Shown here: one piece after another, positions 1 through 64,000 of the stretch
Layout of the letters: the number at the start of each line of letters is the position of its first letter
How positions within the stretch are numbered: position 1 is the stretch's first letter
Assembly (NCBI RefSeq): GCF_006345805.1
Contig: NC_043003.1
Coordinates: 18,786,001-18,850,000 of the forward strand
Direction of reading: 5' to 3'
Length of the DNA stretch: 64,000 nt
Source of the DNA: Octopus sinensis
Lineage: Eukaryota
Notes under the pieces: generated by a model
Databases searched by the model: none
What the model was told of the DNA's origin: nothing
The model's input: the letters and a program-made list of their open reading frames with translations, nothing else
Made by a program: the position numbers and the translations under genes

Positions 1-324
1 TTGTTATCAGTCGTAAGACACTTGTTGTTTTCACCGTTAATGCTTCTGTATTCCATTATTGTTTTTTGTTTTTTTATATCTGTCCCTTTTGCTGTCCTGG
101 TGTTCGTATGCATTCGATCCTTCTTCCAGGAAATCTACGCTTCCAGCTTAGTTTTTCTTGGAGGGCTGGCCGTGATCTAGTAATCTCAAGATTAATCAGC
201 CGAAATTACTACGATGATCCGGTTCTTGACTGAAGACTGAGGGGTTCGAATGTCCTGTCCATGTTTATTGTATTGTCTTCTATGAGTTATACGTTCTTGT
301 CCATGTTGTATTTTTCTACATACC

Positions 325-325
<1 letters not shown>
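1..325. repeat. Unclassified interspersed repeat fragment, truncated by window edge
   Basis: CpG-richer than flanks, ends in (TA)n; resembles an octopus repeat from memory; class not determinable. Confidence 0.4.

Positions 326-327
<2 letters not shown>

Positions 328-359
<32 letters not shown>
328..359. repeat. (TA)n microsatellite
   Basis: Seen directly. Confidence 0.95.
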
Positions 360-363
<4 letters not shown>

Positions 364-1898
364 TATTTATTTATTTATTTGTCTTATACATTTTTAAAAA
401 GCATCATTAAGAAAATATGAGAGAATATTCATTGTCCTAAAAATGAGAAAACGGTAAAACATAATAGTAATCCTCTCCAGTTGTCTGAACACATCAAGTC
501 CAACTACCTCAGTGGTTCAGAAGGCTGGCAGTATGCACAACAGAATAGCAGACCTACTATCCCAGAACCCCTGATCCATGATAGGTGAGAATGAGAGGGT
601 GAGCTATGGTGGTGTGGTGTGGGGGTATAATGAAGAGTGTGGCTGGGACTTGGGAAGGAAATGTAAAGAGGGCAAAAGATAAGTCATACCTTAAGAGTAT
701 CAACTGACTTCAATGATTTGCCAGTTTACATTAAGGCTAAGGGGACCTTTAAATCAAATATGTATAGAGATGGGAGGTGTTAGAAAAGGGGGTGGAAACT
801 GCAAGTGCAAGATGACATCCAAATTAAATATTTGAAACAGTTTAAATCTATGTATTTAAAAACAGCCGGAATTTAAATCAATGTTAAGGTTATATATAAA
901 CAGCACCTTGCTTTAGGTCCTAAAGCTGTAAACACAGCATCCATAGTCAGTGGTGCTTCATTTAATATCATTCACTTATTTACTGCTGACAATCTTACTG
1001 GATTGAGAGGAAGTTCACAGTGAACAATAACCACAAGACTTAAATTTCTAATTTGAATAATTCTAGTTTAAATGACTATATTCACTGCCTTAACGAATAA
1101 AACCTCAAATCTGACTATCTCTCTTATGTGTGTACATGTGTTGCTTAATTAAGCAATCAATAATGCAAAGATTCTTTTTAAAGTTATTTATATATATATA
1201 TATAATAGAAATATGTTACAAAAAGAAAATAGAAACTACACGTGGAAATGTAAGGGGGAAAGTAAGAAAAATCAACGAAAATGTACATTGTAAATGTAAA
1301 AGACTTTTTATGAAAGCTAACGACAGATATATACAATTAGAAGAACCGAGGTAGTAATAAAAGTCATTATTATGAGATTATTAAAGAGATTCAAGCATGC
1401 CACGGTTTTGTCAGATACTATAAGGACATTCATCTCTCATGTCTCTGGGGATGACCAGATTAGTAGCTTTACTCTTTGAAGGCCCCTTAGATAGTTCATT
1501 AGGTTAATATTAGCATAAAATCCATAGTTACACTTGGGGCACATTAACAGCAGCATCTGGACTCAGCAGGATTCTCCCTTTCCACACAGTCCTTTATTGT
1601 TTCTAATTTAGGCACATAAAGCCAACAGCCTCAAGGAGAGAGGAAAGTTTAAAGTCAATTACATCACCCCAGTACTTGACTGACACTTTATTTCATCAGC
1701 TGACCTCAAATATTTCACTTAAAATTCTAATACTGACTGATTGACTTTTGAAACAATTTTAAAAGGATGCCAGAACTCTCTACCATAAATTGCAAACTCC
1801 ATCTATTTACTCCCATTTCTTACCCAACTTATTTAAATACTTCAAAAAATTACATAACTAGCTTGATTAGATGATGATGGATGATGGATGATGATGAT

Positions 1899-2112
1899 CT
1901 TTTCTACTAAAGGTACAAGGCCTGAAATTTTGGAGGAGGGGACTAGTCGATTATATTGACCCCAGTGTTTCACTGGTACTTAATTTATCAACCCCGAAAG
2001 GATGAAAAGTAAGGTCGACCTCAGTGGAATTTGAACTCAGAACGTGCAGACAGACGAGATGCTGCTAAGTATTTTGCTCAGCATGCTATCAGTTCTACCA
2101 GCTCACTGTCTT
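1899..2112 (-). mobile_element. SINE family B (ggcgagctggcagaa head, (TTA)n tail)
   Basis: Reverse strand has B-box-like gagttcaaattcc and the family body ...ggccttgtacctttagtagaaa. Confidence 0.85.
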
Positions 2113-2119
2113 AATTATA

Positions 2120-2413
2120 ATAATAATTCTTTCTACTATAGGCACATCATCATCATCATCGTTTAACGTCTGCTTTCCATGCTAGCATGGGTTGGACGGT
2201 TCAACTGGGGTCTGGGAGGCCAGAAGGCTGCACCAGGCCAGTCAGATCTGGCAATGTTTCTACAGCTGGATGCCCTTCCTAACGCACAAGGTCTGAAATT
2301 TTTTTTTGGGGGGGGGGGTCTAGTTGATTAGATCGACCCCCAGTGTTTCACTGGTACTTAAGGTACTTATTTTATCGACCCCAACAGATGAAAGGTAAAG
2401 TCAACCTCGGCAA
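2120..2413 (-). mobile_element. SINE family B, 5'-truncated, interrupted by nested insertion
   Basis: Tail ttctactataggcaca continues as gcacaaggtctgaaat after the insert; ends at gtcaacctcggc. Confidence 0.85.
2147..2283 (-). mobile_element. Headless ~137-nt retroelement with RTE-type (TGA)n tail, TSD gcaca
   Basis: gcaca at 2142-2146 and 2284-2288; tail aacccatgctagcatggaaagcagacgttaaacgatgatga on minus strand. Confidence 0.9.
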
Positions 2414-2620
2414 AAATGGCTGAAGGAGACTGAAATAGAATGCTCGGAGGAGCTCCTACAGAAAGTTTGTCTCTTAGGGACAGCAAGGATTATCAGGAAG
2501 GTTCTAAGCACTTGAAGGGACTGCTTGTGGATACCTAAGGTTACAGGCAGTAACCTGCTATCCACATAATTCCTGCCAGGAATAAGACCAAACCTAAGCC
2601 AAACCAAAATAATAATAATG
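2414..2620 (+). mobile_element. Dong/R4-clade LINE 3' end (ORF C-terminus, 3' UTR, (AAT)n)
   Basis: 2414-2515 translates KWLKETEIECSEELLQKVCLLGTARIIRKVLST*, matching the LQKxxLLGTAxIxRKVL C-terminus of R4/Dong elements; followed by aataataataat. Confidence 0.85.
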
Positions 2621-2989
2621 ATGATGATAATAGTAAATATCTTAAGTTAGTATTCATGTAACAAACTTGAATTTCAACTGCTATACAATGGTTAACATAC
2701 ACAACATTAACTGTCAATGATCATACCAAAGGAAGAAAATAAAATTAAGGTGGTAGCAGAAATAGCTCTTTAAGGTTGACCTAAGAATATTCGAGGAATA
2801 ATGAAATGAGAAGGCAAAGGAATCCAAAAGAATTTATAATAAACAAAATTAAACAAAAGTCATACATCTCTAGAAATAGTGGCAATAAGATTTCTTTCAG
2901 ATTTAAGGCTAAACAACAAACGATTATAGAAGAATGTAAATCAACAACAGATTCTTTCTTCTTTTTTTTAAAAAAAAAAAAAGATGGAG

Positions 2990-3241
2990 GAGGGTGGAGA
3001 GAATTAGCTTTTATTATTACTATTACTATTCCAGCTGGCAAAATCGTTAGCACATCAGACAAAATGCTTAGCAGCATTTCTTCCGGTTCTCTACATTTTA
3101 AGTCAACTTTGCCTTTAATCAGGGATGGATTAAAGTACCAGCTGAACACTGGGACAATGTGACTGACTTACATACACCCTTCCACCAAAATTTCAAGCTT
3201 TGTGCATACAGAAGAAATTATTATTATTATTATTATTATTA
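2990..3241 (+). mobile_element. SINE family B with short internal insert
   Basis: agctggcaaaatcgttagcac...gtcaactttgcctt...ttgtgcatacagaagaaattattatt. Confidence 0.8.
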
Positions 3242-3486
3242 AGGTGGCGAGCTGGCAGAATCATTAGCATGCCAGGTAAAATGCTTAGCAGTATTTCACC
3301 TGTCTTTACGTTCTGAGTTCCAATTACACCAAGGTCAACTTTGCCTTTCATCCTTTTGGGGTCGATAAATTAATTACCAGTGAATCACTGGGGTCAATGC
3401 AATCAACTAGTCCTCTCCCTAAAATGTCAGGCCTTGTGCCTATACACAAAGGATATTTATCATTATTATTATTATTATTATTATTA
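3242..3486 (+). mobile_element. SINE family B, directly after the previous copy's (TTA)n tail
   Basis: ggcgagctggcagaa head, gagttccaattacacc B-box-like motif, (TTA)n tail. Confidence 0.9.
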
Positions 3487-3836
3487 CCTCCAAAGGCAGA
3501 GATATTGTTTTCAGTCATGTTTGTCTGCCCGTGGGCAAGATATCTCAAGAACCACATGATGGATTTGGATGAAACTTTCAGGGATGTTTGGCCTCATGAC
3601 TGGCACAAACTGATTAGATTTTGGGATCAATCCACAATTGGACAAGCATTCTGGATTATTTTTCCCGTTTTTTTACTTAGTTTTTGGGAGCAGTAGGGTT
3701 CACTTTTAATATTCTCGTTTGTCAGAGCAGTCAAGTTTATTTCAGATATTCTCATTTTAAAAACCATCTCTGGCTAATCATTGAGAGGACATTGGTATTG
3801 CCTTGCTGTAGTTTTGTGCTCTCTGAGTATTATTTT
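3484..3836 (+). mobile_element. Non-autonomous Helentron-associated (DINE-1/HINE-like) element
   Basis: Starts ttattacctc...aaggcagag, has the ggatttggatgaaactttcaggg core and ends gtgctctctgagt; second copy at 24813-25139 (-). Confidence 0.55.
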
Positions 3837-4795
3837 CATTATTATTATTATAAGAATTTTCCTGTTGGCTATAATAGTAAATGAAAAAGAACTTAGATCT
3901 GCAAGTTACCTGCCCAAGATACAAAAGACCTAACAGCCAATACACTCATACATACAAACAATCTGGGGTTTTTGTTGTTTTTAGTTTTAAATTCTGTTTG
4001 GGTTAAAAATTCTTTGAGAAATTAATAAATAAAACTTATTGCCTTAATAGAAACAATAAACTGTTGTGAAGAAGTCATTAGTTGAAATATAAATGGCCAA
4101 GGAAATGTACACATACTGGCTGAGCAATTAAGAAGTCAGACCACCCATGAATGTAACAAGTTTAAATGTTAATGGATATCCTCATTACCTACTAATGAAA
4201 TAGATATCACTCACAATGAGGCAGAGTTGAGTTACTAGTACCAGGAAGTTTACTTTTAGCTGTGATATTTCCATGTAAAAACCTGAACCTTTCAAAACAC
4301 ACATCTATGATAGATGGACAGAGAGTATGCAGGTGCCCTAATTAATACAATATTTGTGTTCCCAACAGTTAAACAAACATACTTTGCAAGTGGCTTGATG
4401 ACATATCAACCAATAATGGAGTTGTTTCTAGTCGGGATCAGTAAATATAACATTGCCTCTCGCAAACAAAAATAAAATCCTTAAAAATGTAGGTTGGCAT
4501 AGTTCACTCAACTAAATTCTGAAAGACCAATTATTTTCTTTGCCCTCCCAAGTTGATTTTGCCTTCTGGATTTCATAAAATAAGTTACCAGTTGTACACT
4601 AAAATAGCCTAAAACTGAAATTACAAATCATTAATAATGTTGTTGCTGTTGTTAATGGTAGTAGGGTGAGTATGAAGAATTTGCTTGAATCACTTTATGT
4701 TCTGAATTTAAATTCCACCAAGGTTAACTTTACTGCTCATCCCCCAGGGACCAATAAAACTATACCAGATGTATTTACTAAAATATATTTAACAG

Positions 4796-4880
4796 TTCCT
4801 CTACAGCAAGAAACCTGTTGTGCCCAAAACCCTTTTCTCCCGTGCACTCCCCCCACCTCTACTCCTCATCTCCAAGCATA
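4796..4880 (+). repeat. Unclassified repeat family G fragment
   Basis: ctacagcaagaaacctgtt core recurs at about 12415-12470 (+) and, degenerate, about 29935-30030 (-). Confidence 0.5.
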
Positions 4881-4899
4881 AAGTTGCACTCATCCACTC

Positions 4900-5130
4900 T
4901 CAGGGTTCATAGTTCTGCAAGCTGTATGGTGTCCCCACTAGTGTTTAGGGCATGAAAAAAATGCACCTAGTACATACATTGAAGTGACTGGCATTAGAAA
5001 AGGGAATCCAGTCATGGAAACCATGTCAAAGAAGAGACTTGAGCAAAATGCAGTTCTTGATCTCATTGGATCCTGTCAAACTGTCCAACCCATGCGAGCA
5101 TAGAAATTGGATGTTAAATGATGACGATAG
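4900..5130 (+). mobile_element. SINE family D 3' part (RTE-type tail)
   Basis: ggcattagaaaaggg...tgtccaacccatgcgagcatagaaattggatgttaaatgatgacg. Confidence 0.7.
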
Positions 5131-6576
5131 CAATGTCAACAGCTTAACTAATATCCCTATCTCCTTTAAATTAGAGATTATCATTGTTACTAAAAAATGG
5201 AATATTAGAATAAGCCTTCTGCTATTTAGTTGCAACCCCTATATTCTGAATACAAGTCTGCCTTTCAACCTTCTAGGGTTGCCAAAGTAAGTACCAACCA
5301 AATAGACATGGGCTGATCAAATTCACTACATCTTTCCCCTAAAATGTGCTTTTGTGCCAAAGTTAGAAATCATTGTTGTTGAAAGTACAGTTACATTAAT
5401 AAAGACTGGATCCATGAATATATATTTCTACCATATTCATGACATAGCGTCTGTCAACCTGCTCTGAGTCTTCCTTTTATAGGAGTGACGCAGGGAATAA
5501 GTGTTTTGCTGCATGACTATGAAATAGATAGCATAAATTGTAAACAAAGTAATGCATATTTGTTGTCAAATGGGACATGCTTAGCACTTACTTCATTGGT
5601 GTACAAATGATACTTCTTGCCTTTGATGGTAATTAGATCTAGTTTGCCAGTCTCAATATATATATAATTTCTCTTAGTTCATTTTTCTGCTACACAGGGC
5701 TAAAAGAAGTAACCTGAAGTGGCCGTTGACATGTATTTGAACATAGGCAAATACAGGTATATCAAATACCATACAACATAAATTCTTGATTTATTAAAAT
5801 TATTTCCACTTCTAGAGGGAAGTGTCACAATTACAAAATGTCAATCAAGACCAGAACCCTTTTGAGAAGAGGAGACAATCTCTAGAATCAAGACTACTCT
5901 GAAGTTGATATGCTTATTAAGGAAAAGGACAGGCTTATTTTCTGGAGATAAAAAGACATGTTTCTGCTTTAATAGGCATCATCAGCAGAACAATTGTTCA
6001 AATCAATCACACTGACAAGGAAAAGAGCATTTGAAATGAAATAGATTTACAAAGCTCAAACATGTCTTTGACCACATTCCAAACCAAAATACCACCCAAA
6101 TGATAGGAAGAGCTTCACTCACCAACACACCACAACCACTAGCTTACAGATTCATTGTTACCTCCCTCTTTCTGCCTTCTTTTATTACTTGTTTGGTCAT
6201 ACTAACTTGCATGCCGCCTCTTCCACTTGTCTTTTCTCCTCTTAGCATTCCAGCAATGTCTCATCTATTCACAATACTAAAAATGTTGCCAAATAATTCC
6301 TCCCCTGCTCAAGTGTCAACTACAGATATTGAAACTGAACATAAGCTGTCCTGCAAAAAATCATGGACATTGTTCTTAGCTGAGTAGCCCATAAAATGAA
6401 AACCTCTCACCCTAATGGGCATGAGCTTGTTTTTCAAAGACTACTAAGATTTTACTCAATTTTCAATGAAATGGGCATTAATTCTTAAAATATTTGGGTT
6501 TTCAAAGATCTGGAGCATTTATAGAATAAAGTTTAAGATTTTAGTGTCAAAATCAATCTTATTTCATTTTTGTTAT

Positions 6577-6712
6577 TTAGGAAGGGCATCCAGCCATAGA
6601 AACACTGCCAGATCTGACTGGGCCTGATGAAGCCTTCCGGCTTCACAGACCCCAGTTGAACCGTCCAACCCATGCTAGCATGGAAAACGGACGCTAAATG
6701 ATGATGATGATG
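6577..6712 (+). mobile_element. Headless ~136-nt retroelement with RTE-type (TGA)n tail
   Basis: Begins ttaggaagggcatcc, ends aacggacgctaaatgatgatgatgatg; no clear TSD. Confidence 0.85.
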
Positions 6713-6797
6713 TCAGTCCTTTGGAATTTCTCAAACTCACAGCAAAGACAAACTGGTACACTTTAATATATATGCCAAAAAGAACAGAAAAGACAAA

Positions 6798-8813
6798 TAA
6801 AAAAAAACAAATTTAGAGCATGTTTCAAATTACTTTGAATTGAAGAACCTACAAGCCTTATTCCAAATACCAACTATCGTATTAACAAGAGTTACAAAAG
6901 TACTGAAATCATTAAGATCTAATTTGAAAATGAACTGAAAGACATAAACTGTATTATTAATAGGGAGTGTAACAAAGTAAAAATACACCAATTCTTTCCA
7001 TTTTAATTAAGACTACCTAAAATGTCATCTCTCAACAATGTGACAATATACTTTAACATTTATAGAAATTAAGTTAACATAATTTGTTACCACCATCTCT
7101 AATTTTTGTCCATCTACTCCCATCCATTCATATAATGTAGGGTAACCACATTTCTCTTCTATAGCAAGACACTTGTGCTTGTCCCTCTATCCTTTAGCCT
7201 CCAAACACCTCATATAAAACCAATATCCCACTCTCAAATACTCTTGCCTCATTTAGTAGAGGGGGCTTTGGCAATCCCACTAATGCTGGTGGAATGGCAA
7301 AAGCACCCAGTACACACAGTAAAAAGGTTAGCATTAACAAGGGCATTTATAGTAGAAACCATGACATAAGAGTTCACTGTGGCCCTGGGGCTTGGCAAAC
7401 CCTGTCAAACAATCCAACTTGTGCCATCATGGAAAGCAGTTGTATGATGATGATCATCATCATCATTATCATTATCACAATGAAGATGATATATTTCACT
7501 GTTAGCACTTACTGACATTTACTTTCCTCCCACCCCACTTCTTGCAGAAATTACACTCTTCGATGTCTAAATTTACCAAACATTTTTGTTAGTATTTTCT
7601 ACAATCAAAAAAATGCAACCTACACATAATTGTAATTGATAAGATAATAAAGAAAAAACATATGCAGAATGCATTAATATATAATTTACAACCCCAACTT
7701 AATAACTGAATTAGACAAACCGACTTCAACATAAAATCCAACTGCCTGCTGAACTTAAAAGAAATACAATATCAAGAAACTAAAAAAAAAAAAAAAAAAT
7801 TAAAAAAAAAACAAATTTAGAGCATGTTTCAAATTACTTTGAATTGAAGAACCTACAAGCCTTATTCCAAATACCAACTATCGTATTAACAAGAGTTACA
7901 AAAGTACTGAAATCATTAAGATCTAATTTGAAAATGAACTGAAAGACATAAACTGTATTATTAATAGGGAGTGTAACAAAGTAAAAATACACCAATTCTT
8001 TCCATTTTAATTAAGACTACCTAAAATGTCATCTCTCAACAATGTGACAATATACTTTAACATTTATAGAAATTAAGTTAACATAATTTGTTACCACCAT
8101 CTCTAATTTTTGTCCATCTACTCCCATCCATTCATATAATGTAGGGTAACCACATTTCTCTTCTATAGCAAGACACTTGTGCTTGTCCCTCTATCCTTTA
8201 GCCTCCAAACACCTCATATAAAACCAATATCCCACTCTCAAATACTCTTGCCTCATTTAGTAGAGGGGGCTTTGGCAATCCCACTAATGCTGGTGGAATG
8301 GCAAAAGCACCCAGTACACACAGTAAAAAGGTTAGCATTAACAAGGGCATTTATAGTAGAAACCATGACATAAGAGTTCACTGTGGCCCTGGGGCTTGGC
8401 AAACCCTGTCAAACAATCCAACTTGTGCCATCATGGAAAGCAGTTGTATGATGATGATCATCATCATCATTATCATTATCACAATGAAGATGATATATTT
8501 CACTGTTAGCACTTACTGACATTTACTTTCCTCCCACCCCACTTCTTGCAGAAATTACACTCTTCGATGTCTAAATTTACCAAACATTTTTGTTAGTATT
8601 TTCTACAATCAAAAAAATGCAACCTACACATAATTGTAATTGATAAGATAATAAAGAAAAAACATATGCAGAATGCATTAATATATAATTTACAACCCCA
8701 ACTTAATAACTGAATTAGACAAACCGACTTCAACATAAAATCCAACTGCCTGCTGAACTTAAAAGAAATACAATATCAAGAAACTAAAAAAAAAAAATTA
8801 AAAAAAAAACAAA
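6798..8813. repeat. Near-perfect tandem duplication, unit 1004 bp
   Basis: 6798-7800 repeated at 7801-8813; ORF track gives identical peptides at offset 1004; t(a)9-10caaa at all three junctions. Confidence 0.97.
7255..7478 (+). mobile_element. Degenerate SINE family D fragment (duplicated at 8259-8482)
   Basis: ccctgtcaaacaatccaacttgtgccatcatggaaagcag...tgatgatgatc tail. Confidence 0.65.
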
Positions 8814-9108
8814 AACAGACCAAATGAAGAAAAAGCTATTGAAAAATATATCTACATCCATCCTAATCTATGAAAAACAAAGAAATCGCCATAGAAACCA
8901 AATAACAACATCAGAAGTTTAATGTCATTCAAATATTGCAATATAAACCTTAATTTTTAAGTAATAGACCCACAGAACAAATAAACATTGTTAATCTCCA
9001 TGCAGAGATTAAAAAAAAACGTAATCGATAGGACACAGCATTTAAAATATCCAAACATCCACAGAATTATTGTACTCACTCACACCAGTTATAAACAAGA
9101 ATATCCCA

Positions 9109-9519
9109 GGTGCAGACATGTCTGCGTGCTTTGTGACCATGTGGTTTCAGGTTCAGTCCCACTGTAAGGTACTTTGGGAAAGTATATTCTACTAGAGCTT
9201 CAGTCCAATTAATGTCTTGTAAATGAATTTGGTTAACGAAAACTGTGTGGAAGCCTATTGTGTGTGAGTGTGTGTGTGTGTCTATATATGTGTGTGTGTG
9301 TACATACATGTTTATCTCCCACCCCTACTACTCGACAACCAGTGTTGGTTTGTTTATGTCCTGATAACTTAGCAGTTTGGCAAAAGAGACCAATAGAATA
9401 AGTACCAGACTTCGAAAAGATGAGTACTGGGTTTGATCAATTCAGCTAAAACCTTTCAAATGGGTTCCCCAGCATGGCCACAGTCTAATGACCAAAACAA
9501 GAGGAAAGGTAAAAGATAA
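9109..9519 (+). mobile_element. SINE family A (tRNA-derived head, (GT)n linker, aaaagat tail)
   Basis: B-box-like ggttcagtccc, gatagaataagtacc body, ccagcatggccacagtc 3' end. Confidence 0.85.
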
Positions 9520-9597
9520 ATTCTAGAGTACGGCAATTAGGAATAAATAGTTATATTTTACAAACCAAACAAAATCCAGCTGTAGCATGATCTTGCA

Positions 9598-9768
9598 GAC
9601 TCCTTACAGAAGGCCACAATTACTGGACAAAATGCTTAGCAACATTTTGTCTGTCTTTGCATTCTAAGTTCAATTTCTACCTAGGTTGACTTTGCCTTTC
9701 ACCCTTTCAGGATTGATAAAATAAGTACCAGTTGAGCACTGGGAGTTGATGTAATCAAGGCTCTAGGG
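9598..9768 (+). mobile_element. SINE family B, degenerate
   Basis: aaatgcttagc...gactttgcctttcaccctttc...aagtaccagttgagcactggg. Confidence 0.75.
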
Positions 9769-9799
9769 TAAGAATATAGATTAAAAAAAAAAAAAAAAC

Positions 9800-9965
9800 T
9801 GCACTACTCTGCCAAGCCAGTGTAACTGAGTAGGTTCATCCAACCAGTGTGATCTCAAGCTCAAATTCATGTCCTCCACATCAGAGCATGGTTGATGGAG
9901 AGAACATGCAGAGGTCTTCATCCTGCAGTGGACGGAACATGGGCAATCCAATCCAATCCAATCCA
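9800..9965 (+). mobile_element. RTE-clade LINE 3' end with (AATCC)n tail
   Basis: Translates *WREHAEVFILQWTEHG, like the RTE C-terminal WRxxxEAF/YVQQWT motif, then aatccaatccaatcc. Confidence 0.65.
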
Positions 9966-10049
9966 CTTAATACCCTACAAGAAATCACTAAATGTTAGTT
10001 AGTTAACAACCTCTCAAGAAACAACTATACACAACCACAATTACATTCA

Positions 10050-10385
10050 CACGATATCAGGTTCAGTCCTACTATATGGCACCTTGAGCAAATGTCTTCT
10101 ACTACAGCTTCAGGCAAACCAATGCTTCATGAATAAATTTGGTAGAAAGAAACTTGTGGAAGCCTATCATGTATGTGTGTATGTGTTCCCTCCACCACTT
10201 GACAACCAGTGTTGGTTTGTTTATGTCCCCGTAACTTAGCAATTCAGCAAACAAGACTAACAGAAGTACCAGATTAAAAATAAATATTGGGGGATCAATC
10301 CATTCAACTCAAACCCTTCAAGGAAGTACCCCGGCATGGCTGCAGTCCAATGACTGAACCAAGTAAAATGAAAAATAAAAAGACC
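10050..10385 (+). mobile_element. SINE family A, 5'-truncated
   Basis: ggttcagtcc...ccccgtaacttagc...catggctgcagtccaatgactgaacc. Confidence 0.85.
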
Positions 10386-10658
10386 AAAGAACACCTAAAA
10401 GCCATCAGCTGTGCAGTCACCCAGAAATGTGAAAAGCTTTTAGAGAAAGTACAAGGCCCACAAAAAAAACCATAATGACCTATATGTAGATTGTGGCCCA
10501 CCTGTTACCTTGTTCCAACTTGATCAAACACTGCAGAATACTACCTCTTATCTGAAATACACATATACCAAAGAAGTTATAATAATTGTTTTATTCAGTT
10601 CAGACTCTATGTTAGTTTAATTGTGGCTAATCAACATTTTGTCTCCAGACATTGGAAG

Positions 10659-10922
10659 TCATCATCATTGTTTGACCGTGGTCGAGACAAAGGAATTTAC
10701 CTTGCTACGCCAGACTTCACGGTCCATCATGGCATTACGGAGGTCCTGTTGCTGGATGCCTGTATCCCTGGAGATTACATCAGGGTAGGAGAGTGTGCGC
10801 CCTCTGGTATTGCGAGTAGATGGCTTCCAGAGGAGAAGAGTAGAAATTGCCTCGTTTTCAGCTCTACAACAATGTCCAGCAAACTGGACTCTCCTACCTT
10901 TCACAAGAGATGACACAGGTGG
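10659..10922 (-). mobile_element. RTE-type LINE 3' end, stop-free, (TGA)n tail
   Basis: Translates PPVSSLVKGRRVQFAGHCCRAENEAISTLLLWKPSTRNTRGRTLSYPDVISRDTG...MMDREVWRSKV, the RxxFAGH...LLW...RGR...DR.W pattern of RTE-group ORF C-termini. Confidence 0.9.
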
Positions 10923-11017
10923 TAGAAGACACTTGTCCAAGGTGCCACGCAGTGGGACTGAACCCAGAACCATATGGTTGGCAAGCAAGCTACTTACCAC
11001 ACAGCCACTCCTGCGCC
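10923..11017 (-). mobile_element. SINE family A 5' head only, fused to the RTE 3' end
   Basis: ggcgcaggagtggctgtgtggtaag...ggttcagtccc...gtgtcttcta; A-box-like tggctgtgtgg and B-box-like motif intact. Confidence 0.92.
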
Positions 11018-11050
11018 ATGGTCAGTGTTTTCTGTGATGTTTGGTTCTAT

Positions 11051-11407
11051 TGGTAAGTAGCTTGCTTGCCAACCACATGGTTCTGGGTTCAGTCCCACTG
11101 CGTGGCACCTTGGACAAGTGTCTTCTATTATAGCCTCGGGCCGACCAAAGCCTTGTAAGGGGATTTGGTAGATGGAAACTGAAAGAAGCTCATTATATGT
11201 GTGTGTGTGTATACGTTTGTGTGTGTTTGTCCCCCAACATCGCTTGACAACCGATGCTGGTGTGTTTACGTCCCCATAACTTAGCAGTTCAGCAAAAGAG
11301 AACGATAGAATAAGTCCTGGGGTCAATGTCTTTGATAAAGGCGGTGCTCCAGCATGACCACAGTCAAATGACTGAAACAAGTAAAAGAGTAAAGAGTAAA
11401 AGAGTAT
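11051..11407 (+). mobile_element. SINE family A, well preserved, lacking first ~18 nt
   Basis: Full body to gaaacaagtaaaagagtaaagagtaaaagagt tail. Confidence 0.92.
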
Positions 11408-11580
11408 ATAAAAATATCCAGGACAACAAATTGTATGCTTTGTGACCTAAGTTAATACACTGTACACCAAACAAATAATCGTTGCATAACTAAGTAAGTC
11501 TTATATCATTGCTATGCTTCAGTTGACCGAGTGTCACACACCAGAGTTGAATGAACAAGTAGACATTACACATTCTTTCC

Positions 11581-12058
11581 AGGCACAGCTGTGTGCTAAG
11601 AAGTTTACTTCCTAATCACACGGTTCTCTGTTCAGTCCTACTGCATGGCACCTTAGGCAAGTAGCTAACCCTCATTTGTCTTCTCGACATTAGGAGCTGT
11701 CATGCACAGATTGAACCAACCTTCACTGAAAACACCGACCTTGTGAGTGGACTTGGTAGACGGAAACTGGAAGAAGCCTATCACGTGTGTATGTGTGTGT
11801 ATAAATACATGTGTGTGTGCACACGTGCGTATACATATCTTTGTGTCTTTATGTCTGTGTTAGCCCCCCCCCGCCCACCACCTGACAACTGGTGTTGGTG
11901 TGTTTATGTCCCCATAGCTTAGTGGTTCAGCAAAAGAAAAAGTAACAGGTTTAAAAAAAAAAAAACGAATAAGTACAAGGGGTGATTCATTTGACTTCAA
12001 ATTCTTTAAGACACCTCAGCATAGCTGCAGTCAAAAGACTGAAACAAGTACAAATAAA
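11581..12058 (+). mobile_element. SINE family A with foreign filler at about 11668-11740
   Basis: Head and tail match the family; the actatagcctcgggccgacc segment is replaced by unrelated sequence. Confidence 0.85.
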
Positions 12059-12478
12059 TATATATATATATATATAAAAGATTGGTATGCTATTTGAACA
12101 AATGGCGGAAATTAGAAAGCATTTCATATTTTGAATTTCAATTTGAATGAAATAAAAACACAGGATGTGTTGGGGGTGGGTGCTCTTCCCAACCCCTACT
12201 CATCACCTTCACTCGCCTACCTTCCATCTGACTCATAGTTTATCATGGACATACCCCTCCACCACCTAGACCCATGTTCATCATTCAACATATACACACA
12301 CTCCAACCCCATTTTTCCCTATCCTTCACTCTCTCTTATTATACTCTTGCTGTCTCTTTCCAGCCTTCATTCCTGTTCTTCCACTCTTGTATACAGTGTG
12401 AGCAACCATGTATCTCTTCTACAGCAAGAAACCTGTTCTGGGCCCTTCTATCATATACTAACCTTTCATCACCTCGCA

Positions 12479-12800
12479 CAGTGGTTCTCAACCATTCTTT
12501 TCCTATGGACCCCTTTGGTTCCCATCTTCTGAGCCACCATAGCCATTCGTTGTATATAGAAAAAAATAAGATATATTTTATATTATATTTTATATTTTAT
12601 CTAGTTTCAGCTCACGAGCTGTGGCCATGCTGGGGCACCACCATTCTGTATTTTCATAATTAAGTATTAAGAATTATTGAAAAAAACTTAGAATATTTGG
12701 TGTATTGTAGAAGTATAACCAATTTATTGCACATAAATTTTAGCAGTAAAATCTTATACAGACCCTCAAGAGATATGTGGACCCTGGTTGAGAATCACTG
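12479..12800. mobile_element. hAT (Charlie-type) MITE with nested SINE tail
   Basis: TIRs cagtggttctcaacc (12479-12493) and ggttgagaatcactg (12786-12800), 14/15 match; degenerate 8-bp TSD acctcgca/atctagta; SINE 3' fragment about 12580-12640. Confidence 0.8.
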
Positions 12801-12854
12801 ATCTAGTATAAAACTTCCTTGTTCTCCCCTGTGGTCCCACTCAGTTGAGGAGAT

Positions 12855-13072
12855 TTTGCTTTTGAGAGCTACATGGTGACCTCACCAGTGCTGGTGCCAT
12901 GGGAAAAAAAGCTCGCAGTAAGCTATATTAAGTGGTTAGCATTAGAAATGGCATCTAGCTGTAGAAATCATGCTAAAGCTGGAATTGGAGCATAATGCAA
13001 TTCTCTGAGCCCTTGGATCCTGTCAAACCATTCAACCCAGGCAAGCATGGAACATGGCTGATGATACACATA
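12855..13072 (+). mobile_element. SINE family D 3' part
   Basis: ggtgacctcaccagtgctgg...tgtcaaaccattcaacccaggcaagcatgg. Confidence 0.7.
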
Positions 13073-13259
13073 CACATGTATAAACACATACACACACGTA
13101 TGTATATGTACATACTCACACACATAAAGATGCATTTACACACACACGCATACAAACAGATAATTTTATCATAATCATTGTTACTTTTCTTTTTATTCAA
13201 TATTTAAAAACTAGTTTTATAGAAACTTCTTTCAAATACATTTTCAGGCATTAACCTGT

Positions 13260-13462
13260 GTAGGTTGAACTATGTAAAATGTCAGAGTAAGAAACCGAAC
13301 TATTTCTTGCAATGCACACCAATACACACATCTAAAGCAAAATTTTTTGAAGAACAGTTAAAATACTATTGTGGATCCCAAATTTATCATTTTGTCGTGT
13401 GGACCCCACAAAATCTTATATAGACCTTCAGGGCCCATATGGACCCCAGTTGAAAACCACTG
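13260..13462. mobile_element. Right-end fragment of the same hAT MITE family
   Basis: gtggaccccacaaaatcttatatagacc...cagttgaaaaccactg matches 12740-12800; left TIR not found. Confidence 0.65.
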
Positions 13463-13468
13463 ATTAAA

Positions 13469-13806
13469 CCCTTTTACTGCAGAAATCAGTTTTATATAAC
13501 AATCTATCTTTTACTGAGGAATGTCATGTTTGAAACTATTTTTTGTTGAGATGTGTCAAGTTTATTGAGCCAATAACATGAAGAAAATACCAATTCTATT
13601 TTTTTGGTGGATACTTAATATCATTACTGGAATCATCATCATCATCGTTTAACGTCTGCTTTCCATGCTAGCATGGGTTGGACGATTGGACTGAGGTCTG
13701 GCAAACCATATGGCTGCACCAGACTCCAATCAGATCTGGCAGAGTTTCTACAGTTGGATGCCCTTCCTAACGAATGACTATGAATTTTAATTCTGCACTT
13801 AAAGGG
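13469..13806. mobile_element. TTAA-type (piggyBac-like) MITE with nested retroelement
   Basis: TIRs cccttttactgcagaa / ttctgcacttaaaggg (14/16); flanks ttaaa and ttaa. Confidence 0.65.
13634..13771 (-). mobile_element. Headless ~138-nt retroelement with RTE-type tail, TSD gaat
   Basis: gaat at 13630-13633 and 13772-13775; same 5' boundary as 2147-2283. Confidence 0.9.
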
Positions 13807-14589
13807 TTAAAAAGAATTTCAACATTACACTACATCTGATTACTACATTTATTTCGAAAGACCTCTCAAGTAGGTATCTCACCTAAAAATACCAATGGTG
13901 TTAAAACTAGAAATTAATCCAAGAACAAAACCAGTAGAAAAACAATGCTGTACTGTAGACCCCCTTCCTTCTACAATCATTTAGAAAGAAAGACAACAAA
14001 ATGTTGATAGTGACTGCAGAACACTTAATTGCTGTAATAAAGAATTCACTCAAAGATGGTGTATGTTACAATATGGCACCTTCCAAAAAAAGATCAGCTG
14101 ATCAAAATAAAGGTTAATGGTTTGATCAATCTTTTTGTACTACACTGTAGGTGGTATATTGCCTGTCTGACAGGTCATAAGATAAAACAGCATCTACACT
14201 CAAGTGGTGGTGGCGATGGTGGCAGCAATGGGGAAGCTGGTAGGGGGATGCTGCTTAGATTTTGCAGGAGATTTAAGCCATATCAAATAAAATAATGCAA
14301 AAAATGTATCAAGATAGTGTAACCTAAATCAGAATCTATCTCAGAAGATAAAATGAAGATATTCAGATTTAAGTCTAGATGATGATGATGGTGGTGGTGG
14401 TGGTGAGGCTATCAGAGCTAGAAGACATGCTAAAAACTAGAGACTTGTTCAATAGCAATAAACTAAATGGTGAAGGAACAAGTATCAGTTTGTTGATCTG
14501 AACAGAAATAATCTCTAAACTATTACCTTTCTGTGTTACAGGCATATTATATGACAGACAGCAACCCATGCAAGCATATAGAAAGTGAA

Positions 14590-14806
14590 TATTGGTAACA
14601 AATTTTGGCACAAGGCCAGCAATTTCAGAGGGGGGAGCTAAGTTGATCACATCAACACAAGAGCTCAACTGGTCCTTATTTCATTGACCCTGAAGGGATG
14701 AAAGACAAAGTAGACCTCAGTGGAATTTGAACTCAGAATGTAAAGAGTGACGAAACGCTGCTGAGCATTTTGCCTGGCATGCTAACGATTCTGCCAACTT
14801 GCCACC
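14590..14806 (-). mobile_element. SINE family B
   Basis: ggcacaaggccagcaatttc...ggaatttgaactcagaatg...ctgccaacttgcc. Confidence 0.85.
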
Positions 14807-14924
14807 ACAGGAAAAAAATTAATATGAAAATGTTGACGGTGGTAGTGTTGATGGTGTAGGGGCACACGTGTGCACACACATCTGTATTAGTTTACATTTG
14901 CACTTTTCTGAATATTTGTAAGGT

Positions 14925-15085
14925 TCAAGCAGTGACAATAACATTTCGTTCATCAACAATCATTTTGAAGAAATACCCTTACTTGAAATACAGGTAAGGG
15001 TTAGCAACAGGAAATGACATCCAGCTGTAAAGCAAGCCCTCAATAATACACTTGTCTGACTTATGCTAGCAGGAGAAAACAAGTG
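14925..15085 (+). mobile_element. SINE family C 3' part, degenerate
   Basis: ccttacttgaaatacaggtaagggttagcaacaggaaatgacatccagc. Confidence 0.55.
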
Positions 15086-15214
15086 TAAGCAAAAAGGGAA
15101 AAAAACAATATTCCCTCCACCTACAGAGTGGGACTTTTGGGGCTCAATGATAGTGTGCAGCATTCAAACTTTCATGTAGTTTAAGAAGCATTCAATTGTA
15201 AACTAGAACAAGCA

Positions 15215-15575
15215 ACAATATTGTGACGTGTGTGGCACCAATACAGCATTGGGTGGTCATACACCCATACAACCGTCATCAACCAGGAGAATTCATCTAT
15301 GAAGCAATTGCCCCAGCTCTCCTTCAGGCGAAAACGATGTGGTGGACAACAAAAAACCTGGCTGACGACAGTCAAGGCTGATCTGGAACCCAACCTAAGC
15401 CCCCATATCTACGGCATTCACCACTGGAATAAGGAGTGGTTGGAGATCACGCATTCATTAGCCTCAAATCGCCAGGTCTGGTTGGCGTTTGTGAGAGATG
15501 CAGCATTGAGGATGAATGAAGTCAGCTCAACCCACCCCGGGTGGATGCTGTCTCAAGACAAGAAGAAGACATACA
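15215..15575 (+). mobile_element. RTE-clade LINE 3' end with (AAG)n tail
   Basis: Translates RRKRCGGQQKTWLTTVKADLEP...LASNRQVWLAFVRDA (GGQxKTW and A.DR..W motifs); frameshifted upstream. Confidence 0.8.
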
Positions 15576-15650
15576 ACTTAGAAGGGACATGTGTGTGCAC
15601 ATGTATGTGTGCGTACATATATGTGTGTATGTGTCTGAGTGCATGTTGCC

Positions 15651-15965
15651 TTGTGTTTCAGTCACCTGACTGCAGCCATGCTGGGGCACAAGCTTGAAGG
15701 GTTTAGTCAAACAAATCAATCCCAGAACTTATTTTTGAGTTTGGTATTTATTCTACCAGCTTCTATAAGTTAATAAACCAACACCGGTCAAGAGGTGGTG
15801 GGGAACACACACACACACACACAACAAGCTTTAATTAGTTTCTTTTGACCAAATCCACTCACAAGGCTATAGTAGACGACACTCGCCGAAGGTGCCACAC
15901 AGTGGGACTGAATATAAGCCAACATGGTTGGAAAACATGCTTCTTAACCACACAGCCACATGAGC
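15651..15965 (-). mobile_element. SINE family A
   Basis: tttcagtcacctgactgcagccatgctgggg...gtgggactgaa...accacacagcc. Confidence 0.85.
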
Positions 15966-16671
15966 ACCTATATTGGAAAATTATGAGAAAATGTAGAGAA
16001 TAATGCTCACAACAGTACATAGCAAACCCATAATTCTTGAGAGAGAGAGAGAGAGAGTGTGTGTGCAACTTCCCTGATAATCTCCAAAGGAATGGGGAAA
16101 GTACACAGCTGTCACCTCAATGCAACTAATGAAACACAAAGTTAAATTAAATACGAGAGTCCTTAACTGTGTACAATAAATGTTAACATGGCATTTGCAT
16201 ATGGACGTTTTGGTTCCAAAAATTAACTGTTTTGAGTCATAACCAAATTGTGTCTAACTACAATGAACATCTTACAACCAACCTTAAGTGAAAACTGAAA
16301 GTTTTGAAGTATATTCCAACAATCATAAGTGAAAGAAAGCTACAAGAAAAAAAACATTTTAAGATGACTTTTGGTAAATACCACTGTAAAGAGTAAAAGA
16401 TCAGAATATCTTATGTCAGAAACACTCACTGAATTCCCATTGCCATTTAAAACATTTTTCTTTCTCTTCAGCCGATAGTTAATATGTCAAAAGTCCTATC
16501 AAATTAAATTAGTATACCAACTTATTAATTGAAATATCTCACCGATTTAATTATGGTGTGTAATTATTTAATAATTTACAAATAAAATTTCAATGAATGA
16601 ATGTCTTTTTTTCCCCCACCCCTTCCATCCAAGTAAAACAAGCAAATATCTAAGACCAAAAATAAAAACCT

Positions 16672-17070
16672 GGACATGACTGTGTGGTTTCGGGTTCAGT
16701 CCCACTGTACAGCACTTTGGGCAAGTATTTTCTACTATAATCCCAGGCCAATCAATGCCTTGTGAGTGGGTTTGGTAGATAGAAAGAGTTTGGAAGCTCA
16801 TCATGTGTGTGTGTATGAGAGGGGGAGGAACAGAGGGAGAATGCGTGTGCATTTGAGGGTGAAGGAAGGGAGGGAGAATGTGTGCGTGTTTGTTCCCCAT
16901 CAACACTTGGCAGCTGGTATTGGTTTGTTTATGTTCATATAACTCATCAGTTGAGCTAATAAGGCTGATAGAATAAATACCAGACTTAAAATAATGATGT
17001 CAATCAATTCAACTAAAACCCCTTCAAGACAGGGCTCCAGCATGGCTGAAACAAGTAAAAAATAAAAGAT
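16672..17070 (+). mobile_element. SINE family A
   Basis: gggttcagtcccactg head to gaaacaagtaaaaaataaaagat tail. Confidence 0.85.
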
Positions 17071-18599
17071 ACTGAACATCAGTTACACCAGTAATTTTTC
17101 AAATGAGATAATAAACGCCCTTTGGAAGCCTTTTAGAAAATTAGGGAGGAAGAGGAAGAGAGTAGGCATGGTAAAGTGTTGTGAGGTGTGGTTCAGAAGT
17201 CTTGTCAAGAAATAATGAGACAGTACTTGGAAGTCCAAGTTCATGGATTTTATAAGTACACACTATTTCATTAAGAATAAAGGACAAACTACTTAATTTA
17301 AACCAGATTTGAATCTTCATTTCTAAGCTTTACATTGAAGATAAAAGATGTTGGGTAGCACCAAAAAAAAAAAAGGAAAGAAAGAAGAGAGGAAGAAGAA
17401 AAAAAACAAACCTTCTTGTAAATACAATACAGAATGCTGAACTTTAACTAGATTTGATCTTTCATGCTATGCTTTAATTAAATAGATAATATTTACATTA
17501 AACAAATAAATACCTTTCCCAAAAAGAAAAAATAACTGTTTTTATTATTCTACTTAAGAGTAAGAAAAGAATGATGATAAGCAAGAGATAAAAAATACTA
17601 TATATATATTAAAAATCTTAATTTAGAAGAGTTATTTCATAAAAAAAAAAAGTTTTATACATTAAGATCCACATTTGGGAGATTTGATGATTTAAGATTT
17701 TATATGTTCCAAAAGGGACAAAAACAGTTGAGGGATACCAATTTAAGCAATTCCATATATCTACATCTAATCAATCCTGGATTATTTTTTTTCATAAGAA
17801 TTAATATTCTCCTCTGATCTAAGCAATTCATGCTGTCTTCTAAGTGTCAAGTAAACATATTAAACAAACTTTTTAAATCATTATAGATTCTCTACTTAAA
17901 GTGAGTAGGTTTTACTATCACATAAGAGTATAACACCATGCTTCTTAGTCCACAAATAGTGCTTGCCTTTTGTGGTAGGGGGGGACCATTACAGATTATT
18001 CAAAATAAGTACACACAAATTATGATGATGATGATGATGAACTAATTGGACTTACTTAAGAAGTACTCACTTAGGGAAGAGAATTAAAACATCTAGATAT
18101 ACAAAATGAAGTATCTAATAAAACAAAAATGTAACAATAAGCCACTTAAATGAGGCTTGTTGAGAAACCTTTTCAGACAGACAGCCACTTCAGAAAAGGG
18201 AATTTAATCATATGTCAATAGTGTAAACTGTAACCAAAAGGTTAGACCTATGTAATTCAAGGTCAGCCCAACCATTCAGTCATATGGGTCAAATACTACA
18301 AATCCTTAACTCTCTAGAAACTCTCAAATTCAGAAGTGAATTTCAGAGAATTTGAGATGGATAGCTCAGTCAGTATTATCTGAGAGTCTAACACTAGGTT
18401 ACTACCTATCTTAACAATTTCCAGCATCTTCACAATGACCAGCTACAATAATACAGAGACGTTTCTCAAAGAAACAAAAACTTATCAGCCATCTGTTTTC
18501 AATGCTAAAATTTCAAGAGAGAAACAATCATGGCACACATCTTACAAAACCCAAGCCTCACCCTGAACAATGTTCTCCTAGATCATCAAAGCACAACTT

Positions 18600-18860
18600 T
18601 TTTTTTTAGGTCAAGTCCTCTCCTTATAAATTTCTCCAAAACTAATTATCTGGATTTGGAGATTCTTCACTGACCAAACTATTTCAGTTAATATTGTCAG
18701 TATTTTCTCTCAAAGTTAATCCCATAAATGTTGGTGCCCTTCCAAATAATTAATTTTCTCTGATTAGCCTTCTCTTTATCAATACTTACATTTCAATCAC
18801 TAGTCACATTATCCATTTTTCTCCCAATAATGCCTCATTAGCCTTTCAACTTCATGCTCT
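18600..18860 (+). mobile_element. Highly degenerate CR1/L2-group LINE RT fossil
   Basis: With frameshifts: WIWRFFTDQTISV...PINVGA...LLFINTY, resembling W..FL..R.I.V...PINAGVPQGS..LFINDL. Confidence 0.45.
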
Positions 18861-18961
18861 GCCTATTGCTAACATCAAAAGCTCCTGCTGGTGTTTGACC
18901 ATAAAAACCAGAACCCTTAATCTTCAGTCTAGTAACACTTAAGTAACATCTAGTAATAGTG

Positions 18962-19158
18962 TTATAATCCTTTCTACTTTAGGCAAAAGGTCTGAAATTT
19001 TGGGGGTGGAGGCTAGTCAATTGCATTTAGCCCAGGGCTCAACTGGTTACTCATTTCATCAACCCCAAAAGTGGCATTCAAACTCAGAACATGAAGACAG
19101 ACAAAGTTCCATGAAGCATTTTGTCCAGCACAGTAACAACTCTGCCAGCTAACCATCT
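18962..19158 (-). mobile_element. SINE family B, internally deleted
   Basis: aatcctttctactttaggcaaaaggtctgaaatttt...tctgccagctaacc. Confidence 0.8.
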
Positions 19159-19222
19159 TCTAGCAACAGTACAAAGGCTATTTATTTCAATAAAGAGCTA
19201 CACCAAACATCATATTCCTTAA

Positions 19223-19422
19223 CCTTTTTAATACCAATCTGTGTGAGACTGCATTTCGTTCTATGAAAGTAACCTACATTAAAACTCTCCAGCAAAATTT
19301 CATGCTAATTTGTTTCAAAAATCAGTTTAACAATGACAAAATTATTTTACCACATCCCTCGTTATTTTCAAAATTAACTGAAATAAAAGCAGTCTTTCAG
19401 CAAAAGTATGAAAACAAGAGAG
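19223..19422. mobile_element. ~200-bp TTAA MITE (piggyBac-like)
   Basis: TTAA at 19219-19222 and 19423-19426; body homologous to 25830-26030, 26959-27156 and 35363-35558. Confidence 0.7.
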
Positions 19423-19804
19423 TTAAAATACCTTCTCATTTGAAGAAAATTCAAGTGTAGCCAACATATATTATGAATCTTCATTGGCTTATTGTGAAAG
19501 TGTTCATAACTTAACCAAAAAAAATTATATTCTCATGAAGTATTCTAATATTCTTATGAAATATTCTAAGTGGTTATCAGCTCTGCAGAATGAAATTCTG
19601 ATTCTTAAGCAAAATTTGAACACCACCTTGAAACATTTTGAACCCCACAAGCCCTTTACCTAATCAAGAAATCCTTTAATACTGACAAATTTACACTTTA
19701 TTCAGTTATCCACACATAACATAACTAATATCACTGCTTCTTGTTATTAGCATTCTCATGCTTGAAGTTACTGAATATACATACATATCATTTCGCTACT
19801 CTAC

Positions 19805-20187
19805 ATTTATCTTTTATTTTTTTACTTGTTTCAGCCACTGGACTGTGGCCATGCCGGGGCACTGCCTTGAAGGGTTTTTGTCAAACAAATCAACCCAAGT
19901 ACTTATTTTTTTTAAAGCCTGATACTTATTCTTTTGCTCTCTTTGGCCAAAAAACTAAGTTACAAGGACATAAACAAACCAACACTGGCTGTCAAGCAGT
20001 GAGTGAGGGTAACATAGACACACACACACACAATGGGCTTCTACACAACTTCCATCAACCAAATTCATTCACAAGGCATTGGTCAGTCCGAGGTATAGCA
20101 GAAGACACTTGCTTAAAGTGCCATGAAGTGGGACTGAACCCAAAACCATGTGGCTGCAAAATAAGTTTCTTAACAACATAGCAATGC
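19805..20187 (-). mobile_element. SINE family A
   Basis: tttacttgtttcagccactggactgtggccatgc...gtgggactgaaccc. Confidence 0.88.
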
Positions 20188-20737
20188 CAGTGCATATGCA
20201 TCCAACCTCCATCACCACCACTTTTTTAGCTAGATCCTTCACCAAATATCATTTATAATCTATATTTCAAACAACCACCTTTCTATGGAACTAACATCAA
20301 TACTGTTTCCACCAAATACTAAATTACAAATATCACCTAACACTGCTACTCTTTTACATTTTCCTATCAAAGAGCAATCAGTCACACAAGCCATGAGTCT
20401 TTCTCAGCTTAAATGAACATTATTAGTATATCTCTAGCTCTCAACAGGAACCACTAATAATACAGGATGCAATATTCTCCTACACATACACATGACCTTT
20501 AGTAATAACAACCAGGCTAAGAAAACCTGCAGCTGGCACTCCGGTTCCTACTGCACTCATTCACACAGACATTTACTTGGAATAAATACCTGATTACAAA
20601 ATACTCCTAAACACCCTTTCATAGGGCTTAATTCTATGAAAATACGGAACATTATCCATTTTCTAAGAAACAATATTGCCACTTGTGAACACTAACATCG
20701 TTGTTGGTTATACGTTTTTATTGGGCGAGCTTTATAT

Positions 20738-20929
20738 AAGGCGGCGAGCTGGCAGAAATGTTAGTGCGCCGGGCGAAATGCTTAGCGGAATTCCATCTGC
20801 CGTTACATTCTGAGTTCAAATTCCACCGAGGTCAACTTTGCCTTTCATCCTTTCGGAATCGATTTAATCCCTTTGTCTGTCCTTGTTTGTGCCCTCTGTG
20901 TTTAGCCCCTTGTGGGCAATAAAGAAATA
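20738..20929 (+). mobile_element. SINE family B, tail variant (gccccttgtgggcaataaagaaata), internal deletion
   Basis: aggcggcgagctggcagaaatgttagtgcgccgggcgaaatgc head with CpGs retained; same variant at 54432-54673. Confidence 0.9.
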
Positions 20930-21047
20930 TATGTTTTTATTGGGCTAATCCCCAAAGTTTTACTGCCCTTCTGATGCCAAGAGTGACACGGGACTGTTGC
21001 TGGGGGGGGGGAGTTCCGGTGGGGGTGTCTCAATGACTTTATTCTCC

Positions 21048-21238
21048 TTTGCTGATACACAGCAGTAACACACACACACACAATCAGCTTCCACACAGTT
21101 TCTACCTACTAAATTTTACTCATAAGCTATTGGTCAACCTGAGGTGTAGTAGAAGGCATTGCCCAGGTGCAGCACAGTGGAGTCAAACACAGAATCATGT
21201 GGTCACAAATAGAATCTCTTAATCACGTAGGTATGCCT
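21048..21238 (-). mobile_element. SINE family A 5' half, degenerate
   Basis: gcccaggtgcagcacagtggagtcaaacacagaatcatgtgg. Confidence 0.65.
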
Positions 21239-21479
21239 TGAGAAAGAACAATATGTTAACACACTATACAGCAACAAAGATTGAGTCACATTATATGAAA
21301 ATTTAAAAAATCACTCTGAAAAGCTACCCAGGAAATATAGAGTATCAACTAAAAGGGGATCCTATAAATAGGTCAAGAGCAAACTGTGACTCACAGGACT
21401 TCATGAATGGTATGCCTAATGAAAAATTACCTTGAATTTCTTGTAATAGTGCAGCCCCCCTGATGATGCACCATGTCTG

Positions 21480-21700
21480 ACGCAGCCCACTTCTCAAAAA
21501 AGGTCACTTGTACCTGTTCTATATGGTTGCACAACCTGCTAGAAATATCAACTAAATTCCTTAAATCACATCTTCCAATCTTACAAAAAATAAAGGAAAA
21601 TACATTGATATATGAGAAATGAGAATGTTACAACTATAACACTTTTGATCATAGGCCTGGTTGGGCAGAGTTGACTTGAGGTTAAATAACAATAAATTTT
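21480..21700 (+). repeat. Unclassified repeat family
   Basis: caacctgctagaaatatcaactaaattcc homologous to about 37485-37570 and about 27210-27370. Confidence 0.5.
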
Positions 21701-23278
21701 AAAGCAAGACTACAAATACCTTCTACAGACTCAACTAATTCACATGCACTATAGCAGTGATTTTTTCTCAACCTTTTTAATACCTGGACCAGATCCAAAA
21801 CTTGGCTTTTTATTAGGGGGATAGCCCCACCACCATCACTACTACCAAAAAGTGAAAAGCAACTCAAAGAAAAATTAATTATATTTAAAGAGAGAAGACT
21901 GCCAGAAGGATGCTTGAGGGTTGCATTCTGCCCTGGATGCAACAATTGAGAACTGCCACTCTATAACATGTTACGTAATTTTCCTCAAACTATCAAAACC
22001 CTTACCTCAGCACATGTAACATTAGAATGAACATTATGCTAAATTTGAAGAAGCACTAAGGCACAGTATTAACTCACTTTTTATTCATATTGTTCTTGAA
22101 TTTAGAACTAAAGAACCACAGAATCAACAAAAGAGCAGAGGAACTGCAGTGATCATAGACAACTGAGCTAAGATCAACAGATTTCAAAACAACATTTTGG
22201 TTTCTAGCTCAGAAAGAATTAGCTCAGAACATTTACAATATAAGGCAGTGCGGCTTAAAGAAACACACAAACAGTTCAAATAAATTAACAGTAGAGCCAA
22301 TACTTTTGATGTACTTTGTTCAATGGTGCATCTAGCAGTATATACAACATATAACCAAATATTCATACTTTTATGATAGTGTTTATCAAAAGCTTTTATC
22401 TGTGTAATTTAATCAGTAGTCATTGAGTGGTTATAATTTTGTTCCACCCATGTATAATCAACTAGTGATTTCATTGCTATGATAACACTATCAGAAGAAT
22501 AAAGATTAGAGACGAAGAAAGGGTCAAAAGGGTAAGAGAAAATCACAGAACAGCATTTAAAGAAAATTGAATGCAGTAATGTCATTAGCAAATGAGACTG
22601 GATGTGATGTTGATCAGGCAGGTTCAAGCTAAAGCATGTGATCCAGTTAGTCCACTGCAATCAGCCACTCAACTGATCTCTTCCTGAAGATCAACCAGTG
22701 CAACTCTTATTGACTTGGTGCATACAACATATACAAACAATGCTTCAAAAGAACAGTAATGGTTGAACATGTAGCTTTTTTTATATCCTGAACACACATT
22801 TAGTCTTGATACAATTCTCTCAACTAGACCATTAAAAAGATTATGAACAGTTTACTCAAACAGATTAAGAGCATGTTCAGTTCTTACCAAGCTGCTCTTA
22901 TTTTGTCTCACTCTTTTATGGTTAACTGGGAATATCCGATCTTGAATTCAAAAAGAAAAAGAACATCTAGTTAGAGAACCCTTGTTCTAATCAAATATGC
23001 TCTGAATCCTAAGCTATACGAGCAGAACAAACCAGCAAGCAGTTTAAAGTATAACTAGTGATGAAGTTTTGACACAGTATGCTTAATTCCCAAATGCAAC
23101 AATCTGATAAGTTCTTACTGGCTTAAAAGTTGGAATTTGTTCCTAATCCAAATCCAACAAACAGGTTCAACACAGAATATTCAAATCTAAAACTTAGCAA
23201 AATAATCTTTAATCAGATGCAAATCACTGGATTTGCAAAGTAATGCATATAAATACATAATTTTAAAAAAATAATAAG

Positions 23279-23650
23279 AGGCATGGCTGTGTGTGGTAAG
23301 AAGCTTGCTTCCCAACCACATGGTTCCGGGTTCAATCCCACTACATGGCACCTTGGGAAAGTGATTCTACTACAGCCACAGGCCGACCAAAACCATGTGA
23401 GTGGATTTGGTAGACAAACTGAAAGAAGCCCATTGGATGGATGGATATGTATGTATGTATATGTTTGTATGTCTGTATTTGTCCCCCTACCATCACTTGA
23501 CAACCGACGTTGGTGTGTTTACATCCCTGTAACTTAGTGGTTCAGCAAAAGATACTGATAGAATAAGTCCAGAGGCCAATTAGTTCAACTAAAGGTGGTG
23601 CTCCAGCATGGCCATATTCAAATGACTGAAACAAGTAAAAAAAATAAAGA
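23279..23650 (+). mobile_element. SINE family A, full length
   Basis: ggcatggctgtgtgtggtaagaagc...gggttcaatccc...gactgaaacaagtaaaa. Confidence 0.9.
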
Positions 23651-24309
23651 GATTTAAATGAAGAGTCTCTTTATGAAGGATAATTGTAAGTTCATTTTGT
23701 AGGTTAGTAGTTTAGTTCAAATTCAGTTCTGACCCTCTCTCCAAATTGATCAAAAACAAATTTGTGATAACAGTGGGACATAGAGGACAAAAATAGACAA
23801 TATTGAGCATACTGAATTTCTGAGTCACTGATTAACATTGAAACATTCCTCCCACAGACTAAGCGTTCTCACAGCATAGATGAAGAACATCCAACAACAA
23901 CAATCATTTTTTAAAGCTAAAAAATATATGAAGAAAATAGAAATTCTATAAGGAAACCAATGTGAATATATCTAATGTCGGATGAAGAACATCAGCAAAT
24001 CTTTGATGACAACTACCATCTTAACTGAACTTAACTTTGGATACTAGAATAAGTTTATTTCACTTCATGCTGTGAACAATATATTGAGTTTAACATTTAA
24101 CTGTTTCAATACCCATTGGAGATCACCTCTAGTTCCAGAAAAACAAAACCTAGCATTTTTAAAGTATCCATATGTAAATTAAAACCATCCATCATAATTT
24201 AATGCAAGAATTTTTTATGATAAAAACATTTTCCTTATTATGAAAAGGTAATTTAACTAAGCATCTCTAAGTTCTTGAGTATTTTCAAAATTAATTAAAA
24301 CAGATATAG

Positions 24310-24512
24310 ACACTGTCATACAAGCAGTGTCTATGAGTTCCAATATTCTGTGAGGACATGTCTGGTCATGGAAAAATATCACCTTACTTGGAAACAGATG
24401 AGAGTTGGTAACAGGAAAGGTGTCCACGACAGAATATCTGCCTCAATAAACTCCATTTGACCCATGCACACACAGAAAAGTTGATGTTAAAATAATAATG
24501 ATGATGATGATC
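24310..24512 (+). mobile_element. SINE family C 3' part (RTE-type tail)
   Basis: accttacttggaaacag...acaggaaagg...tttgacccatgc...tgatgatgatga. Confidence 0.75.
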
Positions 24513-24812
24513 CCATAAGAAGCAAGGTCATAAAAAAAAGGGGGCATGGATAATATAAAATCCATAAAGAATGAATAGAAAATATAAAACAAAGAGGTTC
24601 TTTGTCAGCATTGTATAACTAAATTCTATTTTTAATAGAAAGGGATTTTTGAAAGGATTTTTAAAACAATAGAAAAAAAAAATGAGAGTTGGAAGCAAAA
24701 ATTAAACAAAGAATATGAATTCACACACATAATTTTGTGTAAATTACTTTAACATTTCATAACTAAATTTACTTTTCAATAAAGTATATAGTTCAAATTT
24801 AAAACAAAAAAC

Positions 24813-25139
24813 AAGGCAACACCAACGTCCTCTCAATGATTAGTCAGAGATAATTTTTAAAATGAGAATATCTGAAATAAACTCGACTGCTCTCACAACC
24901 GAGAATACTAGAAGTGAACCTGACCACTCTCAAAAATTAAGTAAAAAACAGGAAGAATAATCCAGAATCCTTGTCTGGTACCAGATCGATCCCAAAATCT
25001 AATCAGTTCATGCCAGTCATGAAGCCAAACATCCCTGAAAGTTTCACCCGAATCCATCCATGAGATATCTTGTCCATGGACAAACAAACAAACACGAATG
25101 AAAACAATACCTCTGCCTTTGCTAAGGCCGAGGTAATAA
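24813..25139 (-). mobile_element. Helentron-associated (DINE-1/HINE-like) element, second copy
   Basis: Minus strand starts ttattacctcggccttagcaaaggcagaggt (5' hairpin), then (TTTG)n and a core homologous to 3484-3836. Confidence 0.55.
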
Positions 25140-25829
25140 GATTGTTGGTGAAATAGTTTACTATTGTTGAAGCTCATTTTGTTACTTCCAATAATATATT
25201 GTTAACAAGTAATAAAAAGATGACCAAGCAGATCAAATATGTTTTTGCTTTAGGGAATACCCTTCCTATTGTAGTACTGAATAATAATTTCACGATTAGC
25301 TTGCTATTTTCATGAACAACAAGAAGGAAATTAAGTAATACAGACCTTCACCATATCACTTCCTACTAGCATGCGGATTCAACCAAAATTGTTTTTACAT
25401 AACCCAGTAACTATGAAATTCTGAATGTTTACTATTAGCGTAATCAAATCCCAACTAACATTTCAAATAAGTCAACTATAATATACTTTAAAACCCATTA
25501 AATTCCGTCAGAGATAAGCCTCTGACACTGAAAAATGATTGTCCAATACTTTTTGGCTTTTTTTTTTGTGTCCTTTTTGCTATCGTTTTGTATTTTATTT
25601 CTAATCAAAAAAATTAAAAGAGGATGTTTAAATTCCTATAACTGCCAGATTAGTTTATTTGTCATCATTTGTAGATAACGTTGTCATTTAGATGGTTTAT
25701 ACTGCAGTTGTAAGTTACACTCCTTCAATTTTATGCAATGCTTGAATTACATTAGCTAAGATAGATGGCTTCTTTCAACAATGATGTCAAATGTAAAAAC
25801 TAGATTGCATTCATACATGATAATTTTAA

Positions 25830-26030
25830 CCCTTTTGTTACCACATTTCTTATATCACTTACAACTGATTTGGAAATAATCAAAAATTTGTAAGGGCTTA
25901 GAAAAATATCTTCATTATGAAGCCGGCGTTTTTGAAACGGGCCATTTTAATTTAAATATGAATTTTTAAAACAGGATTTTTTTGTATTATAGAACAAGAA
26001 GCAGTTTCAGATGAATTCATGTCAAAAGGA
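25830..26030. mobile_element. ~200-bp TTAA MITE, opposite orientation
   Basis: TTAA at 25826-25829 and 26031-26034; ends cccttttg / caaaagga. Confidence 0.7.
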
Positions 26031-26229
26031 TTAACTAATTCAATGAAAAAATGAAAATAGATTAGTATAATTTAACCTGAGGCTCTAACCATACTTCGAA
26101 AATATAGAATGTCTATAATCAATAGCTGAGACATCATCATCATCATTGTATTAACGTTTACTTTTTCACTTTTGCATAGGCCAGATGGAATTCAAATGTA
26201 TTAAAAATGACACTGTAAATACCAAATGT

Positions 26230-26935
26230 CTAGTGAAATGCAGGTATTCTTAGCTAGGAATCTTTACTTTACAATCATCAATGTGGAGAAGGCATCTGAC
26301 AGAATCCAATACTAGCTTCACCATTACTATAGAGGTGAAGGACTTGAACCAGTTCAAGCTATGTACAAAATAAAGCATAGCTTTAAAAGAAAAAAGATCA
26401 GGACTGAAAGTTGCTTTAGAAAGGAATTTCAAATCAAAAGTTGACCAGGGTTTGGTCCTAAGATTTTTTGCTATTCATTGCAGTCCAGGATTAGATGTTC
26501 ATAAGAACTTGTAGAATTTGAAAGCCTGCTCTTATTACAGAATCAGTCAAGGAGCTACAGAAAGAGTTTCAAACAGAAAAAGAGTGGAGTAGAATAAAAA
26601 AAAATTTTTTAATAAAAAAGTCAGCAAAGCAGAGACTAAAGTACTCATCCTTCATAGAGAGCACCATCACCTAGGAAATACCTTTGTTAAATATTTAGGA
26701 AGGAGGCTTAAAAAAAAGAAATCAATACTGCATACACAGTGGCAGTGATAGGTACACAACAGATGCAATGGAATCTTTGCCAAAATCAAGAGGAAACCAG
26801 TACTTGAGGTGTTCCAGAAATACAGGTGTAATTAGTGCAGAGGCACTTACAAAATGAAGTTCACGGAATGTTCAAACAGCTCACTGAATATGGTAGTTTC
26901 TGCTATTCAGGTAATACAGTTAGTGCTGGAGATAA
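26230..26935 (+). mobile_element. Degenerate RTE LINE reverse-transcriptase fossil
   Basis: RNLYFTIINVEKASDRI (cf. LYxAFVDxEKAFDRV), VQAMY, VDQGLVLRFLLFIAV (cf. VHQGSVLSPLLF), and an HxRC remnant of a Cys/His segment; many stops. Confidence 0.75.
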
Positions 26936-26958
26936 CTAGTAAATATTTTGAACTTTAA

Positions 26959-27156
26959 CCAATTGATACCAACCTGCCTGAAACCACACTTGGTTCTTGG
27001 TAATATAAACTAAAACCTCCAACCAAAATTTCATGCTAATCTATGTTCTAAACACCAGCTTGATAATGACAAAGTTATTTTAATTCATTCATTTTTTTTC
27101 CCAAAATTAATGGAAACAGGGGCAGTTTATTTCATCAGAATATAGTAATAAAAGGG
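26959..27156. mobile_element. ~200-bp TTAA MITE
   Basis: ttaa|ccaattgataccaacc ... aaaaggg|taaa. Confidence 0.65.
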
Positions 27157-27436
27157 TAAAGAAAGAAATGGGAGAATTTCAGGTAATCTTTGCTTTTCTT
27201 GATAACAAACCCATTCAGTCATTTAACCTGATGGAAATAGCAGCCAAGTATCAGATCAGACTCCAGTGTCTAAAAAAAAAATTAACAGGTAATATGACTA
27301 CATTAGCCAAAGTCTAAAAGCAAAAAGGAATGACCATGACTGAGACATGTTTGAATAAAGGTCTGTTCAATCAGTCAACTGAAGTTTCTTTCTTTGTGTG
27401 TGTGTGTGTGTGGGCGGGGATGTATCAAACACTTAT

Positions 27437-27806
27437 CTTTTATCTTTAACTTGTTTCAGACATGAGACGGTAGCCATGCTGGAGCACAACCTTAAAGAAT
27501 TTTATTTAAATGAATCAACCCCAGTACTTATTATTTTTTAAAACCTGGTATTTACTCTATTGGTCTCCTTCACCAAAGTGCTAGGCTATAGGGGCGTAAA
27601 CACACCAGCACCGGTTGTCAAGCAACGATGGACACACGGACACACATATACATATATATATATACAACAAACTTTTTTCAGTTTCTGTCTACCAAATCCA
27701 CTCCCAGCCTGAGGCTGTAGAAGATACTTGCCCAAGTTGCCACACAGTGGGACTGAACCTGGAACTATGTGGTGGAAGCAAACTTCTTACCACACAGCCA
27801 TGCCTG
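27437..27806 (-). mobile_element. SINE family A
   Basis: tttaacttgtttcag...gtgggactgaacc...accacacagccatgcc. Confidence 0.88.
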
Positions 27807-28196
27807 CACCTTGTTAAAAAAAAAAAGGTTCTACATGATAGTGGAACATGGACATTACATGCAGGAAATTTACACTGATTGGAGGAGAATGTGCCAGGTG
27901 TGCATTGATGCACAATGATAAATTCCAAAACATGTAATCAGTGAGGCCTCGCTGATTACATTTATGCTGCATTGAACTTTGAACATTGAACTTTGTGTTG
28001 CATCATTTGCAGGATACAAATAATAGGGTCTTCAGTTAGTAATGAGATATATCCTATCAACTCTGTCAAATGCAGCCCCTTCGTCCAGTGGACAATCCAG
28101 CAGCTAAATCAAGAAATCATACTTCAGTTAGCTTCTCAGTATTGTTTTAATTTTAATTCAACGATATAGAAAATCAGGCATGTCTATGCCCCAAAA

Positions 28197-28207
<11 letters not shown>

Positions 28208-28237
<30 letters not shown>
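28208..28237. repeat. (GA)n microsatellite
   Basis: Seen directly. Confidence 0.95.
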
Positions 28238-28240
<3 letters not shown>

Positions 28241-28264
28241 TATAAATATATGCATGTGTTCTTG

Positions 28265-28442
28265 TCATGCAAGTACTTGGTGACCTCACTAGTGCCATAT
28301 AAAAAGATCCAGTCCACACTGTAAAGTGGTTGGCATTAGGAAGGGCATCCAGCTGTAGAAACCAGTCCTCTGAGCCACTGGTTTCTGTCTAACTCTCCAA
28401 CTTAAGCCCACATGGATAAAGGGATGTTACACAATGATGATG
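28265..28442 (+). mobile_element. SINE family D 3' part, internally deleted
   Basis: gtggttggcattaggaagggcatccagctgtagaaacc. Confidence 0.7.
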
Positions 28443-28554
28443 GTGTGTGCATATAAATGTATACACATACATCTATGTGTGTATGCATGTTTGTTTGTTT
28501 TGTCATTTAATTTGCTGAGTCTGGTAGAAAGGACAGTGACTATGGCCTTTGCAC

Positions 28555-28745
28555 ACTTTTCTGGATTGGTGTGATTGATGCCTTTAATGTTACTCTTGAA
28601 CTTTTGCAAGTCAACATCTGCAATAAAGACATGAACAAAGAGTTTCAGAGGGACACCGTTCAGGAGAGGAAGGACTGAGCATGATGTCTGTGCTTCTGTG
28701 TAATGAAATATGGCACTAGATCTGTCCATATTCAACCCTAATACA
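28555..28745 (-). mobile_element. CR1/L2-group LINE C-terminal fossil
   Basis: ORF-track peptide FHYTEAQTS...PLLN...HVFIADVDLQKFKSNIKGI resembles the HY..SF.PRT..LWN.LP.HVF....LQ.FK.NIN C-terminus. Confidence 0.45.
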
Positions 28746-29789
28746 ATCATTACTGTCTCTCCCTCTCACATTACCCCTCCATCACTTATTGCTGTATTTC
28801 AATTACTCCTTTTTCTATCAATTTGTCTTTTGCTCACCACACTGTTCATGTTGTTTTTCTATCCAATCTCCTTACCAACAACAACCATGTAGCTGCCTAT
28901 TACTGTCTCTCTTTCTTTACTACTCCCCTCTACCAATCTCTCACCTTTCTAACCCTGTTTCCCTACACCACATTAGAATCTCTCTTTTATCACTTTTTTA
29001 CTTTAGCTCTCTCCCCATCATCACTCTTAGTTACATTGCTTTGAACACACAGCGACATTACCAAGAAGGGACAAGACATTTCATCTCACCAAGGACAAGG
29101 CAATCTCCCTTGTGCTGATACCACAATAAAATACGCCCTGCGAAGTGGTTGGCATTAGGTTGGATAAGATCTCAGAAGGCAATCAATTACACAATGCCAA
29201 AACTGGAATATACAAGACATGGTCTTTATCCTGTACAGGAGGAACAGTAACTCTGAATAGGAACTGAAGTGGCTCATGAGGAGGGTCCATCTAAATGATG
29301 CCAGCTTATAAAATGACTATGATGTGTAAAATCCATTTTCTTGTCAAATATTTACATCATTTGTTAACATAAATCAATGAAAGATGTAAGTAGACACATT
29401 CATGCACATGGATTTACACCAATGTGTAACTTTCACTGACAAAAGATGTAAACATAGTCAAGAAAAAAGATTAAGCAGTGCTTTTAAAATAAACCATGTT
29501 GCAATATTTGTACCAAGAGTGCCAACTGGTTACCATTATTTCTATTATATGTAAAATAAATCCATTTTAATACCTCCATCAATGTTATTAGCACATCTGT
29601 TTAATTTTACAACCATTTTAATACCTTATCCTCCAACTGTCACTTTTGTGAAAAAAAAAGACCCCAATAAAAAAAAGCAAAACAAAACTTGATGTGCGAC
29701 AGTGTTTTATAATATTTTCACTGCTTTTTCTGCAGTGCCTTGGAAACTGTTTAAAGGAGATAATTTTTTATTTAGATGAGGCTGGAGAT

Positions 29790-29912
29790 TATCACCATCA
29801 TCATTTAATGTTCGTGTTCTGTGTTGGCATGGGTTGGACCCCATTGTACTCCAGTATCTGCTTCAGTATGGTTTCTACAGCTGAATGTTCTTCCTAACAT
29901 CAACCACTCCAC
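29790..29912 (-). mobile_element. SINE family D tail fragment
   Basis: catcatcatttaatg...ggcatgggttggac...ttctacagctgaatgttcttcctaacatcaaccac. Confidence 0.7.
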
Positions 29913-30540
29913 AGTAACTTTATGCTAACAGATAAGGAGTAGAGGGGAGAGTAAAGTATGAGAGAAAAGGGCCAGAGCAGGAAAGGTTTCTTGGTGTAAA
30001 GTAGTTACAGGACTACTCACATTTTAGTTGAGAGGGTAAGAATTTCCTGAAGTGCAATATGTGAAACCAAGATATTGTTGCTATATTTTCAAATCATTCA
30101 ATCCATTTTAGTAGCACTAAAAAAATGGACAATGGTGATGACAACAAAGACACAAACATACATATACACACATACTAAGCATTTTTCACCACTACTAATC
30201 TCTATTAAATCATGATTTTCTAAACAAAATGGATCACTTACTACAAGCCTGTACAATGCATGTGAAATTTTCAACACAAGTATTTTTTCATTGACCTGCT
30301 GGTGTATCACTAATTTTCTAGTCTTAGTAAACTACTTTTGCCATTAATATAACTAACACTAACAATGAAGTAGATGTAATATTTACAACAGGACGGACAC
30401 GAAGTGTAATATCTTCAACAACATATTACATATCCTCAACAACATATTACATAATTCTTTTAGAGACATAGAAAAAGAGCTTGGTCAAAAAGGTACTGCA
30501 AATTTGGATATTGTTGGAGTAATCAATTTGTAGTACCTGG

Positions 30541-30918
30541 TTTTATTTACTCTTTTTACTCTTTTACTTGTTTCAGTCATTTGACTGTGGCCATGCTAGA
30601 GCACTGCCTTTAGTCGAGCAAATCGACCCCAGGACTTATTCTTTGTAAGCCTAGTACTTATTCTATCGGTTTCCTTTGCCGAACTGCTAAGTTACAGGGA
30701 CGTAAACACACCAGCATCGGTTGTCAAGCGATGGGGGGGGGGCAAACACAGACACACAAACATACATACATATATGTTTCTGTCTACCAAATCCACTCAC
30801 AAGGCTTTGGTTGGCCCGAGGCTATAGTAGAAGTCACTTGCCCAGGGTGCCACGCAGTGGGACTGAACCCAGAACCATGTGGTTGGTAAGCAGGCTACTT
30901 ACCACATAGCCACTCCTG
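30541..30918 (-). mobile_element. SINE family A, young full-length copy
   Basis: Near-consensus with CpGs retained (gtcgagcaaatcgacccc, ccacgcagtgggactgaaccc). Confidence 0.93.
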
Positions 30919-31842
30919 TTCTCCTCATGGAATGGAAGTAGCCAAGAATGAAAAAAAAAAAACTTATGGTAGCTATGAAGTTATAACTAAGTGATGAACA
31001 ACACTTCAACACAATTTCAGAGTCATTTTAATCTACACAGGGGAAATGACAAGTTCCTTAAGACACTGAAGAAGGCTTAATAACCCAGGTAAATTAAAGG
31101 TGTTAAAAATTATGAGTCTGCTTCCTTGACTTCACATAGCAAGAACAAAGCCTTGATGAAAATTATCAGGAAAAAAAAAAAATTTGCTTTCTTAAGTTTT
31201 ATTTAAAGAAATCAAAGTTAATTAAACTCTTGTGGCTCATAGTATTTTTCTCCAAAAATCAACAGTAAATTGCTCCAAAGAATTACACTGAGCTATTACT
31301 ATATGTGATAGTATTTCTTAAGGATATCTTCTTAAAAACAAATGGAGTCAAATGTAATTAATTGCATGATTCTAAGATCTCAGAAGGCAATCAAGGCTCT
31401 TAAGGGCTAATAATAAAATCTCAATGCTATATATACACTAGGTTAGTTTATAAAAATAACATGAAATTTAATGCAAACAAGTTTCAAATTCTATTTATTA
31501 ATCTCCAAACACACGAATACGTACACAGTGGATGTATATATACATTTGTATGGCCATATATATATACATGCATGTATGCTTGTTTGTTATTTGCTAGTCT
31601 AAACAAGCAGGGCTCTTCACATATCTAACATATAATACTAGAAAAATACAAATCTCCTTAATAAAAAAAAAAAACTTATGAAGTATTTTGAGTGATCTAT
31701 CCTTTCAAGTGCATACCATGGAGCATCAAACAAAACGGATCATCATAACATAGCACAGAATCATGTGAGCTCTCAAGAAAACAGTTTTTCTGCTAGTAGA
31801 ATGAAAACCTCTGTTTTAGAGCTTTTCTGCCGTTGAGTCTAT

Positions 31843-32068
31843 CAATAATAATAATCCTTTCTATTACAGGTACAAAGCCTGAAATTTAGGAGGAGGAGGA
31901 GGAGAGCTAGTTGATTACATCAACCCCTGGTGTGTAACTAGTTCCTATTTCATCAACCCCAAAAGGATGAAAGGCAAAGTTGACCTTGGTGGAATTTGAA
32001 CTCAGAACATGAATTACCATTAATCATTTTGCTCAGCATGCTAACGATTCTGCCAGCTTGCTGCCTCA
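31843..32068 (-). mobile_element. SINE family B
   Basis: aataataataatcctttctattacagg...ctgccagcttgctgcc. Confidence 0.88.
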
Positions 32069-32464
32069 ATAATAATAAATTGAAGAAATATAACACTGCC
32101 ATTCAAAAAGTGGTTCTTTTAAATGAATCTTACTTGTATGTATACCATCCTCATTAACACCATAGGTTAGCATTTCCTTTTCCAAGACAACACAGATTAG
32201 ATGGAATCTTCCAAATAGTAACTGTGTCAATGAGACACAAAATTTTCTAATTTGATCAAATAACTTCTTTCTAAGACTTCTTTAAGCTTCATTTCTAAGT
32301 TTCTTTCACTACAAATGCATGATACTTATTCAAACACCTTTTCATAATTGATTTATATATCTCATCCAAACAGGTATAATCTTGTATCTGTACATACCGG
32401 CCACTGTGTTACATATCCAAAAGCTTGTACTGACCTTTTCTATTAAACTAACGAACAATGTAGA

Positions 32465-32640
32465 CTCTATGTACTTATTAGCCAAGTCTTGTTTTCATTC
32501 AGTTGCACATTGACACCAGATGGTTTCTCGTACACTTTTTTGTTGATAAAAGGAGTAGTTCTATAAACCTCTTCAATTATCCTCAAAGCACCAAATGATA
32601 TGCTAACACTAGCACCAAAGTAACAGAAACTTGCATAACA
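32465..32640 (-). mobile_element. Dong/R4-clade LINE 3' fossil
   Basis: ORF-track peptide ISFGALRII...KPSGVNVQLNENKTWLIST resembles IIGALG.IKK...IPG...Q.MQK..L.ST. Confidence 0.5.
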
Positions 32641-33284
32641 CTTTGAGAATGCCAGCAAAACATATACATGGGTTGTGTGGAATATATGCAAACAAACACA
32701 CGAACACATACACAGTGGATGTATACATACATTTGTATGACCATATATACATGCATGTATGCTTGTTTGTTATTTGCTAGTCTAAACAAGCAGGGCTCTT
32801 CACATATGATTTAGATTAATGTACAAGATAGCTGACAGTCTCCAGAAAAAAGGAAAAAAATTTTAAATATTTAATCTGAGACTTGGGAAGTGACAGGAAC
32901 AAAAGGAGGTAGAGTGGGTGATTAAAATGTACCAATTTATGGCAATAGATTGTAAGAATGTCAGTGTGGATGTTTGTGATATTTGTTCCAGCTCTTTGTG
33001 CTCTGAGTTCTTAACCTGTCACCCACTTTAACACTACCACCAGGCACTTTGGGTGCCTTTAGTGGGATCCACTCTATTGCAAGTATTCAGGCCAGATATC
33101 TGGTTTGAAAATGCCTTCCATCTTCCTTCTCATTAGTCTCCAGAGACCCTGTAATGGATTGTGGGTATTGTGTTCCCTCCTGCCTAAGATATTTACAGAA
33201 GAAAAAATAGATGATACAACTTAGCAGAGAATTATGAAATGAAGACTGGCTTTTGAGGTGGACAGCTTATATTGAGAGTGTAGG

Positions 33285-33678
33285 TGCATCCATGGCTGTG
33301 CGTTCTAAGGTTCAGTTCCACTGCATGACACCTTGGGCAATGTCTTCTACTATAAGCATCAGGCTAACCAAAACCTTACAAGAGGTTTTGGAAAATGGAA
33401 ACTGTATGAAGCCATGTGCGTGCATGCGTGTGTTTCTCTTGATATCAAATGATAGATGTAAACAAGTGTCACCATCATACAAGCAGGGTTGTTCATTTTC
33501 AGTCTTCTGTGAAAAACATGTCTGGCTATGGAGAAATATTACCTTGCTTGGAAACAGGTGACAGTTGGCAAAATTAGTGTTAGCAACAAGAAGGGGATCT
33601 GGTCATAGATAATCTGCCCTAAATTCCATACAATCCATGCGAGCATGGAGAAGTGGACATTAAATAATGATGATGATG
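33285..33678 (+). mobile_element. SINE family C, full length (family-A head, RTE-type tail)
   Basis: catggctgtgcg...ggttcagttcc head; ggagaaatattaccttgcttggaaacagg body; catggagaagtggacattaaataatgatga tail. Confidence 0.85.
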
Positions 33679-35362
33679 TACTTGATGGTTTTTATTATTC
33701 CAACAGTTTAAGTTGCACTTTAAAGAAGGAAAAAAATATTTAGGCAGTTGTTAAGTGCTGAAGTATTTCCGAGATTTCAAATGAAGTTAGCTTATGTGAC
33801 ACAGCCATGAACATGTGTGTCAAATGTGTGATAACCACGAAAATTTACGAGGGATTATTATAATGTAAGAGTGTAGTTATTTTAACTGTGTCACTTATGA
33901 GTAGGGAAAATAATGTGTGGAGAGTTTTGCCTGAATTGTATAGTACTTGTGTTTTGGTGCAGTTAAATGAAACTAAGTTAAGTCTTAGTCAACTTTTCCA
34001 GATATTTACATCTAAAGTGGAGTACAATGAAGGGCATGTGAGCTGAAAGTCAGAGAAGTATTAGGCTGTGTCAGACTGTGTGTAGGAGCACTTAGAAATT
34101 ACTGTAGTATGTTGTCAAAGTGTATAAGAAAAATCATATTTTGTTGATAGAATGAAGGAAGATATTTAACTTATATTGATAAACTAAGAAAGCAGGAAGA
34201 AAGCTTCAACAGCAAATGGTGCAATAATACAAACTAAGAGAAAGTTTCCAATCCAAGTTAATAGTTTCTAATAGACTTTAATAGGATGATAACTAACTTT
34301 GCCAGAAGAATATAATGCCAGAAACAAACAAGGAATTTGTTTACATAAACATTTCTCTTGCCAAGGCTTTTAAGGACACAAAAAAAAACACCACCGGTAT
34401 GGAAAAGGTGGGGGGGGGGGTTAGAAATAAGAAAAGAGAGCAAAAGGTGGAAAAGAAAAAAAAGTTGATTTCTATGAGACAAATTTCTAATTCATAGAAT
34501 AATACATTATTGATTAATTCCAGCTGTAAGGTAGACACATACACTTGAAATAAAAATCCAATATCCTTTAGGTAAATTTCCCAGACACATAGGCGCGTGC
34601 ACACACACACACCAGTTGTTGAAACAGATTGAAAGTAGTTGTACACTCACATCAATTGTCCAACTAAGATATCTTTTAAATTAGTGATCCAAAGATGAAA
34701 TGTCTATGCCCATGGGAAGCAAAATAATTCTACAAGATAAGCAGGATGGTAGAACATGGCTAGAGGAAGTTCATAAAATTAAGCTTAACGTAATTGATGA
34801 CAATGCATGGTCAAAAACAAGAGTTTCATATTGATGAAGAATACAGATGGTACATTCTGTGGACCATAGGTGCTGCACATCAGACAAACATGCTGTCGTG
34901 TCATATGCCGTAAACCTTTCCATGACTAAATGAAGTATGGATTAGAGTTTCAAAATTAACTAAAACACAAATAATTTGAAAGGATTTAGTAAAATAACAT
35001 TTTCACATCACTAAAGAGGTGTTTGGAACACAACAAACAATTCTTTACATAAAATGGTGACACTTTAAAATAGGTAGGTTTTGTACTCCAGTATGAGAAG
35101 CAATCTCACATGGATTGGCAAGGTGATTAACAGGGTGGTTTTTATGCTGTGTACATTATTTGAAAGATCTATAACAGACACAGGACTAGTTGATCACACT
35201 GGGAAGCAAACCTAAAATGAAAGCCACCAAATAGGCTAAGCTTTTAGGCTTGTCTGAAACACCACACACATTGATTTATGGAGTTCATGGCAGTAAAGGC
35301 TTGTTCCAACCAGTTTTCTGTGTAATCTTTCGAAATGACTAAGTGGTGACTGAGACAATTAA

Positions 35363-35558
35363 CCCATTTGATACCAACCTGCTTTGAAAACACTCCTTAC
35401 TCTATGACACAAACTTCCTGTTTAAAAGAGATGGAAGTTAAAACCTTCCATCTCAAGTTTCATGTTCATTTATACTTTTATTCAATTCTTCATTATTTTT
35501 TCAAATTAATTTAAACAAAGGCAGCATATTTCAACAGAAATATTTTTTAAAAAAAGGG
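35363..35558. mobile_element. ~200-bp TTAA MITE
   Basis: TTAA at 35359-35362 and 35559-35562; ccc...ggg termini. Confidence 0.75.
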
Positions 35559-35816
35559 TTAAAGGCTGGTGTCATGTGAACTCAATTCAGGTTTTTCAAT
35601 CCAGCACAAAGTTTGGGGCTAAAGAGGAAATGAAGAAATATGAAACTTGGCCCTGAAAAGTACACTGAACAAAAGCATATAAGCCAAGTAGTTTCCAACA
35701 AATCCTGAAAGAAGCAATTGAGTTGTGAGGTGTGAAAAACAATTAGCTTCTGTAGAGTGGTATTATAAGAGAAGGCGTTCCTTTGCCAAGATATCAAATC
35801 CAGGCCCCTGAGTACA

Positions 35817-36207
35817 TTATCTTTTATCTTTTACTTGTTTCAGTCACTGGACCCACAGCCATGCTGGGGCACTGTCATGATGGGTGTAGTTGAACAAAAT
35901 GACCCCATACTTATTTTTTTAAGTCTGATGCTTATTCTATCAGTCTCTTTTACTGAACTGCTAAGTTATGGGAATATAAACAAACCAACACAGGTTGTCA
36001 TGTGATGGTGGTGGGGTACAAACACATACACACACATGTGCACATGACATGATTCCATATAGCTTCTATCGACCAAATTTAATGACAAGACATTGATTGG
36101 CCCAGGGCTATAGTAAATGACACTTGCCCAAGGAGCCATGCAGTGGGACTGAACCCAAAACCATGTGGTTACAAAGCAAATTTCTTAACCACACAGCCAT
36201 GCCTGCT
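35817..36207 (-). mobile_element. SINE family A
   Basis: cttttatcttttacttgtttcagtc...accacacagccatgcc. Confidence 0.88.
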
Positions 36208-37872
36208 ATATATACATTATCTGTAAATTGAAGTGCATCCGTTACATCTAGAAAATTACCGGAAAAGATAAAAATAAAGACATATAACATCCTTCAATTT
36301 AGGATAGGTTAATGAGAAAGACATTGTAGAAGATTGTAATAAGTAACATGCCATTTTGATCTTAGTAAATGTTTAAGTAAATCACTTTCTCACTGTAGAT
36401 AAGTTAAAAATCCTTAATAATAATATAAGTAGTCATAATCAACAAGCCTTATAAGATTAGATAATAACCAGATCAATTCTTGGAAGAGAAGAAATTCAAA
36501 AGTAAACCCTGAATATAGAGTAAACCTGCCTTGAACATATATTAAATGATAAACTGCTATAATATAGTAATTCTCTGCATGGTGCCAGCCTCTTCGTCTT
36601 CACTATCTTTACTACAGAAATTTGAAAGTGAAACTACTACACATTTAAATTAAAGCAGATTTCACCTCCACCCACTGTCATGTTAGATACATTCACAGAA
36701 AATTACATAGTCTGAGACAAACGTGAAGGAAGATCACCTGATACAAAATGAGATATAGCAATAATGGTTTATGAATTACTTTTTCGATGGTGCTCAGCTT
36801 GAATGGATGAAAGTCTAAGGGAACAAACAGTACCAGAGAGAATTAACTTGGAACCAAGATGGACAAACCTAAATACATTTTAATTGATTTGTTCTTTTAG
36901 TCTTCTTCAACACTGTGATAAAACTAAATATATTTACTACTATTTAAGTAGGAGTTCCATTCAACTGTTACATTTCAGAATGTTATAAATAGAATATTTT
37001 AACTATACAGTTCACAACCATAATCAAGGAAAGTGCTATTAACTAGACTGATATTGTGACAATTTATTATGTAAACTTTATTTATTTACACACATACACA
37101 CACACATTTCTATTTATATCCCTCCACAATGGCAGGAACTGAATGCACATTTTGTTATCAATTTCCAAGGGTTATAATTAAATGATCCAGACAGTAAACC
37201 TCTATGTAAGAGATGGGTACCATCTTGCCCACAGGCAAAATTTCACCTGCACTCAAATTCGAAACCTCCTGCAGACAAAGTCTCTAAAAATAAATGGGAA
37301 AAAAATAATAAAACTGGTTTAAGCTTTAATAACAAGCAATAATTTAATATAAGTTGCTTAGCTATAAAAATATAAAACTGACAATCTATTGTATTTCTCA
37401 GCACAGAAATTCCCTGATAAATTCTCATACACTTGCATTTATTCCTATTACTAAAATGGTTTCCCACCTCAGCTCTATGCAATCATTCAACTTGCTAGAA
37501 ATAACAACCAAATCCCCCACAAATCACATACTTAAAATGGAAGGACATATAGGATAATAGAGTCCAAGCTACATTTTGTAAGGGAGGGGTGGAGTAGGGG
37601 AGTCAGTGGAAGAGACCAAGGATCTGAGGTGGAAAAACCTTTCTTTGATCAGAACAGAACAGGGACACCACACGAGAGAGAGTCAAGTACCAGGTGACCT
37701 GTAAGTGTCATTTTTTTTTAAAGATAAAAATGCAATTAAAAATGCTGCCTTACTTAAGGAAACACCCAGTAATGACATTGTTAAAGATGTTATCTTTACA
37801 GAAATTAATGCCCTGCCACCACCATCACCACTACTCTGCAATATAAGTGTCGTATTAATATCCAAGCCTCAC

Positions 37873-37911
<39 letters not shown>

Positions 37912-38532
37912 GGGTTACTTTTACCAAGGCACAAGCAGTACTATCTTTCCTTTATAAGAAATAATAAAAAGCTTTTACAGATCCATAGTGAAGGAGGTTA
38001 AATACATCTAAGAAAGAAACAGATTTTCTTCTTCTTCACTTCCTTAAAAACCAATATCTTGTTCTCGCTGTCTGTCTGTGTCTCATACACATGACCCCGA
38101 AAAGCCTATGATATTTTTAGAGTCATTTTCTATTTTCCAACAAAATAAAAACAAAATTGAAGCTCTGCATTATCATTCTATTATACTATTGTACTTCTAC
38201 CATAATCCAATCAGAGAAACAAAATTAAGCTCTTTTTTGTTTTGTTTTGTTTTGTTTTTTCATTTTTAAATCACAGAATATTTTAGATGGATGAAGAAAA
38301 TGAATTGGAACATAAAAACTATGGACAAATTAGTCATCATCAAATTTTTGTTTCCATTAAAAATTAAATAATAGAAAGCAACAATATTCAGAAGTATTTT
38401 GAAAAGACATAAGGTTTAAATTAAAGAAAGCTATCTACCACTTTACACATCTCTAGAATTTCCTCATCCTATTGCTAACAACAGGAAATCCAACACAGCC
38501 AATATATTTACAGATTACATTGATTTTCTTAC

Positions 38533-38611
38533 ATTGGCACAAAGCCATAAATTTAATAAAGAGACAGTTGACTGGACGAACCCTGTGTATATTACTGGTA
38601 TTTGATCAAAC
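38533..38611 (-). other. Candidate 79-nt exon of unidentified minus-strand host gene
   Basis: Acceptor tttttgccctctccctccag| and donor aat|gtaaga; one open frame FDQIPVIYTGFVQSTVSLLNLWLCAN, or ATG GCT TTG near the 3' end. Confidence 0.35.
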
Positions 38612-38999
38612 CTGGAGGGAGAGGGCAAAAATCAACGCCAGCAGGATTTGGAATTTAGAATGTAAACCTTAACTAATGCAAGACATTTTGGCCAGTATTG
38701 TAGTACCAATTCTGTCTGCCATCCACTACTCTTTCACATTACAGTATTGATTTAACATCCACTTCCTGTAAAATTATATCCGATGAGTAATATCCAAACA
38801 TTTATTTCATTTAGTCTGCATTGAATAACAGAACAACAACATCAACAAAAGTACAAACTAAAATAATTTATAATAATTTGTCTTTATTCATTTCGTTTTT
38901 TTTTTCTTTTTTTGTCTGTTACAATTAAGGTTCATACGAGAATGAACAAACAACAAACACAACAGGTACCAGGTAAGATTTTTTTTTTTATCATGAGAG

Positions 39000-39720
39000 G
39001 TGTTTCCTACAGAGGTAGCAGGATTTTCTAGAAAAGTCCACTTCTGAAGAGAAAGAATGTGTAAACTGAAATGGCAGTTGGGTCCCAGTAGCTACCCCCA
39101 CCACTACCATCACCTTCCTCCCCCTCATCCTATTCACCCCCCTCCCGAGTCAAGTGATACGAAGGAGTAACACAGCAAGAATGGATTGTGTTAGCAGTAG
39201 TGACTGTAGTCCTCTTATTAGTGATACAGCGATGGCAAGTGTGGTAGTGGCATTAGCAGTAGTAACAGTAGTAGTAGCAGAACAAGTGTACACTGTACAC
39301 AAAATAGCAGCATCACATGAATAAGGAGAGACGGTGGGGAGGGGGGGAAGGAGGGCAGAGACAGACAGACAGACAGAGAGGCTTTTGCTAAATACACTTT
39401 GACAAAGCTAATTGTTGCTACACACTATAATGTATGGAAAGAAATCCAAGTTGAGTTGTCGGAGAGCGAGCGGGTGCAGCAGAGGGGGGGGTGCCCCCTT
39501 CTCCCCACCCCGGACACCCCACTCCCAATAACATTTGAAAAGCAGTTTAGCTATTATCATCCATGATCAGTCAGTGAAACTTAACATTTTCCAATTGCTA
39601 TCAAATCTTCAGTTACAATACAACTAGCTCCATTCAACACTGTGCTGCCATCACAGATAGTGGGAGGCTGACAAGCCGGCAAGAAGATGAACAGCAAGTT
39701 TTATATATATATAAAAAAAA
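39000..39720. promoter_or_regulatory. GC/CpG-elevated, repeat-free patch; candidate promoter or 5' UTR
   Basis: Several CpGs (gtcggagagcgagcggg, ccggac, gccggc) and G/C tracts within a SINE-free island; function inferred only. Confidence 0.3.
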
Positions 39721-39870
39721 AAAAGATAAATTTTAAAACAATGAAATGAAGAAAATTTTTTTTTTCTTTTACACTATGGTCTTTATTTTTCATTTTTTCA
39801 ATGAATAGTTAAGTAACAGAAGGAAAGTCACAATGGAAAGTGGATTAATAAAAACTGAGGTAATAACAAA

Positions 39871-39876
<6 letters not shown>

Positions 39877-39910
<34 letters not shown>
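39877..39910. repeat. (TA)n microsatellite
   Basis: Seen directly. Confidence 0.95.
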
Positions 39911-39912
<2 letters not shown>

Positions 39913-41082
39913 TTATCAGGACATTAGAAGAAAAAAATCTGGTATTGAACAGATCATTAAAGATAATCAGATCACTTAAATAGATTGTAATTAATCAAAA
40001 ACAATTTATCATAAATGGTGTGTGTGTGTGTATGTGTGTGTCTATTTCATGATAGATTTGTGAGTAAGCAAGTGCAACTATATGTATGGAGTAATGAGGT
40101 CTGTGAGAGGGTAATAATAATAATTATTATTATTATTATTATTATTATAAATACGAGAGGCAGGAGCAAATATTAGCTCAACACTATTAAAGAAATCAGC
40201 CTTTATTTTATCAATAAAACACATAGCAACTGACAGAACAGTAAAATGGAATTAAAATAATATAAATTATAAGAGGGTTCCTTCCAAGGTACTAAACTGA
40301 TTGCTATAGTGATTTCAGAAGAAATCAGAGAATCGATGAAGTTAAAACAACCAAAATATTTCATGCAGTTTAACTGCAAAAATAATTTGAATTCCAAGCA
40401 GATATTTTTTTTTTCAACAACACTATTTGATATTTCAGATTTTCATCAACTCTTATTTTTACCCCATTTACAATAAAAGAGGGAAAAAAAAAAAAAATTT
40501 AGATGAAGCATTTTTTTTTTCATTCATTCATTCATTTTCATTCATTCATTCACTCACAGGAAAAGGGTAGGTAAACTTTGTGTAACATTAAATCATTAAG
40601 GTGATAGATCTATTATATTATCCAGTTTGTTAATAACAAGTGAATTTATAATCACAACCCTAAATGTGTTTCGGTAATAATGATCTTGGTGTAAGCATAC
40701 TTTATTAACTACTAAATCATCATTACATTATTTAACAATCTGTGGAAGGCACTGCATTAAAAATAGCTTAACATATCATGTGATGCTATTCTCTCCTACG
40801 GACCAAATCATTATCTAAACCGTTTTATATTATAATTACTCAAGGAAAAAATATCGATGCTTATATTAAGCCTACATAAATGCTATATTACATCATTTAA
40901 ATAGCATAAAATCTATCAAGATTTTTGTTTTATTGCTATTTTATTTCTAAAAATAAATACATCAAGCACAAGAGGTTTTCTCGATTGTATATGTAAGATA
41001 TTTTTCTTTTTATGCATGCCTGTGTGCATGCACGTACTACGATTATGCACTTACACTCTATGGATGTGTAAGTGCACATCAG

Positions 41083-41083
<1 letters not shown>

Positions 41084-41121
<38 letters not shown>
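41084..41121. repeat. (TA)n microsatellite
   Basis: Seen directly. Confidence 0.95.
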
Positions 41122-41124
<3 letters not shown>

Positions 41125-42196
41125 GCACACACAGTGATATATACATACATGCACGTATATACACAAAAGAACCTTATCTTCTACTACTGTACTGCGTTAA
41201 TGAATTATGGAGCTTTTAAGTAGAAATCAAAGCAGTATACTATTCTGGAAAGTAGGAGTGATGACGGCAAACAGTCATTCACTCTTTCTCTCCACCAGAT
41301 AGTAGCACCAGCAGCAGAGAATGATTGGCTAATCTAGTACACACACACACACACACTATACCGGTAAAATGTGAAGCAAAATGATTCAAGGCACATGCTA
41401 ATATATATAGTACTCGCTCACTACCTGTAACATATCACGGGGATGCAGTAACTGCAGTTAAATAGTGATTCAAACACAAGATGTTATTTTAATAGTTTTT
41501 TGAATGCTATCTTTTTTTATATTATTATTATTATTATTATTTTTAGTTAAGATATATTTGAATTGAGTAAAAATCTCTTTAAAGAATCTTTTAAAATATA
41601 AAATTCCAGTAAATACAATAAATGAGAGAAATATAAATAAATAAAACTTCAATTATTTTAAGAAAAAGAAGAAAAAAAAAAACTCAATTAAGTAATTAAT
41701 AACGACTGGTTGGTTTGTCTGTTAGAAAGAAAATGTATCTGGCCAACTTTTATAGAAATGCATGTGATGAAGAAGACAGCAAAGTCGGCCAACATAGAAA
41801 ATTAGGCAATGACCTAAAAAAGATGGCTGTACTACCTAACAGAAGTGACCACACAGAGTAAAAAGCAAACCACATCAATTTATTAAACACAGAATTTGGG
41901 AATATTGTCAAAACAGGAAATGAAAATGAAACTAAGTACATATCTTCATTCATATAAATGTACTGGTAATAATAACTACTCTCAGGAAGTATAATTGTAT
42001 TATTACTGTTAAAAATAATTACGTTCCTCAACATAATTATGATTTTGTTGTCATTATTGTTTTGTTTTTTGTTTTTTGTTTTTTAATCTTTCATACTGTT
42101 TAATTTGTCGTCACCACCACCAAACCCAAATACAAGAAGACATTTAAGAAATAGCAATATATTCTTCTTTTGTAGTGATAATCAAAAGCATCTCCC

Positions 42197-42228
<32 letters not shown>

Positions 42229-42257
42229 AGATGAAGAAGAAGAACCAGCTTGAGCAA

Positions 42258-42680
42258 AAATTAATAATTGTTCCAAATTTTGGCACAAGGCCAGCAACTT
42301 CAAGGGGGGGGGGGCAACTGATTACATTGATCCCAGTACCAATAGAATGAAAAGCAAAGCCACTAAGTTTTGTCTAATGACTATCAGCTCACCACACTAA
42401 TGATAATAATTTCTTACAAGGAATCATTAATTTTTTTACAGACCAATAATAATAACCGTTTCTGACATAGGCACAAGGCCTGAAATTTATGGGATGGGTG
42501 GGAGAGATTAACTCGGTTAAGTCAACCCAAGTTCATGACTGGTATGTTATTTTATTGAGCCTAAAAGGATGAAATGCCAAGTCGACCTCGATGGGATTTG
42601 AACTCAGAACCTAAAGAGCCAGAGTACCACAAGCATTTTTTCCATTGTTATAACACTTCTGCAAATACACCACCCATCCA
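42258..42680 (-). mobile_element. Two SINE family B copies (3' fragment plus fuller copy) with (AAT)n flanks
   Basis: ggcacaaggccagc at about 42283; ggcacaaggcctgaaattt...gggatttgaactcagaac at about 42471-42610. Confidence 0.8.
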
Positions 42681-43304
42681 ATAAAAATCACAATAATTTC
42701 TTTATAAGAAACTGCTTTCTTTGAAAGCAGAAATCAGATCCATAAGTATTTTCAGTTAACAAATATTTACAAAAGACTAGAGGCTGAGTATGAATTATAG
42801 TTGGGATGTTACAAAGGCTCAAAAGAAACACTTACAGTTGACTAACGATATCTGTTTTGTTCAAGAACGAGAACCAAAAATTTTATGATTTTTCCAAAAA
42901 TCAAAGCCAGAAAAATTTTTGTGGAAAAATTTTTAAAAACAAAATTTACTGCTTCCATAAATCCACAAAACCGAACTTGGATTTTTTAAAGAATTTGTTT
43001 TTCTTAGAATAAACTTTCTTCAATAAAATTAAACAAAACTCAATTCCTTTGTGACCAAACTATTTTACATTGCATTGTGAAACAAAATACCCCTCAATAT
43101 CAATACATCCACAAACACAGATACTTCTCAGTAATTTGTTTTATAATTCAATCTGAATACAACTTTTAACCTTCAGCAAAATTACTATTAACCTTCAACA
43201 ATTTATTCACATTATTACTTATAGTCAGCAAAACTGGACTATTCTTAACTGAAATTCACATATTTGAGAAGTCAGTTTCACATTTTCACTCAATAAAGAT
43301 AGGC

Positions 43305-43787
43305 ACAGTCATGGTTGTGTGGTAAGAGATCTACTTCCCAACCACATGACTTCAGGCTCAGTCCCACTGCACCGCACGTTGGACAAGTGTCTTTTACTAT
43401 AGCCCCAAGCTGACCAAAGCCATGTGAATGGATTTAATAGATGGACACTGAAAGAAGCCCATTGTAAGATATATATATTTCAGGGTTGGGTCCCACAGAG
43501 GTAATGACAGACCTTTGGCATTATGTCATGCTTGAGAAGAAGAACCATCAGGTTGAGAAAAATCACAGTCGTGGCAGATACTAGTATCACACAAATGGCA
43601 CCTGTGCCAGTAGCATGTAAAAGCATCCATTACACTCTCAGATTGGTTGGTGTTAGGAAGGGCATCCAGCCATAGAAAATCGTACCAGATCAGACTGGAG
43701 TCTGGTGCAGCCTTCCAGCTTACCAGCCCTGGTCAAACAGTCCAACCCATGCCAGTATGGACAACAGATGTATGATGATGATGATAG
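43305..43787 (+). mobile_element. SINE family D, full length (family-A head, RTE-type tail)
   Basis: Head catggttgtgtggtaag...; tail ggtgttaggaagggcatcc...aacccatgccagtatgg...tgatgatga. Confidence 0.88.
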
Positions 43788-43998
43788 TATAAAGTCAGGG
43801 GGGTGTGAGAGATATATTCACCTAATTTTCTAAGGATTTTGGCTATTTTGAAACCTTCTTCATGTAGTATTTATTTCAGTATTCAAGAAATTATGCATAC
43901 ATGATTTTGCATTATTATGTATACTCAGCATTATACAATTGTATATTTACAAATTAATGCAAAGAAAGAAAGCTAGCTCATCAGATCACCAGAACATC

Positions 43999-44000
<2 letters not shown>

Positions 44001-44030
<30 letters not shown>
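44001..44030. repeat. (GT)n microsatellite
   Basis: Seen directly. Confidence 0.95.
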
Positions 44031-44032
<2 letters not shown>

Positions 44033-44110
44033 ATTTGTGTGTAAGTGTTACTGTCTCTTTGACTTAACATTAAATGATAGATGTAAAAAAGCATCACCGT
44101 CATACAAACA

Positions 44111-44352
44111 GTGGAGGCGTGTGGATTAGTAGCCAGGGTGTTGGACTCGTGATAGCAAGATTGTGATTTCAATTCCTGGACTGAGTGGTATGCTGTGTTC
44201 TTGAGCAAAACACTTCATTTCACATTGCTCCAGCCCACTCAACTGGCAAAAACAAGTAATCCTGTAATGGACTAGCATCCCATCAAGGAGGAAATATATG
44301 CACCATGGAAACCATCCCTGTGAGTATAAGACTCTAGAAGGATCTTTATCCT
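44111..44352 (+). mobile_element. SINE family E (different tRNA-like head)
   Basis: ggaggcgtgtggattagtagccagggtgttggactc...gtgttcttgagcaaaacacttcatttca; second copy 50465-50672. Confidence 0.75.
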
Positions 44353-44364
44353 ATATCATATCAA

Positions 44365-44545
44365 ACAAACATTGTCCATTTCCAGTAGTTAGTGAAAAGA
44401 TGTCTGGTGGTAGGATAACATTACCTTATGTGGAAATAGCTGAGGGTTGGTGACAGGAAGGGCATCTGGCTATAGAAAATTCACCAACAAATTTCATCCA
44501 ACCCATGCTAGTATGGAAAAAGTGGACATTAAAGCAATGATAATG
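44365..44545 (+). mobile_element. SINE family C 3' part
   Basis: gagggttggtgacaggaagggcatctggctatagaaaat...acccatgctagtatgg. Confidence 0.75.
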
Positions 44546-44689
44546 ACAACAGCACAAAACAAAATAACTGATTATAGTAGGTATATTATTATGTTGCTTG
44601 TTGCACAGTTTCATTTTAACTAAATAGATGCATTCTAAAATATTATCCATATTGTAATCCTTATATTTAGATTTCCATCTAGATCAGAG

Positions 44690-45000
44690 CACAATCTTTT
44701 GCAGAAGAAAAATCTGGAACCCAGACAACAGAAGAAAGCCATTAAAGAAATAGGCACAGCTGCTGAAACTAGCACAAGATAGCTATGGTTGATAAGAGAT
44801 CACATGTGAAACCCTTCCATAGGTGAAAACAAGCTCAGTCATCGCTGCTCCACTCTGGCGAAGTGTATAGACAAAAGGGCAAAACACTTGTGTCCCTGAG
44901 ATACCTGCTAATGATATGGAAGAGGTTCTAGTATTGCAATGGATTTAGAAGAGCTTACAAAACCTCCGAGTAGCTCCTATAGTTTCTGTGTGGGGCAAAG
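44690..45000 (+). mobile_element. Hero-like (RLE-type) LINE 3' end fossil
   Basis: 44711 onward translates NLEPRQQKKAIKEIGTAAETSTR*LWLIR, like the KAIKE..EAAE.ASRWLW.KR C-terminus; clade call from memory. Confidence 0.6.
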
Positions 45001-45024
45001 CATCTCTGATGTTTATTTCTCCTC

Positions 45025-45372
45025 ACCTAGGCACAGGCAATGGCTGTGTAACCAAGATGTTTGCTTTGCAACCACATGATTTCAGGTAGAGTTCCACAGC
45101 ATGTTACCTTTGGCAAGTATCTGCTATAGCTCTAGACCAATAAATACCTTGTGAATGAATTTGGGAGGTGGAAAATGTGTGGAAGTCCCTTGTGTGTGTA
45201 TGCACAAGTGTCTCACCATCTGGCAACATGTTCGTTTGCACCCTGGAAACCTAGCAGTTCAGCCAATAAGTGACTAATAGAATAAGTACCAAAGAAAATC
45301 AATGATGAGATTAATTTGATGGCATCCCAGAATGGCCACAGTCCAATGGTCAAAACAAAATAAAAGAATAAA
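45025..45372 (+). mobile_element. SINE family A, degenerate
   Basis: aatggctgtgtaacc head to cacagtccaatggtcaaaac tail. Confidence 0.75.
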
Positions 45373-45499
45373 AAATTCCTGCAAAGAAATTATCCTCAAT
45401 TTCCTTGTCTTCACAAGTTGTGCTTTACTATGACTAAAAGGGGGAGAAAAAATTCTTTCTCATTAAATGCACTATAATAAACTAAACTTTCTCATATGG

Positions 45500-45835
45500 T
45501 GTAAGTATGTCCCCGTGGTTAAGAAGTTTATATTACAACCACATGGTTTCAGGTTCAATCCCACTGCACAACACCCTGGGTGGCTTCTAGTGTAGAAGTC
45601 TGTCGTGTATATATGTGTGCATGTATATCTGTATGTGTTTGTCTCTCACAATATGACAACTTGTGTTGGTCTGTTTGCATTGCCATCATTTAGCAGTTCA
45701 GCAAAACAGGGCCAAAGGAGGAAGTTAAAAGACTTGAAGTAAGTACTAGTGTCAATTTGATTGACTAAACCATTCAAGGCAGTGCCCCAGTATGCGATCA
45801 GTCCAATGAGTGAAACACGTACAAGAATTTTTAAA
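45500..45835 (+). mobile_element. SINE family A
   Basis: ggttcaatcccactgc...ttcaaggcagtgccccagtatg. Confidence 0.8.
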
Positions 45836-46544
45836 ATATGGTATATACAAGTAAACAAAATATGATGAGCAAAATCAAGGCAAAAAAACCTAAGAGTAAA
45901 CAAACAAAAAAAGAACAAAAATCTACTGCAGTTAATGAAACAACTGAACAAAAATTAAAAATAAAAATTAATTGGCCAAAGGATTAAGAAGCTTGATGAA
46001 ATAACAGCCTACATTTATAATTAAGTGAAAAGATCCAACAGTTTTGCCAAGATTGCAAATATGAGATGGATTTTAAATTGTTGCTATTATTATTATTAAG
46101 TGTAATACAGAGGATTTATGATACTCAAAATTTAAGATGTAAACCAGCAAGTCGGTCACTAGAATAAGAAATACTGATTTCTTTTATTTTTTTCTCCCAC
46201 AGAAAAGTCATTTAAAGGAATAGAAGAAATTTTCTTTTTTAAAATAAGATGCCAGCAGCGGTCTTAATAAAATGAGTCAGAAGATCAATAATGTTCTGAC
46301 AAAATAATTTAACACTGCTTTGGAGAGACGGGCATGAAATTAGTTAAAGATGAAATTTCTTCAGACTAAAGAATTTTAAGAACTTTAATTCTTTAGTCTG
46401 CAAAAATGTCTAGCTCAGATATACTTTTAATCTAATTTTATAGTATGAATTACATATGCTATTGATTTGTGATTTTTATGTAAAATAACATAAAATAAAA
46501 AAAACTACATAAATTTCTAACATTGACATGCTAAATGATGATGA

Positions 46545-46981
46545 TCATCATCATCCTTTCTGCTGTAGGCACAAGGCCGCAAATTTTGGGGGCAGGGGGG
46601 GGCTAATCAATTACATTGACCCCAGTGCTTGACTGGTACTTGATTTACTGACCCAAAGGGATGAATGGCAAAGTTTGATCTCAGAATGTAAAACTAGAAA
46701 AAATGCCATGAGGTATTTCGTTCAATATGTCCCCTGACATTTCTGGCTGAGACTCGGGTACAACTTGTATAAATTAAAGCAAAAACCAAACCATATAATA
46801 ATTTCAAATTCTGGCACAAGGCCAGCAATTTTGGGAAGGGGCTAAGTTGATTACATTGACCCCAGTATTTAACTGGTACTTAATTTATCAACCTTGAAAG
46901 AATGGAAGGTGAACATAAAGGTGGACGAAATGCCACTAAGCATACTACCCAGCATGCTAACAATTCTACCAGCTTGTCACC

Positions 46982-47031
<50 letters not shown>

Positions 47032-47655
47032 TTCAAATTTTTCTACAAGAGCAATAATTTGGGGGGAGGGGATGAGTTGATTACATTGACCTCAGTTTTC
47101 AACTGGTACTTTTTTTATCAACCCTGAAAGGATGAAAGGCAACGTCAACCTTGCCTTGGTGGAATTTGAACTAAGATTGTAACGACAGGTAAAATATCAC
47201 TAAGCATTTCATCCAACACACTAATGATTCTGCCAGCTCGCCACATGATAATAACAATAATAATAATCCTTTCTACTATAGGCACAAGGCCTGAAATTTT
47301 GGGGAAAAGGGACTAGTTAATTTATCAACTCCGAGAGAATGAAAGGCAAAGTTGACCTCAGCAGAATTTGAACTCAGAACATAATGACAGGTGAAACACT
47401 AAGCATTTTACCTGGTGTGCTAACCATTCTGCCAGCTCGCCACATTATTAATAATAATAATAATTGTTTGTAATACAGACATGATAAGTGAAATGTAGAG
47501 GAGATGAATAATCAATTATATTATCAACACTAGAGAGATGAAAAGCAAAATTAATTTCATGGGGATTTGAACCTAGAATATAAGAGTCAGAGGAAATACC
47601 ATAATGCTTTTAATCTTTTCCCCTCAATGCTCTGATTCTGCCAATACACCATCCT
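46545..47655 (-). mobile_element. Chain of five same-orientation SINE family B copies, most separated by (AAT)n
   Basis: Copies start about 46545, 46795, 46983, 47246 and 47446; a sixth degenerate copy follows; (ATA)n run at 46982-47031. Confidence 0.88.
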
Positions 47656-47789
47656 TTAAAATAATATTGGTAAAAGGCCAAACAGAAGATTGGAGGAGGA
47701 GAACAGTCAGTTATTCCATACACACACATTAAGTGACAGGTATTTTATTTTGTTGACATTGAAATGAGATGACCACTAGAAAAGTGTGA

Positions 47790-48130
47790 AAAAGATTCAG
47801 AGAATGACAAAGTGATTATACTCAGGGATATGCCAAACAACACAGACAGATAATTCAAGACTAACTAGAGGAAAGGAAGTGCCTCCTAATCAAAGATTCA
47901 GTCCCACATATAATAATATGTTTCTAAATGAAATGGTGAAATTATATATAAAGGCCTGGAAGTAGAGATAACCAGAATGTGTGAACCGAAAACAAAAAAA
48001 AAACCCTAAAATAATATTAGGTGCCTTGGAAATTATTAAAAAGCATAACGAAAACCTCACGACTTACAAACATACACAGTACAAAGAGCACAGCATTACC
48101 AAATACTGCACACACAATCAACTATAATAG
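47790..48130 (+). mobile_element. Dong/R4-clade LINE endonuclease (RLE) region fossil
   Basis: ENDKVIILRDMPNNTDR, KCLLI, KGLEVEITRM, IILGALEIIKK, LTNIH...ALPNTAHT track the ILWD...RPD...D...K.K.LE.E...W...I.GALG...LLGTAH C-terminus. Confidence 0.75.
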
Positions 48131-48981
48131 CAAAACAATGTAACAGAAAAACAGGAAAAACAAAACCAAAAGATGTAGCACATTTACAAGATGGAAAAGT
48201 AAATGTTAAAAATTTTGATGATGATGATAACTGGATGATACACAAGAAAAGAAAGTTTAGCAGCAAGAAAATGCTATGTTCCAGAGACTGATAGCAAATG
48301 AGAACAGTATGGCTCTTTAGGATATATAAGAGAATCAATCAGATATTATGAAGAAAAGAAGAGATCCGGGTCTACTCTAATTGATACAGCTTCTCCAAAT
48401 GATAACAACATATATGTAAAGAAAGTTAGAAAATGATGGTGATGATGAAGATATTAATCAGTTCTTTATTTGTCACAAAGGTGAAAAGTGGGACGCATTG
48501 ACATAGGTAAAAAAAAACAGTGAGTGTTTTACAGTAACCCAAAAAACCAAATTGCTTAAAATAAGGTGAGTATAAAATAAGCTCCAAATATATACCAGAT
48601 GAATATGAACTTAGATACAAATCCATAATGATTCATGGAAGTTTTTCTGTATACTTCAGCATAATCTATATCTCCCTCCACCATCAGATTTTATCTTGGA
48701 AAACATTACACATATTTAGTCATACATACTAACGATAAATAACAAAAAGAGGGTGGTGCTACGGAACAAGTACAATGGGAGTGCTGGACAACCAGAAAAC
48801 AAGACAGAACACCATTAATAGGGATGAACAAACAAATAAGGTTAATAAAAAAAACCTACAAGAAAATACAAAGAAATGGGTAAGAGATAAAAATGGTGAA
48901 ATAAAGCAAGTGAGTCATTGTTAGATATTTTGAGAGAGTAAATAAGCCAGATGGGACAAATATAGAAAACACAGACACACC

Positions 48982-49039
<58 letters not shown>

Positions 49040-49223
49040 ATGTATGAAATTAAAGAAAGTAAGTCTTTATATCATTAATAGTAAATGAAATATCCTGTTT
49101 AAAGATTTGGTTAAATTTCTGCCGACCAATTGTCATCAAGAACCAGCTCTAGGATGCTAACCAGATTAATTCTACAAGCAGGAACTTAATGCGTTTTAAA
49201 AGGACGTTTGGTCACCTGATATA

Positions 49224-49556
49224 TATATCTTTTATTTGTCTCAGTCATGAGATTGTGGCCATGCTGGGGCATCGCCTTGCAGAATTTCAGCCAAATGAAT
49301 CAACCCCAGTACTTATTTTTTAAGCTTGGTACTTATTTTATCAGCCACTTTTGCCAAACTGCTAAGTTACAAGGACGTAAACACAACAACACCACTTGTC
49401 AAGCAATGGTGAGGAACAATCACACACACACACACACACACACACACAAGACAGGCTTTTTTCAACTCAACTTCCATCTACCAAATTCACTCACAAGGCT
49501 TGCAGTGGGACTGAACCCAGAACCATGTGGTTGGCAAGTGAACTTCTAACCACACC
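49224..49556 (-). mobile_element. SINE family A, internally deleted
   Basis: cactcacaaggcttgcagtgggactgaacccagaacc junction lacks the central segment. Confidence 0.85.
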
Positions 49557-49744
49557 TATACTTATATGTATAAAGTTATAAACAGCTGATAGAAATGAAA
49601 ATGTAATCTGCTGAGGGCAGCACCAACACGAGTACACATGTTATCTCTTCACATTTTGTATACTGCAATGCTTGACCAGTTACACACACATGGATTAAAT
49701 TCGATAAATGATAGTGATCAATTATAAGAACTGTTTGCAAATGT

Positions 49745-50207
49745 CAGACTGACCAATGCCTTGTGAGTGAATTTGGTAGATGGAAACAGGAGGCAAGCCT
49801 GTCGCACACACGCGCTTGTGTGTGTGTGTGTGTGTGTGTGCATACATATATGAACAAATGTGTGTTCCTGAACTTTCAAACTTCATACATAAAAGACTTT
49901 TCCATTCTTCCTGAGCATTAAACTAATACACCTGCTTGTTATTCCTACACCTGTCTTTGTCTTTTGTTTTCTGTAAAATTTGAACTATATATACACGTGT
50001 GTATGTGTGTGTGTGTGCATGCCTTTGTTTGTCCCCTACCATAACCAGTGTTGGTTTGTTTACATATCCATAGCCGTTTAGCAAAAGAGACCAACAAAAT
50101 AACTATCAGACTTTAAAAAAATCTAAGTATTGGGTCTAATTAATTCAACTAAAATCCTTCAAGGCAGTGCCCCAGTATGGCCAGTCCAATAACTGAAATA
50201 AGTAAAA
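49745..50207 (+). mobile_element. SINE family A 3' portion with extra (GT)n/AT-rich insert
   Basis: gccttgtgagtgaatttggtag...ccttcaaggcagtgccccagtatgg. Confidence 0.7.
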
Positions 50208-50464
50208 GGTGACTGGGTATGGTATGGTATACCTGTGCGTGCAAGAGGGCATGTGTGCATAACAAAATACAAATAATGAAAAAAATTCTCCATTTTACAT
50301 CCTTGTGTGATACATCATCAAAAGGTAACACCAGAGCAGTAGTAACAACTTTAATTAGTCTTACTCACCAATGCTACTATTTATATCTAATTATATTTAT
50401 AAATTATAAGTACTGAATGGGGAGTGACAGTTTTGTAACAGATGTTTTTAGGGGAGAGTGGATG

Positions 50465-50672
50465 ACAAAGACTTATGACTTAGTGGTTAGAGTGTTGGAT
50501 TCATGACCAATAGATTGTGGTTTCAATTACTGGACCGGATGATGTATGTGTTCTTGAGCAAAACACTTCATTTCATGTTGCTCCAGTCCACTCAGCTGGC
50601 AGGACAGAAAATATATGTGCCATAGAAACCAGCCCTCTGAGTCTATATGGCACAGGAAGGATCTTTATCCTT
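50465..50672 (+). mobile_element. SINE family E, internally deleted
   Basis: Homologous to 44111-44352. Confidence 0.75.
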
Positions 50673-51299
50673 TTCTATCCTAGGTGATGAAGAACAACCA
50701 AGGAAAGGTTTGGAAACAAAACCAATTTCAAATATAGTTTGTGTTTAAGAAAATACAACTGCACCCTCACATCACTGCATAATAAGAACCAAGGCAGAAA
50801 ATCATCATACATCTAACAAATAAAAGAGCTTATGTATCTTTAGCAAATAGTACTACAACTCAGTGTAGTTATTTTAGTTACCTAAACTGAATGTCATGAG
50901 CCAACAGACCTCTGTTTGGCAGGTACATGTGACTGCCTCCATTCTGAACTCTACTGTTTTGCAATGTTGTTCTGTTTCTTTCACAACAATGGTCTCCCCT
51001 CTGTTCTAAACAACCTCTACTTTAGACATGGCTTTCACACTCATTTCACCTCACCTTTTTCTTTTTACATTTCCAAATCCTTCTCTCTTACTGTCTCATA
51101 ATTGGGTGACTTTCTTCCTCCATAAATATGCATAAACACTTATTTCCCCACACAATCATCATTTTCTCCATCAAATCAGCCCACAATAATTTAGTATAAT
51201 GTAATTAATAGATGTACTGAGGAGATTTAATTAAAACCGAAATGACAACTTTCATCTATAAATATTAAGGACTTCATAAGAAAATCAAATTAAATATTC

Positions 51300-51475
51300 A
51301 TAAAAGCAGTGTCATTCATTTCCAGTCTTCTGTGAAAACATGTCCATCCAAGAGGAAATATTACCTTACTTGGAAACAGGTGAGGGTTGTGGCAGGATGG
51401 GTATCTGGCTGTAGAAATTAATTCTGTGACTCATTCAAGCATGGAAAAATAGATATTGAAATGATGATGATGACA
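51300..51475 (+). mobile_element. SINE family C 3' part
   Basis: ggaaatattaccttacttggaaacaggtgagggttg...catggaaaaatagatattgaaatgatgatga. Confidence 0.78.
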
Positions 51476-52014
51476 ACTTCAATTACAATTACAAGTTTAA
51501 TATGTTAGTGTACTTTTTTTTTATAATTCTAATTTTATTATCAACCAAACTATCATTTTTAGGCTTCTTTCATCTCCAAACAAAACTAGGTACTTATTAA
51601 ACCTCAAGCTATTTTCTTAGCTCACTCATTCAGCTTAATCTTCAGGATCACTTTATTATATATTCATAGTACACAAATAATGTCTTCATTTAAATGTTTT
51701 CAAACATCAATATTTTTGAGATTTTATACTTTTCTTCAAAGACATGATTTAGTATGTACGGAATAGAATATTAAAGGCACAAACATTTCAAAGCATTCAT
51801 TAGAAAGAATCTCTTTATCAGTCAGTAAGATAAGAAGTTCTTTCAAACAATTTATGAAAGAGAAGAACACAACCAAAGCTATGTACTTTTGTCACATGCA
51901 TAATTATTATCATCATCATTTTAATGTTTATATTAATTTTTTTCTTTTTATATTGGAATAATGTAGCATATGGGAGATACTGGTATCAATGCCCAGATTC
52001 TCCAACATAATTTT

Positions 52015-52165
52015 CTTCCCTCCAAGTGGTTTCACAAAAGTGACCGATAGAATAAGTACCAGGCTTTAAAATAAGTGCTGGAGTCAATATGATGAACTAA
52101 ACCTTTCAAAATGGTGCTCCAGCATGGCTGCAGTCCACTGACTGAAACAAGTGTAAGATAAAAAG
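52015..52165 (+). mobile_element. SINE family A 3' part
   Basis: gaccgatagaataagtaccagg...gctccagcatggctgcagtcc. Confidence 0.8.
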
Positions 52166-52310
52166 ACATTGCATCACCCCATACTTCTCAATCATTTGTC
52201 AACTCATTTGAGAGGAACTGCTCTAATCATTTCTTCCAAGTTCATCTAGCTATATACATGTACCAAAAATGTAAGAACCACTATAGGATTGTGACAATTT
52301 TCTTCATTTT

Positions 52311-52513
52311 CGGCGAGCTGGCAGAAATGTTAGCACACTGGGTGAAATGCTTAACGGTGTTTCATCTGTCTTTATGTTCTGAGTTCAAATTCCGTCAAGG
52401 TCGACTTTGCATTTCATCATTTCAGGTTTGATAAATCAAGTACCAGTTGTGTACTGGAGTCGATCTAATTGACTAGCCCCCTCCCCCAAAAATTTGGGCC
52501 TTATGCCTAGAGT
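52311..52513 (+). mobile_element. SINE family B
   Basis: ggcgagctggcagaaatgttagcac...gggccttatgcctagagtagaaaag. Confidence 0.9.
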
Positions 52514-52730
52514 AGAAAAGAATTTTCTTCATTTTCTGTCCTAGCATCTAACATCCATTTTACATTCTCAAACCAGCACTACCACTGATCCATCATCTCC
52601 AATTACTTGTGCAAAGCCTTTCATTTAATGTAACAGCATCCAAAGACACTTCTGTAACATATCCCCTCATCCCGTTTTTTTTTTAATGAAGCAGGGAGCT
52701 AAAAACAAAGGAAATATAGCACAGTATACA

Positions 52731-52846
52731 TTGGAGAGCTGGCAGAATCGTTAGCATGCCAGGCAAAATGCTTATTGGTATTTCATCCATCTTTATGTTC
52801 TGAGTTCAAATTCTGTCATGGCCAACTTCACCTTTCATCCTTTCAG
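52731..52846 (+). mobile_element. SINE family B 5' half
   Basis: ggagagctggcagaatcgttagc...cacctttcatcctttc. Confidence 0.85.
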
Positions 52847-54075
52847 AAATCATTTAATGCAAAACACAATGAAGACCAAGGACAAAGAGATATAAAGTTG
52901 TTAGCTTTCCTCTCCAACAGATATCAATCAAAATATTTCAATAGAAAAAGTACTAAATGATTCCAAAATTTGGAACAAGAAGTCCAGTTTGTCTTTAAGT
53001 CTACAAGAGTTATAAATTCCTTATATCTAGCCTCTCGCTAAAAATCAATACATTACAAAATGTGTGCTTAATGTATATCTGGATACTGTCATGTTTGAGA
53101 CACATTTCCCTATCTTATTTTAAAGAGAGAAAAAATTTAAACTGCACAACTAGCTACTATTTGAATTGATTTAACATATCATGGTCTTCAGTTATCTATT
53201 AAGAGCAAATATCAAGAAATTTCTTATAATAGTTTAATTGAGTAACAGAAAGAGTTAGATCTGACTAATAGTTTTGACAGCTAAATATTAAATTTCTCCA
53301 CTTTAAAAAAGAAGAAAACAGACAAATGAAAGGAGGTGGAAATTACATCTTAGGAGTAATATGGAAATGCCTTTTAAACTCAGAAAAGCTTTTATGGAGC
53401 AGTTTTTAACTTCTAGGAAACCAGTGTATTTCAGGTAATGACAAAAAACCTTTGGAAATTAATGAATAGAATTTGGTGGACTGCCACTCAAGAATTCAAT
53501 TCTAGAAGCAGACTCTCTGAAGGATACCAAATATGATAGGCACAAAATTAAATGAAGCCTACATTAGCTACATATTAGACTGGGGCACACTTGTTACATC
53601 TGATTGGTGAATTACATTCCATCACATGATTCTGATCAAGAAAAGTTGACTAGGGATGTACATCAAAAACTAGATGACACTCAATAAAGTTACTTAAAAA
53701 AATTGATAAATATTTTTTTTTTAAATTCACTGAATCTAGAATAAGATAAATGTGAATTATTATTCATGAAATACCAATAGAGAGAGAAAAACAAAATACT
53801 CAATCAAATATATGTAAATACAGGTCAGTAGAGATTTTCTGCCAACTGATGATCTGGTACAGCTTTTAATCTAGATAATTAACTAAGGACACTTAAATTT
53901 CCAAAGACCACAATTAACTGTCACACTACCAAGTCTTCACAACACACATTTATTTATTTACTAGTAACATATCATGAAGGTGGAAACTCTCTATATATAC
54001 CTTAGTATAATAATATAAACATGCTAACCCCTAAGGACCCACTTTTTGTGAAGAGCTAGTTAATATATAACTTAC

Positions 54076-54145
54076 TTTCACTGTGAAGAATGCAGTACCC
54101 GAGCATGAAAGAGAGCACAGTAAACATACGCCCTTCATAGTTACG
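54076..54145 (-). other. Candidate 70-nt exon of minus-strand host gene
   Basis: Branch-point-like cactaac, AG-free pyrimidine-rich tract, ttgaag| acceptor, aaa|gtaagt donor; two open frames. Confidence 0.3.
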
Positions 54146-54431
54146 CTTCAAGAGCAAGTCCAGTGGAAAGGGGTAGACCAGTGACAAAGAGGTTAGTGTG
54201 TGAGATTAGATTTTGCTTTAAATATTTGCAACTTCCTATTATTATAATTTAAAGGTTGGAAGAATGTTTGTAGGTTTCCAGTGTATAAACAAAGGTGTTG
54301 TGAAAGTTTAATAATGACAAAGTAAGTGGTCTTCAAGGAATTTCCTCAGAGCTACTATTACATGACCTCTTTTAATCCAGCAAGGGTTTTGAGGTTGAAG
54401 ATACAAGAAAATTGGTGGTGTATCAGTATAT

Positions 54432-54673
54432 ATTTACACACACAATAAATATATATATCTTTATTGCCCACAAGGGGCTTAACATAGGGAGGACAAACAA
54501 AGGGATTAAGTTGATTACATCGACCCCAGTATGTAACTGGTACTTTATTTATCGACCCCGAAAGAATGAAAGGCAAAACCGACCTCGGTTGAATTTGAAC
54601 TCAGAATGTAGCAGCAGACGAAATACTGCTAAGAATTTTGCCCGGCGTGCTAACGTTTCTGCCAGCTCGCCTT
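54432..54673 (-). mobile_element. SINE family B tail variant, young
   Basis: tttattgcccacaagggg...tgcccggcgtgctaacgtttctgccagctcgcc with CpGs retained. Confidence 0.92.
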
Positions 54674-57600
54674 ATATATATATACATATATACGCACATC
54701 CAGAACAGCAAATGAAGCGGCTGGTTTGGAAATATATTACTTAGTTATTACTGTATACATAGTTACAATTATAAATCAACAGCATTTGCTTTGCAAACAT
54801 TTCCCCATGTTATGTTTTCAGGATTGTTTCTTAAGACATAACTGCTTTTAATTAATTCTTCTGTAGTACCAAACTCTCTTAACAGTCTTTCTTACATCTT
54901 GCAAAATAAATAAAAAAAAAATTTGGCACAATTGCTTTGGCTAAGATTAACTACTACAATGCATATGTCATCCGTCGTTAATAAAAGTCCAAACTTCTGT
55001 GTACAGTAATGAAAGCAACAGATTAATTTTTGATATTACATATTCAACAGGTTAGATTTCGAGCATTCCTTTCTAGTGTGTAAGATATTCCTGTTTATTG
55101 ACCAGATTTTATTGCTATACATTTATGACGTCTCAGGTAAATACCTTTACATTCAAAACTGAGCTTCAATAGCTTTCCTGTCAACACAAACAGCAGTTTC
55201 TTAAACTTCAAATTACTTAAAATACTTGATACACATACATTACTTCAGCTTCTAATACTGACTGGCTTTCTAAGATAGATAAAATACTTGGCTATTTCAG
55301 ATGAAACTTCAAGATAAGCCAGAGTTTATATGTATTTTCGATAGTAGGGATGCAGTTATTACTTCAAATTGTACATCTACTATCACACAGCATAATCTTG
55401 TTTTATAATCTAGATTACATTGAGCCCTTGCATAATAGCCCGTATATTGTCTAGGTTACGTAAGATACATGCTTTATATTAATCTTTTATGTTCTGAAGA
55501 TCTTTTTCCACAATTTGCAAAAGAACCCAACATATTTATAGCAAAGCGCTAACATTCTCCAGTACTAAAATTTGTCACTAATGCTTCAAGAGTTGAAAGT
55601 AAGATGACAGATCTAGAGAAATTAACTTAGAAACCTTCAAGAATGCACGAACAAAAATGACTGAATTTTTAACTGCCTCACAGATAATTAACTGCTATCA
55701 GAAACATGTAACCAACATCTTAGCTATTAATCCTAATACAGTGCATGCCAAATGTACAAGGGTCTGTTATGTCATCCAAAGAATTCTTAAATAATATGGT
55801 TAATTAACTAAAAAAATCTCTTAGCATTTCAGCAACCACCACCAAAAGTGCTGAGTTTTTGCAACAGAGCCAGTCATTTTAATTCAAAATTTATTCTTTC
55901 TCTCACTCACTGAGATTACATTTGTTTAAAAAACAGGGTGTAATCTTAAAGTGTAGGAAAAAGAGAGAAGGAGAGAAAGATTGCTTAAGTGAGTGAGACT
56001 GATTATATTAGAATTTTCTTTGAAGTTTCAAGGAAAAACACAAAAGTAAGAAGTCAATTCAGTTTGACTTGCATGTTCCAAAATAAATACAACTTGTTTT
56101 CTTTGAATGAATTCCAATTACTGTAGTATATCTATCTGTCATGAAAAACAGTGAGCAGCAAAATGGCTCATTCTCACACACACACGTTTTTACATAAACA
56201 ATACACAAATTGAACAGTGTTTTTAGACCATGTCATTGCAGTGAATATATTGAAGTAACATCAGTTGTAATCTCATTGGAAATATAAATTGAAACAGCAG
56301 TTTAATCTCTCAATTCTCTTCATAAAACAATTAAAAAAAATTACTTGTCAATAAAAGCCATAATTCTTAAAACATATATAAATTCACAAAGCTGTGAATA
56401 GGACCATATGCTTTATAAACAGTATTATAAAATCAACTAGTCCTGTTATGAGTATAGAAAAGGATTTTCTAACAACTTACTATATGCTAATTTCATAAAG
56501 ACCCATTCCTACAGCCCACTTTTTTCTTCTTTATATTACAATATCTCAATGCATCAGGGTTAATTGTTTTCATTTTACATTCATTTTTCCCTACTCATGT
56601 GGATTAGACAAAATTTACATATTATCGAGGCACTGTTTTACAACTGGGTACTTTCCTGTCACAAACCCCTGTTTTTCAATTAAAGTTTTCATTTCACTTG
56701 TCTTCACAAGCAGAATTACAACATGATTTGTTGACAGGGAAATGTTAACAAACATCACTGTCTTTAACTCAGCAACCTTCATACAAAGTGTAACCATTCA
56801 CAGACACACATACACAATGGCCTGGTACAGTTTCTATCAACCAAATTCACTCCCAAAACAAATTATCACCTTATAACCAAGGAACAGAGGAAATCAAATG
56901 TGACTATCATAATTCTGAGTTATTAATAACTCAGAATTTAACACAAGAGTCGATAATATAATTTCTGAGTGTATTTTCAGAAAAACTTACTATTTACCTA
57001 AAACAATATCAACTTATTTGAGCTTATGTATAAAGCTTTGTTTCAGGTTGTATTTGCTTGGCATATGACTTGATCTGAGACGAGTGTTATAATTGAAACA
57101 ATTACATCATGTCAAGGGTCAAGATAGCCATATAAAATGCACTGAACCATAGCTTTCATTTTTGTTTTATTTCTTGGTAGTCTTGCATACTATCAATAAC
57201 TGCCAAAAGGTTTTGTTGTAAATGCACTAGAATTGTGTCAGTCATCAGGTTGTAGATCGACACCAAAACATTTTTAGCACTTTATAACATACAGCACTAG
57301 CAAGAGTCCAAAAGTGAAGGTAACAGCATATGCGCATGTATTTCAAATAGCCATCTTCGGCTCTTCCCCAGTGTAATTGGCAAAGCTTTATGTTTCTAAT
57401 CACATCCAACACAATGCCAATATTTACTGATAGCATTTATATTGTGGATACTGCAATTTATGTCTTTCAAAAATTAAATCTTCGATGCCAGATGATCCTA
57501 ATATCATTGTATTTTAAAACATTTGCAATCATTTTACTGCTTTAAGCCAGTATACACTTAAAATGAAAAGATTAAGACACAATGGAGTCCATTGTCTATT

Positions 57601-58377
57601 GTACTTAATATTCTAAAATATTTCTTAGCATATGAAATGGGATCATTCTCAAGACACACATTTAAGATAATGTATACAACAATAAAGGGTTAATATTTAA
57701 AAACCTGCTGAAATTTTCAGTGGCATCAATTAAACCTCACAATCTTTCAATGGAATAATTTCTGGAATTTTGTTTTATTCATTTTGTTAAAGATAAATAA
57801 TTAACAATTACAATAATTTAATTTTTCAGATCTTATTAAATTGTTGTTTTTTTTTTGTTTTGTTTTGTTTTCCAAAATGCATTTAAAAAATTACTCCAAA
57901 TGTGTGCAAAAAAAATTCCATTTATAAAATCCAAGTTAATATCAAGGTCAAATCTGGGGATGAAATGTTCCCAAATTAAATTTTGATCAGCATGTCAATC
58001 AAGTGCAGTAAAAGAGTGATTCTTATGTCATTCAGCAAACAAAGTAAGATCTGTACTTCACTGAGAAACTCTAATAAGACTTAAACACATCTAGGGTTGT
58101 CTCCCATATTTTTCAAAATACTCAAGATAATGTTTGTCAATGGCTTAATATTTTTTTCCATAGCTTTTTGGGATTTTTTTCTAAATGGCATTTTTTGTAT
58201 GTTCTCTCATTAATTATGTTAACATGACTTCTCATAGATGTGGATTCTCATCCATCACTTACTCAATAAAATTAAAATACCATAAATCAAAGTATCTGAT
58301 AAGACAATGTATCATCCTTCCACTTATGAAACTTAAATGCACTCTTGCACTGGAAGAGAAATATTTAACATAGAACC

Positions 58378-59502
58378 CATGAGGTCTGTCCAAAAAGACA
58401 CTGAACTTTTAAAACTGCTGTGTATGGGTGATTTTAAACTTCAGTTCAATTAATAATAGTCACATTACGCCATGTCAGTTAGTCGCTAATCTACATGTGC
58501 TACATTAAATGTATGTTTAGTGTACTTGGTAATTTTTCGCAAAGGTGAATAATGAAGGGTCCCAAAGAGCAAAATGCTTGTGCAAAAATACTTGTTTCAA
58601 ACTGGGAAAGACTTTTATAGATATGTTTCTAACATTGCAACAGACCTATGGGGAAGATTATTTGAGCTGTAAGCAATGCTACAAATGGTACAAGTATTTC
58701 AAATTGGCAAGAACATCCACCAAAGATGATTGAAAATCTAGACAACAAGAAAATTGTTGCATGAACTGTCTGTGAAGCTTCAAAGATAGGCATCTGTAAA
58801 AGTAAATACCAAATGATTTTAAAAGATAAATTGACAATGCAACAGGTTATGCTGAATATGTACTGCATCTAATAACAGACGATGTGAAAGAGAATCAGAT
58901 CGCATTTAGTCGAGAGTGTTTGATAGTTTGAATGTTGATGGAAACTTTTTGTACTGTGTCATAGCAAGTGAGGAAGCATAGATGTGTGATTATGATGTTG
59001 AAACAAAGAAGCAGTCATCCCTATGGATTTGGATCATCATGGCTATAACTGAAGAAGTACATCAGTCAAATATAATTAATTAGAATGGTGTCATTCGTAA
59101 CAAGTCTGTTCCATGTCCTGACACATTTGAGAGGGGTAGCATAAAGAGGACAAAGGCTAGAACAAATGAAACTTGGATGCTACACCAGTTAAAACACACC
59201 TACTCTGTGTTATTCTTTATCCATGATTTTTTTTTTTTACCCCATCGCCCAGAATTGGTCACTGTGGACTTGTTTTTGTTCCCAGAGTTCAAATCCAACC
59301 ACAAAAATCACCAATTTCAAATTCACTATAAGAAGTGCACACTACTTCTGAAAACACTTCCCAGGATACACTCCCAAACTAAAAAAACACATTGGGGAAT
59401 TGTGTATCAACAATGGAGGGAATTATTCAGGAGATAAGTCTGATTAAATTGTAAATAAAGCAATAAAATTTGTCTTCCAGTTTATTTCTGAACAGACAAG
59501 TA
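58378..59502 (+). mobile_element. Dead Tc1/mariner (mariner-type) transposon
   Basis: Peptides CFKLGKTF...QQTYGEDYLS...CYKWYKYFK...STKDD, VIASEEA*MCDYDVETKKQSSLW (cf. ITGDETW..YDPETK.QSS.W), ETWMLH, PHRPELVTVDLFLFP (cf. PYSPDLAP.DF.LFP); degenerate TIRs gaggtctgtccaaaaag / tttctgaacagacaag-ta; many stops. Confidence 0.9.
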
Positions 59503-60699
59503 AGTAAAAACTGTTATTTTCAAAAGAAGTAGGTATTATATTTCTAATTTAAAACACTACAGCTGACAGTCTCAGCTGGACTACAATAGCCATTTCAATA
59601 TTTTGTCTTTATATGACATAGAATACTAGAAACCATTCACCCAAAAATAATCTTAAGTGATTAAAATAAAATAAAAAATGCTAAACAATGTTAAAGTGTT
59701 AATTAATGACCTCAATTTTTATATTAATAATCTGACAAAGAAGTGATACAAAAGATACTATGAAGCTCAGGTTAAAAAGAAAAAAATAGCTAATATTTTT
59801 GCTTTTCAATAACAAAATGAATTCCTTTGACCGATCTTAATACTGAAGAAATATCAATGACTATCAGCTACAAAAATTTATCATGGATAATTCTGACTAG
59901 CTGTAGCTAAATTTTACCTTACTTTTCTCCAGTACCAATCAAGTAAATACCAGCAATTCACTGAGGTCCTTTTAATCAGCCCCACTGTCTACCCTAAAAA
60001 TATGTGATTTTGTAAGAAATCCAAATTTTATGGGAGGAGAGTTCAAATTTGAGGAAATTAAAAAAAAAAAGAGCTTTTTCACTTGCTCTTATACCTGTTT
60101 TAATGCAAATTTACACCTTGCATATTACCTTTATCCTCCTTTATAAACTTCATCATTTTACATACTCAAAGCTGCCAACCAGTTTGGAAACTCACCCCAG
60201 GGTGCATTTGTTATTTTGAATTTACATTGAACTGAAAATACAAGATAGTCTATGAAAACCTCTTTGGATTTTATTCCTTCACCATCCACAATCCTATCTC
60301 AAACAGTACCAGAGACATATTATACATCCTGCTTTCCAAAATCCAATAAAAATGAAATCTTTACCACTCATTCAAGTCTTCTCTCTACATTTAAGCTATA
60401 AACTGTTATTTCTTTCTTTACCAAAACTGACAACCAGACTTGGTTTTGGAATGCTGTCCTCTGTAGATATATTAACAGTATTTGGTTTATCTGAAAAGTC
60501 CAACGCTTCTTTTGCACGTTAATTGCAAAAGAGCTGATATAATCCTAATATAACAATGTATCACCACAACCCATCATTATAATCAGTTTATTATTCATTT
60601 TTCAACACTAGGTAGATATAGCAGGTTTGATTAACTTACTTCCATCTGACCCTTCTTGTGTTACTTCAACAAGGAGACTAAGTCCTAATTTAAGTAGAT

Positions 60700-61130
60700 T
60701 ATGCTAAATCTTATTACTGCACTTGTTACCATCTCAACTACAAGCACATACAACACTACTTCACTAAACATGTATTATTCATATGCATTACAAGTCCGTA
60801 ATAACTATAATTGTGTCTTCTGTATTCACAGATAACTTTCTCAGCACTCTAATATTCTGTCTGTATCTCAAGTATATCCAACAAATCAGTCTCACTTCAT
60901 TCTCTGCCTCTCTTACAGAAGGCATCCTTTCTGCACTAACTATGTTTCACTAGCTTGCAATATCACATTTCAAACAAACGCATCATATTGATTACCTTCC
61001 ATGTGGACAGAGAATCCAAGTGTCACCAAAAATGCTAGTTAATTCTCCATAGTTCTTCCATTTAGTCTACAGACTCAACGCTATACTAATTAGGCTTCTT
61101 AATACAACTACTACTTTCAGGAATACACTA
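60700..61130 (-). mobile_element. Degenerate RTE LINE, post-RT region
   Basis: KWKNYGEL and LAFLVTLGFSVHMEGNQYDAFV*NVILQASET* resemble W.KFRELLPLL..KGLSLRVKGRLYDACVR...L.GSETW. Confidence 0.6.
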
Positions 61131-62203
61131 GAGCAAACCAAAGCCTTTTAGTAGAAGCAAATGATAATAATCCTTCTTTAGTTAAGATATTACATAAAAA
61201 GTCTCGAGTTTCCTTACTGATGTATAATATATAAATTATATGAGACCCAAAGTTTTGCTAAGATTGATTTCATAATTGTCCTTTTTGTATGAATTATTGC
61301 CTTGTCTTTCTTAATCAAGAAACAAGAGAATTTTGTCCTACTGAAAATACTAGCTGATGATCATTTAAAGAAAATTAAATGATGCTGATTCAAGATTTTA
61401 ATTACTAAGTGATTTATATTTTTAACTACATTTCCAATAACCCTTATACAAATGTTGCTGAATAAATAGATTGGCTTATGACAGAAATAGATTTAAATTA
61501 GTATATCTCTCAGAGGTAAAAGTATGTAACCTATTGAACAACATATTACAAATGGATGGATTATATTACTTTGAGTAAATACCAAAAGTAGTAGAACTTG
61601 TTATGTGATGATTGTTCATTATTTGGTTTGTAAAACTGAATTTTCCATGTTTTTTCATAAGACACAATTTTTAAACAAACAAAATCTCAACAACAACAGA
61701 AATTCTGATTCGAATTATATTCAACAGATCCACAATTCCATTAATATAAATTAGATTTTCAAATGATTTCAAAAGACAGTTGTAATATTGTAGCCGAAAG
61801 CTAAATTTTACATAGTGACTTTCTTTCAGGTGTGGGAAATAATACAAATTGATTTCTTTTGGCTTTTGATTCAGCAAAGGAAATAAAATATATAACAAAT
61901 GATATTATAATAGTGTGGCAATTTGTTTGGGAAATTTGTACTACAAACCTCTAAGTGTATGAGGGGACAAGAACAAAGGATAATTGTTTTCAGAAGAGAA
62001 AATACTAATCTTCAAGAGAAGAATTCTCTAAAAACTGTGACCTTAAGGCTCATAAATTCTAGGGATGTCAACCACAAATTCATTCTCTGTAACTCGAAAT
62101 TTTTAGGTTCTTGTGAATTAAAAGAATTCATAACCAAAATATTTTGAAAGCAAACTTTAGTTATCATTTTATCATGAATTATAAATTAAGAGCACTGAAA
62201 AAG

Positions 62204-62921
62204 ACTACAGTGTCTTAATTCCTTTCCCTTCCATCTCTTTGCACTGGGATTTAAATAATCACTTCCATTATCTTCATTGCATTGGTGTCATATTTTTGTT
62301 TTGTATTGGCACAGATTGGAGGGAATTTTTCGCAGCAGTGTTTTATGGCTAGATGCCCTTACTGGCTCCAGTAGGACATGCAGGGATACAGCTTACCTAT
62401 TCTAAAATCTGGGACACACAGGATAATGGTTCACATTTAGAAATGGTTAATCTTTAGCCTTTGAACCAGCCAGATCTGACTCTGACCTCTCAGGACTACC
62501 CTCCAATGCCATTCTAAAAATAAACAATCATATCATCAAAATTGCAAAGCTATGAGATAATGTATGGTTAATTCAAAACAACTAAATAAACATTACAATT
62601 GACAGAATAATCTGAATGCTAAAGGGTTAAAGTAAAATCCATTTCGGCAATTATGTTTAAGTTAATGTATTATATTTAGTTTACAGACCATTTCTAAATG
62701 TGAACCATTATCCTCTGTATCCCAGATTTTAGAATAGGTAAGCTGTATCCTTGCATGTCCTACTGGAGTCAGTAAGGGCATCTAGTAATAAAAATCTGTC
62801 TTGAAAAATTCCATCCAATCCATGCCAGTACAGAAAAAATTGATGCAATGAAGATAATGGAAGTGTTTATTTAAATCCCAGTGAGAAGAGATGGAAAGAA
62901 AAGGAATTAAGACGATGTAGT
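62204..62921. repeat. Long inverted repeat, arms about 62204-62447 and 62687-62921
   Basis: Inner 99 bp 95/99 identical, outer 71 bp 66/71, middle ~60 bp about 70% (manual alignment). Confidence 0.95.
62451..62626. mobile_element. TTAA MITE (second family) in the loop of the inverted repeat
   Basis: TTAA at 62447-62450 and 62627-62630; tctttagc / gctaaaggg termini. Confidence 0.7.
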
Positions 62922-63594
62922 TTAGAAATGAAGATTGAAAAGTCAAGCTTCAAAGACAAAATGGTTCGTTATAAGGAAATATAGTGATATGCTGTTACTC
63001 AAACTCATACAATCCATTCTGGGTGTAGAACAACACAAATTAAATTCATGATATTCCAGAGAAGATATAAGATCATACATCAGGACTAAAACTACTTCAA
63101 GTGGTAGAGTCATATTTACTGTTTGATTCACTTTAAATTGTAATAATATATTAGATATCAAAGACTTTTGTTGCATCAGTTAACAGTTCACAGATATATG
63201 GAATGCAGATAAGTGTGCCCTACACTTATATTACATACTAGTAATAAGCATTGTTAATCCCCAATTATCGACAAGGTGTCTTAAATGCTTTGCCAATTGC
63301 AGAATGCAGACTATGCTTTTATCATCTAATTTCACCATTTCTGTCAGCACACACAGAACAGGCAAAGTAATGCACTAGAAACAACATAACCACACAGGTT
63401 GCACTACCTAGCAAGAGTGATGGACAAACTAATTTGCAGTATTTCTCTTACAGCTCTTTATGTTCAAATTTCACCTGGAGTTGACCTCATCATTTTTGAT
63501 AAAACACATACCAGTAATGTACAAATTCACTTAATTTGCTATGTATGTATATGTGGCCTTATGTAAAAGCAGCAGCAGTAAGAGTTGCAGTAAG

Positions 63595-63765
63595 GGTGGA
63601 GAGAGGGTGAGTTGGCAGAAATAGTCAAATGCCAGGTAAACTGTTTAACAGTATTTGAGTTAATCTCAATGCTTTGAGTTCGAATCCAATCAAACCTATC
63701 TTCATTTTTTATCCCTTTAGGGTCAATAGAATAAGTAGAGAGCAGACTACCTTTGTGGGTTCATA
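63595..63765 (+). mobile_element. SINE family B, degenerate
   Basis: gtgagttggcagaaatag...gagttcgaatcc...atccctttagggtcaatagaataag. Confidence 0.65.
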
Positions 63766-64000
63766 TTTGTGGCAGACAAATATTGTTATGTCTCTAGGCA
63801 TGATGCTTAATTCCACCAGCTTCAACTCATCTAATTACTGGTACTGAGTATTCCTTCCAAAATGATATCCAGATAGAATAGCAGGGAGTCAGTTATCAGT
63901 CATTACTTAACTGAAACCACAGTGAAACAATGGCCCTTGTGAATCCCCAAGACTCATGAAAGAATTAACCTCCCAATGATTTTTTTTGTTAAGTGCCAAG

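What the first reader, a model, noticed from the sequence alone, without database searches (positions are those of the whole stretch)
62204..62921. ~240-bp-arm inverted repeat with patchy identity and predicted A-C editing sites
Seen: arms align at 95/99 (inner, 62349-62447 vs 62687-62785), about 70% (middle, the SINE-tail-derived part) and 66/71 (outer, non-SINE sequence). The loop holds a TTAA MITE plus about 55 bp. The arms include non-SINE flank, so this is not two independent SINE copies. Established: coleoid cephalopods edit dsRNA heavily and ADAR favours A opposite C. Inference: arm-to-arm gene conversion or selection for an RNA duplex. On a minus-strand transcript the adenosines at 62751 and 62769 face C.
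Basis: partly seen in the sequence, partly recalled or inferred. Interest (0 to 1): 0.7.

Follow-up and report, generated by a model that had tools for sequence, protein, structure and literature searches.

The report
Decaying inverted duplication forming a long hairpin
A 240-base stretch of non-coding cephalopod-like DNA, which carries an old SINE fragment, is present twice in opposite orientation; it could fold into a long RNA hairpin, but nothing in the sequence suggests it is more than one of the many neutral inverted repeats of such genomes.

Summary
The inverted repeat is real. The arms are 62204-62447 and 62687-62921, with 213 of 245 columns identical (87%) and a 239-nt loop. Either strand would fold into a ~240-bp hairpin (about -380 kcal/mol). 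Each arm has three parts: about 50-60 nt of unique sequence, an old SINE 3' "tail" module, and about 77 nt of unique sequence.

- The substitutions are spread evenly once the choice of windows is corrected for (P about 0.2).
- The longest identical run is no longer than chance predicts.
- Only the indels cluster, in a T-rich tract.
- Transitions are not in excess.
- G·U pairs and folding energy do not favour either strand.

The two A-C sites are geometrically correct, but they are 2 of 7 on that strand, and 62769 follows a G, which ADAR disfavours. A duplex this long would be edited promiscuously.

My best reading is a neutral local inverted duplication roughly 13 My old, whose loop was later enlarged by a TTAA-flanked insert. 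A multi-copy foldback element is not excluded, because no available collection holds this genome. Transcription and editing could not be tested.

The parts
62204..62447 (.). Left arm of the inverted repeat (244 nt)
   Evidence: 87% identical to the reverse complement of 62687-62921, E = 3.6e-79.
62687..62921 (.). Right arm of the inverted repeat (235 nt)
62254..62370 (-). SINE 3' tail module in the left arm, with the degenerate GATG-type tail pointing outward. It includes the T-rich, indel-rich tract 62282-62335.
   Evidence: nhmmer with the family-C SINE profile, E = 1.2e-5; alignment A3; arm-profile matches elsewhere in the window cover only arm columns of about 50-168.
62764..62860 (+). SINE 3' tail module in the right arm (AAGGGCATCTAG ... 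CCATCCAATCCATGC ... degenerate GATG tail)
   Evidence: nhmmer E = 1.3e-10; the motif AAGGGCATCYRG has 11 hits in the window against 0.66 expected; alignment A3.
62204..62253 (.). Outer part of the left arm with no SINE-like match. Its partner is 62861-62921. Together with the adjoining degenerate tail (62204-62281) the two arms are about 91% identical here.
   Evidence: No other copy in the window with BLAST or with the arm profile. In other SINE copies the sequences diverge right after the tail.
62861..62921 (.). Outer part of the right arm with no SINE-like match
62371..62447 (.). Inner part of the left arm with no SINE-like match. Its partner is 62687-62763. This is the best-conserved stretch of the repeat.
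   Evidence: The SINE head profile does not match it; no other copy in the window; 95/99 over 62349-62447.
62687..62763 (.). Inner part of the right arm with no SINE-like match
62448..62686 (.). Loop or spacer (239 nt)
62451..62626 (.). 176-bp insert in the loop, flanked by TTAA (62447-62450 and 62627-62630), with a short imperfect terminal inverted repeat (CCCTTTAGC type). It looks like a piggyBac-type MITE, but that is not verified.
   Evidence: The exact motif TTAACCCTTTAGC occurs once in the window. No second copy in the window.
62631..62686 (.). Remaining original spacer. With TAA of the TTAA site it makes about 59 nt before the insertion.

Best explanation
I read this as a DNA-level, local inverted (fold-back type) duplication of a segment of about 240 bp. 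When it was copied, the segment already contained an old, decayed SINE 3' fragment with unique sequence on both sides. The two copies were left head-to-head around a spacer of about 59 nt.

Since then the arms have drifted apart neutrally. The Jukes-Cantor distance is about 0.096, which is roughly 13 My per arm on the published octopus calibration. Slippage indels accumulated in the T-rich part of the SINE tail. A TTAA-flanked element of 176 bp inserted at the arm-loop junction and widened the loop to 239 nt.

The region has no protein-coding or Rfam-type content. If it lies in a transcript, the RNA of either strand would fold into a hairpin of about 240 bp. That hairpin would be treated like any long intramolecular dsRNA of repeat origin: ADAR would edit many adenosines in it, and Dicer might cleave it.

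What is shown and what is inferred:
- Shown: the anatomy, the composite make-up of the arms, the absence of any signal of conversion or selection, and the predicted fold.
- Inferred: the duplication mechanism, the age, transcription, and editing.
For: 1. The repeat is real and long.
2. The SINE module is only the middle of each arm. Sequence without SINE similarity is shared on both sides.
3. Both arms carry the same degenerate tail (GCAATGAAGATAATGGAAGTG, a 22-nt identical run) rather than a clean GATG repeat. The SINE was therefore already old when it was duplicated.
4. There is no other copy of the arms or the loop in 64 kb.
5. No target-site duplication of 5 bp or more flanks the unit.
6. 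Substitutions fit uniform decay: scan-corrected P = 0.19 and 0.21, and the longest identical run is 32 nt against 37 expected.
7. Transitions to transversions are 12:9, against 1.97 for the other repeats of the window.
8. G·U pairs number 7 on the plus and 5 on the minus transcript.
9. Folding energy is -378.3 and -380.3 kcal/mol, with z-scores of -36 and -26.
10. There are no Rfam or tRNA matches.
11. Literature: long, near-perfect dsRNA-forming loci are exceptionally frequent in octopus (4.4e-3 of random 50-mers) and are the main hyper-editing substrate (PMC5625713). Duplexes over 100 bp are edited at up to 50% of adenosines (PMC4693238). The age calibration is JC 0.09 = 25 My (PMC13282606).
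Against: Copy number in the genome could not be measured. None of the searchable collections holds this animal's DNA: the positive control with the abundant SINE head also found nothing. Zero extra copies in 64 kb only excludes a very abundant family, roughly more than 1e5 copies.

The left end reads TA-CAGTG (62206-62212), which resembles a Tc1/mariner terminus.

A weak 11/16 direct repeat (62671-62686 and 62866-62881) could mean that the inner boundary of the repeat sits at a retroelement 5' end. That would point to a retrotransposition-linked origin.

Indels do cluster in one part of the arm.

There are no RNA data, so the step 'works as an ADAR substrate' is inference only.
Confidence: 0.55

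Rival explanations
1. The unit is one copy of a multi-copy foldback or MITE-like DNA transposon with terminal inverted repeats of about 240 bp and a short loop, for example a Tc1/mariner derivative. In that case the hairpin is a property of the family, as in the palindromic Harbinger repeat of Xenopus.
For: The size before the nested insertion (about 545 bp) and the architecture fit a long-TIR MITE. The left terminus reads TA|CAGTGTC, which is Tc1/Tc3-like, and TA is present at both ends. Tc1-Mariner elements and MITEs are active and diverse in octopus (PMC13282606). A palindromic repeat is the main edited element in frog (PMC5625713).
Against: The right terminus reads CATCG, not CAGTG. The terminal 17-mer occurs nowhere else in the window. 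There is no second copy of any non-SINE part in 64 kb. No target-site duplication longer than the self-complementary TA is present. Each arm embeds an old SINE fragment, so an inverted duplication must have occurred anyway.
Confidence: 0.25
2. The repeat arose during retrotransposition, by twin priming, by snap-back self-priming of the cDNA, or by double target-primed reverse transcription. On this reading the inner boundary is the 5' end of a retroelement.
For: Another element in the window, 10922-11433, shows exactly such a structure: an inverted 5' piece of SINE-A with 77-nt arms at 99% identity and a 51-nt spacer. The spacer length is similar. A weak 11/16 direct repeat lies just upstream of the inner boundary and just after the SINE tail (my reading).
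Against: The arms run about 60 nt past the degenerate SINE tail into sequence that other copies do not share. The SINE head profile does not match the inner part. Both arms share an already decayed tail, so the copying followed a long period of decay. An 11/16 match in AT-rich DNA is not significant.
Confidence: 0.08
3. The hairpin is kept by arm-to-arm gene conversion or by selection for an RNA duplex, for instance as an hpRNA or endo-siRNA locus, an ADAR-recruiting element, or site-specific editing at A-C mismatches.
For: The duplex is long and stable on both strands. Inner identity is 96%. The A:C at 62751 has a favourable A_A_G context. The strand composition of non-repeat DNA (A>T by 7.3%, C>G by 4.6%) may indicate a transcription unit on the minus strand.
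Against: Substitutions do not cluster and there is no long identical tract. Transitions are not in excess. There is no strand asymmetry in wobble pairs or in folding energy. The arms differ by 9% plus 5 indels, far from the near-identity of converting palindromes. Such loci are very common in octopus.
Confidence: 0.07
4. The arms are two independent insertions of the same SINE in opposite orientation, like an inverted Alu pair.
For: Each arm contains a SINE tail module in opposite orientation. Three other SINE-SINE inverted pairs occur in the window.
Against: The homology extends about 60 nt beyond the tail and about 77 nt upstream of the module, at 91-96% identity. Independent SINE copies in the window are 66-83% alike and diverge immediately after the tail.
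Confidence: 0.02

Closest known systems
Inverted Alu pairs (IRAlus) and other inverted SINE pairs in introns and 3' UTRs, the main ADAR hyper-editing substrates
   Same: It is a SINE-containing inverted repeat with arms a few hundred bp long and a short spacer. It is predicted to form an intramolecular dsRNA of more than 100 bp, the kind that is edited promiscuously (PMC5625713, PMC4693238).
   Different: The arms are not separate SINE insertions. They are two copies of one genomic segment in which the SINE piece is a passenger between unique flanks. Editing was not observed here.
Foldback elements and long-TIR MITEs, for example the palindromic Harbinger repeat of Xenopus and Tc1/mariner-derived hairpin MITEs
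   Same: It consists almost entirely of two long inverted arms and a short loop, and one end has a TA + CAGTG motif.
   Different: No multi-copy evidence, no clear target-site duplication, and the terminal motif is present on one arm only.
Fold-back (inverted) segmental duplications from replication template switching or hairpin-mediated break repair
   Same: The arms contain arbitrary genomic sequence, there is a short unique spacer, the ends are sharp, and no transposon hallmarks are present.
   Different: The mechanism cannot be shown from one sequence. No ancestral or orthologous empty site is available.
Drosophila-type hpRNA loci that yield endo-siRNAs
   Same: A long hairpin is predicted from a non-coding inverted repeat.
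   Different: There are no small-RNA data, no known target and no sign of conservation. The arm divergence pattern looks neutral.
Twin-priming 5' inversions of LINE/SINE insertions
   Same: It is a head-to-head arrangement with a spacer of about 50-60 nt. A clear example sits in the same window at 10922-11433.
   Different: In the target repeat the arms include the decayed 3' tail and post-tail sequence, which twin priming does not duplicate.

Membership tests
Inverted pair of independent SINE insertions (IRAlu-like) | Arm homology ends at the SINE boundaries, and each copy has its own flanks and target-site duplication. | tested here: not met
   Homology continues about 60 nt past the tail and about 77 nt upstream of the SINE module.
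Inverted pair of independent SINE insertions (IRAlu-like) | Identity between the arms is similar to that between other copies of the family. | tested here: not met
   The arms are 87% identical overall and 91-96% outside the tail tract. The SINE tail module of the arms matches other copies in the window at only 64-71%, and other SINE copies are 66-83% alike among themselves.
Foldback / long-TIR MITE DNA transposon | Target-site duplication directly flanking the terminal inverted repeats. | tested here: inconclusive
   There is no direct repeat of 5 bp or more. Only TA lies inside the arm ends, and TA is self-complementary.
Foldback / long-TIR MITE DNA transposon | Multiple dispersed copies with the same termini. 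| not testable with these tools
   No further copy in the 64-kb window. No collection with this genome is on hand: the control pattern was also negative and the protein look-ups were empty.
Foldback / long-TIR MITE DNA transposon | A superfamily terminal motif conserved on both ends. | tested here: inconclusive
   The left end reads TACAGTG (Tc1-like). The right end reads TACATCG, with 2 mismatches.
Local fold-back inverted duplication | The arms contain unique, non-mobile sequence and a unique spacer. | tested here: met
   The inner 77 nt, the outer 50-60 nt and the spacer have no other copy in the window and no SINE similarity. This is limited to the 64 kb available.
Local fold-back inverted duplication | An orthologous or ancestral site with a single copy. 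| not testable with these tools
   No related genome is accessible.
ADAR hyper-editing substrate | Intramolecular, near-perfect duplex of more than 100 bp. | tested here: met
   A predicted stem of about 240 bp on either strand, with z-scores of -36 and -26. This is a prediction only.
ADAR hyper-editing substrate | The region is transcribed and shows clustered A-to-G RNA-DNA differences. | not testable with these tools
   No RNA data. The strand composition skew is only an indirect hint of minus-strand transcription.
hpRNA / endo-siRNA locus | 20-23-nt small RNAs from the stem, and a hairpin conserved by compensatory change. | not testable with these tools
   No small-RNA or comparative data. 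The within-locus tests show no selection signal.
Palindrome maintained by arm-to-arm gene conversion | Near-identity of the arms, or long identical tracts beyond what chance predicts. | tested here: not met
   The arms differ at 9% of sites plus 5 indels. The longest identical run is 32 nt against a mean of 37 in permutations (P = 0.68).
piggyBac-type MITE (the loop insert) | TTAA target-site duplication and terminal inverted repeats of the CCC...GGG type. | tested here: inconclusive
   TTAA is present on both sides. The right end is ...AAAGGG. The left end is degenerate. The ends match at 9 of 11 positions.
piggyBac-type MITE (the loop insert) | Multiple copies in the genome. | not testable with these tools
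   There is no second copy in the window.

The most novel reading that the evidence does not exclude
The hairpin could be a functional RNA element: a lineage-specific hpRNA or endo-siRNA precursor, or an intronic ADAR-recruiting ('editing inducer') hairpin in a long gene transcribed from the minus strand. Its inner stem would then be kept paired by selection or by occasional arm-to-arm conversion.
Probability: 0.05. Interest if true: 0.6.

Novelty: new member of a known kind. Interest (0 to 1): 0.17.

Why it matters
If my reading is right, this matters little on its own. It is one more example of the very abundant hairpin-forming repeats that are thought to account for much of the hyper-editing signal in octopus.

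It is still useful as a worked case in two ways:
- A SINE-containing inverted repeat can be a segmental inverted duplication rather than a pair of SINE insertions.
- 'Patchy identity' between arms can come from slippage in a low-complexity tail, without any gene conversion.

It would gain interest only if RNA data showed dense strand-specific editing or small RNAs, together with conservation across species.

Tried and rejected
**External copies (all empty)**
- Exact-protein look-ups of three window ORFs next to or inside the repeat found nothing.
- A profile search with the translated arms found nothing.
- A search with a LINE-like ORF, intended to confirm the organism, found nothing.
- A metagenome scan with a 25-mer from the arm found nothing. 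The control scan with the abundant SINE head also found nothing, so these collections do not hold this genome and the negatives say nothing about copy number.
- A literature search for printed SINE sequence strings found nothing relevant.
- The octopus genome paper could not be fetched.

**RNA families**
- Rfam found nothing at gathering thresholds for the whole window or at E up to 1 for 62000-63100. No tRNA was found.

**Hypotheses tested and dropped**
- The inner arm is not a recognisable SINE head.
- An apparent internal repeat of the terminus at about 62336 (CAGTGT.TTA, matching the left end at 10 of 12 positions) lies in the SINE module and is absent from the right arm, so it is not a transposase-binding repeat.
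- Target-site duplications typical of hAT, PIF, Mutator or piggyBac around the whole unit are absent.
- An assembly artefact is rejected, because the arms differ by 9% plus indels and the loop carries an insertion.

**Other**
- The scan for coding exons found only LINE remnants and no convincing exon, so the host gene, if there is one, could not be named.
- The bacterial promoter and terminator scan is irrelevant to this animal-like sequence.

Full report
**1. Observation**

I read 61800-63400 and ran the repeat finder. It reports two inverted blocks:
- 62295-62447 with 62687-62839, 153 nt, 88% complementary.
- 62204-62282 with 62843-62921, 79 nt, 91% complementary.

A gapped local alignment joins them into one repeat. 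The arms are 62204-62447 and 62687-62921. Of 245 columns, 213 are identical (87%), with 21 substitutions and 11 gap columns in 5 indel events. BLAST gives E = 3.6e-79.

Identity by part:
- Outer, 62204-62281: 71/78.
- Middle, 62282-62348: 47 matches, 10 mismatches, 11 gap columns.

The loop is 62448-62686 (239 nt).

**2. What the arms are made of**

The window is AT-rich (GC 31-39%) and repeat-rich. About a quarter of it matches another part of itself. It holds several SINE families:
- A tRNA-derived family of about 400 bp.
- A short family of about 137 bp.
- A family of about 215 bp at 24290, 33450, 44340 and 51270.

From memory, these sequences resemble the abundant SINEs of Octopus. I could not confirm the organism with any database here.

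A profile built from the four 215-bp copies matches the arms only over its 3' part: 62764-62860 on the plus strand (E = 1.3e-10) and 62370-62254 on the minus strand (E = 1.2e-5). A profile built from the two arms finds other places in the window only with arm columns of about 50-168.

Alignment A3 shows the shared module: AAGGGCATC(C/T)AG ... CCATCCAA(C/T)CCATGC ... then a GATG-type microsatellite. In all other copies the sequence diverges right after that tail. The two arms stay 91% identical for another 60 nt or so.

Each arm therefore has three parts: unique outer sequence, a SINE 3' module with its tail pointing outward, and a unique inner stretch of about 77 nt. The SINE is a passenger in a larger duplicated segment.

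Both arms also share the same degenerate tail (GCAATGAAGATAATGGAAGTG, a 22-nt identical run). The SINE had therefore already decayed when the segment was copied.

**3. The loop**

TTAA occurs at 62447-62450 and again at 62627-62630. The 176 bp between them end in ...GCTAAAGGG and begin with TCTTTAGCC. The ends match as an inverted repeat at 9 of 11 positions, with one terminal base missing on the left.

This fits a piggyBac-type MITE inserted at the arm-loop junction. There is no second copy in the window, so 'MITE' remains unverified. Without the insert the spacer is about 59 nt.

**4. Is the patchy identity meaningful?**

With the three parts chosen after looking at the data, a chi-square test gives P = 0.018, and inner against middle gives P = 0.007. 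Allowing for the free choice of windows changes this:
- A 99-column window with 4 or fewer of the 21 substitutions arises in 19% of permutations.
- A 57-column window with 10 or more arises in 21% of permutations.
- The longest identical run is 32 columns, below the permutation mean of 37 (P = 0.68).

Substitutions are therefore compatible with uniform decay, and no recent conversion tract is visible.

What does cluster are the 5 indel events, all within 62282-62335. That stretch is a T-rich, low-complexity part of the SINE tail. The same stretch also varies in length among the other SINE copies. Replication slippage is a sufficient explanation.

**5. Is there a signal of selection for an RNA duplex?**

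- The 21 substitutions are 12 transitions and 9 transversions. The ratio among the other repeat pairs of the window is 1.97 (4126:2098; Fisher P = 0.37). Wobble-compatible changes are not enriched.
- The 12 transitions give 7 G·U pairs on a plus-strand RNA and 5 on a minus-strand RNA.
- The predicted folds are equally good: -378.3 kcal/mol (z = -36) for the plus strand and -380.3 kcal/mol (z = -26) for the minus strand.

Nothing singles out one strand, and nothing departs from neutral expectation.

**6. The predicted editing sites**

On a minus-strand RNA the adenosines at 62751 and 62769 do face C. The same transcript has five more A:C mismatches, at 62211, 62240, 62301, 62306 and 62786. A plus-strand RNA has five.

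Position 62751 sits in A_A_G, a favourable context. Position 62769 follows a G, the neighbour ADARs avoid.

More importantly, duplexes longer than about 100 bp are deaminated promiscuously, at up to half of their adenosines (PMC4693238). Each transcript has 136 A:U-paired adenosines in the stem, about 110 of them without a 5' G. The expected outcome is a hyper-edited cluster, not two specific sites.

Whether the region is transcribed is unknown. Non-repeat DNA across the whole window has A>T by 7.3% (P = 1.6e-37) and C>G by 4.6% (P = 6e-9), with the same sign of AT skew in all eight bins. By analogy with vertebrate introns, this would fit a long transcription unit on the minus strand. That is inference only. 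I found no convincing exon.

**7. Origin**

*Independent SINE insertions* are excluded (section 2).

*A mobile foldback element or MITE* is not excluded.
- For it: the left end reads TA-CAGTGTC, which is Tc1/Tc3-like, and TA lies at both ends.
- Against it: the right end reads CATCG; no longer target-site duplication exists; the terminal 17-mer occurs nowhere else in the window; and no other copy of the non-SINE parts exists in 64 kb. That last point only excludes families of roughly 1e5 copies or more.

*A retrotransposition-linked origin* was considered because the window holds a clear example of one. At 10922-11014 an inverted copy of the first 93 nt of SINE-A, with the true 5' end, faces a 5'-truncated SINE-A at about 11051-11410. 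The arms are 77 nt at 99% identity with a 51-nt spacer. This is a twin-priming-like structure. The target repeat differs from it: its arms include an already decayed tail and post-tail sequence.

The most economical reading is a local fold-back duplication at the DNA level.

*Age.* The Jukes-Cantor distance between the arms is 0.096. With the published octopus calibration (JC 0.09 to consensus = 25 My; PMC13282606), this gives roughly 13 My per arm. That is close to the lower bound of the O. vulgaris-O. bimaculoides split quoted in the same paper, so a synteny test would be informative.

**8. Comparison with what is known**

Functionally the locus resembles inverted Alu pairs and other repeat-derived hairpins that dominate hyper-editing in animals. 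Porath et al. report that octopus has an exceptionally high fraction of loci able to form long, near-perfect dsRNA (4.4e-3 of random 50-mers) and the strongest hyper-editing signal (PMC5625713). That makes this locus one of very many.

Structurally it differs from an inverted SINE pair, because it is a segmental inverted duplication. It may or may not be a foldback transposon. There is no Rfam family and no tRNA.

**9. What could not be done**

None of the searchable collections contains this genome. Copy number, orthologous loci, transcription, editing and small RNAs all remain untested. The tests and the outcomes I expect are listed under next steps.

**10. Verdict**

The feature is real. 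The evolutionary and functional inference is not supported by any test that could be run here. The locus is ordinary for this kind of genome and of low interest, unless RNA or comparative data show otherwise.

Noticed in passing
window 10922-11433: A SINE-A insertion with an inverted 5' piece. 10922-11014 is an inverted copy of SINE-A positions 1-93, including the true 5' end. It faces a 5'-truncated SINE-A starting near 11051. The arms, 10923-10999 and 11051-11127, are 99% complementary with a 51-nt spacer. This looks like twin priming with a 77-nt overlap, and it would also form a hairpin.
   Followed up: partly
window 6780-8813: A tandem duplication of a unit of about 1 kb. The two copies are 98.7-98.8% identical and give identical ORFs in both copies.
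   Followed up: no
window 1-64000: There is a consistent strand asymmetry in non-repeat DNA: A>T by 7.3% and C>G by 4.6%, with the same sign of AT skew in all 8-kb bins. It may be the footprint of one long transcription unit on the minus strand.
   Followed up: partly
window 2135-2285, 6579-6723, 13614-13768, 28328-28455, 43645-43788, and 24290, 33450, 44340, 51270: One 3' tail module (AAGGGCATCCAG ... CCAACCCATGC ... GATG repeats) is shared by at least two element types: short copies of about 137 bp with an extra block of about 50 nt, and SINEs of about 215 bp with a distinct head. This suggests several SINE families, or 5'-truncated LINE ends, that use the same partner.
   Followed up: partly
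window 15230-15697 (+) and 10665-11000 (-): These ORFs look like C-terminal remnants of LINE reverse-transcriptase proteins. The 155-aa ORF found no relative in the protein collection.
   Followed up: partly
window 39000-39570: A non-repeat stretch with unusually high GC (0.47-0.51, against about 0.34 in the rest of the window) and open frames on both strands. It could be an exon, a promoter region or an unrecognised repeat.
   Followed up: no
window 1935-2127 / 3226-3418; 52312-52474 / 54509-54671; 52733-52844 / 54560-54671: Ordinary inverted pairs of SINE copies, 74-81% complementary and 1-2 kb apart. They serve as a baseline for what independent inverted SINE insertions look like in this region.
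   Followed up: no
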